Shown here piece after piece: positions 1-64,000 of a stretch of 64,000 nt of DNA. The notes beneath the pieces are model-generated. The model had not been told where the DNA came from, did no database searches, and was given only the letters and a program-made list of their open reading frames with translations. This DNA comes from Bacteroidota bacterium (lineage in GTDB: Bacteria > Bacteroidota > Bacteroidia > Flavobacteriales > Flavobacteriaceae), in assembly GCA_051751125.1 (NCBI GenBank), contig JBNJKO010000009.1:62211-126210 (forward strand), written 5' to 3'. The position numbers and the translations under genes are program-made. Position 1 is the first letter of the stretch. Each line of letters opens with the position of its first letter.

Positions 1-1
1 A

Positions 2-1219
2 GAAAGTGTTGGCAGTCAGCAAAGCGTTGAAGTAGAAGTGACATCTATAGAAATACTGGGAGATGCAAACCCGGAAGAAGTGAAACTCACTATTTTATCT
101 CCAAAGCGACACAGCCTGGAGAAACTTCGGGAACAGGCCCATTTAAGGATTCGCACCAATACATTTGGAGCTGTAATGCGGGTTCGAAGCAAGCTCTCGT
201 TTGCGGTTCACAGTTACTTTCAGAAAAATAATTTTCACTACGTAAACACGCCCATTATTACCGGAAGCGATGCTGAAGGTGCGGGTGAAATGTTTAAAGT
301 GACCTCTTTTGATCTTAAAAACCCTCCTAAAAATGAGGATGGATCCATAGATTTTAAAAAAGATTTCTTCGGAAAGGAGACCAATTTAACGGTTTCCGGT
401 CAACTGGAAGCAGAAACTTATGCCCTGGGATTGGGACAGGTTTATACCTTTGGCCCTACTTTTAGAGCTGAAAATTCCAATACTTCCAGGCATTTAGCCG
501 AATTCTGGATGATCGAGCCGGAAGTAGCCTTTTGCGATCTTGACGGGAATATGGACCTTGCTGAAGATTTTATAAAATACGTGGTAAAATACGTGTTGGA
601 ACATTGTAAGGACGATCTCGAATTCCTGAATAAACGACACGAGGAAGAAGAAAAGTCAAAACCCCAGTTAGAACGCAGCGAAATGAGTTTGCTTAAAAAG
701 CTGGAGTTTGTAACCGAAAACAATTTCAAAAGGGTAAGTTATACCGAAGCGATCGAAATCCTTAAAAACTCCAAACCAAATAAGAAAAAGAAATTCCAGT
801 ATCCTATAGAAGAGTGGGGAACCGATCTTCAAAGCGAACACGAACGATTTTTGGTTGAAAAACACTTTAAATGTCCTGTGATACTTTTTGATTATCCTGC
901 AAACATCAAAGCATTTTACATGCGCCTTAATGAAGATGGAAAAACGGTACGTGCTATGGATATTCTTTTCCCGGGAATTGGAGAAATAGTGGGAGGATCC
1001 CAAAGAGAGGAACGCCTGTATGTTCTTAAAGAAAAAATGAAGGCACTGGATATTGACGAGGAAGAACTTTGGTGGTATCTAGATACAAGAAAATTTGGAA
1101 CCTGCGTCCACAGCGGATTTGGACTTGGCTTTGAACGCCTTGTGCTTTTCGTTACAGGAATGACCAATATACGGGATGTAATTCCTTTCCCAAGATCACC
1201 GCAAAACGCGGAATTTTAA
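2..1219 (+). CDS. asnS: Asparagine--tRNA ligase, 5'-truncated by the window edge
   Basis: The frame is open from position 2 ([20 protein letters not shown]). Class IIb aaRS motifs: [52 protein letters not shown]. Confidence 0.95.
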
Positions 1220-1224
1220 ATTTG
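1217..1224 (+). promoter_or_regulatory. Bacteroidetes -7 promoter element TAAATTTG overlapping the asnS stop codon
   Basis: Exact TAnnTTTG match, 5 nt before the TTG start of the RluA-family gene. Confidence 0.4.
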
Positions 1225-1229
1225 ACTTT

Positions 1230-2087
1230 TTGAAAATACTAGAAACGCATATTGTTCCTGCACTTGATGAAAAAATCAGGCTGCAGGAATATGCGGCTTC
1301 AGCTTTTAAATCGATTTCCACCAGAAGCGGAATTAAAAAAGCAATAAAACGAAAGGAGATTCTAATCGACGGTAACATTGGAAATACTTCAGATTGGATA
1401 GAGGAACATCAGAAATTAGAATTATTACAACAGGAAGTTCCAATGAAAAAAGTCTTTCAGCTTACTCTGGAAGTAGTTTTTGAAGACAATTTTCTTGCTG
1501 TTATTAAAAAACCACCCGGATATCCTACCAGCGGAAATTACTTTAAAACCATAGAGAATGCTTTGCCATTCAACCTAAATATTTCCCCGGAACAAGATGC
1601 GATTCCCTTTCCATTGCCTGTCCACAGGCTGGATAATCCTACCAGTGGATTGCTTTTAATTGCAAAAACACGTACTGCCCAAACAAAACTAAATTTAGCA
1701 TTTGAGCATAAAGAGGTCCATAAAACTTATTTGGCACTAATTCATGGAGAAGCACCGGAAAGTTGCATTTACGACTCGAATTTAGAAGGCAAAACAGCCA
1801 TAACAAGAATTAAAAGAATTGGAACTTTCGGTTTTAAAGAAAAACCTTATTCCTTACTTGAAGTTTTTCCCGAAACCGGAAGAACCCATCAAATAAGAAT
1901 ACATCTTTCAGGAAATGATTTTCCCATTGTAGGCGATATGGAGTATGGATTAAAAATTCATCCTTTTCAGAAAAAAGGATTATATCTTACAGCAATTGCG
2001 TTGGATTTTTCACATCCAATTAGCCATGAAGCTATGTCGGTAAGAATAGATCCACCCCAAAAATTCAGGATTTTAAAAGACTTTTAA
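1230..2087 (+). CDS. RluA-family RNA pseudouridine synthase with an N-terminal S4-like segment (TTG start)
   Basis: Motifs PVHRLDNPTSG (catalytic Asp), PETGRTHQIRIHL and PIVGDMEYG. Confidence 0.9.
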   Translation: MKILETHIVPALDEKIRLQEYAASAFKSISTRSGIKKAIKRKEILIDGNIGNTSDWIEEHQKLELLQQEVPMKKVFQLTLEVVFEDNFLAVIKKPPGYPTSGNYFKTIENALPFNLNISPEQDAIPFPLPVHRLDNPTSGLLLIAKTRTAQTKLNLAFEHKEVHKTYLALIHGEAPESCIYDSNLEGKTAITRIKRIGTFGFKEKPYSLLEVFPETGRTHQIRIHLSGNDFPIVGDMEYGLKIHPFQKKGLYLTAIALDFSHPISHEAMSVRIDPPQKFRILKDF

Positions 2088-2162
2088 GGAATCTTAGCTT
2101 TCTTAACAAAAATTTACCACCATCATTTTTGATGCCAAAGCTACATTCGCATTGTTTTTGCT

Positions 2163-2170
2163 TATTTTTG
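2163..2170 (+). promoter_or_regulatory. -7 promoter element TATTTTTG upstream of rpoN
   Basis: Exact TAnnTTTG match 24 nt before the ATG. Confidence 0.55.
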
Positions 2171-2194
2171 TAGAAAGAGTACAACAATCTATTT

Positions 2195-3652
2195 ATGCTA
2201 AAACAGCAATTAAATTTTAAATTATCGCAAAAGCTCTCCCCTCAGCAAATACAACTGATGAAGCTTATCCAATTGCCTACGCAAGCTTTTGAGCAGCGAA
2301 TAAAAGAGGAATTGGAAGAGAATCCGGCTTTGGAAGATGGAAAAGAGGATCTGGAAAAGGAATTTGATGATGAGTTTTCCAATGATGATTATGATTCTGA
2401 AGGCACTGAAACCATTGAGGCTGATATTGATGTAGACGATTACCTGAGTGATGATGAAATACCAAGTTACAGGCTTCAGGCCAATAATTACAGTGCAGAT
2501 GATGAGGAAAAACATGTGCCGTATGCTTCGGGAACTAGCTTCTCCCAGTACTTAAAAACACAATTAAGCACCTCCAGATTAAACGAAACCGAAAAGGAAA
2601 TCGCTGAATTTTTGGTGGGAAGCGTAGATGAAAGCGGCTACATTCGAAGAAGCATTCAGGATATCGTAGACGACCTTGCCTTTACTCAGAATGTATATAC
2701 CGATGAAGAAACGGTAGAAAAAGTGTTAAAGCAGGTCCAGCAACTGGATCCTGCAGGAGTAGGCGCCAGATCCCTGCAGGAATGCTTGGTGATCCAACTT
2801 CACCGAAAGGAAAAGAATAAGGACGTTTCCCTTGCAATCGATCTCATGGAAAAGTCCTTTGATCACTTCAGCAAAAAACATTATGCTAAATTACTTGCCA
2901 AACACGATATCACCGAAGATGAATTACGGGATGCCATAGATGTTATTGAACATCTCAATCCTAAACCTGGAGGAAGTTTTGCCGGCAACAGCAGGATGAC
3001 AGAACACGTAATTCCCGATTTTACGATAAAAATCGTGGACGGAGAATTGGAATTGACCCTTAACAGCAGAAACGCTCCCGAGATGCATATCTCTAACGAT
3101 TACAATAATATGCTGAAGGGTTACAAAGAATCCCGGGAAAAAACCAAAGCTCAAAAGGATGCGGTGATGTTTATAAAGCAAAAACTGGATTCGGCAAAAT
3201 GGTTTATAGAAGCGATTAAGCAGCGGCAGCAAACACTTATGGTAACGATGGGCTCTATCATGAATTATCAAAAAGAATTTTTTCTTACCGGAGACGAAAG
3301 AAATTTACGCCCAATGATCCTGAAAGATATTGCGGATGAAATAGGGATGGATGTATCCACAGTTTCCAGGGTGGCCAACAGTAAATATGTAGATACCCCA
3401 TATGGCACAAAACTGATAAAGGAATTCTTTTCAGAATCTATGACAAACGACCAGGGCGAAGAGGTTTCTACCAGAGAAATCAAAAAAATCCTGGAAATTT
3501 CTATTGAAGAAGAGAACAAACGCAAACCACTCACCGACGAAAAACTCGCCAAACTCTTAAAGGAAAAAGGCTATCCAATCGCACGCCGTACAGTGGCGAA
3601 ATACAGGGAACAACTCGACATCCCTGTAGCAAGAATGCGAAAAGAAATATAA
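2195..3652 (+). CDS. rpoN: RNA polymerase sigma-54 factor
   Basis: Q/L-rich Region I (LSQKLSPQQIQLMKLIQLP), LRPMILKDIADEIGMDVSTVSRV helix-turn-helix, and RpoN box ARRTVAKYRE. Confidence 0.97.
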   Translation: MLKQQLNFKLSQKLSPQQIQLMKLIQLPTQAFEQRIKEELEENPALEDGKEDLEKEFDDEFSNDDYDSEGTETIEADIDVDDYLSDDEIPSYRLQANNYSADDEEKHVPYASGTSFSQYLKTQLSTSRLNETEKEIAEFLVGSVDESGYIRRSIQDIVDDLAFTQNVYTDEETVEKVLKQVQQLDPAGVGARSLQECLVIQLHRKEKNKDVSLAIDLMEKSFDHFSKKHYAKLLAKHDITEDELRDAIDVIEHLNPKPGGSFAGNSRMTEHVIPDFTIKIVDGELELTLNSRNAPEMHISNDYNNMLKGYKESREKTKAQKDAVMFIKQKLDSAKWFIEAIKQRQQTLMVTMGSIMNYQKEFFLTGDERNLRPMILKDIADEIGMDVSTVSRVANSKYVDTPYGTKLIKEFFSESMTNDQGEEVSTREIKKILEISIEEENKRKPLTDEKLAKLLKEKGYPIARRTVAKYREQLDIPVARMRKEI

Positions 3653-4257
3653 TGCGATTTTTAATAAAAAGTGCTTCCTACATTTTTCATCCTTTATGGA
3701 TGCCTTTTGCAGGAAGTTTGTTTTATTTCTTGGTGACACCCAGATTTTTTCCGGAGCCACTTATAAAAGCAAAACTTCTTGCAATAGCTATTACCACGCT
3801 TTTTATTCCAATCGTTTTTTATTTTCTTCTGAAAAATTTAGGGAAAGCAAAATCAGCCTTTTTAAGCGATGTGAATGAAAGGCTCTGGCCACTGTTTTTT
3901 TATATCCTGCTTTTGGGGTTAAATCTCTACCAGATATTAAACGCCTATAATTATCCTGCGCTCTATTATTTCTTTGTAGGGATCTTGTTTTCCATTTTGA
4001 CCAGCTATATACTTGCGCTGTTAAAACTGAAAATCAGTCTACATATGGTGGGATTGGCGGGAATTTTCATGTTCGTTATTTCGCTGAGCATATTCTTCTC
4101 TCTAAACCTGGTTTTCAGCATAGCCTTTTTGATTATTGCGCTAGGGTTAACAGCAACTTCACGACTTTATTTTAAAGCTCATACAAGGGCTGAAATTGCT
4201 CTTGGGTTTTTCATAGGACTCCTTCCGCAACTTATTGTGCTTAATTACTGGCTATAA
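3652..4257 (+). CDS. Multi-pass membrane protein with a degenerate PAP2-like C-terminus
   Basis: About six hydrophobic segments; KISLH and SRLYFKAHT motifs; start overlaps the rpoN stop (TAATG). Confidence 0.75.
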   Translation: MRFLIKSASYIFHPLWMPFAGSLFYFLVTPRFFPEPLIKAKLLAIAITTLFIPIVFYFLLKNLGKAKSAFLSDVNERLWPLFFYILLLGLNLYQILNAYNYPALYYFFVGILFSILTSYILALLKLKISLHMVGLAGIFMFVISLSIFFSLNLVFSIAFLIIALGLTATSRLYFKAHTRAEIALGFFIGLLPQLIVLNYWL

Positions 4258-4974
4258 GATATAGAACATCAAACCCAATTTAAACGTCGTTATACCCAAT
4301 TGGCTATCATTGAGCTGAGCGTCCTTAAAAAATGGATTTAAGCTGTAATAAACGTGAAAATTAAAGGTGTTATATCCAAAAGTAAAAGTAGTACCTAACC
4401 TAAAACGTTCAAATTCGGGTACATCTGTTTGGATTACCTGGTTTTCGCCTTGTTTAAAATTTGATTTGAAATAGTAGGCATACCCTAATCTGAATCCGGT
4501 ATAAACCCTCCAGAATTTATAAGATTCCGGTGTTGAAGTTCGCCACCTAAATTCAAGCGGCACTTCCACAAGCTGTGTAGTAAACCTGTTGGTATCATAA
4601 ACAATATCCTGATTGTTGAGATCCCGAAAGATGGTTTGACCATCTGCATCTTCTCCTATAAACAACTCCTGTCCGTATGAATTTAAGGACCAGCCTAAAC
4701 CTGCCCCAATGGAAATATTCCTTTGCTTATTAACAGGCATATCCCTTATAAAACCAAGATGAAGCCCGCCGGAAAAACCAGATTGGGAAACATCTTCAGG
4801 GAGATCACCCATCAATTGAAAGGTTAATCCCAGGTAAAATTGATCTTCCCTGTATAAACTATCAATAACTGTTGGTGTGGAATCCTGAATAGCAGGTATA
4901 GAATCATTCTCAACCTGAGCCCACGTAGGAATAAAAGTGAAAAGCATCAATAACCCGGGATACAGATTCTTCAT
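4252..4974 (-). CDS. Outer-membrane beta-barrel (porin-family/PorT-like) protein
   Basis: Signal peptide ending TWA-Q, REDQFY motif, alternating aromatic beta-strands and C-terminal ...GLMFYIL. Confidence 0.75.
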   Translation of the reverse strand: MKNLYPGLLMLFTFIPTWAQVENDSIPAIQDSTPTVIDSLYREDQFYLGLTFQLMGDLPEDVSQSGFSGGLHLGFIRDMPVNKQRNISIGAGLGWSLNSYGQELFIGEDADGQTIFRDLNNQDIVYDTNRFTTQLVEVPLEFRWRTSTPESYKFWRVYTGFRLGYAYYFKSNFKQGENQVIQTDVPEFERFRLGTTFTFGYNTFNFHVYYSLNPFFKDAQLNDSQLGITTFKLGLMFYIL

Positions 4975-5022
4975 TTGTCAGGAAATTACCAAAATAAGGT
5001 CCATTTAGGAATAGGTGAATAT

Positions 5023-5067
5023 AAAAAAACATCCCGAATTCCGGAGTATCCGGAAGGGATGTTTTTT
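5023..5067. terminator. Intrinsic terminator downstream of exbD (A/T tails on both sides)
   Basis: AAAAAACATCCC...GGGATGTTTTTT enclosing an inner TTCCGGA-GTA-TCCGGAA stem. Confidence 0.75.
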
Positions 5068-5088
5068 AACAAGTGATTTAAAGATATT

Positions 5089-5565
5089 TTAATTCTTAGT
5101 TACATCACCAATACGGGTGGTGTAATTAATTTTTAGGGCTTCCGCTTTTCTCAATTCTTGTTTTATATCAGAAACCAATCCCATATTTGTTTCAACATCT
5201 ACTTTTAATGCAGTTGTTAAATAAGGGATTAACTCTTCCCGTTTAGCTTCTCTTTCGGCATAAATAAATTTTTGCACATCACTAACATCTGCAAATTTAT
5301 CATTTAACTGAATTCGGGCTTCGGTACCAAATTTTTGTTGATATCTCGGGCTTGGCTTTCCAGCATAAATATACATTATCAAATCCTTTTTATCCAACTT
5401 TTCAACCTGGTCTGCAAAAGGTAATTGGTTTTGTATCATCAAGGTATTTTGACGCATTACGGTTGCAACCATAAAAAAGAAAAGCAACATAAAAACGATA
5501 TCGGGCAGGGAAGCAGTATTTACCGCTGGCAACTCCCCACTCTTTTTCTTCGTGAACTTAGCCAT
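5089..5565 (-). CDS. exbD: ExbD/TolR family biopolymer transport protein
   Basis: N-terminal TM helix with the conserved Asp (SLPDIVFMLLFFFMV); in an operon with exbB. Confidence 0.9.
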   Translation of the reverse strand: MAKFTKKKSGELPAVNTASLPDIVFMLLFFFMVATVMRQNTLMIQNQLPFADQVEKLDKKDLIMYIYAGKPSPRYQQKFGTEARIQLNDKFADVSDVQKFIYAEREAKREELIPYLTTALKVDVETNMGLVSDIKQELRKAEALKINYTTRIGDVTKN

Positions 5566-5596
5566 AATTTAATTGAATTTTTTGTTATTAAAGCAA

Positions 5597-6205
5597 TTAG
5601 CTTTTAGGCTCTGCTTCAGATAATTTTTGAGGATACATAGACTGTATTATATCAATACGTTCCTTTAAAGTCTCTTTATTTCCTCTAAAGTTAGGATCAT
5701 TATACCTTTGCTCCATTTCCTGAAAATCCATTCCATAGAGTCGCTGTGCTTCCCGGTTTCTCAACTGGTTATAAGCAGCAACCAACTCATTTTGAACAGA
5801 GATATAAGTACCATATTCTGTTTTCCGGTCATTTACCAAAGAGATAATAGCTTTTTCAGGATTATCTGAAGAAGCAGGATCTCTCGGTCCCTGACAGTAA
5901 TCACAGCCCTCTTCACCTACACCACCGCCATTATCCAGGAATTCTACAGCAGCTTGCCTAAGATCCTGCAATTGCATCAATTCATCTTCTACAAGCAATT
6001 GGTTATCCCTGTTTACAATAACAGTAAAAATATTTTTCTGTTTTATAATGGGCGGCTCGATATTCTCCTCCGGAATAGGGGGCAGCTTACGGCTAATCCC
6101 TCTATCGGTCTCAATTGTTGTGGTTACCAGAAAGAAAATTAAAAGCAAGAATGCGATATCGGCCATAGAACCGGCATTTACTTCTGGTGCTGCTCTTTTA
6201 GCCAT
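5597..6205 (-). CDS. exbD: ExbD/TolR family protein (long Bacteroidetes type)
   Basis: Motif EVNAGSMADIAFLLLIFFLVTTTI. Confidence 0.9.
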   Translation of the reverse strand: MAKRAAPEVNAGSMADIAFLLLIFFLVTTTIETDRGISRKLPPIPEENIEPPIIKQKNIFTVIVNRDNQLLVEDELMQLQDLRQAAVEFLDNGGGVGEEGCDYCQGPRDPASSDNPEKAIISLVNDRKTEYGTYISVQNELVAAYNQLRNREAQRLYGMDFQEMEQRYNDPNFRGNKETLKERIDIIQSMYPQKLSEAEPKS

Positions 6206-6208
6206 AAT

Positions 6209-6646
6209 TTATTTTATTAATTTTCTGACTCCCGATAGAACCATTGCTCCAACTGCCACTATTGCAAGAATATAAAAAACATATAATCCTGCACTTACCC
6301 AATGAGATGCATTGGCAGATAAGGTACCTCCGTCTTTTAATTCAACGGGCGCACCATCTGTTAATACGTAAGCAATAGCTATTACAAGAACGAATGCTCC
6401 TACGGAAATTAGCGTGTTTTTAATATTACCTCTAAACAATCCTTTTATAACATAGAATGCCACTAAAATCAGTACAACTGCTAGTACCAGGTAGGCTAAA
6501 TAGATAAAAGGTGTTATAAGACTTTGCTGTTCTGCAGCAGAAGACTCTATCACATCATCGCCCGCCATAATAATTCTACCCAAAAGGATAAGACCTATGA
6601 CACCAATAACGAGTGCAAAATATTTTAAAATTTTATGAATTGTCAT
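6209..6646 (-). CDS. Small multi-pass membrane protein of the Bacteroidetes exbB-exbD operon
   Basis: Four hydrophobic helices; located between exbB and exbD with 3-12 nt gaps. Confidence 0.8.
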   Translation of the reverse strand: MTIHKILKYFALVIGVIGLILLGRIIMAGDDVIESSAAEQQSLITPFIYLAYLVLAVVLILVAFYVIKGLFRGNIKNTLISVGAFVLVIAIAYVLTDGAPVELKDGGTLSANASHWVSAGLYVFYILAIVAVGAMVLSGVRKLIK

Positions 6647-6658
6647 AGTTTATATCTC

Positions 6659-7456
6659 TTAGATTCTTTTTTTGTTTTTGTAGTCTACAAGCATATCAAT
6701 TAAAATGATAGATGCATCTTCCATATCATTCACAATGCTATCAATTTTAGCAATGATGTAATTATAAAAGATTTGTAGAATAATAGCTACGATCAAACCA
6801 AATACTGTGGTAAGAAGTGCAACTTTAATACCTCCGGCTACAAGTGAAGGCTGCATATCTCCTGCCGCTTCAATTCTATCAAAGGCCTGGATCATCCCAA
6901 TTACTGTACCCATGAACCCAAGCATAGGAGCAAGAGCGATAAATAAAGAAACCCAGGATACATTTTTCTCCAGTTGTCCCATTTGAACACCTCCGTAAGC
7001 CACAACAGCTTTCTCTGCAGCTTCAATACTTTCGTCTGCACGATCTAATCCCTGGTAGTAAATAGACGCTACCGGACCTTTTGTATTTCTACAAACTTCT
7101 TTAGCAGCTTCAATTCCACCGCTGTTTAAAGCATCTTCTACATCCTGAGCCAATTTCTTAGTATTGGTCGTAGAAAGATTTAAAAAGATAATTCTTTCAA
7201 TGGCAATTGCCAAACCAAGAATCAAACATAAAAGTACAATCCCCATAAATCCGGGACCACCTTCTATAAAACGTTTTTTAAGCTCCTGGTGAAAACCTAA
7301 TTCTTCTTCCTCCTGAACATCGAGGGCCGCTTCTTCATCCTGAACAAAATTCACGATGTTATCCGGTTGTGGGGACACGAAATTTGTCGCATTTACGTTT
7401 GCGGCTCCAAATAACATAATCGAAGCGATTACCAAAGTTGAAAATAATCTTTTCAT
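6659..7456 (-). CDS. exbB: MotA/TolQ/ExbB proton channel family protein
   Basis: APMLGFMGTVIGMIQAF and GIKVALLTTVFGLIVAI motifs. Confidence 0.93.
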   Translation of the reverse strand: MKRLFSTLVIASIMLFGAANVNATNFVSPQPDNIVNFVQDEEAALDVQEEEELGFHQELKKRFIEGGPGFMGIVLLCLILGLAIAIERIIFLNLSTTNTKKLAQDVEDALNSGGIEAAKEVCRNTKGPVASIYYQGLDRADESIEAAEKAVVAYGGVQMGQLEKNVSWVSLFIALAPMLGFMGTVIGMIQAFDRIEAAGDMQPSLVAGGIKVALLTTVFGLIVAIILQIFYNYIIAKIDSIVNDMEDASIILIDMLVDYKNKKRI

Positions 7457-7527
7457 TAGTGTTTGTCTTAATTTAATTAGTTAAAGGGTTAAAGATATAA
7501 AAATAATTTTTTAATAAAAATACTTTG

Positions 7528-7615
7528 CAGAGAGGAAGGGATTCGAACCCTCGATACCCTTTTGAGGTATACACGCTTTCCAGGCGTGCGCCTTCGACCG
7601 CTCGGCCACCTCTCT
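7528..7615 (-). tRNA. tRNA-Ser (anticodon GGA), CCA not encoded
   Basis: The reverse complement AGAGAGGTGGCCGAGCGGTCGAAGGCGCACGCCTGGAAAGCGTGTATACCTCAAAAGGGTATCGAGGGTTCGAATCCCTTCCTCTCTG has a 7-bp acceptor stem, a CACGC-CTGGAAA-GCGTG anticodon arm, a long variable arm and a GTTCGAATC T-loop. Confidence 0.96.
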
Positions 7616-7684
7616 ATTAAGTAATTTTAACGGAGCGCCAAATAACAAAAAAAAATGTTTACCATCAAATAGAAATCGTTAATT

Positions 7685-8713
7685 TTATTTCATCTCTCCC
7701 CTTAAGGAGGTTTCAAAGATGGTTTTAAAAACTTTTGGAGACAATTCGCTCCCCAAAAGGTACATTAATTTTGCAACAGCTGCTTCGGTTGTGATGTCTT
7801 TTCCTGAAACCACCCCTATTTTTTTTAACTGGGTACTGGTTTCATACTGCCCCATGGAAACACTTCCGGCAATACATTGGGTAACATTCACTATAATTAA
7901 ACCTTTTGAAATATGCTTTTTCAATAAATTTATAAACCACATATCCGTAGGAGCATTCCCGCTTCCGTAGGTTTCCAGGATCACTCCTTTTAAATTTTTC
8001 TTAGAAAGCATATGTTCTACAGTGCTTTCATTTATCCCCGGAAACATCTTCAGGATCAGGATCTCGTGATTGAAATTCGTATGCAATTTCGTCCTGCTCC
8101 TTCTGTTGGTCTTCCACAAAAAATTGTTATTCACCGATAAATGTACGCCAGATTCTGCCAACGGAGGATAATTTGAAGAGGAAAATGCCTGAAAATTTTC
8201 CGCATTTATTTTTGTGGTTCGGTTTGCACGGTATAATTTATACTCAAAATACAATCCAACTTCAGATATTACAGGCTTTCCATGCTTTTGAAGACCGGCA
8301 ATTTGTATGCTGGTAATCAAATTCTCTTTGGCATCTGTGCGAAGATCACCAATAGGCAATTGAGAGCCCGTAAAAATTATAGGTTTTGTGAGGTTTTCGA
8401 ACATAAAACTCAGAGCTGAAGCAGTATAGGACATGGTATCACTTCCGTGTAAAACCACAAATCCATCATAATTCTCAAAACGATCTTCAATGATTTTCGC
8501 TATCTGAATCCAGTAAACCGGGTTCATGTTCGAGGAATCTATGGGATCCTTAAAACTTATGGTATCTATGGTATGCTCAAGAAGCTTTAATTCCGGTATA
8601 TTTTGAAGCAATTCGCTAAAATTAAATGCCTTGAGAGCGCCTGTTTCAAAATCCTTAATCATACCAATGGTACCACCGGTATATATCAATAAAATATTAG
8701 ACTTTACTTTCAT
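7685..8713 (-). CDS. ansA: Type I (cytoplasmic) L-asparaginase
   Basis: IYTGGTIGM and HGSDTM (HGTDT-like) motifs, plus TGSQLP. Confidence 0.92.
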   Translation of the reverse strand: MKVKSNILLIYTGGTIGMIKDFETGALKAFNFSELLQNIPELKLLEHTIDTISFKDPIDSSNMNPVYWIQIAKIIEDRFENYDGFVVLHGSDTMSYTASALSFMFENLTKPIIFTGSQLPIGDLRTDAKENLITSIQIAGLQKHGKPVISEVGLYFEYKLYRANRTTKINAENFQAFSSSNYPPLAESGVHLSVNNNFLWKTNRRSRTKLHTNFNHEILILKMFPGINESTVEHMLSKKNLKGVILETYGSGNAPTDMWFINLLKKHISKGLIIVNVTQCIAGSVSMGQYETSTQLKKIGVVSGKDITTEAAVAKLMYLLGSELSPKVFKTIFETSLRGEMK

Positions 8714-9839
8714 CCAGCGCTTCTTGATTGATTACCGGATTCGCATACATCAACAGATAGCTATTTACTTCTAAAGAATTTTTAAAATCGATTCTCCTCG
8801 TCAAACGACGCTCAAACTGTCTTTTTTGCTTCAAGGTATAATGACTGCTATGCTCATCATTATTATTCAGCAAATCACAGGCAATGTAATTGGACGGCCA
8901 TAATTTATAGTTTCCCTGAATTTTTCTGTCTATAAGATCTGCAATGGCTTTTAATTGATCATTTACCGAAGTTTCTTTTTCTTCAATAGCCATTAGCAGC
9001 TCTTTGGATAGCACCTCTCCGGCACTTATATGTATGCGGCCTTTGTTGCCCAAAGCACCTTTCATTATTGAATTAAAATCCTCATTCGGGCTTTTCACAT
9101 AAGTTTCTTCCATCCTTTTAGCCATTATTTCTGGCATTTTCAGGATGTCTGTAGGATCAAACTCATAGGAAATATCGACGGGGACAATTTTTATTTCCGA
9201 AAAATATTCGGCAATACTTTTTTTCCCTTTTGCCATAGCTAGCATTTTCAAAACTCCCTGCTGGGTAAGATCGTTGCCATCTTTAGTTCTTCCCTCCCGC
9301 TGGGCCATCCAAACCGATCTGTTTTCCTTCAGCAAAAGATTTTTGATATATTCTGAAAGCTCCTGGGAACTTTTCAACATCTCCCTGGGCCCCAATCCTC
9401 TTTGAACCAAAAAATTCCGGTTTAATTTAGACAACAATAATAAGAATGATTTCTGCACAAGGTTGTCTCCAATTGCCGAAGCAGTCATGATCAAACCCTG
9501 CTCATATAACGCGCAGTTCAGCAAACTGGTGTCAAGCAAAATATCCCTGTGATTCGAAATAAACAAATAAGCCTGATCCTTCTTAAGACCCTCAAATCCG
9601 CTATAGGTAAGTCCCCCTGAACTTTTTTCCAGAACTTTCCTTATGGATTGATAAATAACTTTGGTTTGAAAATCTTTGATGGAATGACATTCAGAAATAA
9701 TCTTTTCAATTTCTTCTGAAGATTTATCCGGAAATGTAAATGCAAGCAAAGCCCGGATCATGGGATGCTTAATATATTGTTGAAGCGCAGGTTGCACTTC
9801 AGAATCTTCATAAAATCTTATTTTTTCGAAGTTTGCCAC
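8697..9839 (-). CDS. Glycerol-3-phosphate/lysophospholipid acyltransferase (PlsC/PlsB-like), GTG start
   Basis: NHRDILLD (HxxxxD) and AQREGRTKDG motifs; stop overlaps the ansA start by 17 nt. Confidence 0.85.
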   Translation of the reverse strand: MANFEKIRFYEDSEVQPALQQYIKHPMIRALLAFTFPDKSSEEIEKIISECHSIKDFQTKVIYQSIRKVLEKSSGGLTYSGFEGLKKDQAYLFISNHRDILLDTSLLNCALYEQGLIMTASAIGDNLVQKSFLLLLSKLNRNFLVQRGLGPREMLKSSQELSEYIKNLLLKENRSVWMAQREGRTKDGNDLTQQGVLKMLAMAKGKKSIAEYFSEIKIVPVDISYEFDPTDILKMPEIMAKRMEETYVKSPNEDFNSIMKGALGNKGRIHISAGEVLSKELLMAIEEKETSVNDQLKAIADLIDRKIQGNYKLWPSNYIACDLLNNNDEHSSHYTLKQKRQFERRLTRRIDFKNSLEVNSYLLMYANPVINQEALDESKV

Positions 9840-9893
9840 GTATATCCTAAATTATCTTGACAAAAGAACAAAAATTATTATTAAATCTATGCA

Positions 9894-10661
9894 TTACACT
9901 CCAAATATATCTTTGGAGTTTTGAGTGGTTATTTCGGCAACCTCCGCAACGGTAAGGTCATAAATGGAAGCTACTTTTTCTGCGATAATTCTAATATAAG
10001 AACTCTCATTGCGCTTTCCCCTGTAGGGCGCAGGAGAAAGATAAGGGGCATCTGTTTCCAATACAATCTCTTTGAGGGGTATTTCATTTAAAAATTTATC
10101 GATTCCGCCATTTTTAAAAGTTACCACGCCCCCAATTCCCAGCTTCATATTATACGATAAAGCTTTTTTAGCCTGGGAAAGATCTCCTGTGAAACAGTGA
10201 AAAATTCCGAAGAGGTCCGGGTCTTTTTCAGACTCAAGCACTTCAAAAACCTCATCGAACGCATCACGACAATGGATCACAATAGGAAGTTTCTTTCTTT
10301 TAGCAAGCTGAATTTGTTGTTTGAAAGCGATTTGCTGTTGCTTTAAAAGAGATTTATCCCAATAAAGATCGATCCCAATTTCCCCTACGGCATAAAAATC
10401 CCTTTTCTCAAACTCCTCCTCTACCCGAAGCAATTCTTCTTTGTAATTATCTTTTACCGAAGTTGGATGCAACCCCATCATCAGGAAAACATAAGAAGGA
10501 AATGTCTTTTCCAGGCTGTACATTGCAGCTATATAACTGGAATCTATCGCGGGGATAAAAAAACGGGAAACCCCTTGCTCTAATGCCCGCTGGACAACTT
10601 CATCTCTATCCTTATCAAAATCTGCACTATATAAGTGCGTGTGGGTATCTGTTAAAATCAT
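9894..10661 (-). CDS. tatD: TatD family hydrolase/DNase
   Basis: DTHTHL, VGEIGID, IVIHCR, FHCF and LETDAPYL motifs. Confidence 0.93.
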   Translation of the reverse strand: MILTDTHTHLYSADFDKDRDEVVQRALEQGVSRFFIPAIDSSYIAAMYSLEKTFPSYVFLMMGLHPTSVKDNYKEELLRVEEEFEKRDFYAVGEIGIDLYWDKSLLKQQQIAFKQQIQLAKRKKLPIVIHCRDAFDEVFEVLESEKDPDLFGIFHCFTGDLSQAKKALSYNMKLGIGGVVTFKNGGIDKFLNEIPLKEIVLETDAPYLSPAPYRGKRNESSYIRIIAEKVASIYDLTVAEVAEITTQNSKDIFGV

Positions 10662-10666
10662 AAATA

Positions 10667-10674
10667 CAAAAATA
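10667..10674 (-). promoter_or_regulatory. -7 element TATTTTTG 5 nt before the tatD ATG
   Basis: Plus strand CAAAAATA, which is TAnnTTTG on the minus strand. Confidence 0.55.
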
Positions 10675-10690
10675 ATTTATTTTGAAGACC

Positions 10691-10698
10691 TATCTTTG
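10691..10698 (+). promoter_or_regulatory. -7 element TATCTTTG for the aspartic protease gene (divergent from tatD)
   Basis: Exact TAnnTTTG match 14 nt before the ATG. Confidence 0.6.
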
Positions 10699-10712
10699 CC
10701 AAAACAAAAAGA

Positions 10713-11150
10713 ATGTCGTCTTTAAGAAAATTAATGGAAGCTAAGGGATATCAGCGCATTAAGCTGAAATTCACCGAAACACAACATTTTGAATTGGTCG
10801 CAAAGATCAACAAAATTGAAGGAAATTTTATTTTAGATACCGGCGCATCCAGCACTTGTGTTGGTTTTGAAGCCGTTACTCATTTTAAATTGCTGGCAGA
10901 AGACAGCGAAGTAAGAGCGGCAGGAGCGGGTGCAACCAATATGCTTACTCAAATTGCACAGCAAAATAAGATTGAGATCACAGGCTGGAAAACAAATAAA
11001 ATCGACCTCGTTTTATTCGATCTCACCCATGTAAATCAGGCTTTGGTAAATCATAAAGCACAAAAAGTACATGGGATCATAGGAGCGGATATCTTGAAAA
11101 AAGGGAAAGCTATTATAGATTATAAAAATAAAGCACTTTATTTAAAATAG
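10713..11150 (+). CDS. Retropepsin-like (clan AA) aspartic protease
   Basis: FILDTGAS catalytic motif and GIIGADIL C-terminal motif. Confidence 0.88.
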   Translation: MSSLRKLMEAKGYQRIKLKFTETQHFELVAKINKIEGNFILDTGASSTCVGFEAVTHFKLLAEDSEVRAAGAGATNMLTQIAQQNKIEITGWKTNKIDLVLFDLTHVNQALVNHKAQKVHGIIGADILKKGKAIIDYKNKALYLK

Positions 11151-11187
11151 GGGAAAAACCCCCTTAGCTTCTTTGACATATTCCTGT

Positions 11188-11195
11188 TAGATTTG
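11188..11195 (+). promoter_or_regulatory. -7 element TAGATTTG upstream of a small ORF
   Basis: Exact TAnnTTTG match 19 nt before the ATG at 11215. Confidence 0.4.
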
Positions 11196-11214
11196 TTTTC
11201 AATAAATCGAATAC

Positions 11215-11328
11215 ATGATACAAATGATCAAAAAAGAGAAAATTTCTAAAATTGCGGTGAGGATTCTGGCCATAGCTGTAATTGTGGTTTTGCTCCTTAA
11301 TTTTTGGTCTCTACTCACATTATTCTGA
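11215..11328 (+). CDS. Candidate 37-aa single-pass membrane microprotein (below the ORF-track cutoff)
   Basis: Translated by hand as MIQMIKKEKISKIAVRILAIAVIVVLLLNFWSLLTLF*: a basic N-terminus followed by a hydrophobic helix. It has an upstream -7 element and a downstream bidirectional terminator. Confidence 0.5.
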   Translation: MIQMIKKEKISKIAVRILAIAVIVVLLLNFWSLLTLF

Positions 11329-11396
11329 TTGATTTGAAGCCAAAACTATTCCAAAAGAAGTAAGCCTAATGCCGAAATAAAACCTTTGGTGGGATA

Positions 11397-11440
11397 AAAA
11401 GTAAAGGGCAGCAATTTTTAAATTGCTGCCCTTTACTTTT
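11397..11440. terminator. Bidirectional intrinsic terminator downstream of sucB
   Basis: Perfect inverted repeat AAAAGTAAAGGGCAGCAATTT-TT-AAATTGCTGCCCTTTACTTTT. Confidence 0.85.
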
Positions 11441-11458
11441 TAAATAATTCAACTTTTT

Positions 11459-12709
11459 TTAAAGCTCCAAAGCTCTTTTTACATCGTTGTCCATCAAAAG
11501 TTCTTCAGGATTTTCCAGTGCTTCCTTGACCGCTACCAGAAAACCAACAGATTCTTTTCCGTCAATAATTCTGTGATCATAAGAGAGTGCCACGTACATT
11601 ATAGGACGAATCTCCACATGTCCGTCTATTGCTACAGGACGGTCAACTATATTATGCATTCCTAAAATCCCACTTTGAGGAGGATTTATTATTGGAGTGG
11701 ACAACATAGAGCCAAACACTCCGCCATTGGTAATTGTAAAAGTACCTCCAGTCATTTCATCAACCGTAATTTGACCATCTCTTGCTCTAATTGCCAATCG
11801 CTTAACTTCATCTTCAATCCCCCGGAAACCAAGGTTTTCTGCATTTCTTATCACGGGAACCATCAATCCTTTTGGCCCGGAAACCGCGATACTAATATCT
11901 TTATAATCATATTTAACCTGGTAATCTCCATCTAACATAGAATTCACGTCAGGATAAAGATCCAGAGCCCTTACAATAGCCAATGTGAAAAAGGACATGA
12001 ATCCTAATCCCACTCCGTGCTTATCTTTAAATTCCTCTTTATACTGTTTGCGCAAAGAAAAAATTGCCGACATATCTACCTCATTAAATGTAGTAAGCAT
12101 TGCGGTTTCATTCTTCACACTCACTAAACGCTCTGCTACCTTGCGGCGAAGCATAGACATTTTTTTTGTGCTTTCCCCTCGTTTTCCGAGTCCCGGAGTT
12201 CCCATAGAAGCTTTGGCCTCAACCGCATCTTCTTTGGTGATCCTTCCGTCACGACCAGAACCAGTTACAGTTTTTGTATCTATTCCTTTTTCATCGAGGA
12301 TTTTCTTTGCTGCAGGAGATGGAGTTCCCGTTGCATAACTTTTTTCTTTCTGCTTTTCCGGCATTGAAGATTTTGACGGCTCCTCTTTCTTTGATTCTTC
12401 CTTCTTAGGTTCCTCTTTTTCTTCCTTTTTGGCAGGTGCTTCTTTTTTGTCTTCTCCTCCACCTGGCTTTTTAGCTTCTGTGTCTATTAAACATACCACT
12501 TGTCCTACAGCCACAGCATCCCCTTCTTCAGCCTTAAGAGTAATAATTCCGCTTGCTTCAGCCGGAAGCTCTAAGGTTGCCTTATCACTGTCAACTTCAG
12601 CAATTGGTTGATCTTTTTCTACATAATCTCCATCTTCTACCAGCCATTGTGCGATTTCAACCTCTGTGATGGATTCTCCGGGAGAAGGAACTTTCATTTC
12701 TAAAGCCAT
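11459..12709 (-). CDS. sucB: 2-oxoglutarate dehydrogenase E2 (dihydrolipoyllysine succinyltransferase)
   Basis: Lipoyl domain ([10 protein letters not shown]), E3-binding [12 protein letters not shown], and catalytic [10 protein letters not shown]. Confidence 0.97.
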
Positions 12710-12775
12710 GATTCTTTGTTTTTTATTTTCTGCTTTTCTAAAAAAAGCACGTTATTATTTCTTTTAATTTATCGA

Positions 12776-15538
12776 CTACACCATCGTTTTATCAAACACA
12801 CTTGCAATTACTTTTTCGTGACGTTTTTTAAACCTCACAGAACTACCTGCAGCAGGTGAGCCATAAAATCTTCGGCTACAAACCCTGAAATTCTTTGCTT
12901 CCTCAAAATGCATCAACATATATCCAAAAGCTCCCATATTCCTTGGTTCTTCCTGGGCCCAAACAATATCATCGGCATTTTTATATTTTTCCATGATCGC
13001 TCTCATTTTTTCTGTGGGCAAAGGAAATAATTGTTCCACGCGCACCAGGGCAACATCATCACGTTTGTTTTCTTCCCGTGCTTCGAGAAGATCATAATAG
13101 AATTTTCCTGTACAGAAAACCAGCGTCTTGATTTTATCAACATTAGCTTCGGTATCGTCTATCAGCATTTGAAAACCACCTTCTGCGAATTCTTCTTTCG
13201 TAGAAACCACTTTAGGATGTCTCAACAAACTTTTCGGGGTAAAAATAATCAAGGGTTTTCTATAATTTACTTTCATCTGCCTACGAAGAAGATGGTACAT
13301 ATTCGCAGGTGTAGTTACATCGGCAACAAACATGTTATCTTTTGCACATAGCTGTAAAAAACGCTCCATCCTTCCGGAGGAATGCTCTGCTCCCTGACCT
13401 TCATATCCGTGAGGTAGAAACATTACCAATCCATTTTGAAGCTTCCATTTATCCTCTGCAGCAGAAATGTATTGATCTATCATAATTTGAGCTCCATTTA
13501 CAAAATCCCCAAATTGTGCTTCCCAGATAGTAAGCGTTTTTGGACTTGCCATGGCATATCCATAATCAAATCCTACCACGGCATACTCTGAAAGCAGTGA
13601 ATTATAAACGCTGAATTCTCCTTTTTTCCCGGGAATATTATTATGCAGGATAATTTCTTCTTCACTATCCTCTACTTTTACAACGGAATGTCTGTGGGAA
13701 AAAGTTCCTCTTTCTGAATCCTGTCCGCTTAATCGAACACTAAATCCTTCCATCATTAGTGATCCGTAGGCCAGATGTTCTGCCATAGACCAGTCAAGGC
13801 TGTTATCCTCAAAGTACATTTTATTGCGCGCTTCGATCAATTTACCGATCTTTCGCATAAATTTTTTATTTTCCGGAAGTCTGGAAAGGGTTTCTGCAAC
13901 TGTATTTAGTTTTTCAATGTCAAAAGTGGTATCCACCTCCTCCATCATTGTATCTTCTTCTGCGTTCTCAAAACCTTCCCATTCATCTTTCATAAATGGG
14001 GTTATTCTTGTGGTATCTTCCTTACGGGAGCTTTCCAGTTCCTCCTCCAGTTTGGCTTTGTAATCCTCCTCCAGCTTTTTCACATAGCTTTCATCAATTA
14101 CTCCACTTTCTATAAGTTTTGCAGCATAAATATCCCTGGGGTTTTCGTGCTTCGCAATAGCCTTATATAATTTTGGTTGCGTAAACCTGGGCTCATCTCC
14201 TTCATTATGACCATACTTTCGGTAACCTAAAAGATCTATAAACACATCTCTTTTAAATTCCATTCTAAAGTCCAGGGCAAATAACACAGCATGAACTACC
14301 GCTTCGGCATCATCTGCATTCACATGTAAAACTGGCGAAAGCGTAACTTTTGCAACATCGGTACAATATGTGGATGAACGGGCATCAAGATAGTTAGTGG
14401 TAAATCCAATCTGGTTATTTACAACTATATGAATGGTTCCCCCTGTTTTATAACCATCCAGTTGTGCCATTTGCACAATTTCATATACCAATCCCTGTCC
14501 GGCGATAGCAGCATCTCCATGTAAAATAATTGGTAAAACCTGGGAATTATTGTCTTTAAATCTATTATCCTGTTTAGCACGGGAAATTCCTTCCACAACC
14601 GCTCCCACTGTTTCCAGGTGCGATGGATTTGGGGCAAGATTGATATTTATCTCCTTTCCGTTCCGGGTTTTTCTCTTTGTAGTCCAACCCAGGTGATATT
14701 TCACGTCCCCATCAAAAATATCCTGCTCGTAATCTTTCCCGTCAAATTCACTAAAAATATCTTTCGCGCTTTTTCCGAAGATGTTAGTAAGCGTATTTAA
14801 TCTTCCTCTATGGGCCATTCCCATAACAAAATCCTTAACCCCAAGATCTGCGGCTTTTTCAATAATAGCATCCAAAGCGGGAATTAAACTTTCATTCCCT
14901 TCAAGCGAAAATCTTTTTTGACCTACGTATTTGGTATGCAGAAAAGCCTCAAAAGAAACTGCTTCATTGAGCTTTGAAAGAATGAATTTCTTATCTGCTT
15001 CATTGAAATCAGGCTGATTATTATTTATATTAAGCTTATTCTGTATCCAGGAAATCTCTTCGGGTTTCCGGATGAACATATATTCAACCCCGATGGATTG
15101 ACAATATACTTTTGCCAGATGTGATATAATTTTTTCAAGAGTGGCAGATCCTATCCCAATAAGCTCCCCAGCGTTAAATACTGTATTAAGGTCACTTTGG
15201 GAAAGTCCGAAGTTCTCAATATCCAACGTAGGACTGTATTTTCTTCGTTCCCTAACCGGGTTGGTCTGGGTGAATAAATGTCCTCTGGTACGGTATCCCT
15301 CTATGAGTTTAATTACCCTGAACTCCTTTTCAAGATTTTGTAATTGTGGGTCACAGTAATCCTCGTCTGCGGTTATTTCTTCTTTTGAAGAGATAGTTGA
15401 CCCCTCCATACCAAAGTCAAACCCTTGGAAAAATGCACGCCAGCTAGGCTCTACACTATCTGGGTTTTTTAAATATTGTTCGTAAAGTTCGTCGAAATAG
15501 GCTGTACTTGCCGCGTTAAGAAATGAAAATTTATCCAT
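12776..15538 (-). CDS. sucA: 2-oxoglutarate dehydrogenase E1
   Basis: GMAHRGRLN, HGDAAIAGQG TPP-binding motif, WEAQFGDF, and LPHGYEGQGAEHSS. Confidence 0.97.
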   Translation of the reverse strand: MDKFSFLNAASTAYFDELYEQYLKNPDSVEPSWRAFFQGFDFGMEGSTISSKEEITADEDYCDPQLQNLEKEFRVIKLIEGYRTRGHLFTQTNPVRERRKYSPTLDIENFGLSQSDLNTVFNAGELIGIGSATLEKIISHLAKVYCQSIGVEYMFIRKPEEISWIQNKLNINNNQPDFNEADKKFILSKLNEAVSFEAFLHTKYVGQKRFSLEGNESLIPALDAIIEKAADLGVKDFVMGMAHRGRLNTLTNIFGKSAKDIFSEFDGKDYEQDIFDGDVKYHLGWTTKRKTRNGKEININLAPNPSHLETVGAVVEGISRAKQDNRFKDNNSQVLPIILHGDAAIAGQGLVYEIVQMAQLDGYKTGGTIHIVVNNQIGFTTNYLDARSSTYCTDVAKVTLSPVLHVNADDAEAVVHAVLFALDFRMEFKRDVFIDLLGYRKYGHNEGDEPRFTQPKLYKAIAKHENPRDIYAAKLIESGVIDESYVKKLEEDYKAKLEEELESSRKEDTTRITPFMKDEWEGFENAEEDTMMEEVDTTFDIEKLNTVAETLSRLPENKKFMRKIGKLIEARNKMYFEDNSLDWSMAEHLAYGSLMMEGFSVRLSGQDSERGTFSHRHSVVKVEDSEEEIILHNNIPGKKGEFSVYNSLLSEYAVVGFDYGYAMASPKTLTIWEAQFGDFVNGAQIMIDQYISAAEDKWKLQNGLVMFLPHGYEGQGAEHSSGRMERFLQLCAKDNMFVADVTTPANMYHLLRRQMKVNYRKPLIIFTPKSLLRHPKVVSTKEEFAEGGFQMLIDDTEANVDKIKTLVFCTGKFYYDLLEAREENKRDDVALVRVEQLFPLPTEKMRAIMEKYKNADDIVWAQEEPRNMGAFGYMLMHFEEAKNFRVCSRRFYGSPAAGSSVRFKKRHEKVIASVFDKTMV

Positions 15539-15575
15539 AATTTGAAACTAATGTTCCTTTTGTTATAAAACAAGG

Positions 15576-15583
15576 CAAAAATA
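15576..15583 (-). promoter_or_regulatory. -7 element TATTTTTG for the sucAB operon
   Basis: Plus strand CAAAAATA, 37 nt upstream of the ATG. Confidence 0.55.
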
Positions 15584-15649
15584 CAATTTTTAGATTTTAT
15601 AGCTTATAGAAATCATTATATTTATCAAATCCATTAAAAGAACTTTAAC

Positions 15650-16201
15650 ATGCTAACTTTTTTATGTTATACCAATAGAAGGCTATTATTGCCGGTTTTC
15701 ATACTACTACTTTCATCGACAGCATTCTTTGGTCAAACTAAAGAAAAAGAGAATCCCGGGACAAAAAGTCAATTCTGGCAACAGGTTCGTTTTGGAGGAA
15801 GTTTGGGACTTAGTTTTGGTAATGGCAATTTTACCGGGGCGCTGGCACCTTCAGCAATCTATGATTTCAATAAAACTTTTTCTGCAGGTGCAGGTTTGAG
15901 CGGGGCATATTCCAGTCAGAATAATTTTAAGGCCACCAGCCTGGGAGGAAGCCTGATTGGAATGATGAGACCAATAAGGGAAGTGCAGCTTTCAGCAGAA
16001 TTTGAACAACTTAATATTACACGCCGTTATGAATTCGATGGAGCGAATATCAAAGATCAGGATTGGGTTCCTGCGTTGTTTCTTGGGGTTGGTTACAATT
16101 TGGGGCCTGTGGTTACAGGGGTGCGGTATGATGTCCTGCACGATAAAAACAAAAGCTTTTACAGCAGCCCTTTTATGCCCTTTGTGAGTGTTTATTTTTA
16201 A
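15650..16201 (+). CDS. Secreted/outer-membrane beta-barrel-like protein (start codon uncertain)
   Basis: Hydrophobic N-terminal segment, Gly/aromatic alternating strands and a C-terminal Phe (VSVYF). Confidence 0.7.
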   Translation: MLTFLCYTNRRLLLPVFILLLSSTAFFGQTKEKENPGTKSQFWQQVRFGGSLGLSFGNGNFTGALAPSAIYDFNKTFSAGAGLSGAYSSQNNFKATSLGGSLIGMMRPIREVQLSAEFEQLNITRRYEFDGANIKDQDWVPALFLGVGYNLGPVVTGVRYDVLHDKNKSFYSSPFMPFVSVYF

Positions 16202-17172
16202 ACTTCCCTGTCCATAAGCATACTTCCAAATTTCCTGAGCAGAGTTTTTTTATCCTCAGGAATTTCAATTTTGTCCAGGACCTCAAAGGCCTTTTGAGTA
16301 TATTTCTTAATCTCTTCCCTAGCCAGCTCTGAAGCGCCACTCTCCTGAAAGATGCTTTTTACGGCTTCAATTTTCCCACCGGCATCCATAGGATTTATGG
16401 AATATAAATGTTCCAGCTGCCTGGCTTCTGAAGTTTTAGCCTTTTGAAGTGCAGTTAGGTATAAAAAAGTTTTTTTGTTCTCAATAATATCACCTCCAAG
16501 TTGCTTTCCGAAGGTTTCCGGATCACCAAAAGCATCCAGGTAATCATCCTGTAACTGAAAAGCGATCCCAAGAAGGCATCCATAATCATAAAGCGCCTTT
16601 TTGCAATCCTGTGGAGCCCCACCTACAATGGCACCCATTTGCAGCGAAGCGCCTACAAGAACTGCCGTCTTGTATTCTATCATTTTGAGATAATCTTTAA
16701 TTTCAACATCCTCCCTGTTCTCAAAATCTACATCATATTGCTGTCCTTCACAAACCTGAATAGCAGTTTTTGTAAAGAGCTGCGCCAATTCCTTAAAAAC
16801 AGGACCCTCATAATTTTCAAAAAGTTGATACGCGTTAATCAACATGGCATCTCCGGAAAGGATCCCGGTATTTAAATCCCATTTTTCATGCACTGTTGCT
16901 TTACCCCTTCTTAAAGGAGCATCGTCCATAATATCATCATGCACCAGCGAAAAATTATGAAAAACTTCTATTGCCAAAGCCGCATCCAATGCCTTTTCAT
17001 ATGAAGTGTCAAAAACCTCCGTAGACATTAAAACCAAAACCGGCCTTAAACGCTTTCCGCCTAAATTAAGAATATAGGTAATTGGTTCATATAAATTTAC
17101 AGGCTCTTTGGTGATGATCTTTTTATTTAAATAGCCTAAAAAAGCCTCGCGATATTGAGTGATGGTTAACAT
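16198..17172 (-). CDS. Polyprenyl diphosphate synthase (IspA/GGPP synthase-like)
   Basis: GGKRLRP, first aspartate-rich motif HDDIMDDAPLRRG, GQQYD, and second motif FQLQDDYLD. Confidence 0.93.
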   Translation of the reverse strand: MLTITQYREAFLGYLNKKIITKEPVNLYEPITYILNLGGKRLRPVLVLMSTEVFDTSYEKALDAALAIEVFHNFSLVHDDIMDDAPLRRGKATVHEKWDLNTGILSGDAMLINAYQLFENYEGPVFKELAQLFTKTAIQVCEGQQYDVDFENREDVEIKDYLKMIEYKTAVLVGASLQMGAIVGGAPQDCKKALYDYGCLLGIAFQLQDDYLDAFGDPETFGKQLGGDIIENKKTFLYLTALQKAKTSEARQLEHLYSINPMDAGGKIEAVKSIFQESGASELAREEIKKYTQKAFEVLDKIEIPEDKKTLLRKFGSMLMDREV

Positions 17173-17250
17173 TATTGAAATTTTCGGCTAAAATACCATA
17201 ATTGACCCTAATTCATATTCCTAAAATTAAATTAAAACCTAAAAATAATT

Positions 17251-17278
17251 GGAAACTTTTTCGGTTTTTAAAGTTTCC
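17251..17278. promoter_or_regulatory. Inverted repeat GGAAACTTT-N10-AAAGTTTCC, probable TetR operator
   Basis: Perfect 9-bp arms lying over the expected -33 region of the tetR-efflux promoter. Confidence 0.6.
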
Positions 17279-17283
17279 CGAAG

Positions 17284-17291
17284 TACCTTTG
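17284..17291 (+). promoter_or_regulatory. -7 element TACCTTTG for the tetR-RND operon
   Basis: Exact TAnnTTTG match directly after the inverted repeat. Confidence 0.6.
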
Positions 17292-17406
17292 CGCTCGCAG
17301 AAAAATAAAACACCCCTGTGCAGGCGCATTAGGTGTGAAAAAATGGGAGTACCGTGAATATCGATGAAATTCCTGGGGAATTAAAGCTGTTGAAGGGATT
17401 AAAAAT

Positions 17407-18009
17407 ATGAAAGAAGAAATTATTAAAAAAGCCGCAGATCTATTTCTCAATTTGGGATTTAAAAGCGTGACCATGGATGATCTGGCCAACGAGTTGGGGA
17501 TTTCAAAAAAGACTATTTATTTCCATTTTCCGAACAAAGAAAAACTCGTTCAAGCCGCTACCCTGTTCATATTAAATGCGATCGATGAGGGGATTGAAAA
17601 AATAAAAGAAAAAGAATTGAATGCCATTGTGGAAATGGTAGAGATCAAAAATTTCGTTATGCATCATTTAAAAAATGAAAAATCCTCTCCTCAGTTTCAG
17701 CTTCAAAAATACTATCCAAAGGTATACAACTCTGTTCAAAACCATCATATTGACACCATGCAATGCAGCATTATCGATAATCTTGAAAAAGGTATTAAAG
17801 AGGGCTTATACAGGGAAAACATTCCTGTAGATTTTATTAGCAAGATTTATTTCCTGGGCATGTCTACCATTAAAAGCAGCGATCTTTTTCCCGCAGAAAA
17901 ATATTCTATTAAAGAAATTAATGAAAAATACCTTGAATATCATTTACGGGCTATTGTTACTGAAAAAGGACTGAAGACTTTAAAAGAATTTTTACCAACA
18001 GACCATTAA
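17407..18009 (+). CDS. TetR/AcrR family transcriptional regulator
   Basis: N-terminal HTH GFKSVTMDDLANELGISKKTIYFHF. Confidence 0.93.
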   Translation: MKEEIIKKAADLFLNLGFKSVTMDDLANELGISKKTIYFHFPNKEKLVQAATLFILNAIDEGIEKIKEKELNAIVEMVEIKNFVMHHLKNEKSSPQFQLQKYYPKVYNSVQNHHIDTMQCSIIDNLEKGIKEGLYRENIPVDFISKIYFLGMSTIKSSDLFPAEKYSIKEINEKYLEYHLRAIVTEKGLKTLKEFLPTDH

Positions 18010-18010
18010 G

Positions 18011-19378
18011 ATGAACAAAATAATCACTTTTAGTATTGCCGTGTTTTTTACTCTCGCGTCTTTTGCCCAGGAACTGGAAGCGAATAAATCCTATTCCTTC
18101 TCCCTGCAACAGGCTGTCGAATTCGGATTAAAAAACAATTATTCCTCTCGAATTTCTTCCAAAGAAATAGAAAAATCATTAAAGCAAAAATGGGAGATCA
18201 TCGCCCAGGGGTTACCGCAAATTTCGGGAAATGTAGATTATCAAAACCAACTAAAGCAACCGGTCACTTTACTGCCTGCAGAACTTGCCGGAGGGGAGCC
18301 GGGAACCTTTATTCCCGTAAGGTTTGGAACTCAACAAAATTTAAGCGGAACGGCCACATGGAACCAACTAATTTTTGACCCATCCTATATTGTTGGGATA
18401 CAGTCTGTAAAAACACTGCTGTCAATTTCAAAAAATGCAAAAACAAAGACAGATCAAGAAGTAAAACTTGCAATTATCAATGCATATGGCAACGTGCTGT
18501 TATCCCAGGAAAGTGTGGATATTCTTAAAAAAAATATTAAAACCCTGGATAAAAATTACCGTGACACTCAAAAAATATTTGAAAATGGCCTTGCTGAAGA
18601 AGAAGATGTGGAACAGCTGGAAATAACTTTACTGGGCTTGAAAAACAACCTTAGCAGAAGTGAGCGTATGCAGGATATTTCCTTTGAAATGCTCAACCTC
18701 ACCCTGGGGCTTCCCGTAGAAACTGATGTTACTCTAACCGAAAATCTTGATGGCCTGGCGATGGAATATTTTGATCTTGGTTTATTGGCGAGGGAAATTC
18801 CGTTAGAGGAAAATATCGATTTTCGGATTGCTGAAAATCAGGCGGAATCTGCCAGAATATTTGTGAGGCTTGAACAGGCCAAAGCCTTGCCTACCCTTAC
18901 CAGTTTTGTGAATTACGGATTTCAGGGCTTTAGCGAAGAATTTACCTTTTTTAAAGATAGTCAGGAATATTTCACGCAGTCCATCCTGGGGGTGAGTTTA
19001 AACATTCCCATTTTTAGCAGCGGATTACGCGGTGCTAAAACCCAACAAAAGAAAATCGAATACGAACAGGCTTTATTACAGCTGGAAGAAACCAAAAATA
19101 AGATCCAACTGGAAATTAATTCGGCAAAAAGCGACTACGAATTTAGCCTGGAGAATTACCAAACACAAAAACGAAATTTGGAACTTTCAGAAAGGATTGA
19201 AAACAAAAATCAGATTAAATTTTTTGAAGGTCTTGCCAGCAGCTTTGAATTAAGCGAGGCCCAACGCCAGTTATATGCTGCACAGCAGGAGTTGCTGCAG
19301 TCTATGTTAAATGTAATCACCAATAAAGTAGCCCTGGAAAACCTGCTTGATACTTCAAAATATTCCGATGAAAATTAA
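18011..19378 (+). CDS. TolC-family outer-membrane efflux protein
   Basis: Signal peptide, long helical repeats, LPTL...LNIPIFSSG and KFFEGLASSFEL patterns; operon context. Confidence 0.9.
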   Translation: MNKIITFSIAVFFTLASFAQELEANKSYSFSLQQAVEFGLKNNYSSRISSKEIEKSLKQKWEIIAQGLPQISGNVDYQNQLKQPVTLLPAELAGGEPGTFIPVRFGTQQNLSGTATWNQLIFDPSYIVGIQSVKTLLSISKNAKTKTDQEVKLAIINAYGNVLLSQESVDILKKNIKTLDKNYRDTQKIFENGLAEEEDVEQLEITLLGLKNNLSRSERMQDISFEMLNLTLGLPVETDVTLTENLDGLAMEYFDLGLLAREIPLEENIDFRIAENQAESARIFVRLEQAKALPTLTSFVNYGFQGFSEEFTFFKDSQEYFTQSILGVSLNIPIFSSGLRGAKTQQKKIEYEQALLQLEETKNKIQLEINSAKSDYEFSLENYQTQKRNLELSERIENKNQIKFFEGLASSFELSEAQRQLYAAQQELLQSMLNVITNKVALENLLDTSKYSDEN

Positions 19379-19400
19379 AATGTCAGATCATTTAAACGCT

Positions 19401-20564
19401 ATGAAAAAAATAATAACGCTATTGTTTATAAGCCTGTTGGTAATTTCCTGTGGAAATTCAGAAGAAAGATCCGTAGAGGAAATTGTAAAAACCGATGATC
19501 TCGCGGCTATAAAAAACAAAAAGATGGAATTAAGCAAGCAGCAAAGCGAACTTACTGCCAAAATAGACCAATTGGATGCTGCTATAGACAAACTGGATCC
19601 AAACAAAAATTTAGCATTGATTCGCACAGCTATTGTAAATGATACTGTCTTTAACCATTATACAGAGGTTCAGGGTGATGTAGCCACAAAGGAAAACATC
19701 CTTATTTATCCTGAATATTCAGGCCTGCTCACCAGGGTTTATGTGAAAGAAGGCGATAGGGTTACAAAAGGCCAGGTCCTTGCAAAGATTGATGATGGCG
19801 GCCTTTCCAGTCAGCTGGCGCAAATCGAGGCTCAGGCTTCCTTAGCCAAAACTACTTTTGAACGTCAAAAAAGGTTATGGGAACAGAATATTGGATCGGA
19901 AATTCAATATCTGGAAGCTAAAACAACCTATGAAGCCACCCAGAATTCAGTAAAGCAACTGCGGTCTCAATTGGGAAAAACCACAGTGAGAGCCCCTTTT
20001 AGCGGAGTGATTGATAAAGTGATCACAGATCAGGGTCAGGTAGTTACTCCCGGACAAAATCAATTGTTTAGACTGGTAAATCTTGACAATATGTACGTTC
20101 AGGCTTCGGTTCCTGAAAATTATTTGAGCCAGATACAAACCGGAACTTCTGTAATTGTTGAAATTGGCGCAATTGGAAAACAGTTTGAAGGAAAAGTGAG
20201 ACAGGTAGGGAATTTTATAAATCCAAACAACAGAACATTTCAAGTAGAAGTGGCAATCCCAAATGAAGGAGGTCTGGTAAAACCAAACTTGATTGCAACC
20301 GTAAAACTGAATGATTATTCTGCAGAAAATGCAGTGGTCATTCCGGAGAATGTCATTCAGAAAAACTCGATGGGAGAGAGTTTGGTCTATATTCTTGAAC
20401 CTGACAGTGACTCAACCGGAGTAGCCAAAAGAGTAAGCGTAGAAACCGGATATTCCTATGGAGCATCTGTAGAAGTACTTGAGGGCTTAAAGCCTGGAGA
20501 TCTTTTAATCACTGAAGGTGGTAAGAATTTACGTGATCAGCAAAAAGTTAAAATAAAAAATTAA
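19401..20564 (+). CDS. RND efflux periplasmic adaptor (MFP) lipoprotein; start moved from the track's 19347 to the ATG at 19401
   Basis: Lipobox LVISC, VKEGDRVTKGQVL, TVRAPFSGVI and GLKPGDLLIT. Confidence 0.9.
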   Translation: MKKIITLLFISLLVISCGNSEERSVEEIVKTDDLAAIKNKKMELSKQQSELTAKIDQLDAAIDKLDPNKNLALIRTAIVNDTVFNHYTEVQGDVATKENILIYPEYSGLLTRVYVKEGDRVTKGQVLAKIDDGGLSSQLAQIEAQASLAKTTFERQKRLWEQNIGSEIQYLEAKTTYEATQNSVKQLRSQLGKTTVRAPFSGVIDKVITDQGQVVTPGQNQLFRLVNLDNMYVQASVPENYLSQIQTGTSVIVEIGAIGKQFEGKVRQVGNFINPNNRTFQVEVAIPNEGGLVKPNLIATVKLNDYSAENAVVIPENVIQKNSMGESLVYILEPDSDSTGVAKRVSVETGYSYGASVEVLEGLKPGDLLITEGGKNLRDQQKVKIKN

Positions 20565-20584
20565 GCAGCTCCATTTCATTTCCT

Positions 20585-23500
20585 ATGAGTAACAAGATAG
20601 ACAAAGAATTTAGTATTGCATCCTGGGCCATAGATAACAGGATGACGGTTTACGTGATTATTGCTATAGTAATGGTTGGAGGGTTGCTTTCCTATTACAG
20701 CATGCCGCGGGAATCCTTTCCTGAGATTATAGAAACAAAAATATATGTAAGTTCTGTTAACCCTGGAAACTCTGCAGAAGATGTAGAGAAATTTATTACG
20801 GAACCTTTAGAACAGGAATTCAATAATGTGGCGGGAATAAAGGAGATAACCTCTACCACTTTTCAGGATTATTCCATGGTTATTGTTGAGTTTGATGATG
20901 AAATTGGAGTAGACATTGCCAAGCAAAAGATTAAGGATAAGGTGGATCTTGTAAAAGCAGAAACTACCTGGCCTACAATGGATAACGGAGCCAAGGTAGA
21001 ACCCAATGTTTTTGACCTAAATCTTTCAGAAGAAATGCCCATATTGAATATCAATCTTACGGGAGATTATACCGTTCAGCAATTAAAAGAATATGCTGAA
21101 TATCTTCAGGATAGGATCGAAATTTTTCCTGAAATAAAAGAAGCTACCATTCGTGGAGCTGAGGAAATGGAAGTGGAAATTGCATTAGACCCCTATAAAA
21201 TGTCTGCCTCCAAGGTGAGCTTTACCGATGTGGTGAATGCGGTTAGTTCAGAGAACCGCACCATTTCAGGAGGAAATATCATCTCCAACAATTTCCAGAA
21301 AAACATCAGGATTATTGGAGAAGTAGAAGATCCAAAAGAACTTAACAATGTAGTTGTGAAACGCGACGGCGGAACCATTTTCCTAAAAGATATCGCAATG
21401 GTACGATTTCAGGAAAAGGATCCCACAACCTTTGCAAGGGAATATGGGGAGCCTGTTGTTATGCTGGATGTGAAAAAACGCAGCGGAAGCAATATGATCG
21501 AAGCTGTAGATAAGATCAAAGAAGTAATCGCAGCAGAACAGGAAACCTACTTCCCGGAAAATCTTCAAATTTCACTTACCAATGATCAATCTACCAAAAC
21601 CAAGAGTCAGGTAGACGATCTGGTAAACAACATTATCTTCGGGGTAATACTTGTGGTGGTGGTATTAATGTTTTTTCTTGGATTCAGAAATGCATTATTC
21701 GTTGGCTTTGCTATCCCTCTTTCCATGTTTTTATCGTTTATAATCCTTTCCAGCCTTGGTTTTACACTTAATACAATGGTGCTTTTTGCACTGGTAATGG
21801 GACTGGGAATGCTGGTAGATAATGGAATTGTGGTGGTAGAAAATGTTTATTCCCTTATGGACCAGGGAATGCCACGAGTGAAAGCAGCAAAACAGGGAGT
21901 TGGTGAGATTGCCTGGCCAATAATTGCTTCTACAGCCACTACCTTGGCCGCATTTTTTCCTTTGGGATTATGGCCTGGAACCATCGGGAAATTTATGGTT
22001 ATTTTCCCAATGACCCTTTCAATCGTGCTGGGCTCTTCCTTATTTGTTGCACTTATCATCAATTCTATGCTAACCTCCAGGTTTATGAAAACCGAGGAAA
22101 AGGAATTCACAAAACGAAAGCTTATCCGTTTCAGCTTAATCCTTGGCATACTTGGATTGATCTTTTTAATTAGCGGATTTATAATAGATGCCGGTGGTCT
22201 GAGAGCAATTGGAAACCTAATGATTTTTGGAGCGATTATGCTTTGGATTTACAAATATGTGCTTTCACAAGGGGTAGATTACTTCCAGTATAAAGCATTG
22301 AAAAAACTTGAGAATAGCTATGAGCGATTTTTAAAATTCGCTCTTCGGAGAAAGAAGGCCTATATTTTCTTCTTCGGCACCTTGCTGTTATTGATATTTT
22401 CGTTTGTTTTGGTTGGTTTGGTACAACCAAATGTTTTATTTTTTCCTGAAAATCAGCCAAACCAGATCATCACTTATATTGAATACCCGGAAGGAACCGA
22501 CATTGAAAAAACCAATGAGCTTACCAAAGAGGTAGAGGAAAGGATTTTTGAGGTAATCAAGAAGTATGAAGATGAAAACGGCTATAATTATATGGTAGAA
22601 TCTGCGATTTCGCAGGTTGGTCTGGGGGCTGGAAACCCACAAACCGATGGAGGCCAGCAAAACGACATCCCGCATAAAGGAAAAGTAACCTTATCGATGC
22701 GGGAATTTAATGAGCGCCGTGGAGTAAAGAGCAGCACGGTTTTGGCCGAAGTACGGGATGCAGTTCAAGGTTTTCCCGGAGCTTCCATAATTGTTGAAAA
22801 AGATGCTGCAGGCCCACCCTCCGGATATCCTATAAATATCGAATTAAAAGGAGAAGATTATGAACAATTGCTCACTCAGGCGGAACAGGTACGTTCTTTT
22901 ATTCAGGAACTGAATGTTGCCGGAATTGAAGAATTAAAGATCGATGTTAATAAGTCTAAATCGGAGCTTGATGTACGTGTAAACAGACAAAAAGCAGGAC
23001 AGCTTGGAGTTTCTACTTCTGCAGTAGGGCAAACTTTAAGAAGGTCTATTTACGGAGAAGAAGTTTCTACCTATAAGGATGGTGATGATGATTATGAAAT
23101 CAATGTACGCTTTAATGAAGCCACGAGATATGATGAGAACGCACTCTTTAACCAACCTATAACCTTTAGGGATCAAAATACCGGTGAACTGGTCCAGGTG
23201 CCAATTTCCTCGGTTATCGAAACAGAATCCACTTCAGCTTTTAATTCAATAAAAAGAAAAGATTTAAAGCGGGTTATTACTATTTATTCGAACGTGCTTG
23301 AGGGATATAATGGAAATGAAATTGTTGAACAGCTTAAAATTTCATTGAACAATTATGATCTTCCCGCAAATACGAATCTCGCCTTTACAGGAGAACAGGA
23401 AAAACAAGCCGAAAACATGGACTTCCTTCTTAAAGCCTTACTCTTTGCTTTGGGAGGTATATTATTGATCCTGGTTGCGCAGTTCAACTCGGTTTCAAAA

Positions 23501-24064
23501 CCTGTCATTATTTTAATGGCGGTAGTTTTGAGTTTAGCCGGAGTTTTCCTTGGCATGGTCATTTTCCAAATGGATTTTATCATTATCATGACGATGATGG
23601 GAATTATTTCCCTTGCAGGAATCGTGGTGAATAATGCCATTGTACTTATAGATTATACCCAGCTGCTCGTCGATAGGAAAAAAGATGCCCTGGGCTATGA
23701 ACCTGAGGAATTATTAACCCGTGAGGAATATTTCACAGTGATAGTTGCTGGAGGAAAATCAAGGTTACGTCCTGTTTTATTAACCGCAATTACTACAATC
23801 CTGGGGTTGATCCCGCTGGCAGTTGGACTAAATGTGGATTTTTTCAGCCTGTTCACAGATTATGACCCTAAATTATATATTGGGGGAGATAATGTGATTT
23901 TCTGGGGACCATTGGCCTGGACAGTAATCTTTGGATTATTCTTTGCCACTTTCCTTACATTGATCATAGTGCCTGTGATGTTCTATTTGGTGAACAGAAA
24001 TAAGGTTAGCATCCGTAACAAACGAACCGCACGGAAGAGACTCAAGGCTATGAGGCAAGCTTAA
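20585..24064 (+). CDS. RND (AcrB/AcrD/AcrF family) efflux transporter permease
   Basis: GMLVDNGIVVVEN, GIVVNNAIVLID and SRLRPVLLTAITT motifs; 1159 aa. Confidence 0.95.
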   Translation: MSNKIDKEFSIASWAIDNRMTVYVIIAIVMVGGLLSYYSMPRESFPEIIETKIYVSSVNPGNSAEDVEKFITEPLEQEFNNVAGIKEITSTTFQDYSMVIVEFDDEIGVDIAKQKIKDKVDLVKAETTWPTMDNGAKVEPNVFDLNLSEEMPILNINLTGDYTVQQLKEYAEYLQDRIEIFPEIKEATIRGAEEMEVEIALDPYKMSASKVSFTDVVNAVSSENRTISGGNIISNNFQKNIRIIGEVEDPKELNNVVVKRDGGTIFLKDIAMVRFQEKDPTTFAREYGEPVVMLDVKKRSGSNMIEAVDKIKEVIAAEQETYFPENLQISLTNDQSTKTKSQVDDLVNNIIFGVILVVVVLMFFLGFRNALFVGFAIPLSMFLSFIILSSLGFTLNTMVLFALVMGLGMLVDNGIVVVENVYSLMDQGMPRVKAAKQGVGEIAWPIIASTATTLAAFFPLGLWPGTIGKFMVIFPMTLSIVLGSSLFVALIINSMLTSRFMKTEEKEFTKRKLIRFSLILGILGLIFLISGFIIDAGGLRAIGNLMIFGAIMLWIYKYVLSQGVDYFQYKALKKLENSYERFLKFALRRKKAYIFFFGTLLLLIFSFVLVGLVQPNVLFFPENQPNQIITYIEYPEGTDIEKTNELTKEVEERIFEVIKKYEDENGYNYMVESAISQVGLGAGNPQTDGGQQNDIPHKGKVTLSMREFNERRGVKSSTVLAEVRDAVQGFPGASIIVEKDAAGPPSGYPINIELKGEDYEQLLTQAEQVRSFIQELNVAGIEELKIDVNKSKSELDVRVNRQKAGQLGVSTSAVGQTLRRSIYGEEVSTYKDGDDDYEINVRFNEATRYDENALFNQPITFRDQNTGELVQVPISSVIETESTSAFNSIKRKDLKRVITIYSNVLEGYNGNEIVEQLKISLNNYDLPANTNLAFTGEQEKQAENMDFLLKALLFALGGILLILVAQFNSVSKPVIILMAVVLSLAGVFLGMVIFQMDFIIIMTMMGIISLAGIVVNNAIVLIDYTQLLVDRKKDALGYEPEELLTREEYFTVIVAGGKSRLRPVLLTAITTILGLIPLAVGLNVDFFSLFTDYDPKLYIGGDNVIFWGPLAWTVIFGLFFATFLTLIIVPVMFYLVNRNKVSIRNKRTARKRLKAMRQA

Positions 24065-24079
24065 ACTTAGATTTATAAA

Positions 24080-24121
24080 TATAGAAAACCCCGAAACCTA
24101 AAGTCTTCGGGGTTTTCTATA
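24080..24121. terminator. Bidirectional terminator between convergent genes
   Basis: TATAGAAAACCCCGAA...TTCGGGGTTTTCTATA. Confidence 0.85.
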
Positions 24122-24137
24122 TTTATTTAATAAGGAT

Positions 24138-24506
24138 TTAGTTCCTTGTCACCAAAGTACTTTTATAAGCATACTTGGTAACCTCGGCAATACTATTGTT
24201 GTCATAATCCACTTCCGTTAATTGATCTGACGACCAAAAAAACCATTTTCCGGTTTTTTTTCCTTCCTCATAATTTGCCATTGCGACCTTTTTACCATTT
24301 TGGTCATAAGAAATCCATTTTCCATGCAGTTTCCCATCCTTATAAGTCCCTTCCTGACTAACACTACCATCTTCATAATAGAAAGTTCCTTTAATCAAAT
24401 CTCCCTGTTTTTCAAAATCAGGTTTAATTTCCTGCGCTGACAGGGTTACACTAAACAGAAAGGCAACTACCACCAACATTGATTTTATATTTTTCATAGC
24501 TTTCAT
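24138..24506 (-). CDS. Secreted MORN-variant repeat protein (YwqK-like repeats)
   Basis: Signal peptide ...LSAQ, then repeats GTYKDGKLHGKWISY and YEEGKKTGKWFFW. Confidence 0.8.
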   Translation of the reverse strand: MKAMKNIKSMLVVVAFLFSVTLSAQEIKPDFEKQGDLIKGTFYYEDGSVSQEGTYKDGKLHGKWISYDQNGKKVAMANYEEGKKTGKWFFWSSDQLTEVDYDNNSIAEVTKYAYKSTLVTRN

Positions 24507-24542
24507 TTTTTCTTATTATCTTCCTTCTAATATAATAAAAAT

Positions 24543-24582
24543 TTACATTCAAACAACGTTTAGGTAACATTAAGTTAACATT
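24543..24582. promoter_or_regulatory. Four heptamers at 11-bp spacing (TTACATT, CAACGTT, TAACATT, TAACATT)
   Basis: Starts at 24543, 24554, 24565 and 24576, upstream of the MORN-like gene and its -7 variant (TATATTAG, 24527-24534, minus strand). Confidence 0.5.
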
Positions 24583-24685
24583 GTAGCGTGTGAAAATTTT
24601 CTGTAATGTGTCAGCTACGATGTAATAGTCCAAGAATGGACATATTTTTTATCCGGTTTAATCATTAGAAACCACCATAACTTCT

Positions 24686-24693
24686 TACTTTTG
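24686..24693 (+). promoter_or_regulatory. -7 element TACTTTTG for aspS
   Basis: Exact TAnnTTTG match 25 nt before the ATG. Confidence 0.6.
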
Positions 24694-24718
24694 CCTCTCA
24701 AAATTTCAAGAAATCAAT

Positions 24719-26467
24719 ATGTACAGAAGTCATACCTGTGGTGAGTTAAGAACAGAAAATATTGGAGAGGATGTGATCCTTTCGGGTTGGGTCCAGAAGC
24801 TTAGGGACAAAGGATTTATGATGTGGGTAGACCTTAGAGACAGGTATGGAATAACCCAGCTAATTTTTGATGAAGAACGCACTTCCAAAGCACTTATGCA
24901 GCAAGCCTCACAACTTGGGCGTGAATATGTAATACAAATTAAAGGGAAGGTGATTGAACGGGAATCCAAAAACCCGCAACTTCCTACCGGGGATATCGAG
25001 ATTCTTGTTTCGGAATATATTTTGCTTAACGCTTCCAAAACACCTCCTTTTACCATTGAAAATGACACCGATGGCGGAGAAGAACTCCGAATGAAATACC
25101 GTTACCTGGACATTAGGAGAAATCCTGTAAAGGATAGCCTGATGTTTCGCCATAAAGTAGGAATGCAGGTAAGAAATTATCTTTCAAATCAGGGATTCAT
25201 TGAAATTGAAACTCCGTACTTAATTAAATCCACACCTGAAGGGGCACGTGATTTTGTGGTGCCAAGCCGGATGAATGAAGGTCAGTTTTATGCTTTACCT
25301 CAATCTCCTCAAACTTTCAAGCAACTCCTCATGGTTGGCGGAATGGATAAATATTTCCAGATCGTAAAATGTTTCAGGGATGAAGATTTACGGGCAGACC
25401 GTCAGCCGGAATTCACACAAATCGATTGCGAAATGGCTTTTGTGGAGCAGGAAGATATCCTGAACACTTTTGAAGGCCTTACAAAACATTTGCTGAAAGA
25501 AGTTCGCGGATTTGAGATCGATTCTTTTCCCAGAATGACCTATGCAGAAGCGATGCGGAAATATGGAAATGACAAACCCGATATTCGATTCGGGATGGAA
25601 TTTGCAGAATTAAATCATCTTGCCAAAGGCAAAGGCTTTCCAATTTTTGATGATCAGGAATTGGTTGTTGGAATTGCCGTTCCGGGTGCCGGAGCCTATA
25701 CCAGAAAAGAAATAGACAACTTAGTAGCATGGGTGAAGCGGCCTCAAATAGGTGCAAATGGACTTATTTGGGTTAAATACAACGAGGATGGAAGCTTAAA
25801 ATCTTCGGTGGATAAATTTTATTCTCAGGAGGACCTTTTAGGTTGGGCAGAGATATCTGGAGCTAAGGCTGGAGATCTAATACTTGTAATGTCCGGTGAG
25901 ACCAATAAAACCCGAACGCAGTTAAGCGCTCTTAGAATGCACCTGGCAACGGAACTAGGATTGAGAGACCCCAATGTATTCGCACCGCTATGGGTACTGG
26001 ATTTCCCACTTTTGGAATGGGATGAGGAAACCAATCGTTATCACGCCATGCATCACCCGTTTACTTCCCCAAAACCGGAAGACATCATGTTACTGGAAAC
26101 CAATCCGGGAGATGTTAGAGCGAACGCCTATGACCTGGTGCTTAACGGAAATGAGATTGGAGGGGGTTCCATCAGGATCCACGATAAGGCTACTCAGGCA
26201 AAAATGTTCGATTACTTAGGCTTCACTCCTGAGGAAGCAAAGGAACAATTCGGATTTTTGATGAATGCTTTTGAATTTGGAGCACCTCCGCATGGAGGAG
26301 TTGCTTTTGGTTTCGATAGGCTTGTAGCTATATTAGACGGAAAAGAAACCATCCGGGATTATATAGCATTTCCTAAAAACAATAATGGCAGGGATGTTAT
26401 GATTGATGCTCCGGCCAAACTGGATGATGCACAACTCAAGGAGCTTCATCTCGAGGTGAAATTATAA
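24719..26467 (+). CDS. aspS: Aspartate--tRNA ligase
   Basis: [50 protein letters not shown] and [12 protein letters not shown]. Confidence 0.97.
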
Positions 26468-26473
26468 AATTTT

Positions 26474-26500
26474 AAATCCTGCTTATAGCAGGATTTTTTA
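26474..26500 (+). terminator. Intrinsic terminator after aspS
   Basis: AAATCCTGCT-TAT-AGCAGGATTT followed by a T-run. Confidence 0.8.
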
Positions 26501-26527
26501 TCTTCACTACTTATAAAAATCCATAGC

Positions 26528-28318
26528 TTGGCTTCAGCAACTAAAAGATTATCAGATAAATTTGCCATCTGGAAAACCCAGCACTTAACAAATCATCAGT
26601 TTTTGATGTTTTTAAGTGCCCTTATTGGTTTCATTGCAGGGCTGGTTGCTGTTACTATAAAAAACCTCACCCACTATATTCAACTACTTCTTGAAGGGGA
26701 ATTTATAATAAATTATCACGTCGCTTTCTATTTTATATTTCCAGTAATAGGACTGGCACTCACTCTGTTTATCATAAAATTTGGATTAAGAAAAAATATT
26801 GGCAACGGAATTCCAACTACGCTGCATGCCATATCCAAACGGAAAGGGATCATGCAGAAATTTCAGATGTACGCCTCCCTGCTTACAGCTCCTATCACTG
26901 TTGGTTTTGGAGGTTCTGTAGGACTCGAGGCTCCAACCGTTGCAACAGGTGCATCTATAAGCTCCAATTTGTCCCGGTTTTTTAAAATGAACCAGGCTTC
27001 ACGAACGCTTCTTATAGGATGTGCTGCTGCAGGAGCTATGTCTGCTCTTTTTAAGGCTCCCATAGCCGCTATCATTTTTGCAATTGAAATTTTCAGTCTT
27101 GACCTTACCCTTATTTCTATGATCCCTCTGCTACTGGCATCAGTTTCAGCTATACTTACAACGTATTTCTTTTCAGGTTCAGATATTATTCTGCATACAC
27201 AGCTCACAGATGAATTTGAGATTCAGCAAGTACCTTTTTATATTCTTCTAGGTGTTATTGCCTCCTTATGTTCTATTTATTTCACCAAAATATACTTCCG
27301 GATAAACAAATTTTTCAACAAGGTTACCTCTTCCTTAAACAGGCTTTTAATTGGAGGGATTTCCCTGGGGGTTCTCATTTTTCTCATACCTCCTCTCTAC
27401 GGTGAAGGTTATGATGTTATAAATAATTTACTCCAGGAAAACTACCTCGCCGCACTGGGAACAAATATTTTTGATGCATATCTCGATAATATCTGGGTGG
27501 TTATTGCGCTACTTGCAGGACTTGTTGTATTTAAAATTATTGCCACCTCGCTTACTATGGGTGCCGGGGGTGTAGGAGGAATTTTCGCTCCTGTACTTTT
27601 TATGGGAAGTGCAATGGGACACTGTTTTGCCTTAATAATAAACAATAGCGGGTTTTTAAAATCCCCACTTTCGGTAAGCAACTTTACAATGGTAGGAATG
27701 GCAGGCTTAATGGCAGGAATTATGCATGCCCCACTAACCGCAATTTTCCTCATTGCAGAGCTCACAAGCGGGTACGATTTATTCGTGCCCCTTATGATAA
27801 CAGCTGCAATTTCATTTATGATCACTTCGCAGTTTCAGCCACATTCGGTTTATACTCTCGATCTGGCTTCACGTGGAGAATTAATTACCCACAATAAGGA
27901 TCAAATGGTATTAACTTTGCTAAATATTAGACAGGTGATAGAAACAAATTTTGTAAGCCTGAATATAGATGCAACTCTTGGAGATATCATTCATAACGGA
28001 GTAATAAAATCCTCCAGAAACTTTTTCCCTGTTTTAGATGAAAATGACCATATTATGGGAATAATTTTACTTGATGATATACGCCCGGTGATGTTCAATC
28101 AATCTTTGTATGACGAGATTAAAGTAAGGGAATTAATGCAGGCTGCCCCTGAAGTTATAGAGCTTAAAAAGGACAGCACCAAGGATATTATGAAAAAATT
28201 TCAGGAAAGCGATGCCTGGAATTTACCGGTGGTGGAAAATGAAAAATATGTTGGATTTATTTCCAAATCAAAATTATTGACAGCCTACCGGCAAAAATTA
28301 ATTGAAGTAACAGTTTAA
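26528..28318 (+). CDS. ClC family chloride channel/antiporter with C-terminal CBS domains (TTG start)
   Basis: GNGIP, GGSVGLEAP and GGIFAP motifs; CBS repeats (FPVLDE, LPVVEN). Confidence 0.92.
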   Translation: MASATKRLSDKFAIWKTQHLTNHQFLMFLSALIGFIAGLVAVTIKNLTHYIQLLLEGEFIINYHVAFYFIFPVIGLALTLFIIKFGLRKNIGNGIPTTLHAISKRKGIMQKFQMYASLLTAPITVGFGGSVGLEAPTVATGASISSNLSRFFKMNQASRTLLIGCAAAGAMSALFKAPIAAIIFAIEIFSLDLTLISMIPLLLASVSAILTTYFFSGSDIILHTQLTDEFEIQQVPFYILLGVIASLCSIYFTKIYFRINKFFNKVTSSLNRLLIGGISLGVLIFLIPPLYGEGYDVINNLLQENYLAALGTNIFDAYLDNIWVVIALLAGLVVFKIIATSLTMGAGGVGGIFAPVLFMGSAMGHCFALIINNSGFLKSPLSVSNFTMVGMAGLMAGIMHAPLTAIFLIAELTSGYDLFVPLMITAAISFMITSQFQPHSVYTLDLASRGELITHNKDQMVLTLLNIRQVIETNFVSLNIDATLGDIIHNGVIKSSRNFFPVLDENDHIMGIILLDDIRPVMFNQSLYDEIKVRELMQAAPEVIELKKDSTKDIMKKFQESDAWNLPVVENEKYVGFISKSKLLTAYRQKLIEVTV

Positions 28319-28424
28319 ATTATGAAATGAGCATAACGGAAACTCGATGGAAACACCAATAGATATACAAAATTACTCCTGATAGCTGTCGGGAAACCAT
28401 TAAAAAAACACTAAATAACTACAT

Positions 28425-28664
28425 ATGAATTTAATATTAAAAATACTTGGTGTATTAATCCTTATTGCCGTTGGCACAGGGTTCTATTTTAGATTGAATG
28501 ACGATGTCCTTTTGGGAGATAAAATTATAGGAGTTGCAGTTTTGGCAAGTGCCTTTATCCTCATGCCTATCTTTTTATATGTACGCTGGAAAGGAAAAAA
28601 ACTGGAAGATTATACCCTGTCAGATAAAAACTTTAAAAAAATGCGCGAGAACGAGAGGAACTAA
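28425..28664 (+). CDS. Small two-TM membrane protein of unknown function
   Basis: 79 aa with two hydrophobic helices and a basic tail; AT-rich leader. Confidence 0.7.
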   Translation: MNLILKILGVLILIAVGTGFYFRLNDDVLLGDKIIGVAVLASAFILMPIFLYVRWKGKKLEDYTLSDKNFKKMRENERN

Positions 28665-28730
28665 CTCATTTATAATCAATAACGTTAAAAATATTTTTTG
28701 TTTTTTCTCTTTCCAATAAATTTAATTATG

Positions 28731-28738
28731 TAAGTTTG
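28731..28738 (+). promoter_or_regulatory. -7 element TAAGTTTG for the cold-shock gene
   Basis: Exact TAnnTTTG match 29 nt before the ATG. Confidence 0.6.
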
Positions 28739-28767
28739 TTCTTTATTAATTATTTATTTTTATTACA

Positions 28768-28965
28768 ATGGAAGGTACAGTTAAATTTTTCAATGAGTCT
28801 AAAGGATATGGATTCATTACCAACGACGACACAGGCAGAGACATCTTTGTACACATTACAGGTCTTGACGGTGAATCTTTAAACGAAGGTGACAAGGTTG
28901 AGTACGTTGAAGAAGAAGGAAGAAAAGGATTAACAGCAGCACAGGTGCGCGTTATCAACGATTAA
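28768..28965 (+). CDS. Cold-shock domain protein (CspA family)
   Basis: RNP1 KGYGFI and RNP2 IFVH; 65 aa. Confidence 0.95.
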   Translation: MEGTVKFFNESKGYGFITNDDTGRDIFVHITGLDGESLNEGDKVEYVEEEGRKGLTAAQVRVIND

Positions 28966-28997
28966 TATATTTAGTATATTTAATTCGAAAACATTAG

Positions 28998-29032
28998 AAA
29001 CCCGGCTAAATTAAATTTAGACGGGTTTTTTT
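28998..29032 (+). terminator. Intrinsic terminator after the csp gene
   Basis: AAACCCG-g-CTAAA...TTTAG-a-CGGGTTTTTTT. Confidence 0.75.
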
Positions 29033-29090
29033 GTGTTTTATAAATGCTTCAGAGGCAAAAAGATAGTCAGAAGAACGGTAATTCATAGGT

Positions 29091-29134
29091 CCTCCCCCTT
29101 TTTTCAAGGAGAGGTGCCAAGAGACGAAGGTGTT
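29091..29134. repeat. Degenerate REP-like hairpin CCTCCCCCTT...AAGGAGAGG
   Basis: CCTC/GAGG and CCTT/AAGG arms in a convergent intergenic region; single copy in the window. Confidence 0.3.
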
Positions 29135-29184
29135 ATTTCAAAACTAAATAATAGCTTAAAAACTTCAGAACTCAATTGCTGTAA

Positions 29185-30141
29185 TTACGAAACAGGCTTC
29201 TTCAGACCTTCCAGCATTGTCTTTGTTAGTTTTTCCAAATCGAATTCATGCTCCCATCCCCAGTCTTCTCTAGCTTCTTTATCATCAATGCTTCCAGGCC
29301 AGGAATCGGCAATTTGTTGTCTGAAATCCGGATTGTACTTAATTTCAAATTCCGGAAGTTGTTTTTTTATTTCTGATGCGAGTTCTTTCGGAGTAAAACT
29401 CATTGCCGATAAATTATAGGAAGACCTCACTTTTACATTTTTAGCAGGAGCCTCCATGATATCCACGGTTGCTTTAATAGCATCATCCATAAACATCATT
29501 GGAAGTGAGGTATTCTCATCTAAAAATGAAGTATAAGATCCTTTTTTTAAGGCTTCGTGGAAAATTTCGATGGCATAATCTGTAGTCCCTCCACCCGGAA
29601 GGGTTTTATAACTTATAATTCCGGGATATCTCAAACTGCGCACATCCACATCATACTTTTTAAAAAAATATTCACACCAGCGCTCCCCGGTTTGCTTGGA
29701 AATCCCATAAACCGTTGTTGGTTCCATAATAGTTGTTTGTGGCGTATTTTCCTTTGGGGTACTTGGACCAAAAACAGCAATACTGGAAGGCCAAAAAACT
29801 CTGCTAATCTTTTTATCCTTCGCCATATTGAGAATTATGAAAAGTGAATTCATGTTCAGGTCCCACGCCTGCATCGGAATTTTTTCGGCAGTTGCACTTA
29901 ACATAGCCGCCATAAGGTAAACATTGGTAATCTGATATTTCTCCACCACTTCCTCAATCAATTCTTTATTAGTAGCATCTAAAATTTCAAAAGGACCGGA
30001 ATTCATCAATTCTTCATCGCCCTCCTTAATGTCACTGGCTACTACATTATCATTGCCGTAAAGTGCTCGTAATTTAAGTGTAAGCTCGCTCCCAATTTGC
30101 CCGGCAGCGCCAATTATCAATATTTTTTTTGAATTCATCAT
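29185..30141 (-). CDS. NAD-dependent epimerase/dehydratase family, L-threonine 3-dehydrogenase-like; start moved to 30141 (or 30138)
   Basis: ILIIGAAGQIG Rossmann motif, YGISK (YxxxK) and GGGTTDYA. A -7 element TATATTTG at 30157-30164 lies inside the track's longer N-terminus. Confidence 0.88.
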   Translation of the reverse strand: MMNSKKILIIGAAGQIGSELTLKLRALYGNDNVVASDIKEGDEELMNSGPFEILDATNKELIEEVVEKYQITNVYLMAAMLSATAEKIPMQAWDLNMNSLFIILNMAKDKKISRVFWPSSIAVFGPSTPKENTPQTTIMEPTTVYGISKQTGERWCEYFFKKYDVDVRSLRYPGIISYKTLPGGGTTDYAIEIFHEALKKGSYTSFLDENTSLPMMFMDDAIKATVDIMEAPAKNVKVRSSYNLSAMSFTPKELASEIKKQLPEFEIKYNPDFRQQIADSWPGSIDDKEAREDWGWEHEFDLEKLTKTMLEGLKKPVS

Positions 30142-30275
30142 CTCAATTTTATCGTGCAAATATATCGATTTCGTAAAAGAACATCGAAGATTCAGCATAA
30201 AATAAGAAGCACATCACACTACATTTCATTCTGCTTTTTTAGGAAAGGTTTTTCATTAACTTTGTTTTTCAAGAT

Positions 30276-30869
30276 GTGAATATGAAAAATATTTTTTTAA
30301 TACTGTTATCCTTGTTTTTATTGGGTTGTGAAGAGAAAAAAAACCTGGAAGAGAATTCCGGAAAAAAGATGGAAGACTCCATTGCTTTTAGTCAGAACCT
30401 GAATATTACCAACCAGGAAGTACTTCTCCTCCCTGAAGCCCGCGCCGTAACCTCTGAATGGCTTGCATATCTCACGGCACAAATCGAAATCGACAATTTC
30501 GATAAGTACACTGTGAATGAAGTGGTTTCCAATGCCCGTCCTATTGCCGAAATTATGCGTTCCCTGAGAGAAACACTTCCGGACACCCTGAAATCGAACG
30601 CTACAGAAGCACGACTCGCAGTAATTTACACCAAAGCGATGGTACTGGAACAACAATCTAAAAAGAGAAATCCAGATCCTAGGGAAATTGCGAATATTGC
30701 AACGGAAATCCCTACAGAATTCAATAATTTTAAGATACAACTCAACGAATTATTTCTTAAAACCCTGGAACAGTTTGAAATGGAACTGGATGATTTTGAT
30801 GCGGAACAGGAAAGAGATACTACTGAAACCTCAATAACACGTGCTCCGGAAATGGAAGATCGCGTTTAA
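30276..30869 (+). CDS. Lipoprotein of unknown function (start at 30276 GTG or 30282 ATG)
   Basis: Lipobox LLGC, predicted helical body, and -7 element TAACTTTG at 30257-30264. Confidence 0.8.
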   Translation: MNMKNIFLILLSLFLLGCEEKKNLEENSGKKMEDSIAFSQNLNITNQEVLLLPEARAVTSEWLAYLTAQIEIDNFDKYTVNEVVSNARPIAEIMRSLRETLPDTLKSNATEARLAVIYTKAMVLEQQSKKRNPDPREIANIATEIPTEFNNFKIQLNELFLKTLEQFEMELDDFDAEQERDTTETSITRAPEMEDRV

Positions 30870-30906
30870 GCCTGCTCATTTTTAAAAAATCACTTAAAAA
30901 CCAAAA

Positions 30907-31449
30907 ATGAAAAAATTTTCGCTGCTTCTGTTAATAGTATCCTTGTCCGCCTGCACATTTCCTTCTAAAATCACGACTGTAAAAACTTCTGAAGAGCATG
31001 AATCTGAAGAAATTTCAGAAGAAAAGATAAATGCAATATTGGAGAACTGGCATGCTGACGCAGCCAATGCAAATTTTGAAGACTATTTTGCATTAATGGC
31101 CGATGACGGAGTTTTCATAGGCACAGATGCTACCGAAAACTGGCAAAATAAAGCATTCAGGGAATTTTCAAAACCCCATTTCGACAAGGGAAAAGCCTGG
31201 AATTTCACAACTTTGGAAAGGAATATCTACACCTCCAAAAATGGACAAATAGCCTGGTTTGATGAACTGCTGGATACACAAATGGGAATTTGCCGCGGAT
31301 CCGGAGTGCTGGAAAGGGTGAGCGAAGAATGGAAAATCAAACATTATGTGCTTTCCATCGCTATCCCAAATGAGTTTGTTTCAGAAATCACTGCGACCAA
31401 AAAACAAACCGACAGCCTTCTAATTCTCCAACTTCAGAAAAAAAACTAA
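30907..31449 (+). CDS. SnoaL-like/NTF2-family lipoprotein
   Basis: Lipobox LSAC, WHADAA, FIGTDATENW, AWFDELL and WKIKHYVLS. Confidence 0.82.
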   Translation: MKKFSLLLLIVSLSACTFPSKITTVKTSEEHESEEISEEKINAILENWHADAANANFEDYFALMADDGVFIGTDATENWQNKAFREFSKPHFDKGKAWNFTTLERNIYTSKNGQIAWFDELLDTQMGICRGSGVLERVSEEWKIKHYVLSIAIPNEFVSEITATKKQTDSLLILQLQKKN

Positions 31450-31617
31450 AATTAAGAGTATTTTCAGCTCCTTCTGAAAAAACGAAAAAACAATGGCATA
31501 ATTGCTGATCATAATTTGTTAATTATAAGTAATTTAGCCAGCTAATTCAAAAAAACTGCCTTGTGGAAAATCCCAAAAGTGGCGAATTAAAACCCTAATA
31601 ATAATTTTAAAGAATTT

Positions 31618-33687
31618 ATGAGAAGAATAACCAGTATGATGTTACTACCAGTGCTTGCAGCATTGGTTGCCACAGGCTGCAAAAGCGATGACAAAAAAAT
31701 GCAGAATGAGGAAGCCCGCGGCATCAATCTTGCTTTTATGGATACAACTGTAAGTCCTAAACAAGATTTTTTTAGATATGTAAACGGAGTTTGGGTAGAT
31801 TCTACCGAAATTCCCGATGAATATACTACCTGGGGTAGCTTTAATGAACTCCGGAAAAATACAGATGCCGCGGCTTTAAGCCTTCTTGAAAAAGCTTCAA
31901 ATAACGATGAACTGGATGCTTCCAGCGATCAGGCAAAAGCGGTATATCTTTACAAAAGCATTATGGACACCGTGTCCCGAAATGAAAAAGGGGTCGCTCC
32001 TTTAAAGGACTACCTGGCAAAAATTGAAGCTATCGGGAATAAAGAAGATCTTCAGGCCTATCTTACAGAAATGCAGGAATATGGAGGCGCAGGATTTTTT
32101 GGATTTACGGTGCGCGCAGATGCCAAAAACAGCAACTCAAATGCTGCATACCTTTATCCTTCAGGATTAGGTTTGCCAGATCGTGATTATTATACCGCCG
32201 ATGATGCAAATTCAAAAGAAACCCGCGAAAAATACAAAGCACACATTACAAGAATGCTTCAGTATTTGGGCGATTCTCCGGAAAAAGCGCTAAAAAGTGC
32301 CCAGAGCATTCTTGCCTTTGAAACCAGCCTTGCACAACCTCAACTTGATAAAGTGGAACGCCGGGATGCAAGAAAACAATACAATCCGATGGCGATCGCT
32401 GAACTTCAGAAGCAAGTTCCCGCCCTGGACTGGAAAACTTATTTAGATGCAATTGGTGCATCTCAGGTAGATACCGTAATTGTTGCTCAGCCTAAATATA
32501 TGCAGCAGTTGCAAAAGACCTTTTCCGGAAATAATGTAGAAGACTGGAAAAACTACTTGCGATGGAACCTCTTTAACGATGCCTCCGGTACTTTAAGTAC
32601 GGAGATTGAAAGGGCAAGCTGGGAATTTTACAGTCAGACCTTACAGGGTGCAAAAGAACAACGCCCGCTTAAGGAACGTGCTTTAGGAATCGTAAACGGG
32701 ACCCTGGGTGAAGCTTTAGGAAAGTTATATGTGGAAGAGAATTTCCCGCCGGAAGCAAAGGAAAAAGCTCAGGAAATGATCGCAAATATCATTAAGGCCT
32801 ACGAAGTAAGGATCAACAACCTTAGCTGGATGAGTGACAGCACCAAGACAAAAGCAATCGAAAAACTGGGGACTACAAGAATAAAAGTAGGTTATCCCGA
32901 TGAGTGGAAAGATTACAGCGAACTTGAGATCGCCGCTCCCGGAGATGAAAACGGATCTTTTTTCCAGAATATGATGAACGCTGCAAAATGGAACGTCAAA
33001 GAAGCCATGGCGAAACTAGACAAACCGGTGGATAAGAATGAATGGTATATGGCACCGCAAACCGTGAATGCATATTACAACCCAAGTTACAACGAGATCG
33101 TATTCCCTGCAGCTATCCTGCAACCACCATTTTACGATTATAAGGCAGATGCTGCGGTAAACTACGGCGGAATTGGTGCTGTAATTGGTCACGAGATCTC
33201 GCACGGATTCGACGACAGTGGATCCCGTTTTGATGCTGAAGGAAACCTTAACAACTGGTGGGGTGAAAATGACCTTACCGAATTTGGAAAACTGGGAACT
33301 GCACTTGCCGATCAATACAGCGCTATCGAGGTATTGGACAGTGTTTACATCAATGGAAAATTCACCTTAGGAGAGAACATTGGAGATCTTGGAGGAGTGA
33401 ATGCCGCCTACGACGGACTTCAAATTCACCTGAAAGAACATGGAAATCCAGGTGAGATCGATGGATTTTCACCAGAGCAACGTTTCTTTATGTCCTGGGC
33501 TACCGTTTGGCGTACCAAGATGAGGGAAGAAGCTTTGAGAAACCGGATCAAGACAGATCCACACTCTCCGGGGATGTACCGCGCTTATGTGCCACTTCAA
33601 AATATCGAGGCTTTTTACCAGGCTTTTGATATTCAGGAAGGAGATAAAATGTACATAGCACCTTCAAACCGGGTATTGATCTGGTAA
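31618..33687 (+). CDS. M13 family zinc metallopeptidase (neprilysin/PepO-like) lipoprotein
   Basis: Lipobox ATGC, VNAYY, GHEISHGFD (HExxH), GENIGD and DPHSP. Confidence 0.95.
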   Translation: MRRITSMMLLPVLAALVATGCKSDDKKMQNEEARGINLAFMDTTVSPKQDFFRYVNGVWVDSTEIPDEYTTWGSFNELRKNTDAAALSLLEKASNNDELDASSDQAKAVYLYKSIMDTVSRNEKGVAPLKDYLAKIEAIGNKEDLQAYLTEMQEYGGAGFFGFTVRADAKNSNSNAAYLYPSGLGLPDRDYYTADDANSKETREKYKAHITRMLQYLGDSPEKALKSAQSILAFETSLAQPQLDKVERRDARKQYNPMAIAELQKQVPALDWKTYLDAIGASQVDTVIVAQPKYMQQLQKTFSGNNVEDWKNYLRWNLFNDASGTLSTEIERASWEFYSQTLQGAKEQRPLKERALGIVNGTLGEALGKLYVEENFPPEAKEKAQEMIANIIKAYEVRINNLSWMSDSTKTKAIEKLGTTRIKVGYPDEWKDYSELEIAAPGDENGSFFQNMMNAAKWNVKEAMAKLDKPVDKNEWYMAPQTVNAYYNPSYNEIVFPAAILQPPFYDYKADAAVNYGGIGAVIGHEISHGFDDSGSRFDAEGNLNNWWGENDLTEFGKLGTALADQYSAIEVLDSVYINGKFTLGENIGDLGGVNAAYDGLQIHLKEHGNPGEIDGFSPEQRFFMSWATVWRTKMREEALRNRIKTDPHSPGMYRAYVPLQNIEAFYQAFDIQEGDKMYIAPSNRVLIW

Positions 33688-33707
33688 AAAGGAAATAAGA
33701 ATTTTAG

Positions 33708-33736
33708 AAGGGCCGCAGCAATGTTGGCCCTTTTTT
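33708..33736 (+). terminator. Intrinsic terminator after the M13 peptidase
   Basis: AAGGGCC...GGCCCTT followed by a T-run. Confidence 0.7.
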
Positions 33737-33742
33737 ATTTTC

Positions 33743-33840
33743 AGGCTGCGTCCCCGCACCCAAAAATGCGGCGGTCGGGCTATTCGCTGTAGTTCCAATC
33801 CCCTTCGGGCATTGGAAGCTGCCGCTGCTATCCCTCGCAG
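33743..33840 (+). ncRNA. GC-rich structured intergenic element, Flavo-1 RNA motif-like
   Basis: GTCGGGCTATTCGCTGTAG-TTCCAAT...ATTGGAA-GCTGCCGCTGCTATCCCTCGC long hairpin preceded by a CCGCA/TGCGG hairpin. The family assignment is from recollection of the motif, not a covariance-model search. Confidence 0.5.
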
Positions 33841-33875
33841 AAAATTTGATTTACCTTATATGAGTCCGCAAAAAA

Positions 33876-34682
33876 TCAATAAATACGCTGTTGAAAAGTA
33901 TAATCCAACACTTCATCTAAAGTTACAGATTCTATATACTTCCCCTTTGAAACATTCTCATGATTAAATTCAGGGACGGCAAGATTTTTCTCCTCTGCTA
34001 TTCTGGAATAATAAGCTGCTTTTGTAGGATGCTCCGGATATACCGCATTAAATGTAGCTCCCCAGGCTTCTTTCTCAATTATCTTAGAAATAATGCTGAT
34101 ACAATCCTCCAGATGGATCAAATTTACCGGCGCATTTGGGTCTTTGACATCTTTTTTGCCAGATAAATAAGCTACAGGATTCCTGCCCGGCCCAAACAAA
34201 CCTCCAAACCGGACAATTGTAGTTTCATACTGTTCACTGTTCTTCAATTCATTCTCTGCCGATTTTAACTGAAGGGAATTTTCAGCCGTTCCATTTGGGG
34301 AATCATCCTCCGTATAAACAGGAAATTCTTCGGTGTCTTCATACACAGAAGTGGCGCTTACAAAAAGCACTTTTTTTATGCTGGATTTTTTAATAAAATC
34401 CTTCAGCCTTCCTATTTTTCCGATAAAATTCGCATCAGGATTATTTCTTAATCCGGGGGGAATATCTATAATAAGCAATTCAGAATCTTCCAGAAAGGCA
34501 CTGAGGTCACCCTGAACTCCTTCCGCGAACAACTTAATCCTGTAAGGAATAAGCCCCACTTCAGAGAGCTTACTGAGCTTCTCCATACTGGTGGTAGAGC
34601 CTTTTATTATATGGCCTTCCTCCAGCAACTTTTCGGACAATGGCAATCCCAGCCAACCGCAACCTAATAGTGATATTTTCAT
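33876..34682 (-). CDS. NAD(P)-binding atypical SDR (YeeZ-like epimerase/dehydratase)
   Basis: LLGCGWLG, GSTTS, VRFGGLFG and VNLIHLEDC. Confidence 0.85.
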   Translation of the reverse strand: MKISLLGCGWLGLPLSEKLLEEGHIIKGSTTSMEKLSKLSEVGLIPYRIKLFAEGVQGDLSAFLEDSELLIIDIPPGLRNNPDANFIGKIGRLKDFIKKSSIKKVLFVSATSVYEDTEEFPVYTEDDSPNGTAENSLQLKSAENELKNSEQYETTIVRFGGLFGPGRNPVAYLSGKKDVKDPNAPVNLIHLEDCISIISKIIEKEAWGATFNAVYPEHPTKAAYYSRIAEEKNLAVPEFNHENVSKGKYIESVTLDEVLDYTFQQRIY

Positions 34683-34723
34683 GTATTTTTCTTCCTCCTA
34701 TATATGAAGGATTTTTTATAAAA

Positions 34724-37060
34724 TTAATCCAATTTGATTGTTTTCTTAATGATTACTGCATCATTAAGCACAAAGGGCCTTGGAATCATAGCTTTTTCGC
34801 GTTCCGGAATATCAAATTCAGGGTTTTCCAAAAGATCATAACTGGATTCATATAAAATGAATTCCGGCAGCTTTTCTTCCCTAACCACAAATTCAATGCT
34901 TAAGGTATCCCTGTTTGCAGCATGATAAATGAGCAATCTGTTATGCCATCGTTTGGTGAAAATATGAAATGAATTTGCCCCCAGATCAATAGAATCAGCC
35001 GTTAAGCCATTTACTTTAAATTCCTCGAAATCGACTTTTCTATCTGCATAGAGTTCCATCCGGTTGATTTTCCGATTTGGAGCAATTTTCAGGGAATAAC
35101 GGTTTGTTTTAACAATGCTATCAACCGATTTCAGTTTTTCAAAAACAACTCCCGGTTGAGCAATATTTTTTACCGGTGCTTTGGCTTTAAAAGTAAAATT
35201 TGATCCATACTTGCTTTGTAAAGCCTCTTCAGAAGAAGGTATAATTACAGGATCTTCTCTAAAAAATTCTGAGGTCCAGGAATCGACCATAAAATCATAG
35301 GAATTCCAGCTTGCTTCGCTTGTATCTGCGTTCAAAAGATAAACAAGACTGTTGGGTTTTGGCCTTTCTTCTGAAAAAGAAGATTTAAAATGCGCGGTGA
35401 TAAACAGCACATTAAATATCAAAAAACATAGTAATGCCAGGGCTTTTTTTAGCTTAAAATATCCGAAAACGGGAAGGAAAAACAGGAATAAAAAAGTGGT
35501 GAGTATAGCAGTTACAAAAAGTATTTTCAACCCTAATGCCACTGGAAAAGTGGTAATAAATGGCAATAGAATGAGCAGTGCCGGCAGGCTTAACAGCAGC
35601 ATTAAAAATAAATTTGGCCGTTTTTGGCGAATCATCACCCATAATTGCACAATCGCAAAAAATGCAGGCAAAATAAAATATGCCGCTCCCTCAAGAAAAA
35701 ATGCGAGGAGAAGGCAGATTAACATCCAGAAAAACAGCGGGAATACCAGGTAACCAGCTTTCTTATCCTGGGAATTGAATTTATGATATGCGAAAAGATT
35801 TACGCTGAGGGTTAGGAAGATTACGGCTGCAATATAATAATACCCGTTATAGGTAAACCCGTGTTCCATTTCGGAATATTCGGGATAGATCATCAGGCAG
35901 AATTTCCAGAGTAAATAGGTCAAAATTGCAGATCCCAGCAGACTTATAAAAAATGGGATCATCCCATTTAATACCGATCTTAGAAAATGCTTTTCGCTAA
36001 AAATCCCATAGCCCAAAACCAGAAAGAAAAGGATGAAACAAAGGATCAACATCGGGAAGATATACGAGAAAGGATAACTTATGATCTTCCCCAGGGGTAA
36101 ACTGAAATAGATAAGATCTTCTTCAGATTCCAGTTCTGAAATATTGGCATCCTTGAAATAATCAAGCAGTGGCATCAAATAACTCCCCTGGTGTGCGAGG
36201 GTTTCCATATCAAAATTCTCAGGGATATCCCTGGCGGTATGATAATCAAAATGATCGTCTATAAACGCGAAATTGTAACCATTAATATTGGCCTGCTCTC
36301 TTAAAACTGTAAGATCTGTATCATTAGGGAGCATCTTATAAACACTGTAAGCCAGGGAATTTGTAACCGGATATTTGGGATTGGCTTTTATGAATTCACC
36401 AATAAGTGCAGCATTCCCGGAATTGGTTTCCAGGAGCATAAAGGAATTCCCCCCGCTCCCACGGGCTTCAAAATTTAGAGCCAATCCCACATTTTTTGCC
36501 CAGGGGTGTTCCTTTACAAAAAGATTAGCACCATTCAATCCTAATTCCTCAGCATCTGTAAATAAAAGTATAATTTCATTTTTGTTGGATTTGCCACTTT
36601 CAAGAAATGCCCGGATTCCCTCCAAAATGGTTGCCACTCCACTAGCAGCATCTGCAGCTCCGGGAGAGGAATGTCCTGCACTGTCATAGTGAGACATTAA
36701 AAGCAGGGTGCTTCCCGCTTCGCTGCCGGGAATTCTCGCCAGGATATTTTGAGGGCGTGTAATCACACCTTTACTATTAAGACTGTAACCTTCCTGCATT
36801 TGCACTTCCAGTCCCAGTTCCTGCAATTCATTCACAATGTAATTTCGTACCCTGCTATGGGCACTACTCCCCACATAATGCGGAGTTTGTGCGATGTTTT
36901 CTATTTGCTGAAATGCGCGTTCAGCAGAAAATTCGGTTTCGGGGATTTCTGCAGTAGATTCTTTTCCGGGCATACTGGAATAAAAAATAAACCAGGTGCA
37001 AAAAATGAGGATCAGGATTATAAATAATGGGGATAATTTTTTCAGCATAAAATAAGGCAA
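34724..37060 (-). CDS. Membrane-embedded M28 family peptidase (ERMP1/PFF1-like)
   Basis: SHYDS, TDAEELGL, NFEARG and DYHTARD motifs, followed by about eight TM helices. Confidence 0.88.
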   Translation of the reverse strand: MPYFMLKKLSPLFIILILIFCTWFIFYSSMPGKESTAEIPETEFSAERAFQQIENIAQTPHYVGSSAHSRVRNYIVNELQELGLEVQMQEGYSLNSKGVITRPQNILARIPGSEAGSTLLLMSHYDSAGHSSPGAADAASGVATILEGIRAFLESGKSNKNEIILLFTDAEELGLNGANLFVKEHPWAKNVGLALNFEARGSGGNSFMLLETNSGNAALIGEFIKANPKYPVTNSLAYSVYKMLPNDTDLTVLREQANINGYNFAFIDDHFDYHTARDIPENFDMETLAHQGSYLMPLLDYFKDANISELESEEDLIYFSLPLGKIISYPFSYIFPMLILCFILFFLVLGYGIFSEKHFLRSVLNGMIPFFISLLGSAILTYLLWKFCLMIYPEYSEMEHGFTYNGYYYIAAVIFLTLSVNLFAYHKFNSQDKKAGYLVFPLFFWMLICLLLAFFLEGAAYFILPAFFAIVQLWVMIRQKRPNLFLMLLLSLPALLILLPFITTFPVALGLKILFVTAILTTFLFLFFLPVFGYFKLKKALALLCFLIFNVLFITAHFKSSFSEERPKPNSLVYLLNADTSEASWNSYDFMVDSWTSEFFREDPVIIPSSEEALQSKYGSNFTFKAKAPVKNIAQPGVVFEKLKSVDSIVKTNRYSLKIAPNRKINRMELYADRKVDFEEFKVNGLTADSIDLGANSFHIFTKRWHNRLLIYHAANRDTLSIEFVVREEKLPEFILYESSYDLLENPEFDIPEREKAMIPRPFVLNDAVIIKKTIKLD

Positions 37061-37175
37061 CTATTAAGGTTTAAAGATAAATAAGTTAAGCTGAATAAAA
37101 TAAATTTATGCAGCTCTTCTAAGACTCGAAAATTTTCATTATATTCAAAAGATTATTAATCAAAAAGTTAGCATC

Positions 37176-37643
37176 ATGGGAATTAAAAGTTTTGAGGGAA
37201 AAAGAGCGGAGCCGGAGAAGATTCAAAGCGCTCCCATTCAGGTAAAGGATTATATGAGTGAAAATCTAATAACCTTTAGAAAAGATCAATTTGTAGTGGA
37301 TGTGATGGAAACTCTTATTGAAAAGAAGATTTCCGGTGCACCGGTAGTCAATGAAAACAATGAGTTGTTGGGAATTATCTCTGATGGAGATTGTATGAAG
37401 CAAATATCAGAGAGCAGGTATTATAATATGCCTATTGGGGATATGCAGATTGAACAATATATGGAGACCGATGTTCCAACCATTGATAAAAACGTGAGTA
37501 TCTTTGATTGTGCTTCCTTATTTTACAAACACAATTGCAGAAGGTTTCCTATTATTGAAAACGGAAAGTTAATTGGACAAATAAGCCGAAAAGATATTCT
37601 TTGCGCAGCTCTTAAATTACGCGGCCAAAACTGGCATAGTTAA
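37176..37643 (+). CDS. CBS-domain pair protein
   Basis: VKDYM...ISGAPVVNE...GIISDGD and RRFPIIENGKLIGQISRKD. Confidence 0.9.
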   Translation: MGIKSFEGKRAEPEKIQSAPIQVKDYMSENLITFRKDQFVVDVMETLIEKKISGAPVVNENNELLGIISDGDCMKQISESRYYNMPIGDMQIEQYMETDVPTIDKNVSIFDCASLFYKHNCRRFPIIENGKLIGQISRKDILCAALKLRGQNWHS

Positions 37644-37987
37644 GTCCGTTTTACCAATGCGTAATAATCACCGTCCAGAGGTAAATAACCCTGGTCGTAA
37701 ATAAAATAATATATAGTTCCGGATTTCGTTGTGTAGATACTTGTGAAATAATCGAAACTGAAACCTTTAGCCAGCAACTTTGTCCTGCTGGTTCTTGTTT
37801 TATCTGCAGGGTTTAGTTCTTCCAGGATCCTGTAATTCTTGCGGAGGCGGTTATTTACGTTGCGAACCAGATTATTCCGGTCTTTATTGATCTTGTTATT
37901 ATAGGAATTGCGACAGTAGTCCCCACAGAACTTTTTATCGATCCTGCCAACTATTTTTTCTCCACATTCTATACAAGCTTCCTGCAT
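37640..37987 (-). CDS. Hypothetical protein with an N-terminal Cys4 zinc-ribbon (DUF2116-like)
   Basis: CIECG...KKFCGDYCR; convergent 4-nt overlap with the CBS gene. Confidence 0.8.
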   Translation of the reverse strand: MQEACIECGEKIVGRIDKKFCGDYCRNSYNNKINKDRNNLVRNVNNRLRKNYRILEELNPADKTRTSRTKLLAKGFSFDYFTSIYTTKSGTIYYFIYDQGYLPLDGDYYALVKRT

Positions 37988-38075
37988 CTCTTAAAGATAG
38001 GAAAAAAGTTTAAAAATGGTTAAAATAGTACAAACCCTTTAATCTTAATTTAAAAGAAAACTTAAAGTTAATTGA

Positions 38076-40223
38076 TCATTTCCTTTTAAAAAGATCGGTA
38101 ATGTTTTTCCCTATTTCATCCAGGCTTTGCATAGACTCTAAAATGGAAGGATTTCTTCGGTCGTAGGTAGATATTTCCGAAAAGGTATCCTGAATGGGAT
38201 AAATAAGGATAAAACTATTGTTCTTAAAATATTTATTAAGGTGCACAGGCACCTGAGTCATATTTTTTTGATAGGATATTTTGTTCTTCCTGCTCAACAC
38301 AATGATAAGGTTATCATTCTTCTGGCAAACGCGGGAAAAGATTAGAAAGTCACTCCAGTCATTAAACTCTTCAAATTGACAAGGTACAGGATGTTTTTTA
38401 TGTACCTGCCGGATGTAATTCAACGTCTCTGTAGAACTGTAAAAGACCAAAGTTGCCCCGGTATTCCTTGCTATATTCCACACTTTAATAAGCCAGAAGG
38501 GGAAACCCGCTTCCTTTTCTGCTTTGTCCGGAACCACTATAATATGCCTTTTTATCGTAGATAAAGGTTGAGCCGACTTATATATTAATGTGGTTGTTTT
38601 TGACTTTTCAAGAATTCCTTCTGTAAGATTCCCCAGGTACGAGTCGGAGAGATCACTTTTAATGTGTAACCCTAAAATAAGATCGCTAATGTTGTGTTCT
38701 TTTATTACGCTCTTAATCCCGTTTCCAATGTTTTGGTCATACCTAAGTAATTCAGTTAAAATATTATCGGTGGAAGCGGCAGTAACAGCTGCTTTAACCA
38801 GCAGTTTTTGGGCATTTTTATCTGCGCTCTCCTCTGTAGCATTGTTATTTACCACACTTAGAGCATAAAGTCCGGTTTTATTATTTTTGGATTTTACGGT
38901 TACCCCTAAATTAATAAGTTCATCTGTGGTATCTATATTACTTACAGGAATTAATATTCTTTCCTGAATATCAATTTCATCATCTCCTGGCTCAGGGGCT
39001 TCAGATAAAGCTAGGTTTTTTGCACCTTTTTGTGCAACAAAAGAGGCAATGGTACAGGTGATCAGGATCATTAAAATAGTTCCATTCAGGATACTTTCAT
39101 CAAGTAACCTGATAGGCTCTCCCGCAGCGTCTTCCCCAAGAATTATGTTATAACCTACTAATACAGCTGCCAGGGTAGCCGCTGCCTGCGCATTGCTTAA
39201 TCCAAAAATTAGCCTTCGTTCGTCAAGGGTATAATTGTAGGTTTTTTGTGTAAGCCAGGCAGCAATAAATTTTGCTGAAGTAGCCATTATGGTCATTACA
39301 GCGGCAACCTTAATAGTGTCCAGATCTTTGAAAAAGGCCCTGTAATCTATCAACATTCCCACACCTATCAGGAAAAATGGAATAAAAATAGCGCTGCCCA
39401 CAAATTCGATTCGGTTCATAAGAGGCGACGTATGCGGAATAAGCCGGTTCAAAGACAGTCCAGCCAGGAAAGCTCCAATTATGGCCTCTATTCCTGCCAA
39501 TTCAGCAAGAACGGCTCCCAAGAAAACCATAACCAAAACAAAAATGTATTGGGAGACATTATCTTCAAATCGTTTGAAAAACCAACGTGCTATTATTGGA
39601 AACAGAAAGATCACGATAAGGCCAAAGATTAAAATGGAAATAGATAACCTTACCCAAAATGCAGTATTCACTTCCCCTTCAGACATTCCAACTATTACAG
39701 CAAGCACTAATAAAGCAAGTGTATCTGTGATCATGGTTCCTCCCACAGTAATATTTACAGCTCTGTTCTTTGCTACTCCAAGTTTACTTATAAGAGGATA
39801 GGCTATCAATGTATGCGAAGCAAACATACTGGCAAGCAAAACAGAAGTCATTATAGAAAAATTCAGCACATATATTCCTGCCAGTGTACCCAGGATCATA
39901 GGAATAAGGAAAGTATACAACCCAAAAACCATACTTTTCTTGCTGTTCTTCTTAAAATCTGCTAGATCGATCTCCAGGCCGGCAAGAAACATAATATATA
40001 AAAGCCCTGCGGTTCCCGAAAGGATGATACTGCTGTCTCTCTCCATAAGATTGAATCCGTTTGGTCCAATAACAGCTCCTGCGATTATAAGCCCAAGCAA
40101 ATGTGGGATCTTTATCTTATTAAGAATAATGGGGGCAAACAGAATGATCACCAGGATCAACAGAAATTTGAGAACAGGATTGGTTAGCGGAAGGGTAGCG
40201 TCGTAAATATTTAAAAAGAACAT
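38076..40223 (-). CDS. CPA2 cation:proton antiporter with a C-terminal USP-like domain; start moved from 40283 to 40223
   Basis: GLLYIMFLAGLEID, ASHTL, GGTMITD and IIGAFLAGL. A -7 element TATTTTTG at 40262-40269 lies inside the longer N-terminus. Confidence 0.88.
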   Translation of the reverse strand: MFFLNIYDATLPLTNPVLKFLLILVIILFAPIILNKIKIPHLLGLIIAGAVIGPNGFNLMERDSSIILSGTAGLLYIMFLAGLEIDLADFKKNSKKSMVFGLYTFLIPMILGTLAGIYVLNFSIMTSVLLASMFASHTLIAYPLISKLGVAKNRAVNITVGGTMITDTLALLVLAVIVGMSEGEVNTAFWVRLSISILIFGLIVIFLFPIIARWFFKRFEDNVSQYIFVLVMVFLGAVLAELAGIEAIIGAFLAGLSLNRLIPHTSPLMNRIEFVGSAIFIPFFLIGVGMLIDYRAFFKDLDTIKVAAVMTIMATSAKFIAAWLTQKTYNYTLDERRLIFGLSNAQAAATLAAVLVGYNIILGEDAAGEPIRLLDESILNGTILMILITCTIASFVAQKGAKNLALSEAPEPGDDEIDIQERILIPVSNIDTTDELINLGVTVKSKNNKTGLYALSVVNNNATEESADKNAQKLLVKAAVTAASTDNILTELLRYDQNIGNGIKSVIKEHNISDLILGLHIKSDLSDSYLGNLTEGILEKSKTTTLIYKSAQPLSTIKRHIIVVPDKAEKEAGFPFWLIKVWNIARNTGATLVFYSSTETLNYIRQVHKKHPVPCQFEEFNDWSDFLIFSRVCQKNDNLIIVLSRKNKISYQKNMTQVPVHLNKYFKNNSFILIYPIQDTFSEISTYDRRNPSILESMQSLDEIGKNITDLFKRK

Positions 40224-40490
40224 ATTATATTTTTTAAGGGGATCCGGTATCTTATGCCGGTCAAAAATACAACATTTAAACAATTCAAAAATTCACAGAT
40301 CTGAAGGATCCTTTATCCTAAAAATCAGTAATTTGAAGGATTTATTTTAAATTAATTTAGTTTCAGAAATTTAAAATAATCAAAAAAAAACACCCTATTT
40401 TTCATCCTAGATCAAAGTGTATATTTAAAATTTTTAAACTTTTCTCTTTCATCGGAAAATACTTAATTGCCAGTGAGAATTTGCCTGAGT

Positions 40491-40967
40491 CTACTCCTCT
40501 AATTTCTCAAGCTCCAACCTGTAATCATATTGAAGGTCTTCATGCAGCGTTGAAATAATCTTCTCAGCCAAAGCCAATTGACGCTCATAGAGATTTAGAA
40601 GCGTAGTATTTCTTGTGATAGAAGGTTTAAAAGTTTTTAATTTTGAACAAAAATAGATGAGTAATTCTACCTCGGTTTCCTTTTTTTGGGAATACCGGCT
40701 GTATTTTTTTATGTACCGGAGGATTTTCCTAATACTCTTTTTTATAAAATAATAACTGCTGGTATTGATAGCATCAAATTCCAGATCGATCTCATTTTTT
40801 ACACTTTCAATATACCCGGTTTCATCGGCAAATTCAAACAGCAAATAAGTTAATAATTCCTTATTCTCCTTTTTAAATTTGGAGAGCCTGAGGCAAATCT
40901 CCAGCAATTCCTCAGGAGACCGATAAGAAAGTTCTTTTTTAAGCTGACTTACAGTTGCGGCTTTCAT
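40491..40967 (-). CDS. Conserved hypothetical helical protein
   Basis: 158-aa ORF co-oriented with its neighbours, 5-nt gap to the upstream gene. Confidence 0.75.
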   Translation of the reverse strand: MKAATVSQLKKELSYRSPEELLEICLRLSKFKKENKELLTYLLFEFADETGYIESVKNEIDLEFDAINTSSYYFIKKSIRKILRYIKKYSRYSQKKETEVELLIYFCSKLKTFKPSITRNTTLLNLYERQLALAEKIISTLHEDLQYDYRLELEKLEE

Positions 40968-40972
40968 TGAAT

Positions 40973-41413
40973 TTATCTTTCCTTATTTTTTCTCATTTCG
41001 TCTTTCCGCATTGGCATGGAATCTATGGTGCCAAAAAGTTTTTCACAGGAAATTAGCTCTGATTGATCTATCTTTATTCCACCATCCAAACCTATGAGCA
41101 GAACCTGAAATCCCGGTTTGTTTCCATTATACTTTTTATAGATATCCGGTGAATTTTTCCATTCCCCTGCAGTTTCCAGTCCCTTCCGAAATTTATACTT
41201 TGTACTTTGGTAAACAATGAGTTTCCGGTCTTCAATTCCTTTGAGGCAATTGCTTAATTCTTCCAACTGCTTCTTATAGACCATATCTTCAGTATCTTCT
41301 GAAAGCAGAATAAGAAGCCTGTTTTCCCATTTATGCACAGAAAGATCCTGTGCGCTTAAAGTCGTCATAGAAGTCAGTATTAGTATTATTAAAATGGTCT
41401 GGAATCGGATCAT
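40973..41413 (-). CDS. DUF4174-like secreted protein
   Basis: Signal peptide, WENRLLIL, LIGLDGGIK and IDSMPMR motifs. Confidence 0.8.
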   Translation of the reverse strand: MIRFQTILIILILTSMTTLSAQDLSVHKWENRLLILLSEDTEDMVYKKQLEELSNCLKGIEDRKLIVYQSTKYKFRKGLETAGEWKNSPDIYKKYNGNKPGFQVLLIGLDGGIKIDQSELISCEKLFGTIDSMPMRKDEMRKNKER

Positions 41414-41622
41414 ACTTTACAATTAATATAACTGCCAAAAATCTCTTCAGAAATAATTCCTTAATTACTGAAACAGTTTCCTTCTGAAATATAATTCATG
41501 TAATTGGCTTTTAGTGGTACGGATTTTAAGTATTTTATTTCATCTGTTTATATTATTGTTTTTTATTGGTCATATGTAATTCGCATATATTCATCGGTGT
41601 TTGCATCGAGTTGCCGTTATGC

Positions 41623-42237
41623 TCATTTCATTATAACTTCTTCAGAATGTGCCATAAATGAATCCTTTAATCGTTCGATCTTGGAATTGAATTCAGTTGA
41701 AAATATCAAATACTGACACTTTGTAATATGCGGGGGTATACGAATAAGGTCATTATAAGCGCTGTTTTTCAGAAGAAACTCGGCATCGTCTACAATGAAT
41801 AATTTTAACTGACTCACATTTATTCCTGTGGCCTTGAAAAGTTTAAATAATTTGTTTGGAGTGGCAATAACAATGTCAACTCCCTCATAAATTTCCCCTT
41901 TTTGCATATCAAGATCCGGTTGATCATAAGCACTGAATATCCGGAGATCCATATACCTTGTAAAAGTTTTAAATTTATCCTCAAGTTCCAGGGCTGCTTC
42001 CTTGTCTTTCACGACTATAATGGCACGTGGAGCATCTTCAAAAGCTTCACTTTCCAGTTTTTGAATCACACTTATAATCAAGGCTGTGGTTTTTCCACTT
42101 CCTTCAGGAGCAATCCCAAACAGATTCATTCCGCTTTTTATCTTAGACAAAACCTTTTTTTGAAACGGGAGCGGGTTCTCATAATCCAACCTTTCAAGAG
42201 TTTCTTTTAATGGGGTATTTAATTTTTTAAACGACAT
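41623..42237 (-). CDS. Stand-alone DEAD-box-like N-terminal RecA domain with degenerate motifs
   Basis: Q motif PFQ, Walker A GSGKT, ATPNKL and motif II read as DDAE; no helicase C domain. Confidence 0.8.
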   Translation of the reverse strand: MSFKKLNTPLKETLERLDYENPLPFQKKVLSKIKSGMNLFGIAPEGSGKTTALIISVIQKLESEAFEDAPRAIIVVKDKEAALELEDKFKTFTRYMDLRIFSAYDQPDLDMQKGEIYEGVDIVIATPNKLFKLFKATGINVSQLKLFIVDDAEFLLKNSAYNDLIRIPPHITKCQYLIFSTEFNSKIERLKDSFMAHSEEVIMK

Positions 42238-42316
42238 AGTATTCTTCTATTTTTATCTAAAATTATAGCGGAAAGACAACTGCCTTTCGTTTTGTGGTAA
42301 TATATAAAATCTGACA

Positions 42317-45058
42317 TCAATTCCGGGAATTTATTTCAACTGCCTTGGCCCTTTTGTCCTTTTTGGCATTGAATAGTTTAAATAGTTCCATTACCAAAAT
42401 TATGGGAACGGCCAACAGAAGAATATAAAACCATTCACTTACTGTAATAGGTTCAATCCTGAGAATATTTTGCATAAATGGAAGTTGCATGCTCAGTATA
42501 TGGATCCCCTGTGCAATAAGAACTCCAAATACCAGAATTACATTTCTTTTTAGCGGTGTTTTAAAAGCCGAAACCCTTTCAGAACGACAATTGAAAACAT
42601 GGAAGTTTTGCATGAACACCATTAAAAGTAAAATGAGATTCCTGGCATGAAATTCTTCCATTTGAGTATAGTTGTTGAGCCAAAACCAGAACCCAAAAAC
42701 TATAATTCCTATGGTAACGCTGGAAACCAGGGTTTGCTTCACCATTAACGGATTAAAAATTTTCTCTGATGGACTTCTTGGTTTTCGCTTCATGGCTCCG
42801 GGTTCCCCTTTTTCAAAAGCCAGGGCAACATCCTGGATCCCGTTAGTTACAAGGTTAAGCCAAAGCAATTGCACGGCGAGCAAGGGAAGGGGAAGACCGG
42901 CCAAAATCGAACAAATAAAAAGAATTACTTCTGCTGCTCCGGTAGAAATAAGAAGATAAATCACTTTCCGTACATTGTCATATGCAAACCTCCCTTCTTC
43001 TACCCCGGCTACAATCGAAGAGAAATTATCGTCTACTACAATCATAGATCCTACTTCCTTTGCGACATCGGTGCCGGAACCCATAGCTACACCTATATTT
43101 GCCCTTTTTAAAGCCGGAGCATCATTAACTCCATCTCCGGTAACCGCGACAAATTCTCCCTCCCCAATTAAAATATCCACGATCTCCAGTTTTTGCGATG
43201 GCGACACCCTTGCAAACACCGTTGCAGATGCCACAAGGTCTTTATATGTCTTCGTATTTGGCAAATTTGCTTCCTCGAGCATTTTCCCGTTTATCACTTT
43301 GCTATCCTCATTGGCAATTCCCAATTCGCAGGCAAGTGTTTTGGCTGTGGAGGGATGATCTCCGGTAATCATAATAACCTTAATTCCTGCTTTTTTACAA
43401 TCTTCTACCGATTCGATGGCCTCCCTGCGTAATGGATCTATAAACCCTACGAGCCCATAAAAAGTGAGTGTTGGAATATCTTCCGGTTGATAATTTTTTT
43501 TTCTTTCATAATCAGGACTTTTCCTGTTGGCAAAAGCAAGAACTCTATATCCTTGTTTCGCCAATTTATCCGCCTGCTCCAAAATATAACCCCTGTCAAG
43601 TTCAACAGGGGAACCATCAATAGACATAGTATCACAAAAATCAAGAACGGTTTCTACAGCTCCCTTTAGATCGATATTATTGTTTTCACAGAATGCTGCG
43701 GAAAATTTTCTTTCCGATTCGTACGGAATTAAATCTGATGGATCTTTTTCAGCCTTTTCAGGAGCTAATCCAAATTTATAGCTCATTCCCAATAAGGCAA
43801 CATCCATGGAATCGCCATAATGCACCCATTTGTTATTTTCTTTAGTGAGACTGGCTTCATTGGCACAAACTGCGATTCTGCAAATTTTCTGAAGTTCTCT
43901 GTTTTCCGAAAATGATATTTTCCTTTCCGGTTCATCTTTTCGAAAAACGTTACCGTCTCCGTTGTAGCCTTCTCCTTGAATGTGGAAAATACTCCCATCC
44001 GGCAAAACCACTCTTTTGGCAGTTTGTTCATTCACTGTGAGCGTCCCGGTTTTATCACTGGCAATAACGGTGCAACTACCAAGACTTTCAACCGAGTTGA
44101 GTTTGCGTACAATTACATTGCGTTTTGCCATGCGTTTGGCAGCAATAGACAGGGCAACCGTAAGTGCTACTGGTAAACCTTCAGGAATTGCAGAAACTGC
44201 CAGGGCAACCACAAAAAAGAAAATATCCATTAGGCTTGATCCCTGCAAATAAAGCATAACCCCAATGATTAAACTGAGTACCATTATAAAGATGCCTATT
44301 TGCTGTATGAATTTCTCCATACGCTGCACCAGCGGAGGCTTAGCCGACTCCGATTCTGTAACATGCATTGAAATTTTTCCTACTTCAGTTTCTATACCTG
44401 TGGAAACCACCACACCCCAACCACGTCCGTAAAGCACGGTTGAACCGGCAAATGCCATATTAGTTCGTTCTGCAATACCAAGGTTTTCAGAAAGGATACC
44501 GGTTTGTTTTCTTACAGATACGGATTCTCCGGTTAAAAGACTTTCATCTATTTCAAGGCCTGAAGATTCGATAAGCCGAATATCTGCAGGAACCTTAACT
44601 CCCGATTCCAATAAAACCACATCCCCAGGAACCAAGTCTTCTGAAGGTATCAACAATTGTTTTCCCTCCCTCCGCACGCTTGCCTTAATTCTTAAAAGTT
44701 TTTGCAATGAGGCAGCGCTTTTTTCAGCATTGTATTCCTGGTACGTACCAACTGCACTATTGATTAAGATCACAAGAAAAATAAAAATTGCATCTTTAGC
44801 TTCCCCAATTACGATCGAAGCAATTGCAGCAGCGACAAGAATAAATATGAGGGGATTTAGCAACTGGTGAAGGATAATTTCCCACACGGTAACTTTCTTA
44901 CCCTCCGGAAGTTTATTCTCTCCGTAGATTTCACGTCTGGATGTAACTTCCTCTGGGGAAAGACCAACTTTTGAGGCTTTTAACTTATCAAAGATCTCTG
45001 AATCTTCAATCGCATGCCATGCTTCCCCTGAAATTTGTTTTTTTAGTTTCATTCTCAA
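42317..45058 (-). CDS. P-type (type II-like) cation-transporting ATPase
   Basis: DESLLTGES, AIPEGL, DKTGTLT, MITGD and TGDGVNDAPALK. Confidence 0.95.
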   Translation of the reverse strand: MRMKLKKQISGEAWHAIEDSEIFDKLKASKVGLSPEEVTSRREIYGENKLPEGKKVTVWEIILHQLLNPLIFILVAAAIASIVIGEAKDAIFIFLVILINSAVGTYQEYNAEKSAASLQKLLRIKASVRREGKQLLIPSEDLVPGDVVLLESGVKVPADIRLIESSGLEIDESLLTGESVSVRKQTGILSENLGIAERTNMAFAGSTVLYGRGWGVVVSTGIETEVGKISMHVTESESAKPPLVQRMEKFIQQIGIFIMVLSLIIGVMLYLQGSSLMDIFFFVVALAVSAIPEGLPVALTVALSIAAKRMAKRNVIVRKLNSVESLGSCTVIASDKTGTLTVNEQTAKRVVLPDGSIFHIQGEGYNGDGNVFRKDEPERKISFSENRELQKICRIAVCANEASLTKENNKWVHYGDSMDVALLGMSYKFGLAPEKAEKDPSDLIPYESERKFSAAFCENNNIDLKGAVETVLDFCDTMSIDGSPVELDRGYILEQADKLAKQGYRVLAFANRKSPDYERKKNYQPEDIPTLTFYGLVGFIDPLRREAIESVEDCKKAGIKVIMITGDHPSTAKTLACELGIANEDSKVINGKMLEEANLPNTKTYKDLVASATVFARVSPSQKLEIVDILIGEGEFVAVTGDGVNDAPALKRANIGVAMGSGTDVAKEVGSMIVVDDNFSSIVAGVEEGRFAYDNVRKVIYLLISTGAAEVILFICSILAGLPLPLLAVQLLWLNLVTNGIQDVALAFEKGEPGAMKRKPRSPSEKIFNPLMVKQTLVSSVTIGIIVFGFWFWLNNYTQMEEFHARNLILLLMVFMQNFHVFNCRSERVSAFKTPLKRNVILVFGVLIAQGIHILSMQLPFMQNILRIEPITVSEWFYILLLAVPIILVMELFKLFNAKKDKRAKAVEINSRN

Positions 45059-45327
45059 TTAAATTATGAATAGTTCACGTGTATTTTAAATGTGTACAAT
45101 CAATTTTTCAAATCAAATTTGCAGCGGGGAAAGCAAATCTTTAGGTTTAACCCATACATATAAAAGATACTAAAATAATGAATTTTGCCTTATAATTTAA
45201 TCGAAAGCTTTGTGAGATTAATCATTAAACAGCCATATTTCAAAACCTGGAGATTTAACCAGCGAACATTTTATGGCATATTCATTTTAAACGAGCACAT
45301 ATAAACCGGGATTATTATTAAAACTAT

Positions 45328-45385
45328 AACCGACAACAAACGTTTACAAACGAAAGTAAACGAAAACAAACCCTTCACAACCGAC
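45328..45385 (+). repeat. Helically phased decamer array (AAACG every 10 bp) upstream of ssb
   Basis: Consecutive 10-mers cgacaacaaa/cgtttacaaa/cgaaagtaaa/cgaaaacaaa/cccttcacaa, bounded by AACCGAC at 45328 and 45379. Confidence 0.6.
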
Positions 45386-45404
45386 TAAGGTTAGGTGCCT
45401 GCTA

Positions 45405-45412
45405 TAAGTTTG
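45405..45412 (+). promoter_or_regulatory. -7 element TAAGTTTG for ssb
   Basis: Exact TAnnTTTG match 49 nt before the ATG. Confidence 0.55.
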
Positions 45413-45461
45413 TCCTGTTGAAATGAACCAATGATTTTCAACTGCAATAAATTCTATCGTT

Positions 45462-45794
45462 ATGAGCACTTTAAGAAACAAAGTACAATTGATTGGCCAC
45501 GTAGGAAACGAGCCTGAAATCATGAATCTTGAATCCGGTAAAAAACTGGCGAAATTCTCCATCGCTACCAATGAGTCTTACAAAAACTCCAAAGGCGAAA
45601 AGATCACAGACACCCAATGGCACAATATTATCGCCTGGGGCAAAACCGCCGAACTCATCGAAAATTATGTTCCAAAAGGAAAAGAAGTGGGCATTGAAGG
45701 AAAACTTACTTCCCGCAGTTATGAGGACAAGGAAGGCCAAAAGCGCTACATTACAGAAATTGTGTGTAATGAATTGCTGTTGATGGGAAAATAA
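45462..45794 (+). CDS. ssb: Single-stranded DNA-binding protein lacking the acidic C-terminal tail
   Basis: NKVQLIGHVG, FSIATNE, TQWHNIIAWG and EGKLTSRSYEDKEG; ends at ...ELLLMGK (110 aa). Confidence 0.92.
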   Translation: MSTLRNKVQLIGHVGNEPEIMNLESGKKLAKFSIATNESYKNSKGEKITDTQWHNIIAWGKTAELIENYVPKGKEVGIEGKLTSRSYEDKEGQKRYITEIVCNELLLMGK

Positions 45795-45837
45795 GATTCA
45801 ATGCTTATTCTTTATCCTCGAAAAGGGACATTCACTA

Positions 45838-45870
45838 AGTACTCCGTGGAAATATTTTTTCCGGAGTACT
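45838..45870 (+). terminator. Hairpin downstream of ssb, possible terminator
   Basis: AGTACTCC/GGAGTACT plus an inner GGAAA/TTTCC stem, followed by taattttt. Confidence 0.5.
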
Positions 45871-46070
45871 TAATTTTTGAGGTTTCCTCCTCTAAGGAGA
45901 AAAATAATTACTTTGGGAAAAGTTCACGAGCTGTTTCTAAAGAAGAAATATCCGGTATTTTTGATGGATTTCCCGGTCTATAAGAAAGGGCGGGCATCAG
46001 GGGAATTTAATTTAAGAATGGGAATCAAAACCTCGATAAAATTAAACAACGAATGAAGCAGGAAAAAATT

Positions 46071-46116
46071 AAAAAATCCGGGGCAAATCCGCCTGAATGA
46101 TTCGGGTAGGCCCAGG
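46071..46116 (-). terminator. GC-rich hairpin with a minus-strand T-tail after the deacetylase gene
   Basis: CCGCCTGAA-TGA-TTCGGGTAGG (with G-U pairs) next to a plus-strand A-run. Confidence 0.45.
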
Positions 46117-46139
46117 AAAATTAAACTCTCAATGAGGGG

Positions 46140-47042
46140 TTAAAAATAGATCTCCTGTGCCATTCTATAGGTGTTCGCATGGGCTTCAATAATAGTTTTA
46201 ATATCCGGAGAATATCCTCCGCCCATACTCACTTCAACAGGAATTTTATGGTCTTTACAAGTTTGAAGTACAAACCTGTCGCGCTCTTTGCACCCGGCTA
46301 CAGAACAGCCCAGCTTTCCAAGTTTATCGGTAAATAAGATATCTACCCCGCTTAAAAAAAAGATAAAATCGGGCTTTTGTTTTTCAATTAATTCAGGCAG
46401 GGTTTCTTTGAGGATTTTCAGATATTCTTCATCGCCGGTTCCGTCTGCCAGTTCAATATCTAAATCACTGCTTTCTTTTTTAAAGGGGTAATTGTTCTTT
46501 CCGTGCATCGAGAAAGTAAAAACCGAAGAATCATTTTCAAAGATCTCTGCAGTACCATTTCCCTGGTGCACATCCAGATCGACGATTAAAATTTTTTCAG
46601 CCAGTTTTATCTTCTGAAGGTATCGCGCCGCAATTGCCTGATCGTTTAACAAACAAAATGCTTCCCCATGCTTTGTGTAGGCGTGATGGGTTCCACCGGC
46701 TATATTCATTGCTATTCCATATTGCAAAGCAAATTCACTGGCTTTTATGGTTCCATCGGCAATGATTTGCTCACGGTTTACCAGGGCTTCTGAAAGCGGA
46801 AATCCAATTTTTCTTTCTGCCCGTTTATCTAAACATAAATCCTGTAATGACCGGAAATAATTTTCGTCGTGCACCGCGAGAATCACAACTTCTTCTGGCA
46901 TTCCCGGCTTGAAGAAATTGGCTTCGGTACAGCTTCCTTCATGAAGCAACTGTTTTGGAAGCAGCTCATATTTTTCCATTGGAAAACGATGCCCTTCGGG
47001 AAGGGGGTGTTTGTAAATGGGATGGTAAGCGATTTTGAGCAT
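46140..47042 (-). CDS. Histone deacetylase-superfamily (HDAC/AcuC-like) protein
   Basis: HRFPMEKY, AGGTHHA, DLDVHQGNGT, FSMHG and MGGGY. Confidence 0.92.
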   Translation of the reverse strand: MLKIAYHPIYKHPLPEGHRFPMEKYELLPKQLLHEGSCTEANFFKPGMPEEVVILAVHDENYFRSLQDLCLDKRAERKIGFPLSEALVNREQIIADGTIKASEFALQYGIAMNIAGGTHHAYTKHGEAFCLLNDQAIAARYLQKIKLAEKILIVDLDVHQGNGTAEIFENDSSVFTFSMHGKNNYPFKKESSDLDIELADGTGDEEYLKILKETLPELIEKQKPDFIFFLSGVDILFTDKLGKLGCSVAGCKERDRFVLQTCKDHKIPVEVSMGGGYSPDIKTIIEAHANTYRMAQEIYF

Positions 47043-47065
47043 TAATTTTTTTTAGATCCTGTTCT

Positions 47066-47089
47066 GTCAGTTCGAGCGCAGTCGAGAAC
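47066..47089 (+). repeat. GTCA-tagged REP-like hairpin, copy 1
   Basis: GTCA-GTT-CGAGCGCAGTCGAG-AAC, 8 nt from the GIY-YIG stop codon. Confidence 0.85.
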
Positions 47090-47097
47090 CAATGAAG

Positions 47098-47418
47098 TTA
47101 TTCATCTTCAGATTTATGTTTATGATTTGATACATTTCTGCATTCAGCCAGAATCTTTAGCAAATCAAAATCTTTCTCAATTAAAGCTCTTTTCTTTTGA
47201 GCACTCCATCTTTTTATTTTTTTTTCAAAATAAATTGCCTGATTGACATCAATGAATTCCTGGTGGAATTTTAAAGTTACCGGCCTTCTTTTATGAGTAA
47301 AACTACGTTTGTTTAATCCTGAATTATGTTCCGTCAATCTTCGCTCTATATTATTGGTGATACCAGTATATAGCAGTTCATATGAACATTCGAGTATGTA
47401 AACATAGTAGCGCTTCAT
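47098..47418 (-). CDS. Stand-alone GIY-YIG nuclease (UPF0213/YhbQ-YazA-like)
   Basis: YYVYIL...LYTGITNNIERRLTEH...EKKIK, with Y7, Y17, G19, R27, H31 and E65 all present. Confidence 0.92.
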   Translation of the reverse strand: MKRYYVYILECSYELLYTGITNNIERRLTEHNSGLNKRSFTHKRRPVTLKFHQEFIDVNQAIYFEKKIKRWSAQKKRALIEKDFDLLKILAECRNVSNHKHKSEDE

Positions 47419-47443
47419 AAGAATAATTTAGATGACCTACCAA

Positions 47444-47467
47444 CCCCTCGACTGCGCTCGGGGTGAC
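47444..47467 (-). repeat. GTCA-tagged REP-like hairpin, copy 2 (inverted relative to copy 1)
   Basis: Minus strand GTCA-CCC-CGAGCGCAGTCGAG-GGG, ending 25 nt before the GIY-YIG ATG. Confidence 0.85.
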
Positions 47468-47474
47468 CATTGCT

Positions 47475-47522
47475 GTCAGTTCGAGCCCTTCGACTTCGCT
47501 CAGGACAGGCTGCGTCGAGAAC
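47475..47522 (+). repeat. GTCA-tagged REP-like hairpin, copy 3, with an enlarged loop
   Basis: GTCAGTTCGAGC-[insert]-GTCGAGAAC; the first 12 and last 9 nt are identical to copy 1. Confidence 0.85.
47487..47509 (-). repeat. Related GTC-tagged hairpin (copy 4) nested in the loop of copy 3
   Basis: Minus strand CCTGTCCTGAGCGAAGTCGAAGG shares the GAGCG(A/C)AGTCGA core. Confidence 0.7.
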
Positions 47523-47528
47523 TTCTTG

Positions 47529-49616
47529 CTAAGAAATCACCGTCCCATTCTCAACTCCATCGGTATCAGGGTTTAAAAACACCAGTTTTCCCTTGGCATC
47601 TTCGGTCATCAGGATCATCCCCTGACTTTCCACCCCGCGTAATTTCCTGGGAGCAAGGTTAACAAGTACAGTTACTTTTTTACCTATGATCTCTTCCGGT
47701 TTAAAACTTTCTGCTATCCCCGAAACGATGGTTCTAACATCCAATCCCGTATCAACCTTCAACACGAGCAGCTTATTGGCTTTTGGCATCTTTGTGGCTT
47801 CCACGATGGTTCCTGTACGCAGGTCCATTTTTGAGAAATCTTCAAAAGTAGCGGTTTCCTTTTGTGGTTCCAGCTTTTTATTTTCTGCTTCGTTAGCAGC
47901 TTTGGTAGTTTCCAGTTTTTCCAATTGTTCCTGAATTTGTTCTTCCTCAATTTTGCTGAAAAGCAATTCGGCTTTTCCTATTTTATGTCCCGATGAAAGC
48001 AATGCCTGTTTGGTGGATATCTCATCCCATGAAGTGGCTTCCTTTCCAGGAGCAGGAATACTTTCCTGTTCCATATTCAATATCTTTTTCAATTTTGCTG
48101 AAGTGAAGGGCAAAAATGGTTCGCTTAAGGTTGCAAGGGCTGAAGCTATTTGTAAAGCTACATACATAACGGTTTTCACGCGTTCCTCATCTCTTTTAAT
48201 AACTTTCCACGGCTCTTCATCTGCGAGGTATTTATTTCCAAGCCTGGCCAGGTTCATCAATTCTCCCTGGGCCTCGCGGAATCGGTATTTCTGAATAGAG
48301 CTTGCTATTACTGCAGGATATGCTCTTAAAGTGGCAAGGGTTTGTTCATCCACTTCAGAATAATCTCCGGGGGAAGGAACTTCTCCTTCGTAATACTTAT
48401 CTGTAAGCACCACTACCCTATTGATGAAATTCCCGAAAACGGCGACCAGTTCATTGTTATTCCTGGCCTGAAAATCCTTCCAGGTAAAATCGTTATCCTT
48501 TGTTTCCGGGGCATTGGCTGTTAAAACATACCTCAGCACATCCTGCTGCCCGGGGAAATCCTCAAGGTATTCATGCAACCAGACCGCCCAGTTTTTAGAG
48601 GTGGAAAGTTTCTTTCCTTCCAGGTTTAAAAATTCATTTGCAGGAACATTGTCCGGCAAAATATAACTTCCTTCTGCTTTTAAAATAATGGGGAAAATAA
48701 TACAATGAAAAACGATGTTATCCTTTCCTATAAAATGTACCAGTTTGGTATCTTTTGCTTTCCAGTAATCCTCCCAATTTTTTCCTTCCCGCTCTGCCCA
48801 TTCTTTTGTAGAGGAGATGTAACCAATGGGAGCATCAAACCAGACATAAAGCACCTTCCCATCTGCACCTTCAACGGGTACGGGAATTCCCCAATCCAGG
48901 TCACGTGTTACCGCACGGGGCTTCAGGCCGTCATCTATCCAGGATTTCACCTGCCCGTATACATTTACTTTCCAGTCCTTTTTGTGCCCTACCAGGATCC
49001 ATTCCTTCAGCCAGTCTTCATATTGATCCAGCGGTAAAAACCAATGCCTTGTTTCCTTCATTGTAGGAACTGCACCAGAAATAGCTGATTTAGGATTGAT
49101 AAGATCGGTGGCATTAAGGGATGAGCCGCAACTTTCACATTGATCTCCATAAGCCTCTTCATTTCCGCATTTGGGACAGGTTCCGGTTACAAAACGATCG
49201 GCAAGAAATTGGTCGGCTTCGGCATCATAAAGCTGCTTGGTAGTTTCTTCAATAAACTTTCCGTCTTCATATAATTTCCTGAAAATTTCAGAAGCTGTTT
49301 CGTGATGAATCTCAGCAGAAGTTCTGGAATAATTATCAAAGGACACCCCAAAATCAACAAAAGATTGCTTGATTATGGCGTGGTATTTATCTATAAGTTG
49401 TTGTGGCGAAATACCTTCTTTTTTAGCTTTCATCGGGATAGCTACTCCGTGTTCATCGCTTCCGCACACAAAAGCCACATCATTTCCCTGCATTCTTAAA
49501 AACCGTGCATAAATATCGGCCGGAACATAAACGCCTGCTAAATGTCCAATGTGAATGGGGCCGTTTGTATAAGGTAATGCTGCGGTAATGGTATATCGTT
49601 GTGGTGAAGTATTCAT
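47529..49616 (-). CDS. metG: Methionine--tRNA ligase with a C-terminal tRNA-binding (OB) domain
   Basis: HIGH motif, Zn knuckle CPKC...[19 protein letters not shown] and C-terminal GVESQGMIL. Confidence 0.97.
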
Positions 49617-49735
49617 TTATTCCTGAAATTTTTTTAGTCCGTAAAGGTAAGCATCTACTAAATAGTACACGTTAAAATCTTGCAAAAGACGCTTTCTGTA
49701 TGGGAATTCTGTCTATTTTTATCCAAACTTAACCA

Positions 49736-50308
49736 ATGAGAAAACTATTACTCCTGCTCACAGTCTTGAGCCTGGCATCCTGTAAAACCGCTAATAAACC
49801 TATAACAAGCCCTGCCGACCGATTTATGATTGAAGATCTTGTGGAATTAAATTCCGAAGAGATAAAAACCCGCTATCCGGATGCAGATATAAAGGTGGGA
49901 ATAGGAATTTATGAAGAAGGCACAGAAGAACGGCCTTATTGCATTTTATTCCCCGATACTCCCAACCATTTGGAAATAACCTGGAAAGATTTGGAGCGAA
50001 CAGAAATATACGATATCCGTTTTACCGAAAAAGGAAACTGGAAATCCTCTACAGGAATTGGAATTGGAACCACCCTTGACCAATTAAACCAGCTAAACAG
50101 CAAACCAGTTTCCTTCTATGGATTTGGATGGGACTACAGCGGCGCAGTAGTATGGAATGACGGAAAACTTGAAAACAGCGGTCTTTTTGTATTTCTTGAA
50201 GCCAGAAATATACCCGGAGAATTTTATGGAGATCATATCATAAAAGCTTCCGCAGAAGAAATAGTAGCATTAAATCTTAAAGTGCAAACCCTGATCTTTA
50301 AAAACTAA
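49736..50308 (+). CDS. Lipoprotein of unknown function
   Basis: Lipobox LASC; contains FYGFGWDYSG. Confidence 0.8.
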   Translation: MRKLLLLLTVLSLASCKTANKPITSPADRFMIEDLVELNSEEIKTRYPDADIKVGIGIYEEGTEERPYCILFPDTPNHLEITWKDLERTEIYDIRFTEKGNWKSSTGIGIGTTLDQLNQLNSKPVSFYGFGWDYSGAVVWNDGKLENSGLFVFLEARNIPGEFYGDHIIKASAEEIVALNLKVQTLIFKN

Positions 50309-50413
50309 ACCAACGACCAAATATCAGTAATAACCCCTATATCCAATTTTAAGCGCATTATGTAATTTCAATAGTTTCCGGTCTATCCGGTAAATAATCC
50401 ATAAAAGCGAACT

Positions 50414-50779
50414 ATGGCTGCACATAATGAACTCGGTAAAAAAGGAGAGGATCTTGCGGTAGAATTTCTTCTGAAAAAAGGATATGAAATTGTTGCCAGG
50501 AACTTCAAATATCAAAAAGCTGAAGTAGATATCATCGCGCGAAAATTAAATGTGCTTGCCATAATAGAAGTAAAAACCAGAAGTACACCTGATTTTGGAA
50601 GTCCGCAGGAATTTTTAAAAGCAAAACAAATACAGCGAATGGTAAAAGCAGTAGATAATTTTGTGACCGATCATAATATGGATGTACAGGTGCGCTTTGA
50701 TATTGTGGGTATTATTAAAAACAAAGCAGGCACCAAAATAGAACATTTGGAAGATGCTTTTTTACATTTTGGAGTATAA
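50414..50779 (+). CDS. YraN (UPF0102) family putative endonuclease
   Basis: LGKKGEDLA, EVDII, IEVKTR and RFDIV. Confidence 0.92.
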   Translation: MAAHNELGKKGEDLAVEFLLKKGYEIVARNFKYQKAEVDIIARKLNVLAIIEVKTRSTPDFGSPQEFLKAKQIQRMVKAVDNFVTDHNMDVQVRFDIVGIIKNKAGTKIEHLEDAFLHFGV

Positions 50780-50820
50780 AAAAAACCTCACTGAACTTTA
50801 AGAACTGTGAGGTTTTTTTT
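50778..50820. terminator. Bidirectional terminator between yraN-like gene and asnB
   Basis: AAAAAAAACCTCAC...GTGAGGTTTTTTTT. Confidence 0.8.
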
Positions 50821-50834
50821 AGAAATTTTATAGT

Positions 50835-52535
50835 TTATTCTACTTTTAAGGCTTCAGCTTTTTCTTCTTTTTTATAAGCTTCAGAATGCACGTTTGCCAC
50901 TGCCCTTCCTGAAGGATCATTCAAATTCCTGAAAGACTCATCCCACTCCAAAGCGGTTGGCGTACTGCAGGCAACCGAAGCTACCGAAGGAACAGAAAGC
51001 GCCGCGGCATCGCTGGGGAAATGCTCTGTAAAAACAGATCTGTAAAAAAATTCTTCCTTGCTCCTGGGTGGCTGAACCGGGAATTTGAAATGAGCATTTT
51101 TTAATTGTTCATCGCTCACCTGGGTATTAACCATCTCCTTTAAAGTATCGATCCAGCTATAACCAACCCCATCTGAAAACTGCTCCTTTTGTCTCCAGGC
51201 CACACTGGCCGGAAGGTAATCTTCAAAAGCTTTTCTCAAGATCCATTTTTCCATGCGTTCCCCGTTGATCATTTTCTCCTGCGGGTTAAGTCTCATGGCT
51301 ACATCCATAAATTCTTTATCCAGAAAAGGAACTCTTCCTTCAATTCCCCAAGCAGCAAGAGATTTATTGGCCCTCAGGCAGTCATATTGGTGCAATTTAT
51401 CCAGTTTTCTCACAGTTTCTTCGTGAAATTCCTTTGCGTTAGGGGCTTTATGAAAATATAAATATCCTCCAAAGATCTCGTCGGCTCCTTCTCCTGAAAG
51501 TACCATTTTTATTCCCATCGCTTTTATAGCACGCGCCATTAAATACATAGGTGTAGAAGCCCGGATGGTTGTTACATCATAGGTTTCCAGTTGATAAATA
51601 ACATCTTTAATAGCATCAATGCCTTCCTGAATAGTGAATTTTATTTCGTGATGCACCGTATCCAGATAGTCGGCCACTTTTCTTGCCGCAGCAAGATCCG
51701 GTGAACCTTCCAGTCCGGTTGCAAAAGAGTGTAATCTTGGCCACCAGGCCGCATCGGTATCCCCGCTTTCAATTCGTTTATCTGAATATTTTTTTGCCAA
51801 TGCTGAAGTAATTGAGGAATCAAGTCCGCCGGAAAGCAAAACCCCATAGGGAACATCGCTCATCAACTGACGGTGTACGGCTGCTTCCAGAGCTTCCCGA
51901 AGTTCAGCAATACTGGCCTCGTTATCCTTCACATTCTCATAATCCATCCAGTCACGGGTGTACCATCGCTGATATCCTTCTTCCTTACTGGACAAATAGT
52001 GCCCGGGAGGGAATAATTCTATTTTGGTACAATGTCCCTCAAGTGCTTTTAATTCGGAAGCGACATAAAAAGTTCCGTTTTGATCCCAACCTATATACAA
52101 TGGAATGATCCCCATATGGTCTCGGGCAATAAGATATTCATCCTTCTCCACATCATACAATGCAAAGCCAAAGATCCCGTTGAGCTCATCCAGGAATTTC
52201 GTTCCTTTTTCTTTATATAAAGCCAGAATTACTTCACAATCAGATTTGGTTTGAAAGTTATATTTTCCATCGAATTGTTTTCGTAAAGCCTGATGATTAT
52301 ATATTTCGCCATTGGCAGACAAAACCAGATTTTTATCTTCGCTTAACAAAGGTTGTTTCCCCGAGGTAGGATCCACAATCGCCAGACGCTCATGAGCTAA
52401 AATGGCTTTTTCATTGCTATAAATTCCGCTCCAGTCCGGACCACGGTGACGCAGGCATTTAGCCATGCTCAACAATTGGGGTCTTAACGATTCAGAAGAT
52501 TCCTTTAATTCGAACGCACATACAATTCCGCACAC
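50835..52535 (-). CDS. asnB: Asparagine synthetase B (glutamine-hydrolysing), GTG start
   Basis: N-terminal (M)CGIV nucleophile, HRGPD, NGEIYNH, LLSGGLDSS and SGEGADE. Confidence 0.96.
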   Translation of the reverse strand: MCGIVCAFELKESSESLRPQLLSMAKCLRHRGPDWSGIYSNEKAILAHERLAIVDPTSGKQPLLSEDKNLVLSANGEIYNHQALRKQFDGKYNFQTKSDCEVILALYKEKGTKFLDELNGIFGFALYDVEKDEYLIARDHMGIIPLYIGWDQNGTFYVASELKALEGHCTKIELFPPGHYLSSKEEGYQRWYTRDWMDYENVKDNEASIAELREALEAAVHRQLMSDVPYGVLLSGGLDSSITSALAKKYSDKRIESGDTDAAWWPRLHSFATGLEGSPDLAAARKVADYLDTVHHEIKFTIQEGIDAIKDVIYQLETYDVTTIRASTPMYLMARAIKAMGIKMVLSGEGADEIFGGYLYFHKAPNAKEFHEETVRKLDKLHQYDCLRANKSLAAWGIEGRVPFLDKEFMDVAMRLNPQEKMINGERMEKWILRKAFEDYLPASVAWRQKEQFSDGVGYSWIDTLKEMVNTQVSDEQLKNAHFKFPVQPPRSKEEFFYRSVFTEHFPSDAAALSVPSVASVACSTPTALEWDESFRNLNDPSGRAVANVHSEAYKKEEKAEALKVE

Positions 52536-52809
52536 AATATTTTTGTTTTAGTTATAATGCAAATATGCCCTATTGACTTATATCGACAAACCGTTTTACA
52601 ATAACTGCTTATAAACATAAATATTAATACAAAATTATTATAAAAAGTGTAAGCCTTATCTATCTATTTTATTGAATTGTGTTTCCATTTGAAATTTAGA
52701 AACTTATCTGTTGGCACTTTACCGACGCATTGCCGTATGCTTTCGTTTTTGAAACTGCTAAATCGAGATCTATTAACAAATTTATAAGTATATTGGTGAT
52801 TAGAAATTA

Positions 52810-52842
52810 AGCCCTCACAGGTTTTGAAAACCTGTGAGGGCT
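52810..52842. repeat. Long perfect palindrome (second REP family), copy 1
   Basis: AGCCCTCACAGGTTTT-G-AAAACCTGTGAGGGCT. Confidence 0.85.
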
Positions 52843-52882
52843 GCAATAAAATACGACTTCTTCTAAAGTGGATTTTCATTAA

Positions 52883-53803
52883 TTACTCTTCACTTTTCAC
52901 CCTTGCCATGTTCCGAAATTGATTGGGCGTTATCTTTTCAATGCGTTTAAATTGCCGGTTGAAATAGCTGGTATTATTAAATCCCGCTTTAGCTGCTATA
53001 TCCGTAAACCGGAAGGAAGTATTCTCGATGAGATTTTTCGCGAATTTAATGCGTTCCCCATTTAAAAAATCAATCGGGCTCTCGCCTATGGTATTTTTGA
53101 AAATTCTGTGGAAATTTGAGGTGCTCATACAAGCCTTATCTGCCAGTTTATTTACACTGATATTTTCTGTTAGATGCTCGCGCAAATATTTTACAATAAA
53201 TGCCATCCTGTTATTTTCAAAAAGAATTGAATTATCAACCAACATCGATTTTGCCCTGGTTTGCAATAATCTAATAATCAATTCTTTGACCATAAGATCC
53301 ACCAAAGCATCTTTGGCCTTATTGCTTCCTAAAAAAGTGGTAAATATCCGGTCTAAAATAAATTGAACCTGTTCATTGTTATTTAAATGAACGGAACTCT
53401 CCTCAAAATCATGAATATCATTTTCAAATTCTATCCGGGTATTTTGGTTAAAAAGCTCCACCGTTTCCCTTATTTTATCGGGAGAGATCCCCAGGGCTAA
53501 ACAACGGGTTGGGCTATTGGCAGCGGCAAGAGGAAAATCAATTGTCATCTTTTCATTTGCCTGAAGCACCACAGATTCCCCCGGAAAAAATTCGAAAGCT
53601 TCTTTGTTTTTCAGGTGCATAATTTTTTTACCGCTAAGCATACTTGCAATTACAGGGAAGCCAAATTGCAGATCTACATTTTCGGCAACCATATGAGTTT
53701 CAAAAACATTCAGTTCAGCATAATCTGCGCTGTATATCGTCCTGTTCTCAATAAGCGTATTGAGTTTTCGGCTGTTTTCGTGTTTTAATAAATTAGCATT
53801 CAA
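52883..53803 (-). CDS. AraC family transcriptional regulator (TTG start as tracked)
   Basis: C-terminal double HTH (LADKACMSTSNFHRIFK...IAAKAGFNNTSYFNRQFK); divergent from the aldehyde dehydrogenase. Confidence 0.9.
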   Translation of the reverse strand: MNANLLKHENSRKLNTLIENRTIYSADYAELNVFETHMVAENVDLQFGFPVIASMLSGKKIMHLKNKEAFEFFPGESVVLQANEKMTIDFPLAAANSPTRCLALGISPDKIRETVELFNQNTRIEFENDIHDFEESSVHLNNNEQVQFILDRIFTTFLGSNKAKDALVDLMVKELIIRLLQTRAKSMLVDNSILFENNRMAFIVKYLREHLTENISVNKLADKACMSTSNFHRIFKNTIGESPIDFLNGERIKFAKNLIENTSFRFTDIAAKAGFNNTSYFNRQFKRIEKITPNQFRNMARVKSEE

Positions 53804-53914
53804 AGTAGAAAATATTTATTAATTAGGTAGATATGTCATATTAAAATATAGAAATGTTCAAGTTTTGTATAATTAAATATAGTAGTTTACAATCAATTAA
53901 ATCAAAAAAACACT

Positions 53915-55414
53915 ATGAATTATTCAAAACCAAAATTTAAGGAGAAATATGGCAATTTTATCGATGGGAAATTTGTTGATCCCATTGATGGCCAATACTT
54001 CGAAAATCATTCCCCTGTAAACAATAAACTACTTGCGAAGTACCCGCGTTCCAACGAAAAAGACGTGAAAATGGTCCTGGAGGCTGCAAATAAGGCGAAG
54101 GATGCTTGGGGCAAGACATCTGTTGCTGAAAGAGCTTCAATTTTACAGCAAATTGCTGATGTTATTCAGGAAAATGCAAAGGAATTTGCTGAAATGGAAA
54201 CGGCAGATAACGGGAAAGCCATCCGGGAAACCGTAAATGCCGATGTGCCTTTGGCAGTTGATCATTTCAGGTATTTTGCATCCGTGATCCGGGCCGAAGA
54301 AGGCTCTGCCACTGAACTCAATGAAAACACCCTTTCACTTATCATCCGGGAACCTCTTGGGGTAGTCGCACAAATTATTCCCTGGAATTTCCCATTGCTT
54401 ATGTTGGCATGGAAAGTCGCCGGAGCGCTAGCCGCGGGAAACTGTGTGATTTTAAAACCTGCGGAACAAACCCCGGCCTCAGCGACGTTTTTAGCCGAAA
54501 AAATAGCGCATTTATTGCCTCCGGGAGTGTTCAATGTACTGCACGGTTTTGGTCCTGAAGCAGGAAAACCACTTGCATCTAGTCCTCTTGTAGACAAAGT
54601 TGCCTTTACCGGCGAAACCACTACCGGACAATTAATTATGCAGTACGCATCTAAAAATCTGAATCCCGTTACCATGGAATTGGGAGGAAAATCCCCGAAT
54701 ATATTTTTTAACAGCATTATGGATCATGATGATGCGTTTCTGGATAAATGTATTGAAGGCGCCGTGCTGTTTGCTTTCAACCAGGGGGAAGTTTGTACCG
54801 CTCCATCCCGATTGTTGATTCAGGAGGATATTTACGATGCATTTATCAAACGGGTTGTTGAAAGAACAGAAGCCATCGTTATGGGAGATCCTTTTGAAAT
54901 GAGCACGATGATGGGTGCCCAGGCATCTAACGATCAATTGGAAAAGATACTTTCCTACATTAAGATCGGGAAAGAAGAAGGAGCCGAAGTTTTATGCGGC
55001 GGCGGAGCAAAAAAATTAAATGGAGATCTGGAAAATGGTTTCTATATTCAGCCAACTATCTTTAAAGGGCATAACAAAATGCGGATCTTCCAGGAAGAGA
55101 TCTTTGGGCCGGTGTTGTCCGTTTGTACTTTTAAAGATGAAGCCGAAGCTATAGAAATTGCCAACGATACTATGTATGGTTTAGGTGCCGGGGTGTGGAC
55201 CAGAGATGCACATCAGCTTTATCAAATCCCTAGAGCCATTAAAGCCGGAAGGGTTTGGGTGAACTGTTATCACGATTATCCTGCACACGCTCCCTTTGGT
55301 GGATATAAAAAATCGGGTTTCGGAAGGGAAAACCATTTGATGATGTTAAATCATTACCGACAAACAAAAAACATGTTGATCTCTTACGATAAAAATAAAT
55401 TAGGATTCTTTTAG
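53915..55414 (+). CDS. NAD-dependent aldehyde dehydrogenase (AldB/ExaC-like)
   Basis: [28 protein letters not shown] (catalytic Cys), EEIFGPV and PFGGYKKSG. Confidence 0.95.
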
Positions 55415-55422
55415 AAATAACT

Positions 55423-55782
55423 ATGCCTCACAAAAGAGTTGAAATAACAAAGGAAGCTGAAGAAATTGTCCGGCAACTGAAGCAACAGCATGGAGAAGTG
55501 ATTTTCCATCTAAGCGGAGGTTGCTGCGACGGTTCTTCACCAATGTTGCTACCTAAAGACGATTTTTATATAGACGATAATGATATTTTTTTAGGGGAAG
55601 TAGCCGGAGTGCCTTTTTATATGAGCCGCGACCAGTTTGAATATTGGAAACACACGCATCTCACGGTAGATTTAACAAATGGCAGAGGCTCCAGTTTTTC
55701 GCTGGAAATTCCTTTGGGAAAGCGATTTCTAATTCAATCCCGGTTGCTGACCGAAGAAGAAAGCGAGCATTTCAAAAAATAA
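55423..55782 (+). CDS. DUF779 family protein
   Basis: FHLSGGCCDGSSPM and GRGSSFSLEIP motifs; directly follows the ALDH gene. Confidence 0.9.
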   Translation: MPHKRVEITKEAEEIVRQLKQQHGEVIFHLSGGCCDGSSPMLLPKDDFYIDDNDIFLGEVAGVPFYMSRDQFEYWKHTHLTVDLTNGRGSSFSLEIPLGKRFLIQSRLLTEEESEHFKK

Positions 55783-55807
55783 TATTTTTTAATTATTCAA
55801 CAGATCC

Positions 55808-55839
55808 AGCCCTCACAGGTTTTAAAGCCTGTGAGGGCT
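55808..55839. repeat. Second REP family palindrome, copy 2 (also a likely bidirectional terminator)
   Basis: AGCCCTCACAGG-TTTTAAAG-CCTGTGAGGGCT followed by a T-run. Confidence 0.85.
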
Positions 55840-55868
55840 TTTTATTTAATTAATTCCCTCTTAGGAGT

Positions 55869-58800
55869 TTAGGAAGCCTCTACTTCCTCCTTCTTCCTCA
55901 AATCCAGCGGCTCCAATACTTTTAAGGCTCTATCAACCGAAGTTATCTTTTCAAAAGTGAGCAGCAACCTTAAACCGGAACGGGTTTTCTTTTCTTTCAT
56001 AGTACAGGAGCGGGAATGGGTTTGCACATATTGCAGCACTTTGGTAAACGCCTGGGTTTGGTAAAAGCCAGATTGCTGGTCGGCAATAAAATAGCCTATC
56101 AGTTTCCCCTGTTTCATAACCACTTTCTCCAGACCAATTTTGGAAGCGATCCATTTTATTCGAACGCTGTTTAGAAGATCAACCGCTTGGGTAGGTAGTT
56201 CTCCAAACCTATCGACCAGGTGCGCTTCATATTTCAGGAGCTCTTCTTCGGTTTTTACGCTGTTTAACTGAGTGTAAAGATTTAAACGTTCAGAAATATT
56301 ATTGATATAATCATCGGGAAATAAAAGCTCGAAATCGGCATCGATCTGCGTATCCTTAACAAAGGTTTTATCCTCCACATCTTCATCTTTGTGATACAAA
56401 TCTTTAAACTCGTTTTCCTTCAGTTCCTCGATGGCTTCATTCAAAATTTTCTGATAGGTATCAAAACCTATTTCATTGATGAATCCGCTTTGCTCGCCGC
56501 CAAGCAAATCTCCCGCACCACGAATTTCAAGATCTTTCATCGCGATATTAATTCCGCTGCCCAGTTCGCTGAATTGCTCCAGGGCGGTGATACGCTTCCG
56601 TGCATCATCGGTCATCGCAGAATAGGGCGGGGTGATAAAATAGCAAAATGCCTTTTTATTGCTTCGGCCCACACGTCCCCGCATTTGGTGAAGATCCGAA
56701 AGTCCGAAGTTGTTGGCGTTGTTGATGAAAATAGTATTCGCATTTGTAACATCCAATCCGCTCTCCACAATTGTAGTAGAAACCAGCACATCAAACTCAC
56801 TGTTCATAAAGGAAAGCATCAAATTTTCGAGCTTTTTCCCTTCCATTTGCCCGTGGCCTATCCCCACTTTTGCATCCGGAACCAGTCGCTGGATCATCCC
56901 TGCAACTTCCTTGATGTTTTCAATCCGGTTATGAATAAAAAATACCTGTCCGCCCCGCTGGATTTCATAGGAGATCGCATCACGAATGGTATCTTCGGCA
57001 AACCGAACCACATGGGTTTCAATTGGATACCGGTTTGGAGGCGGGGTGGTAATCGTGGAAAGATCTCTCGCAGCCATTAAGCTGAACTGCAACGTACGCG
57101 GAATTGGAGTCGCGGTTAATGTAAGTGTATCCACATTTTCCTTAATGGTCTTCAATTTATCTTTGACTGCCACTCCAAATTTTTGTTCCTCATCTACAAT
57201 TAACAACCCAAGATCCTTGAATTTTACGGTTTTACTCACCAGCTGGTGGGTCCCAATAATGATATCCACCTTTCCCGCTTCCAGATCGGCCAGGGTTTCC
57301 CGGCGTTCTTTTGCGGTTCTAAATCTATTAAGGTAATCTACGGTTACAGGAAAATCCTTCAGCCGCTCCGTAAATGTTTTATGATGCTGAAAAGCGAGTA
57401 TGGTAGTGGGAACTAAAACAGCCACCTGCTTTCCGTTATCTACCGCCTTAAAAGCAGCACGAATGGCAACTTCTGTCTTTCCGAAGCCAACATCTCCACA
57501 AACTAGTCGGTCCATCGGCCTTTCGGTTTCCATATCTTCCTTCACCGCAGCGGTTGCCGTGGTTTGATCTGGTGTATCTTCATAGATAAAAGAGGCTTCC
57601 AGCTCGTGTTGTAAATAAGAATCCGGTCCAAAAGCAAAGCCTTTTTGCAGCCTTCGCTTTGCGTATAATTCAATAAGGTTATAGGCGATATGCTTGACTC
57701 TGGATTTCGTCTTTTCCTTTAAATTCTTCCAGGCATTGCTTCCCAGCTTATATATTTTGGGCGGTTTCCCGTCTTTGCCGTTAAATTTTGAGATTTTATG
57801 AAGCGAATGTATGCTCAGGTACAAAATATCGCGCTCACCATACACCAGCTTAATGGCCTCTTGCTTTTTCCCTTCAACATCTATCTTTTGCAATCCACCA
57901 AATCTTCCAATCCCGTGGTCAATGTGGGTCACGTAATCGCCCACTTCCAGGTTGCTGAGTTCTTTAAAAGTGATGGCCTGCTTTTTCGCATACCCACTTT
58001 TCAGTTGAAATTTATGGTAGCGTTCAAAGATTTGATGATCTGTATAACACACCATTTTGGAGGTTTCATCAATAAACCCCTGAAATAAGGAAAGCACCAC
58101 TGTTTGGTACTTCACCAACCGATCCTGATCGTCAAATATATCGTGAAACCGCTTGGCCTGTTGTTCACTTACGCAGAATATATAATTTGTATACCCAGCC
58201 TCAGTATTTTCAATTAAATTATCGATAAGAAGATCAAACTGCTTATTAAAAGAAGGCTGAGGTTTTGTGTTGAATTCAATAGTTTCCGCACTTTTCAAAT
58301 AAGCCTGCGTACTCAGCTCCACCACGCTGAAATCCATCAGCTGTCTTTTTATAATTTCGGAATTACAAAAAAGTTCTTCGGGCTTGCTGTGTTTTATTTC
58401 TTCTGAAATAGTTTTAAAAGCTTCTTCCGCCTTACTGAAGAGTTTGTCCAGTTGCGCAAGGAAAATATCAAGATCTTTTACAAAAACCAACGTATTGGAC
58501 GCGATATATTTCAGAAAACTTTCCCGGATCTCATCTAGTTTTTTGTTTTCCACATTGGGCATCACCGAAATTTTCTTGACCTTTTCTGTAGAAAGTTGGG
58601 TTTCCACATCAAAACTCCGGATGCTGTCAACCTCATCCCCAAAAAATTCGATCCTGTAAGGTTCGTCATTGCTGAATGAAAACACATCTATGATCCCTCC
58701 ACGAACCGAAAACTCTCCCGGTTCGGTTACAAAATCCACCCGTTTGAATTTGTATTCAAATAGTACTTCATTCACAAAATCTATGGAAAGCAGATCTCCA

Positions 58801-59249
58801 ATTGCTATTTTCAAGGTACTTCTGTCCAGTTCCTTTCGCGTAACCACTTTTTCAAAAAGAGCATCCGGATAAGTGACTATAACGGCTGGCTTTTTTCGGG
58901 AATTAATACGGTTCAATACCTCTGCCCTTAAAAGTACATTGGCATTATCTGTCTCCTCCATTTGGTAAGGCCTGCGGTAACTTCCAGGATAAAAAAGCAC
59001 GTTTTTTTCACCAATTAACTGCTCCAGATCGTTTAGAAAATAGGCAGCTTCTTCCTTATCGTTAAAGACCAATAGAAAAGGAACATCCGCTTCCTCAAAA
59101 GCATCGGAAACAGCAAAGGATAAAGCAGATCCCACAAGGCCTTTTAGGTGGATATTAGCGGTGTTTTTTGAGAACAGGACGAGGGTATCCCTAAGTTTCT
59201 GTTGTTGCAGAGACTTCGCGAAATTTTGGGCAATAGAAGTTTTACTCAT
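55869..59249 (-). CDS. mfd: Transcription-repair coupling factor; start moved from 59285 to the ATG at 59249
   Basis: UvrB-like N-terminus, RID (VTHIDHGIGRF), CGDVGFGKTEV, DEEQKFGV, TATPIPRTL and QMRGRVGRS; -7 element TATCTTTG at 59255-59262. Confidence 0.96.
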   Translation of the reverse strand: MSKTSIAQNFAKSLQQQKLRDTLVLFSKNTANIHLKGLVGSALSFAVSDAFEEADVPFLLVFNDKEEAAYFLNDLEQLIGEKNVLFYPGSYRRPYQMEETDNANVLLRAEVLNRINSRKKPAVIVTYPDALFEKVVTRKELDRSTLKIAIGDLLSIDFVNEVLFEYKFKRVDFVTEPGEFSVRGGIIDVFSFSNDEPYRIEFFGDEVDSIRSFDVETQLSTEKVKKISVMPNVENKKLDEIRESFLKYIASNTLVFVKDLDIFLAQLDKLFSKAEEAFKTISEEIKHSKPEELFCNSEIIKRQLMDFSVVELSTQAYLKSAETIEFNTKPQPSFNKQFDLLIDNLIENTEAGYTNYIFCVSEQQAKRFHDIFDDQDRLVKYQTVVLSLFQGFIDETSKMVCYTDHQIFERYHKFQLKSGYAKKQAITFKELSNLEVGDYVTHIDHGIGRFGGLQKIDVEGKKQEAIKLVYGERDILYLSIHSLHKISKFNGKDGKPPKIYKLGSNAWKNLKEKTKSRVKHIAYNLIELYAKRRLQKGFAFGPDSYLQHELEASFIYEDTPDQTTATAAVKEDMETERPMDRLVCGDVGFGKTEVAIRAAFKAVDNGKQVAVLVPTTILAFQHHKTFTERLKDFPVTVDYLNRFRTAKERRETLADLEAGKVDIIIGTHQLVSKTVKFKDLGLLIVDEEQKFGVAVKDKLKTIKENVDTLTLTATPIPRTLQFSLMAARDLSTITTPPPNRYPIETHVVRFAEDTIRDAISYEIQRGGQVFFIHNRIENIKEVAGMIQRLVPDAKVGIGHGQMEGKKLENLMLSFMNSEFDVLVSTTIVESGLDVTNANTIFINNANNFGLSDLHQMRGRVGRSNKKAFCYFITPPYSAMTDDARKRITALEQFSELGSGINIAMKDLEIRGAGDLLGGEQSGFINEIGFDTYQKILNEAIEELKENEFKDLYHKDEDVEDKTFVKDTQIDADFELLFPDDYINNISERLNLYTQLNSVKTEEELLKYEAHLVDRFGELPTQAVDLLNSVRIKWIASKIGLEKVVMKQGKLIGYFIADQQSGFYQTQAFTKVLQYVQTHSRSCTMKEKKTRSGLRLLLTFEKITSVDRALKVLEPLDLRKKEEVEAS

Positions 59250-59254
59250 TGAGG

Positions 59255-59262
59255 CAAAGATA
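59255..59262 (-). promoter_or_regulatory. -7 element TATCTTTG 5 nt before the mfd ATG
   Basis: Plus strand CAAAGATA. Confidence 0.55.
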
Positions 59263-59340
59263 ATTCCCTCACTTTTGCAATACAACCCCCTTCAGCTTAT
59301 TTAACTTTTGATTAAGCGAAAATTATTTTCAGGCATTTGC

Positions 59341-59383
59341 GCGGATTGATGGCGCGGATTTGCAATCCGTGACAGCAATCCGC
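59341..59383. repeat. Nested hairpin (third REP-like family): GCGGATTG[...GCGGATTTGCAATCCGT...]CAATCCGC
   Basis: An outer 8-bp perfect stem encloses an inner stem with a near-identical sequence; partial copies at 59414-59432 and 60832-60845. Confidence 0.7.
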
Positions 59384-59454
59384 CTAACTTTATCATTTCT
59401 CTAACAGCAATTGGGCGCGGAGTTGGTAACTTTCCATGAATTTAAAATTATAGC

Positions 59455-60810
59455 ATGGCTTTTAAACACTTTGATGTTTTTGTTATTGGTAGTGGCACTG
59501 CAGGAAAAAATGTCGCTAAAGAATGTGCTGCCGCAGGATTAAAAGTGGCAATTGCCGACAATCGCGAATTTGGAGGAACCTGCTCCAACCGGGGATGTGA
59601 TCCTAAAAAAGTTTTAGTGGGTGTCACAGAAATCCTTTACAAGGCATTAAAATTAAAAAATAAAGGAGTCACAAAACTACCTGAAATTCGCTGGGAAGAT
59701 GCCATGGCCTGGAAGGAAACCTTTGTAGATGCAGTCCCAGCAGCTACCGAAAAAAATCTTAAAAAGCTTGGAATCAAAATGTATCATCAGTCTCCGGTAT
59801 TTTTAGATGAAAATACGCTTTCGGTAGAAGGTAAGACAGTAACGGTAGCTAAAATCGTGATCGCAACCGGACAGGTTCCAATGGAATTAAAAATCCCCGG
59901 TCGTGATCATGCACTCATAAGCGATGATTTCCTGAATCTTGAAAAGCTTCCAAAGACTATGATTTTTATTGGCGCCGGCTACATAGGGATGGAATTTGCC
60001 CATATTGCCGCCCGTTTTGGAGTAAAAGTGACTGTGATGGAGTTTTTTCCAAGATCCCTTATGAATTTTGATGAAGATTTGGTGGAACACCTTCAGAAAG
60101 CTTCAGAGGAACTGGGAATTGAATTTATATTCAGCGCAGAAGTAATCGAAATTGAAAAACTTCAGAAGAACTTTCGGGTAAAAGCACTTCAGAATGGAAA
60201 GGAAATCTCGGCAAAAGCAGAACTTGTTTTTAATACGGCCGGCAGGGTTCCTTCCATTGAAGGACTGGATCTGGAAAAAGGCAGGGTAGCATTTACCAAA
60301 AAAGGTATAAGTGTAAATGAATATTTGCAAAACACAACCAATAAAAATGTGTACGCCTGTGGAGATGTTTCAGATAGCGCAGGACTTGCTCTCACCCCTG
60401 TTTCCGCTTATGAGTCAGAAATAGTTTCAGCTAATATTTGTCGGGAAAAGAGTCCTGTAAAAATCGATTATCCACTCCAGCCATCGGTGGTATTTACACT
60501 ACCAAATCTTGCCTCGGTAGGTTTTTCAGAAAAAGAAGCAAAAGAAAAAGGTTTTGATTTCACTGTAGAACAAAAACTGGTGCCGGAATGGTTTAATGCA
60601 AAACGAATCAATGCTAAAGTGTATGCCTATAAAACATTGGTAGACAACAAAACCGATCAAATTATTGGAGTTCATTTAATAGGGCCCGAAGCCGGAGAAA
60701 TAATCAATTTATTTACCCTTGCCATGAACAGCAAAACCGATATAAAACAACTCAAACAAATGCTCTTCGCATATCCTACCTGGGGAAATGATATTAAGGG
60801 GATGGTTTAA
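59455..60810 (+). CDS. Class I pyridine nucleotide-disulfide oxidoreductase (glutathione reductase-like)
   Basis: IGSGTAG, GGTCSNRGCDPKK redox disulfide, IGAGYIG, TAGRVP and ACGDV. Confidence 0.9.
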   Translation: MAFKHFDVFVIGSGTAGKNVAKECAAAGLKVAIADNREFGGTCSNRGCDPKKVLVGVTEILYKALKLKNKGVTKLPEIRWEDAMAWKETFVDAVPAATEKNLKKLGIKMYHQSPVFLDENTLSVEGKTVTVAKIVIATGQVPMELKIPGRDHALISDDFLNLEKLPKTMIFIGAGYIGMEFAHIAARFGVKVTVMEFFPRSLMNFDEDLVEHLQKASEELGIEFIFSAEVIEIEKLQKNFRVKALQNGKEISAKAELVFNTAGRVPSIEGLDLEKGRVAFTKKGISVNEYLQNTTNKNVYACGDVSDSAGLALTPVSAYESEIVSANICREKSPVKIDYPLQPSVVFTLPNLASVGFSEKEAKEKGFDFTVEQKLVPEWFNAKRINAKVYAYKTLVDNKTDQIIGVHLIGPEAGEIINLFTLAMNSKTDIKQLKQMLFAYPTWGNDIKGMV

Positions 60811-60850
60811 GACGGATAAAAAAATAGTGTTGGTGCGGATTTGCAGCGCA

Positions 60851-61642
60851 TCAACTTTTATTCACCAGTTTAAACATAGGATTGGTCTTTCGGTTTAAAA
60901 ATCCATGGTAGGCAATACTAATAAGGACTATTAATGCGCTTCCAAGGGCAGTATAGGCAATCGCCAAATTCCCGTCCTGATGCCTCACATAAATAGCAAA
61001 CAAAGCCCAAACGGCAACAGCTGCAAACTCCCGCATATTGCGTTTGTAGATCATTAGGATATTAATAATCGCGGCCACTAAAATCATAATAATAGTCCAC
61101 TGTGTTTTGCTGAAAATCCAGCCACCCCAGCCTATTTTTGAAAGGTATGCGGAAACATTAGCAATAGCAGCCACCGTGATCCATCCGGCATAAAGGCAAA
61201 TTGGCCACCAGGTAAAAGCAATAATCTTGAGCGGGGCATCCCATCGTTCCATATTGGTGTTTAAAACTATTTTCATCAAAGAGAAAAGGATCACAAACAT
61301 CAGGATTACAGAAATTCCAGTGTATTCAAAAAGCCATACCACTACCCATGCGGCATTTGCAACATTGGCAATAATAAACCAGGGACCGGTTTTACTAATA
61401 AAATCAGAATCCTTGTCACTAAAAAAAGCCCTGTTAATTTGAAAAAACACATAAACCAGCAAGGATAAAAAAATAAGTCCCCAAATGGCAAAAGCATAAC
61501 CTGCCGGGGTAAATAAGTTGTCATACTCATTGCTCAGGCTTCCGATGGTATTGTTGTTTATTTGAATTGTTTGGGAATAATAGTTCACGATAATGACCAA
61601 TATAACCGACAAAAAATTTAAAATGGTTAAATTTCTGTTCAT
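60851..61642 (-). CDS. Trp-rich multi-pass membrane protein (TspO/MBR-like sensory family)
   Basis: FTPAGYAFAIWGLI, ANVANAAWVVVW and LYAGWITVAAIAN; about eight TM helices. Confidence 0.8.
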   Translation of the reverse strand: MNRNLTILNFLSVILVIIVNYYSQTIQINNNTIGSLSNEYDNLFTPAGYAFAIWGLIFLSLLVYVFFQINRAFFSDKDSDFISKTGPWFIIANVANAAWVVVWLFEYTGISVILMFVILFSLMKIVLNTNMERWDAPLKIIAFTWWPICLYAGWITVAAIANVSAYLSKIGWGGWIFSKTQWTIIMILVAAIINILMIYKRNMREFAAVAVWALFAIYVRHQDGNLAIAYTALGSALIVLISIAYHGFLNRKTNPMFKLVNKS

Positions 61643-61661
61643 AAGTAGGTAGGTTGAGAAG

Positions 61662-62297
61662 TTAGTAAACTAAAATTACTTCTTTTTTTGTTATCACAAA
61701 CACCTGATCACCAACATTTGGCGTAATCCAGTAATTCCCAGTGAATTCTCCAAAAGCAGGCAGTATTAATTGTTCTCCGCTTTTATAAAAACATCTGAGT
61801 TTAACCTGCTGTCTCCCTGCCCCATTAAGCTTATAACCCGGATGCAAATGCCCGCAAAGATTAAAGTAGTTTTCCCTGGTTTCCGGATGATGTGTTAACA
61901 GAAGGTTTTCCAGGATCAATTCTGAATAAACCTCAATCTCAAGGGCTTCGTATTTTAATTCTGAAATGATATCGTGATTACCCACCACAAGCATGACCTC
62001 AGCTGAAATATCCTGCATCCAGTTTTCAAATAAATCCCATTCCAGGTTAAGGGAACTGTGAAAAAGATCTCCTAAAAAACAAATTTTTTCAGGCTGAAAA
62101 TGGTCTACAACCTGTGATAAACGCTCAAAATTTTCGGCTATGCCATTTTGGGGGACAGCACTACCGTATTTTCTAAAATGGGAGATTTTTCCCAAATGCA
62201 CATCGCTTATAAGCAGCATTTGTTCCTCATTCCAAAACATAGCACCGGAAGGGTGAAGACTTAAATTTTGCCCGAGTATTTCAATGTTTTCTATCAC
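61662..62297 (-). CDS. pdeM: Ligase-associated DNA damage response metallophosphoesterase/endonuclease (PdeM/MPE), GTG start
   Basis: SDVHLGK, LGDLFH, GNHD, GHLHP and LPAFGEFTG; directly downstream of the Lhr-core helicase. Confidence 0.88.
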   Translation of the reverse strand: MIENIEILGQNLSLHPSGAMFWNEEQMLLISDVHLGKISHFRKYGSAVPQNGIAENFERLSQVVDHFQPEKICFLGDLFHSSLNLEWDLFENWMQDISAEVMLVVGNHDIISELKYEALEIEVYSELILENLLLTHHPETRENYFNLCGHLHPGYKLNGAGRQQVKLRCFYKSGEQLILPAFGEFTGNYWITPNVGDQVFVITKKEVILVY

Positions 62298-62301
62298 TCT
62301 G

Positions 62302-62309
62302 CAAAAATA
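62302..62309 (-). promoter_or_regulatory. -7 element TATTTTTG 4 nt before the pdeM GTG, abutting the helicase stop
   Basis: Plus strand CAAAAATA. Confidence 0.4.
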
Positions 62310-63998
62310 TCATTTTTCCCATTGAATAAGCATCCGCCTGATTCGATCTTCAAGTTTCTCTGAAGATAATTTTTCCCGAAGTCTGTCTGTAATAATTGGA
62401 AAGGAAAAGGGAGTTGGTTTTTCACAGGCCTTCCAGATAAGCTCCTGGTTGGTAATTCTTTCCAGTGCCAGCCTCAACCTTCCTTCTTCCAGCTGATGTT
62501 CAAAAGTTTCGCGAAAAGCCTGCAGAAATAACAAATTTTCAGGTTCATAATCCCTGAAAACGCTAAAAAGCAACTGGGAATTAGCCTGCAAATGCTTGCT
62601 CTTGATCAACTTATTGGGAAATCCCGTAAACACCATTCCCGCGATCACTGCTATATCCCGGAATTTTCTTCGCGCCATTTCCGTCGCGTTTAAGCTATTG
62701 TTGAGATCTTCCATTAAAAATTCCGGAGAAAACAGGTCATTGTCCAACACCTGCTGCATATCGATCTCCTGATTGGAAAGCAGTTCAAATCCATAATCAT
62801 TAAAAGCCAGGGTAAAACTTATAGGGGACAACAAACTTATGCGGTATGCCAGTAAGCTGCTTAAAGCTTCATGCACAAATCTTCCTTCAAAAGGGTAAAA
62901 AATAGCGTGATAGCCTTCGCGGGTCTTGAAGGTTTCAATAAGAAATTCGTCTTTCCCAGGGATAATCGATTCCCGCTGTTGCCGTTCAAAAATGGGTTGC
63001 AGGGCAGAAAGTTCCCGGGATTTCCCTCCGCCGGAATTCGCCGAATCCCTGGCTTCGTACATCTCTTCCCGCAGCAACTCGCTCATTTGGGCAGAAAATC
63101 CCATTCTACCTCCCATCCAGCTGGGCACCTTGGAATTTTTTTTCTTTGAAACTCTTACCAGAACCTGCATCCCCTTGATTTTTACCAGTTCCAGATTTCT
63201 GCCTGCAAAAGTAAATGCGTCCCCGGGAGCTAATTTTGAAATAAACCATTCTTCAATGGTACCAATATATCCTCCGGAAATATATTTCACGCTAAGCATG
63301 GCGTCACTCACAATGGTTCCAATTTGCAAGCGGTGGCGCATTGCGACCCCGCGATCGTTCACTTTAAATTTTCCATTCGCTTCGATCTCTACTTTCTTAT
63401 ACTCATCGTACGCCTGCAGGCTCTGACTTCCCTTTGTTATAAAATTCAGGATCCATTTCCATTGATCATCTGTAATTCCCTGAAAGCAGAACGTAGACTT
63501 TATTTCCGGGTAAATATCCTTCGGAAAAAATCCGTTGGAAACTGCGAGGGAGGTAAGATATTGCACCAAAACATCAAAACTAAGCAGGTATGGAATCCGG
63601 TCTTCCACCACGGTTTGTTTTACCGCTTTTTGCAAGGCTGATGCTTCTATCAACTCAATAGCATGCGTAGGTAAAAAATAGATCACACTTTCCTTTCCCG
63701 GCTGATGACCGCTTCTTCCTGCCCTTTGTATAAACCTGGCAACTCCTTTGGGCCCGCCAATCTGGATGATAGTCTCCACGGGCGCAAAATCTACCCCAAG
63801 ATCCAGGCTGGAAGTACATACCACCGCTTTTAAACGTTCATCCCGGATCGCCTGCTCTACCCATAATCGGGTTTCCTTATTGATACTTCCATGATGCATG
63901 GCTACTTCCCCGGCAAACTCGGGGTATTTGTGCATTAACTTTTGAAACCAAAGTTCGCATTGCGACCTAGTATTGGTGAAAATTAAAGTGGTTTTTGA
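62310..63998 (-). CDS. Ligase-associated DNA damage response DEXH helicase (Lhr-core), 5'-truncated by the window edge
   Basis: The frame is open to the window end (SKTTLIFTNTRSQCE); HHGSI, CTSSLDLGVDF, QRAGRSGH and IGTIEEWF. Confidence 0.9.
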   Translation of the reverse strand, partial: SKTTLIFTNTRSQCELWFQKLMHKYPEFAGEVAMHHGSINKETRLWVEQAIRDERLKAVVCTSSLDLGVDFAPVETIIQIGGPKGVARFIQRAGRSGHQPGKESVIYFLPTHAIELIEASALQKAVKQTVVEDRIPYLLSFDVLVQYLTSLAVSNGFFPKDIYPEIKSTFCFQGITDDQWKWILNFITKGSQSLQAYDEYKKVEIEANGKFKVNDRGVAMRHRLQIGTIVSDAMLSVKYISGGYIGTIEEWFISKLAPGDAFTFAGRNLELVKIKGMQVLVRVSKKKNSKVPSWMGGRMGFSAQMSELLREEMYEARDSANSGGGKSRELSALQPIFERQQRESIIPGKDEFLIETFKTREGYHAIFYPFEGRFVHEALSSLLAYRISLLSPISFTLAFNDYGFELLSNQEIDMQQVLDNDLFSPEFLMEDLNNSLNATEMARRKFRDIAVIAGMVFTGFPNKLIKSKHLQANSQLLFSVFRDYEPENLLFLQAFRETFEHQLEEGRLRLALERITNQELIWKACEKPTPFSFPIITDRLREKLSSEKLEDRIRRMLIQWEK

Positions 63999-64000
63999 AT

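Follow-up and report, generated by a model that had tools for sequence, protein, structure and literature searches.

A minimal GIY-YIG nuclease gene in the spacer between metG and a histone-deacetylase-family gene has inverted copies of a tagged hairpin repeat on both sides. We read this arrangement, with a probability of about 0.68, as a nuclease/hairpin-repeat cassette of the Ssn/SRM kind, in which the hairpins are the cognates of the enzyme. The locus lies in the window, by which we mean the whole 64,000-nucleotide stretch of DNA that was analysed. The link between enzyme and repeat is real and not due to chance, as seen from enrichment, clade-by-clade co-variation and presence/absence polymorphism. 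Moreover, the pairing is specific, with each protein clade having its own repeat family, and turnover of the cassette, at a fixed site, is independent of the neighbouring genes. Judged from its sequence, the window copy is a member of a UPF0213-like branch whose repeat architecture falls outside the published motif. We infer that the cassette is not a classical transposon, and any help from the nuclease in dispersing the repeats or the cassette is hypothetical, in our data as in the literature.

Table 1. The GIY-YIG cassette and its flanking genes. Positions are those of the window.
Feature	Position	Strand	Basis or remark
Histone-deacetylase-family gene, downstream flank, outside the cassette	46140..47042	-	Pfam PF00850, E 3e-57; conserved neighbour
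Repeat copy 1, right-end type, gene-distal tag, core GAGCGCAGTCGA	47064..47089	+	
Parts of copy 1	tag CTGTCA 47064-47069; stem GTTC 47070-47073; core GAGCGCAGTCGA 47074-47085; stem GAAC 47086-47089	+	
Single-domain GIY-YIG nuclease gene, Ssn-like/UPF0213-like, 106 aa	47098..47418	-	ORF; Pfam PF01541, E 2.7e-16
Repeat copy 2, left-end type, stem CCCC/GGGG, core as copy 1, tag GGTCA on the minus strand	47444..47468	-	
Repeat copy 3, copy-1-type, apical core split by copy 4	47473..47522	+	
Repeat copy 4, whole tagged repeat: CTGTC, CCT/AGG stem and core GAGCGAAGTCGA	47487..47509	-	inversely oriented, nested within the copy 3 core
metG (methionyl-tRNA synthetase), upstream flank, outside the cassette	47529..49616	-	ORF; neighbour conserved in relatives

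The earlier note had described a GIY-YIG gene and four repeat copies in this spacer, and both gene and copies were recovered at the positions that it gave (Table 1). Copy 1 lies 8 nt past the stop codon of the GIY-YIG gene and copy 2 lies 25 nt 5′ of its ATG. As had been claimed, these two copies bracket the gene as an inverted pair (86% over 21 nt) with the tags outermost. Copy 3, which ends 6 nt from the metG stop codon, had been taken for a direct repeat of copy 1 with copy 4 nested inside it. This reading stood, the head of copy 3 matching copy 1 exactly (14/14 nt), the tail also being repeated and the break falling after GAGC. A strict repeat pattern matched twice in the window and never in 100 shuffles. 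A search for further copies in the window found none beyond these four, in agreement with the note, and a count over the whole genome, which it had proposed, gave 22 repeat cores.

The architecture of the repeat is a 4-bp covarying stem around a conserved 12-nt core, GAGCGNAGTCGA. Across 90 distinct copies, the four stem pairs are Watson-Crick in 86-96% of cases, against 30-56% in shuffled columns, and each pair shows two to four pair types. The tag, T-G-T-C-A, is unpaired and 70-90% conserved in the same copies. The hairpin structure is argued from covariation only, because the stability of single hairpins (-1.5 to -3.5 kcal/mol, nearest-neighbour energies with DNA parameters) was no better than that of shuffles. 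A terminator scan found no repeat to be terminator-like, and an Rfam scan of positions 44000-50000 (E<=1) returned no family. A generic genome scan for GTC followed by any hairpin was dropped as too noisy. The end types of the cassette recur elsewhere: the right-end type (GTTC...GAAC-TGACA) also follows the stop codon in orthologous cassettes from 11 other species, the left-end type (GTCA-CC(C/T)C) precedes the start codon in orthologous cassettes, and gene-less doublets with the same two end types exist. The composite of copies 3 and 4 also occurs in the relative G021, where it stands at both flanks of the gene. Independent nested insertions, with the position and orientation of copy 4 in copy 3, were found in other repeat copies of the genome. 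One repeat subfamily of this genome is carried in a ~135-bp MITE with terminal inverted repeats of its own.

Such repeats box in both of the small GIY-YIG genes of this genome; those of the second gene have a CGTCA tag, an 8-bp stem and a 3-5-nt loop. Seven of 40 F1/F2 repeats lie within 200 nt of the two genes, where 0.015-0.12 were expected (P below 1e-10). The enrichment of repeats at the flanks of such genes, put forward earlier as something to look for, was also evident across the genus. Here, 28 of 53 small GIY-YIG genes have inverted-repeat flanks (inverted-flank score >=13), compared with 9 of 1200 control ORFs; across the phylum, the same score was reached by 10/26 genes. A tree resolved six protein clades with one repeat family each, and no clade was mixed. 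Seven distant GIY-YIGs, in four small groups, had no repeat family. A homologue on a Sphingomonas plasmid, 43% identical, has the same 12-nt core at its flanks, set in different stems. Within the genus, copy number ranges from 0 to 9 per genome and 6 of 33 genomes have no homologue; as many as 24 copies of the repeat persist in genomes that lack the cognate gene.

The match to PF01541 covers residues 4-76 of the protein and scores 60 bits against a cut-off of 22.6, and no second Pfam domain rose above threshold in the 106 residues. The catalytic-type residues that the note had listed as intact (Y7, Y17, G19, R27, H31 and E65) are all present and are invariant in 43 repeat-linked homologues, and the gene is under purifying selection (dN/dS 0.06-0.15). 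The superfamily is defined by the tyrosines of GIY and YIG, a glycine, an arginine about 8-10 residues further along and a metal-binding glutamate. The nearest PDB entries are the UPF0213 proteins BH0048 (1ZG2, E 1.7e-9) and EF2693 (1YWL, E 4.7e-9), which have the stretch RRLTEHNSG in common with the window protein. With a clade profile the E values were 9.3e-18 and 2.1e-14, respectively. The UPF0213 structures scored 41 bits with the single sequence and 67 bits with the profile of the window’s clade; the figure for the Ssn-like profile was 39 bits. These matches to solved UPF0213 structures settle the fold of the protein. Homology over the full length (44-50 bits) also links the window protein to 46 proteins that have exact NTS halves at their flanks, and to one with canonical NTS hairpin flanks it shows 35% identity across 84 residues. 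Furthermore, hhalign aligned the profile of clades A-C with that of the NTS-flanked proteins and clades D-F over 91 columns (99.9%, E 3.6e-31). In the tree, the window’s clade does not group with the canonical NTS-flanked proteins but is placed outside their clade, nearer UPF0213, and therefore the substrate of the window protein could differ. No NCBIfam model matched the protein, PADLOC and PHROGs gave weak domain-level matches at most, and nothing relevant was found in the literature on GIY-YIG with REP, REPIN or MITE, or on YhbQ/COG2827/UPF0213.

Occupied, repeat-only and empty states of the site are interleaved on the metG tree, and the cassette can be present or absent between sister species. 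About 12 species keep the gene at this site and many close relatives have lost it or lack it, while the orthologous gene of G017 sits at another locus. Comparison of the metG-deacetylase spacer among relatives had been suggested as a way to look for an allele with only a repeat doublet, and such an allele was found in G022, where a gene-less doublet has 35 nt in place of the gene. Divergence of the gene is decoupled from that of its flanks. Between G000 and G021, dS was 0.087 for the GIY-YIG gene as against 0.35 for metG and 0.51 for the deacetylase, and 298 of 300 nt (47232-47531) are identical within flanks of roughly 90% identity. Between G000 and G003, dS was 2.08 for the GIY-YIG gene and 0.44 for metG. 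The second cassette of this genome is missing in G021 and G042. The boundaries of the insertion in the metG spacer are undefinable because the alleles differ across the whole spacer, and those at an F2 doublet locus because the relatives carry a different hairpin there.

From its homology to SsnA, the protein would bind the repeat when it is single-stranded, during replication, repair, or DNA uptake or transfer, recognising its TGTCA tag, covarying stem and conserved core. The strand may then be cut a few nucleotides 5′ of the tag. That the nuclease recognises or nicks the tagged hairpin, as the note had supposed, is upheld biochemically for the homologous SsnA, on ssDNA only (PMC11893778), and is carried over to the window protein by homology. 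The unit would persist as semi-selfish DNA, its gain, replacement and loss probably proceeding via recombination at repeats or repair of nuclease-made breaks.

Other readings of the locus were weighed against this one. Coincidence, or hitch-hiking in permissive spacers with the hairpins acting as plain terminators or RNA elements, is scarcely credible. The hairpins are weak, their copy number in the genome is low and the spacer between two convergently organised housekeeping genes tolerates insertions. However, the enrichment in genome and genus, the perfect partition of repeat families by protein clade, the same core flanking a homologue on an alphaproteobacterial plasmid, and the want of any terminator-like repeat or Rfam match all argue against it. 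A REPtron-like transposition, in which the nuclease itself excises and inserts repeats, doublets and cassette as is thought for RAYTs with GTAG REPs, appears unlikely. Presence/absence between sister species, decoupled divergence, an orthologue at a different locus in G017 and a copy number of 0 to 9 per genome are all in keeping with it. So too are the gene-less doublets that keep their left and right end types with tags outermost, one of them in the G022 spacer, and the whole tagged repeats inserted inversely at the same core point in at least two independent events. Nevertheless, GIY-YIG enzymes are hydrolytic and we know of no strand-transfer step among them; because they form no covalent intermediate, the joining step would need the host. 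Moreover, the sole clean insertion resolved was that of a ~143-bp MITE, with 20-bp terminal inverted repeats and an 8-bp duplication, and since the repeat doublet is only the core of this MITE the tags are not the ends of the mobile unit. Occupied and empty alleles differ over the entire spacer, which homologous recombination in the flanks explains equally well, and repeats persist without the gene.

It is possible, if doubtful, that the nuclease has been domesticated for a host function, as in Neisseria, whereby the cutting of incoming or exposed ssDNA at repeats tunes recombination, transformation or conjugative uptake. The scattered repeats would then be marks for that purpose, and the flanking copies regulatory or ancestral. 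Such a role is the only one shown experimentally for a family member (PMC11893778), and it sits well with purifying selection on the gene and its same-site retention. Yet many close relatives have lost or lack the gene, and some genomes of the genus have no homologue at all; 22 repeat copies are too few for marking much of a genome; and up to six nuclease/repeat pairs in one genus, at 0-9 copies per genome, look parasitic and not housekeeping. A homing-type selfish gene, which would cleave gene-less repeats or doublets and be copied in by repair, making the repeats landing sites and not cargo, is distinctly improbable. It would account for doublet-only and gene-bearing alleles at one site, for the tie of each clade to a single repeat family and for the 300-bp tract that is near-identical in G000 and G021 within flanks that have diverged, a pattern in line with gene conversion. 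On the other hand, there is one gene copy per repeat family in the genome despite about 20 potential targets, arms of about 25 nt offer little homology for recombinational repair, the separate DNA-binding domain of known GIY-YIG homing enzymes is missing here, and Ssn homologues do not cut dsDNA (PMC11893778).

The Ssn-like cassette that we favour is not a new kind of system, since the principle of GIY-YIG/hairpin pairing has been published (PMC11893778). The pairing is now extended to the UPF0213-like branch and to the Bacteroidota, and published counts of such systems are likely to be underestimates because the search pattern misses this repeat architecture. Comparative evidence of neighbour-independent cassette turnover, which is absent from the Ssn paper (PMC11893778), bears on how CGTC-type REPs spread. 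The six nuclease clades in one genus form a natural panel for studying hairpin recognition by about 100 residues, and are also a source of new ssDNA-cutting specificities. A wider reading is less likely than not: the UPF0213-like branch (clades A-C, with GAGC...TCGA-core repeats) may be a second family of hairpin-guided ssDNA nucleases, so far unrecognised because the published motif misses their repeats, with the cassette an autonomous mobile unit whose nuclease disperses TGTC/CGTC-tagged REPs and doublets and drives whole-repeat insertion into apical cores. If true, this would be the first function for UPF0213/YhbQ-type proteins, and the CGTC-REP superfamily would gain a mobilising enzyme.

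Among known systems, the REPtron resembles the window cassette in having one enzyme gene between inverted tagged palindromes, in its scattered gene-less inverted doublets and in the co-variation of enzyme clade and repeat family. However, the RAYT is an HUH/Y1 tyrosine transposase whereas the window enzyme is a GIY-YIG hydrolase, and its tag is GTAG, not TGTCA/CGTCA. None of the five Y1_Tnp genes of this genome has F1/F2 repeats within 500 bp. One Y1_Tnp gene (C10) lies between its own repeats, one of which bears GTAG. The single-strand ‘peel and paste’ elements IS200/IS605 (TnpA Y1) resemble the window cassette in that their subterminal hairpins differ from left to right end and have an unpaired short guide or tag beside them, and in acting on ssDNA, the last being predicted for the cassette. 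They differ in their covalent tyrosine intermediate, which is absent in GIY-YIG chemistry, and for the window cassette neither a conserved tetranucleotide target nor a clean site of excision could be demonstrated. The GIY-YIG homing endonucleases I-TevI and Seg join a catalytic domain to a separate C-terminal DNA-binding domain in an intron or phage setting, unlike the single-domain, 106-aa window protein in its chromosomal spacer. The best solved relatives of that protein are in UPF0213/COG2827 (SLX1-like ‘URI’ domain), whose members, to our knowledge, have no assigned function and no reported link to repeats. Di Nocera, De Gregorio and Rocco (2013) did not find an enzyme gene associated with the CGTC/TGTC-tagged REP superfamily, and gave a stem of 8-9 bp and a loop of 4-5 nt for CGTC-tagged REPs (PMC3733652). 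The earlier statement that (C)GTC REPs lack a dedicated partner thus holds for that paper, but is superseded by the 2025 Ssn paper (PMC11893778). CGTC REPs are like the window repeats in having CGTC or TGTC at one end, in forming dimers and in being present in Bacteroidetes; in the window repeats the stem is much shorter and encloses a long core that is conserved, while the repeats of the second GIY-YIG gene fit the published description.

The Ssn proteins were described by Chenal et al. (2025) as single-domain GIY-YIG nucleases with hairpin-repeat flanks, and are recognised by assignment to cd10448 or by blastp (E<1e-10) to the SsnA of Neisseria meningitidis (PMC11893778). SsnA (NMB0047/NMV_0044; CDD cd10448) binds its own hairpin as ssDNA only and cuts a few nucleotides upstream. 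The NTS-ssnA-NTS arrangement was likened to an insertion sequence, and the sole biological role tested in the family is the restriction of incoming ssDNA during transformation; Bacteroidota are not discussed (PMC11893778). The published SRM pattern matches a canonical NTS and not copies 1, 2 or 4; it has 0 matches in the window, and the genome as a whole yields 3. The Neisseria loci found by an inverted NTS-pair pattern were NTS clusters without ssnA. In 67 canonical NTS-gene-NTS cassettes, all with tags outermost, the median gap between hairpin and gene is 11 nt on the ATG side and 4 nt on the stop-codon side, compared with 25 and 8 nt in the window cassette. The Ssn repeat has an 8-bp stem and a 3-5-nt loop and occurs in hundreds of copies, as opposed to a 4-bp stem, a 12-nt core and tens of copies for the window repeat; its proteins form the NTS-flanked clade from which the window protein is excluded in favour of UPF0213; and its biochemistry is published, whereas that of the window protein is predicted. 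Despite these differences, both have a single-domain GIY-YIG protein of about 95-106 aa (the published size criterion being about 90-110 aa) with homology over its full length, inverted hairpin repeats around the gene with a 5′ (C/T)GTCA tag outermost, and a repeat that is dispersed in the genome and varies with the homologue to which it is cognate.

Re-reading of the sequence bore out the description in the earlier note of a stand-alone GIY-YIG gene accompanied by four copies of a tagged hairpin repeat. Each repeat unit consists of a tag that does not pair, (C/T)GTC(A), followed by a 12-nt core, GAGCGNAGTCGA, enclosed by a 3- to 4-bp stem. The stems vary among the window copies (GTTC/GAAC, CCCC/GGGG, CCT/AGG). 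Over 21 nt, copies 1 and 2 match each other in inverted orientation, with their tags at the outer ends. The strict repeat pattern matched twice in the window and never in 100 shuffles. Purifying selection acts on the gene (dN/dS 0.06-0.15), and its catalytic residues are invariant.

Positions of the GIY-YIG gene, its neighbours and the associated repeats (window coordinates unless a fetched locus, L, is named)
Feature	Position	Strand	Remarks
Histone-deacetylase-family gene	46140-47042	minus	flanks the GIY-YIG ORF
Repeat copy 1	47064-47089	plus	8 nt past the stop codon of the GIY-YIG ORF
GIY-YIG ORF	47098-47418	minus	106 codons; single domain PF01541, 60 bits, residues 4-76
Repeat copy 2	47444-47468	minus	25 nt ahead of the GIY-YIG ATG
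Repeat copy 3	47473-47522	plus	head and tail are those of copy 1
Repeat copy 4	47487-47509	minus	whole repeat within copy 3
metG	47529-49616	minus	flanks the GIY-YIG ORF
MITE-like copy inserted relative to G021	L109:393-541 (source genome contig C1, about 216190-216340)		8-bp flanking duplication AAAATTAA
Sphingomonas parapaucimobilis repeats flanking a GIY-YIG homologue	L136:470-560 and 880-910		core CTGAGCGAAGTCGAAG, same as the window's

Nearest-neighbour energies give the single hairpins low stability, no higher than that of shuffled sequences. In 90 distinct core copies from the source genome (G000) and loci of its relatives, the four positions on each side of the core are paired in 86-96% of copies, compared with 30-56% after column shuffling, and each stem position is filled by two to four different Watson-Crick pairs; across this alignment, covariation of the stem is clear. 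The five bases T-G-T-C-A ahead of the stem are 70-90% conserved, with pairing not beyond chance. No Rfam family matches the window repeats, and a terminator scan called none of them terminator-like.

Only two small GIY-YIG genes were found in G000, the window's and one on contig C23. Three or four repeats box in the latter and belong to another family, that of classical CGTCA-tagged palindromes (8-bp stem, 3-5-nt loop). Within this 3.82-Mb genome the two families together number 40 repeats, 7 of which lie no more than 200 nt from the two genes, where 0.015 would be expected, or 0.12 if repeats are confined to non-coding DNA. Across 33 genomes of the genus there are 53 small GIY-YIG genes (0 to 9 per genome), which occupy many different loci. 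Their 130-nt flanks were scored by the best ungapped inverted match; a score of at least 13 was reached by 28/53 genes against 9/1200 control ORFs of G000 (6/422 among controls with non-coding flanks), a comparison whose P values overstate independence because the genus genes share descent. In a phylum sample, 91 of 201 genomes had a homologue at E below 1e-8, and at 10/26 loci the flanks again scored at least 13, mostly with tags of the GTCA type (TGTCA, GTCAT).

A tree of 50 genus proteins resolved six repeat-linked clades, each with one repeat family and no mixing. Clade A, which holds the window's gene, has the repeat core GAGCGNAGTCGAG; clade B has GAGCCTGTCGAAG; clade C has a long form in which another hairpin makes up the apical part; clade D, with the C23 paralogue, has the CGTCA palindromes; and clades E and F have repeats of GTCATTGCGAG and GTCATTCYGAA types. 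The two ends of a cassette are consistently unlike: ahead of the start codon the repeat begins GTCA-CC(C/T), and past the stop codon it begins GTCA-G.. or GTCA-TGC. A 43%-identical homologue lies on the Sphingomonas parapaucimobilis plasmid NZ_CP155752.1, between nrdR and an RNA methyltransferase gene. Its repeats have other stems (GGCT/AGCC, GCCC/GGGC) and a CGTTCA or GTTCG tag, not TGTCA, with the same 12-nt core, which is therefore conserved with the protein across phyla. The interpretation of the enzyme and repeat as a functional pair is judged right, and six cognate nuclease/repeat pairs within one genus are added here. Seven more distant genus proteins, in four small tree groups, had no tagged repeats. 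Some of these distant genes adjoin tRNA genes (L054, L056 and L057, from G018, G014 and G020) with duplicated tRNA 3′ parts alongside and without tagged repeats, and appear to represent a different kind of GIY-YIG cassette.

Genomes that have a clade-A gene hold more clade-A cores than those that lack one (median 13 vs 5; one-sided Mann-Whitney P 0.012, phylogeny not corrected for), and complete genomes without the gene still carry 11 to 24. In two relatives without it the core recurs in one-strand arrays, spaced exactly 192 bp (G014:C36:262611-262995), about 310-390 bp (G014:C21:10902-12310) or irregularly at 100-450 bp (G016:C2:740210-742124); these arrays may reflect a longer tandem unit that includes the repeat.

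Comparison among relatives also provides evidence of cassette turnover. In five species the spacer between metG and the deacetylase gene measures 44-104 bp and contains an ordinary terminator hairpin; it holds a single repeat in one species, a repeat doublet without the gene in two, and the gene with repeats in about twelve. One such doublet (G022) consists of copy-1-type and copy-2-type repeats 35 nt apart, at the place of the window's gene. These states are interleaved on the metG tree, and nearly identical sisters differ (G006 occupied, G013 empty; G010 occupied, G002 empty; G041 occupied, G015 doublet). The cassette has not diverged in step with its neighbours: between G000 and its closest relative, G021, dS is 0.087 for the GIY-YIG gene, 0.35 for metG and 0.51 for the deacetylase gene, and positions 47232-47531 are identical at 298/300 sites while the flanks are roughly 90% identical. 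Between G000 and G003, dS is 2.08 for the GIY-YIG gene and 0.44 for metG. In G017 the orthologue lies about 45 kb away from the metG spacer. The C23 cassette is absent from G021, where 111 bp stand in place of 612, and from G042, where the flanks abut. Occupied and empty alleles of the metG spacer differ across the whole spacer, and recombination through the flanking genes therefore explains the pattern as well as insertion does. The suggestion that the nuclease drives spread of the repeats or cassette is unproven.

Several copies of the window-type family in G000 form the core of a MITE-like element of ~135 bp, which has the tagged-repeat doublet at its centre and its own 20-bp imperfect terminal inverted repeats (left end TTGTATATCCGTTAAGAGACC). 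At the copy inserted relative to G021, the tags are not the ends of the mobile unit. Other copies occur on contigs C1, C5, C7, C11, C13 and C29, and elsewhere in G021 at 86-91% identity. Whole tagged repeats are also nested, in inverse orientation, in the cores of other repeats, at the same point, after the host GAG and before the host GTCGA. This was seen in window copies 3/4 and in four MITE-like copies, the latter with a different inserted sequence; unrelated hairpins occupy the same apical position in clade C and some clade A repeats. The shared position suggests that the hairpin apex may be a preferred insertion point.

Other repeat families were encountered in G000. A Y1_Tnp (RAYT/IS200-like) gene at C10:87209-87764 is flanked by its own inverted repeats, one with GTAG, and has the top flank score (17.5) among the 1200 control ORFs; alongside the GIY-YIG cassettes, the genome thus appears to contain a REPtron-like unit that uses different repeats. 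The palindrome families TTGTCCnnnGGACAA (67 copies, within GATTGTCCGCAGGACAATC) and CCCTCAWTGAGGG (44 copies) are more abundant, have no copy in the window and showed no association with either GIY-YIG gene. Hairpins of a further family, CCCCCGAAGGGGG / CCCCCTTCGGGGG, stand on both sides of a CGTCA doublet (L111:370-470 and 530-560; contig C2 around 150500) and are conserved in G021 and G003.

According to a 2013 survey of GTAG- and CGTC-tagged REPs, the CGTC class has no dedicated enzyme (PMC3733652). A nuclease/hairpin-repeat pair has since been published by Chenal et al. (2025, Nat Commun 16:2388; PMC11893778). Homologues of one gene, ssnA, are flanked by the NTS hairpins of Neisseria (consensus beginning CGTCATTCCCGCG) and by SRM hairpins related to them; at least one SRM lies near 71% of these homologues, and SRMs stand on both sides of 42% (PMC11893778). 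SsnA, a single-domain GIY-YIG protein of 94 aa (CDD cd10448), binds only the ssDNA form of the hairpin. It cleaves a few nucleotides upstream, and cleavage is governed by the three bases ahead of the palindrome; Ssn homologues of three other species cut beside their own repeats (PMC11893778). In N. meningitidis SsnA reduces transformation by repeat-bearing DNA, and the NTS-ssnA-NTS arrangement was likened to an insertion sequence layout, with domestication proposed (PMC11893778). No later paper taking these findings on to mobility, Bacteroidota or UPF0213 proteins was found.

The published SRM pattern recognises the canonical NTS and has three matches in G000, none of them a window repeat or a C23 palindrome. 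Scanning for exact inverted 13-nt NTS halves 325-355 nt apart gave at least 120 loci, and 67/119 NTS-bounded segments contain a GIY-YIG domain, i.e. are canonical cassettes. The NTS-pair loci (L138-L257) come from Proteobacteria, Dehalococcoidia, Nitrospirota, Planctomycetota and a Rikenellaceae MAG, with at least six pairs on the Dehalococcoidia chromosome OY282371.1; such identical hairpin sequences in different phyla suggest that spread was horizontal. The window protein is 35-40% identical to canonical NTS-flanked proteins (44-50 bits), and an alignment of the clade profiles covers their whole length (hhalign 99.9%, E 3.6e-31). By this homology, the window nuclease probably recognises and nicks the tagged hairpin.

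When a joint tree was rooted with the GIY-YIGs that lack repeats, the canonical proteins grouped in a single clade (support 98), sister to clade D; the other branch comprises clades A-C, with the window's gene. The A-C profile scores 67/57 bits against the solved UPF0213 proteins BH0048/EF2693, compared with 39/30 bits for a profile of the canonical proteins plus clades D-F. The concept of a nuclease/hairpin-repeat pair is already published, and the window locus is a divergent variant missed by the published motif. We read the window's gene as a repeat-linked Ssn relative placed on a UPF0213-like branch.
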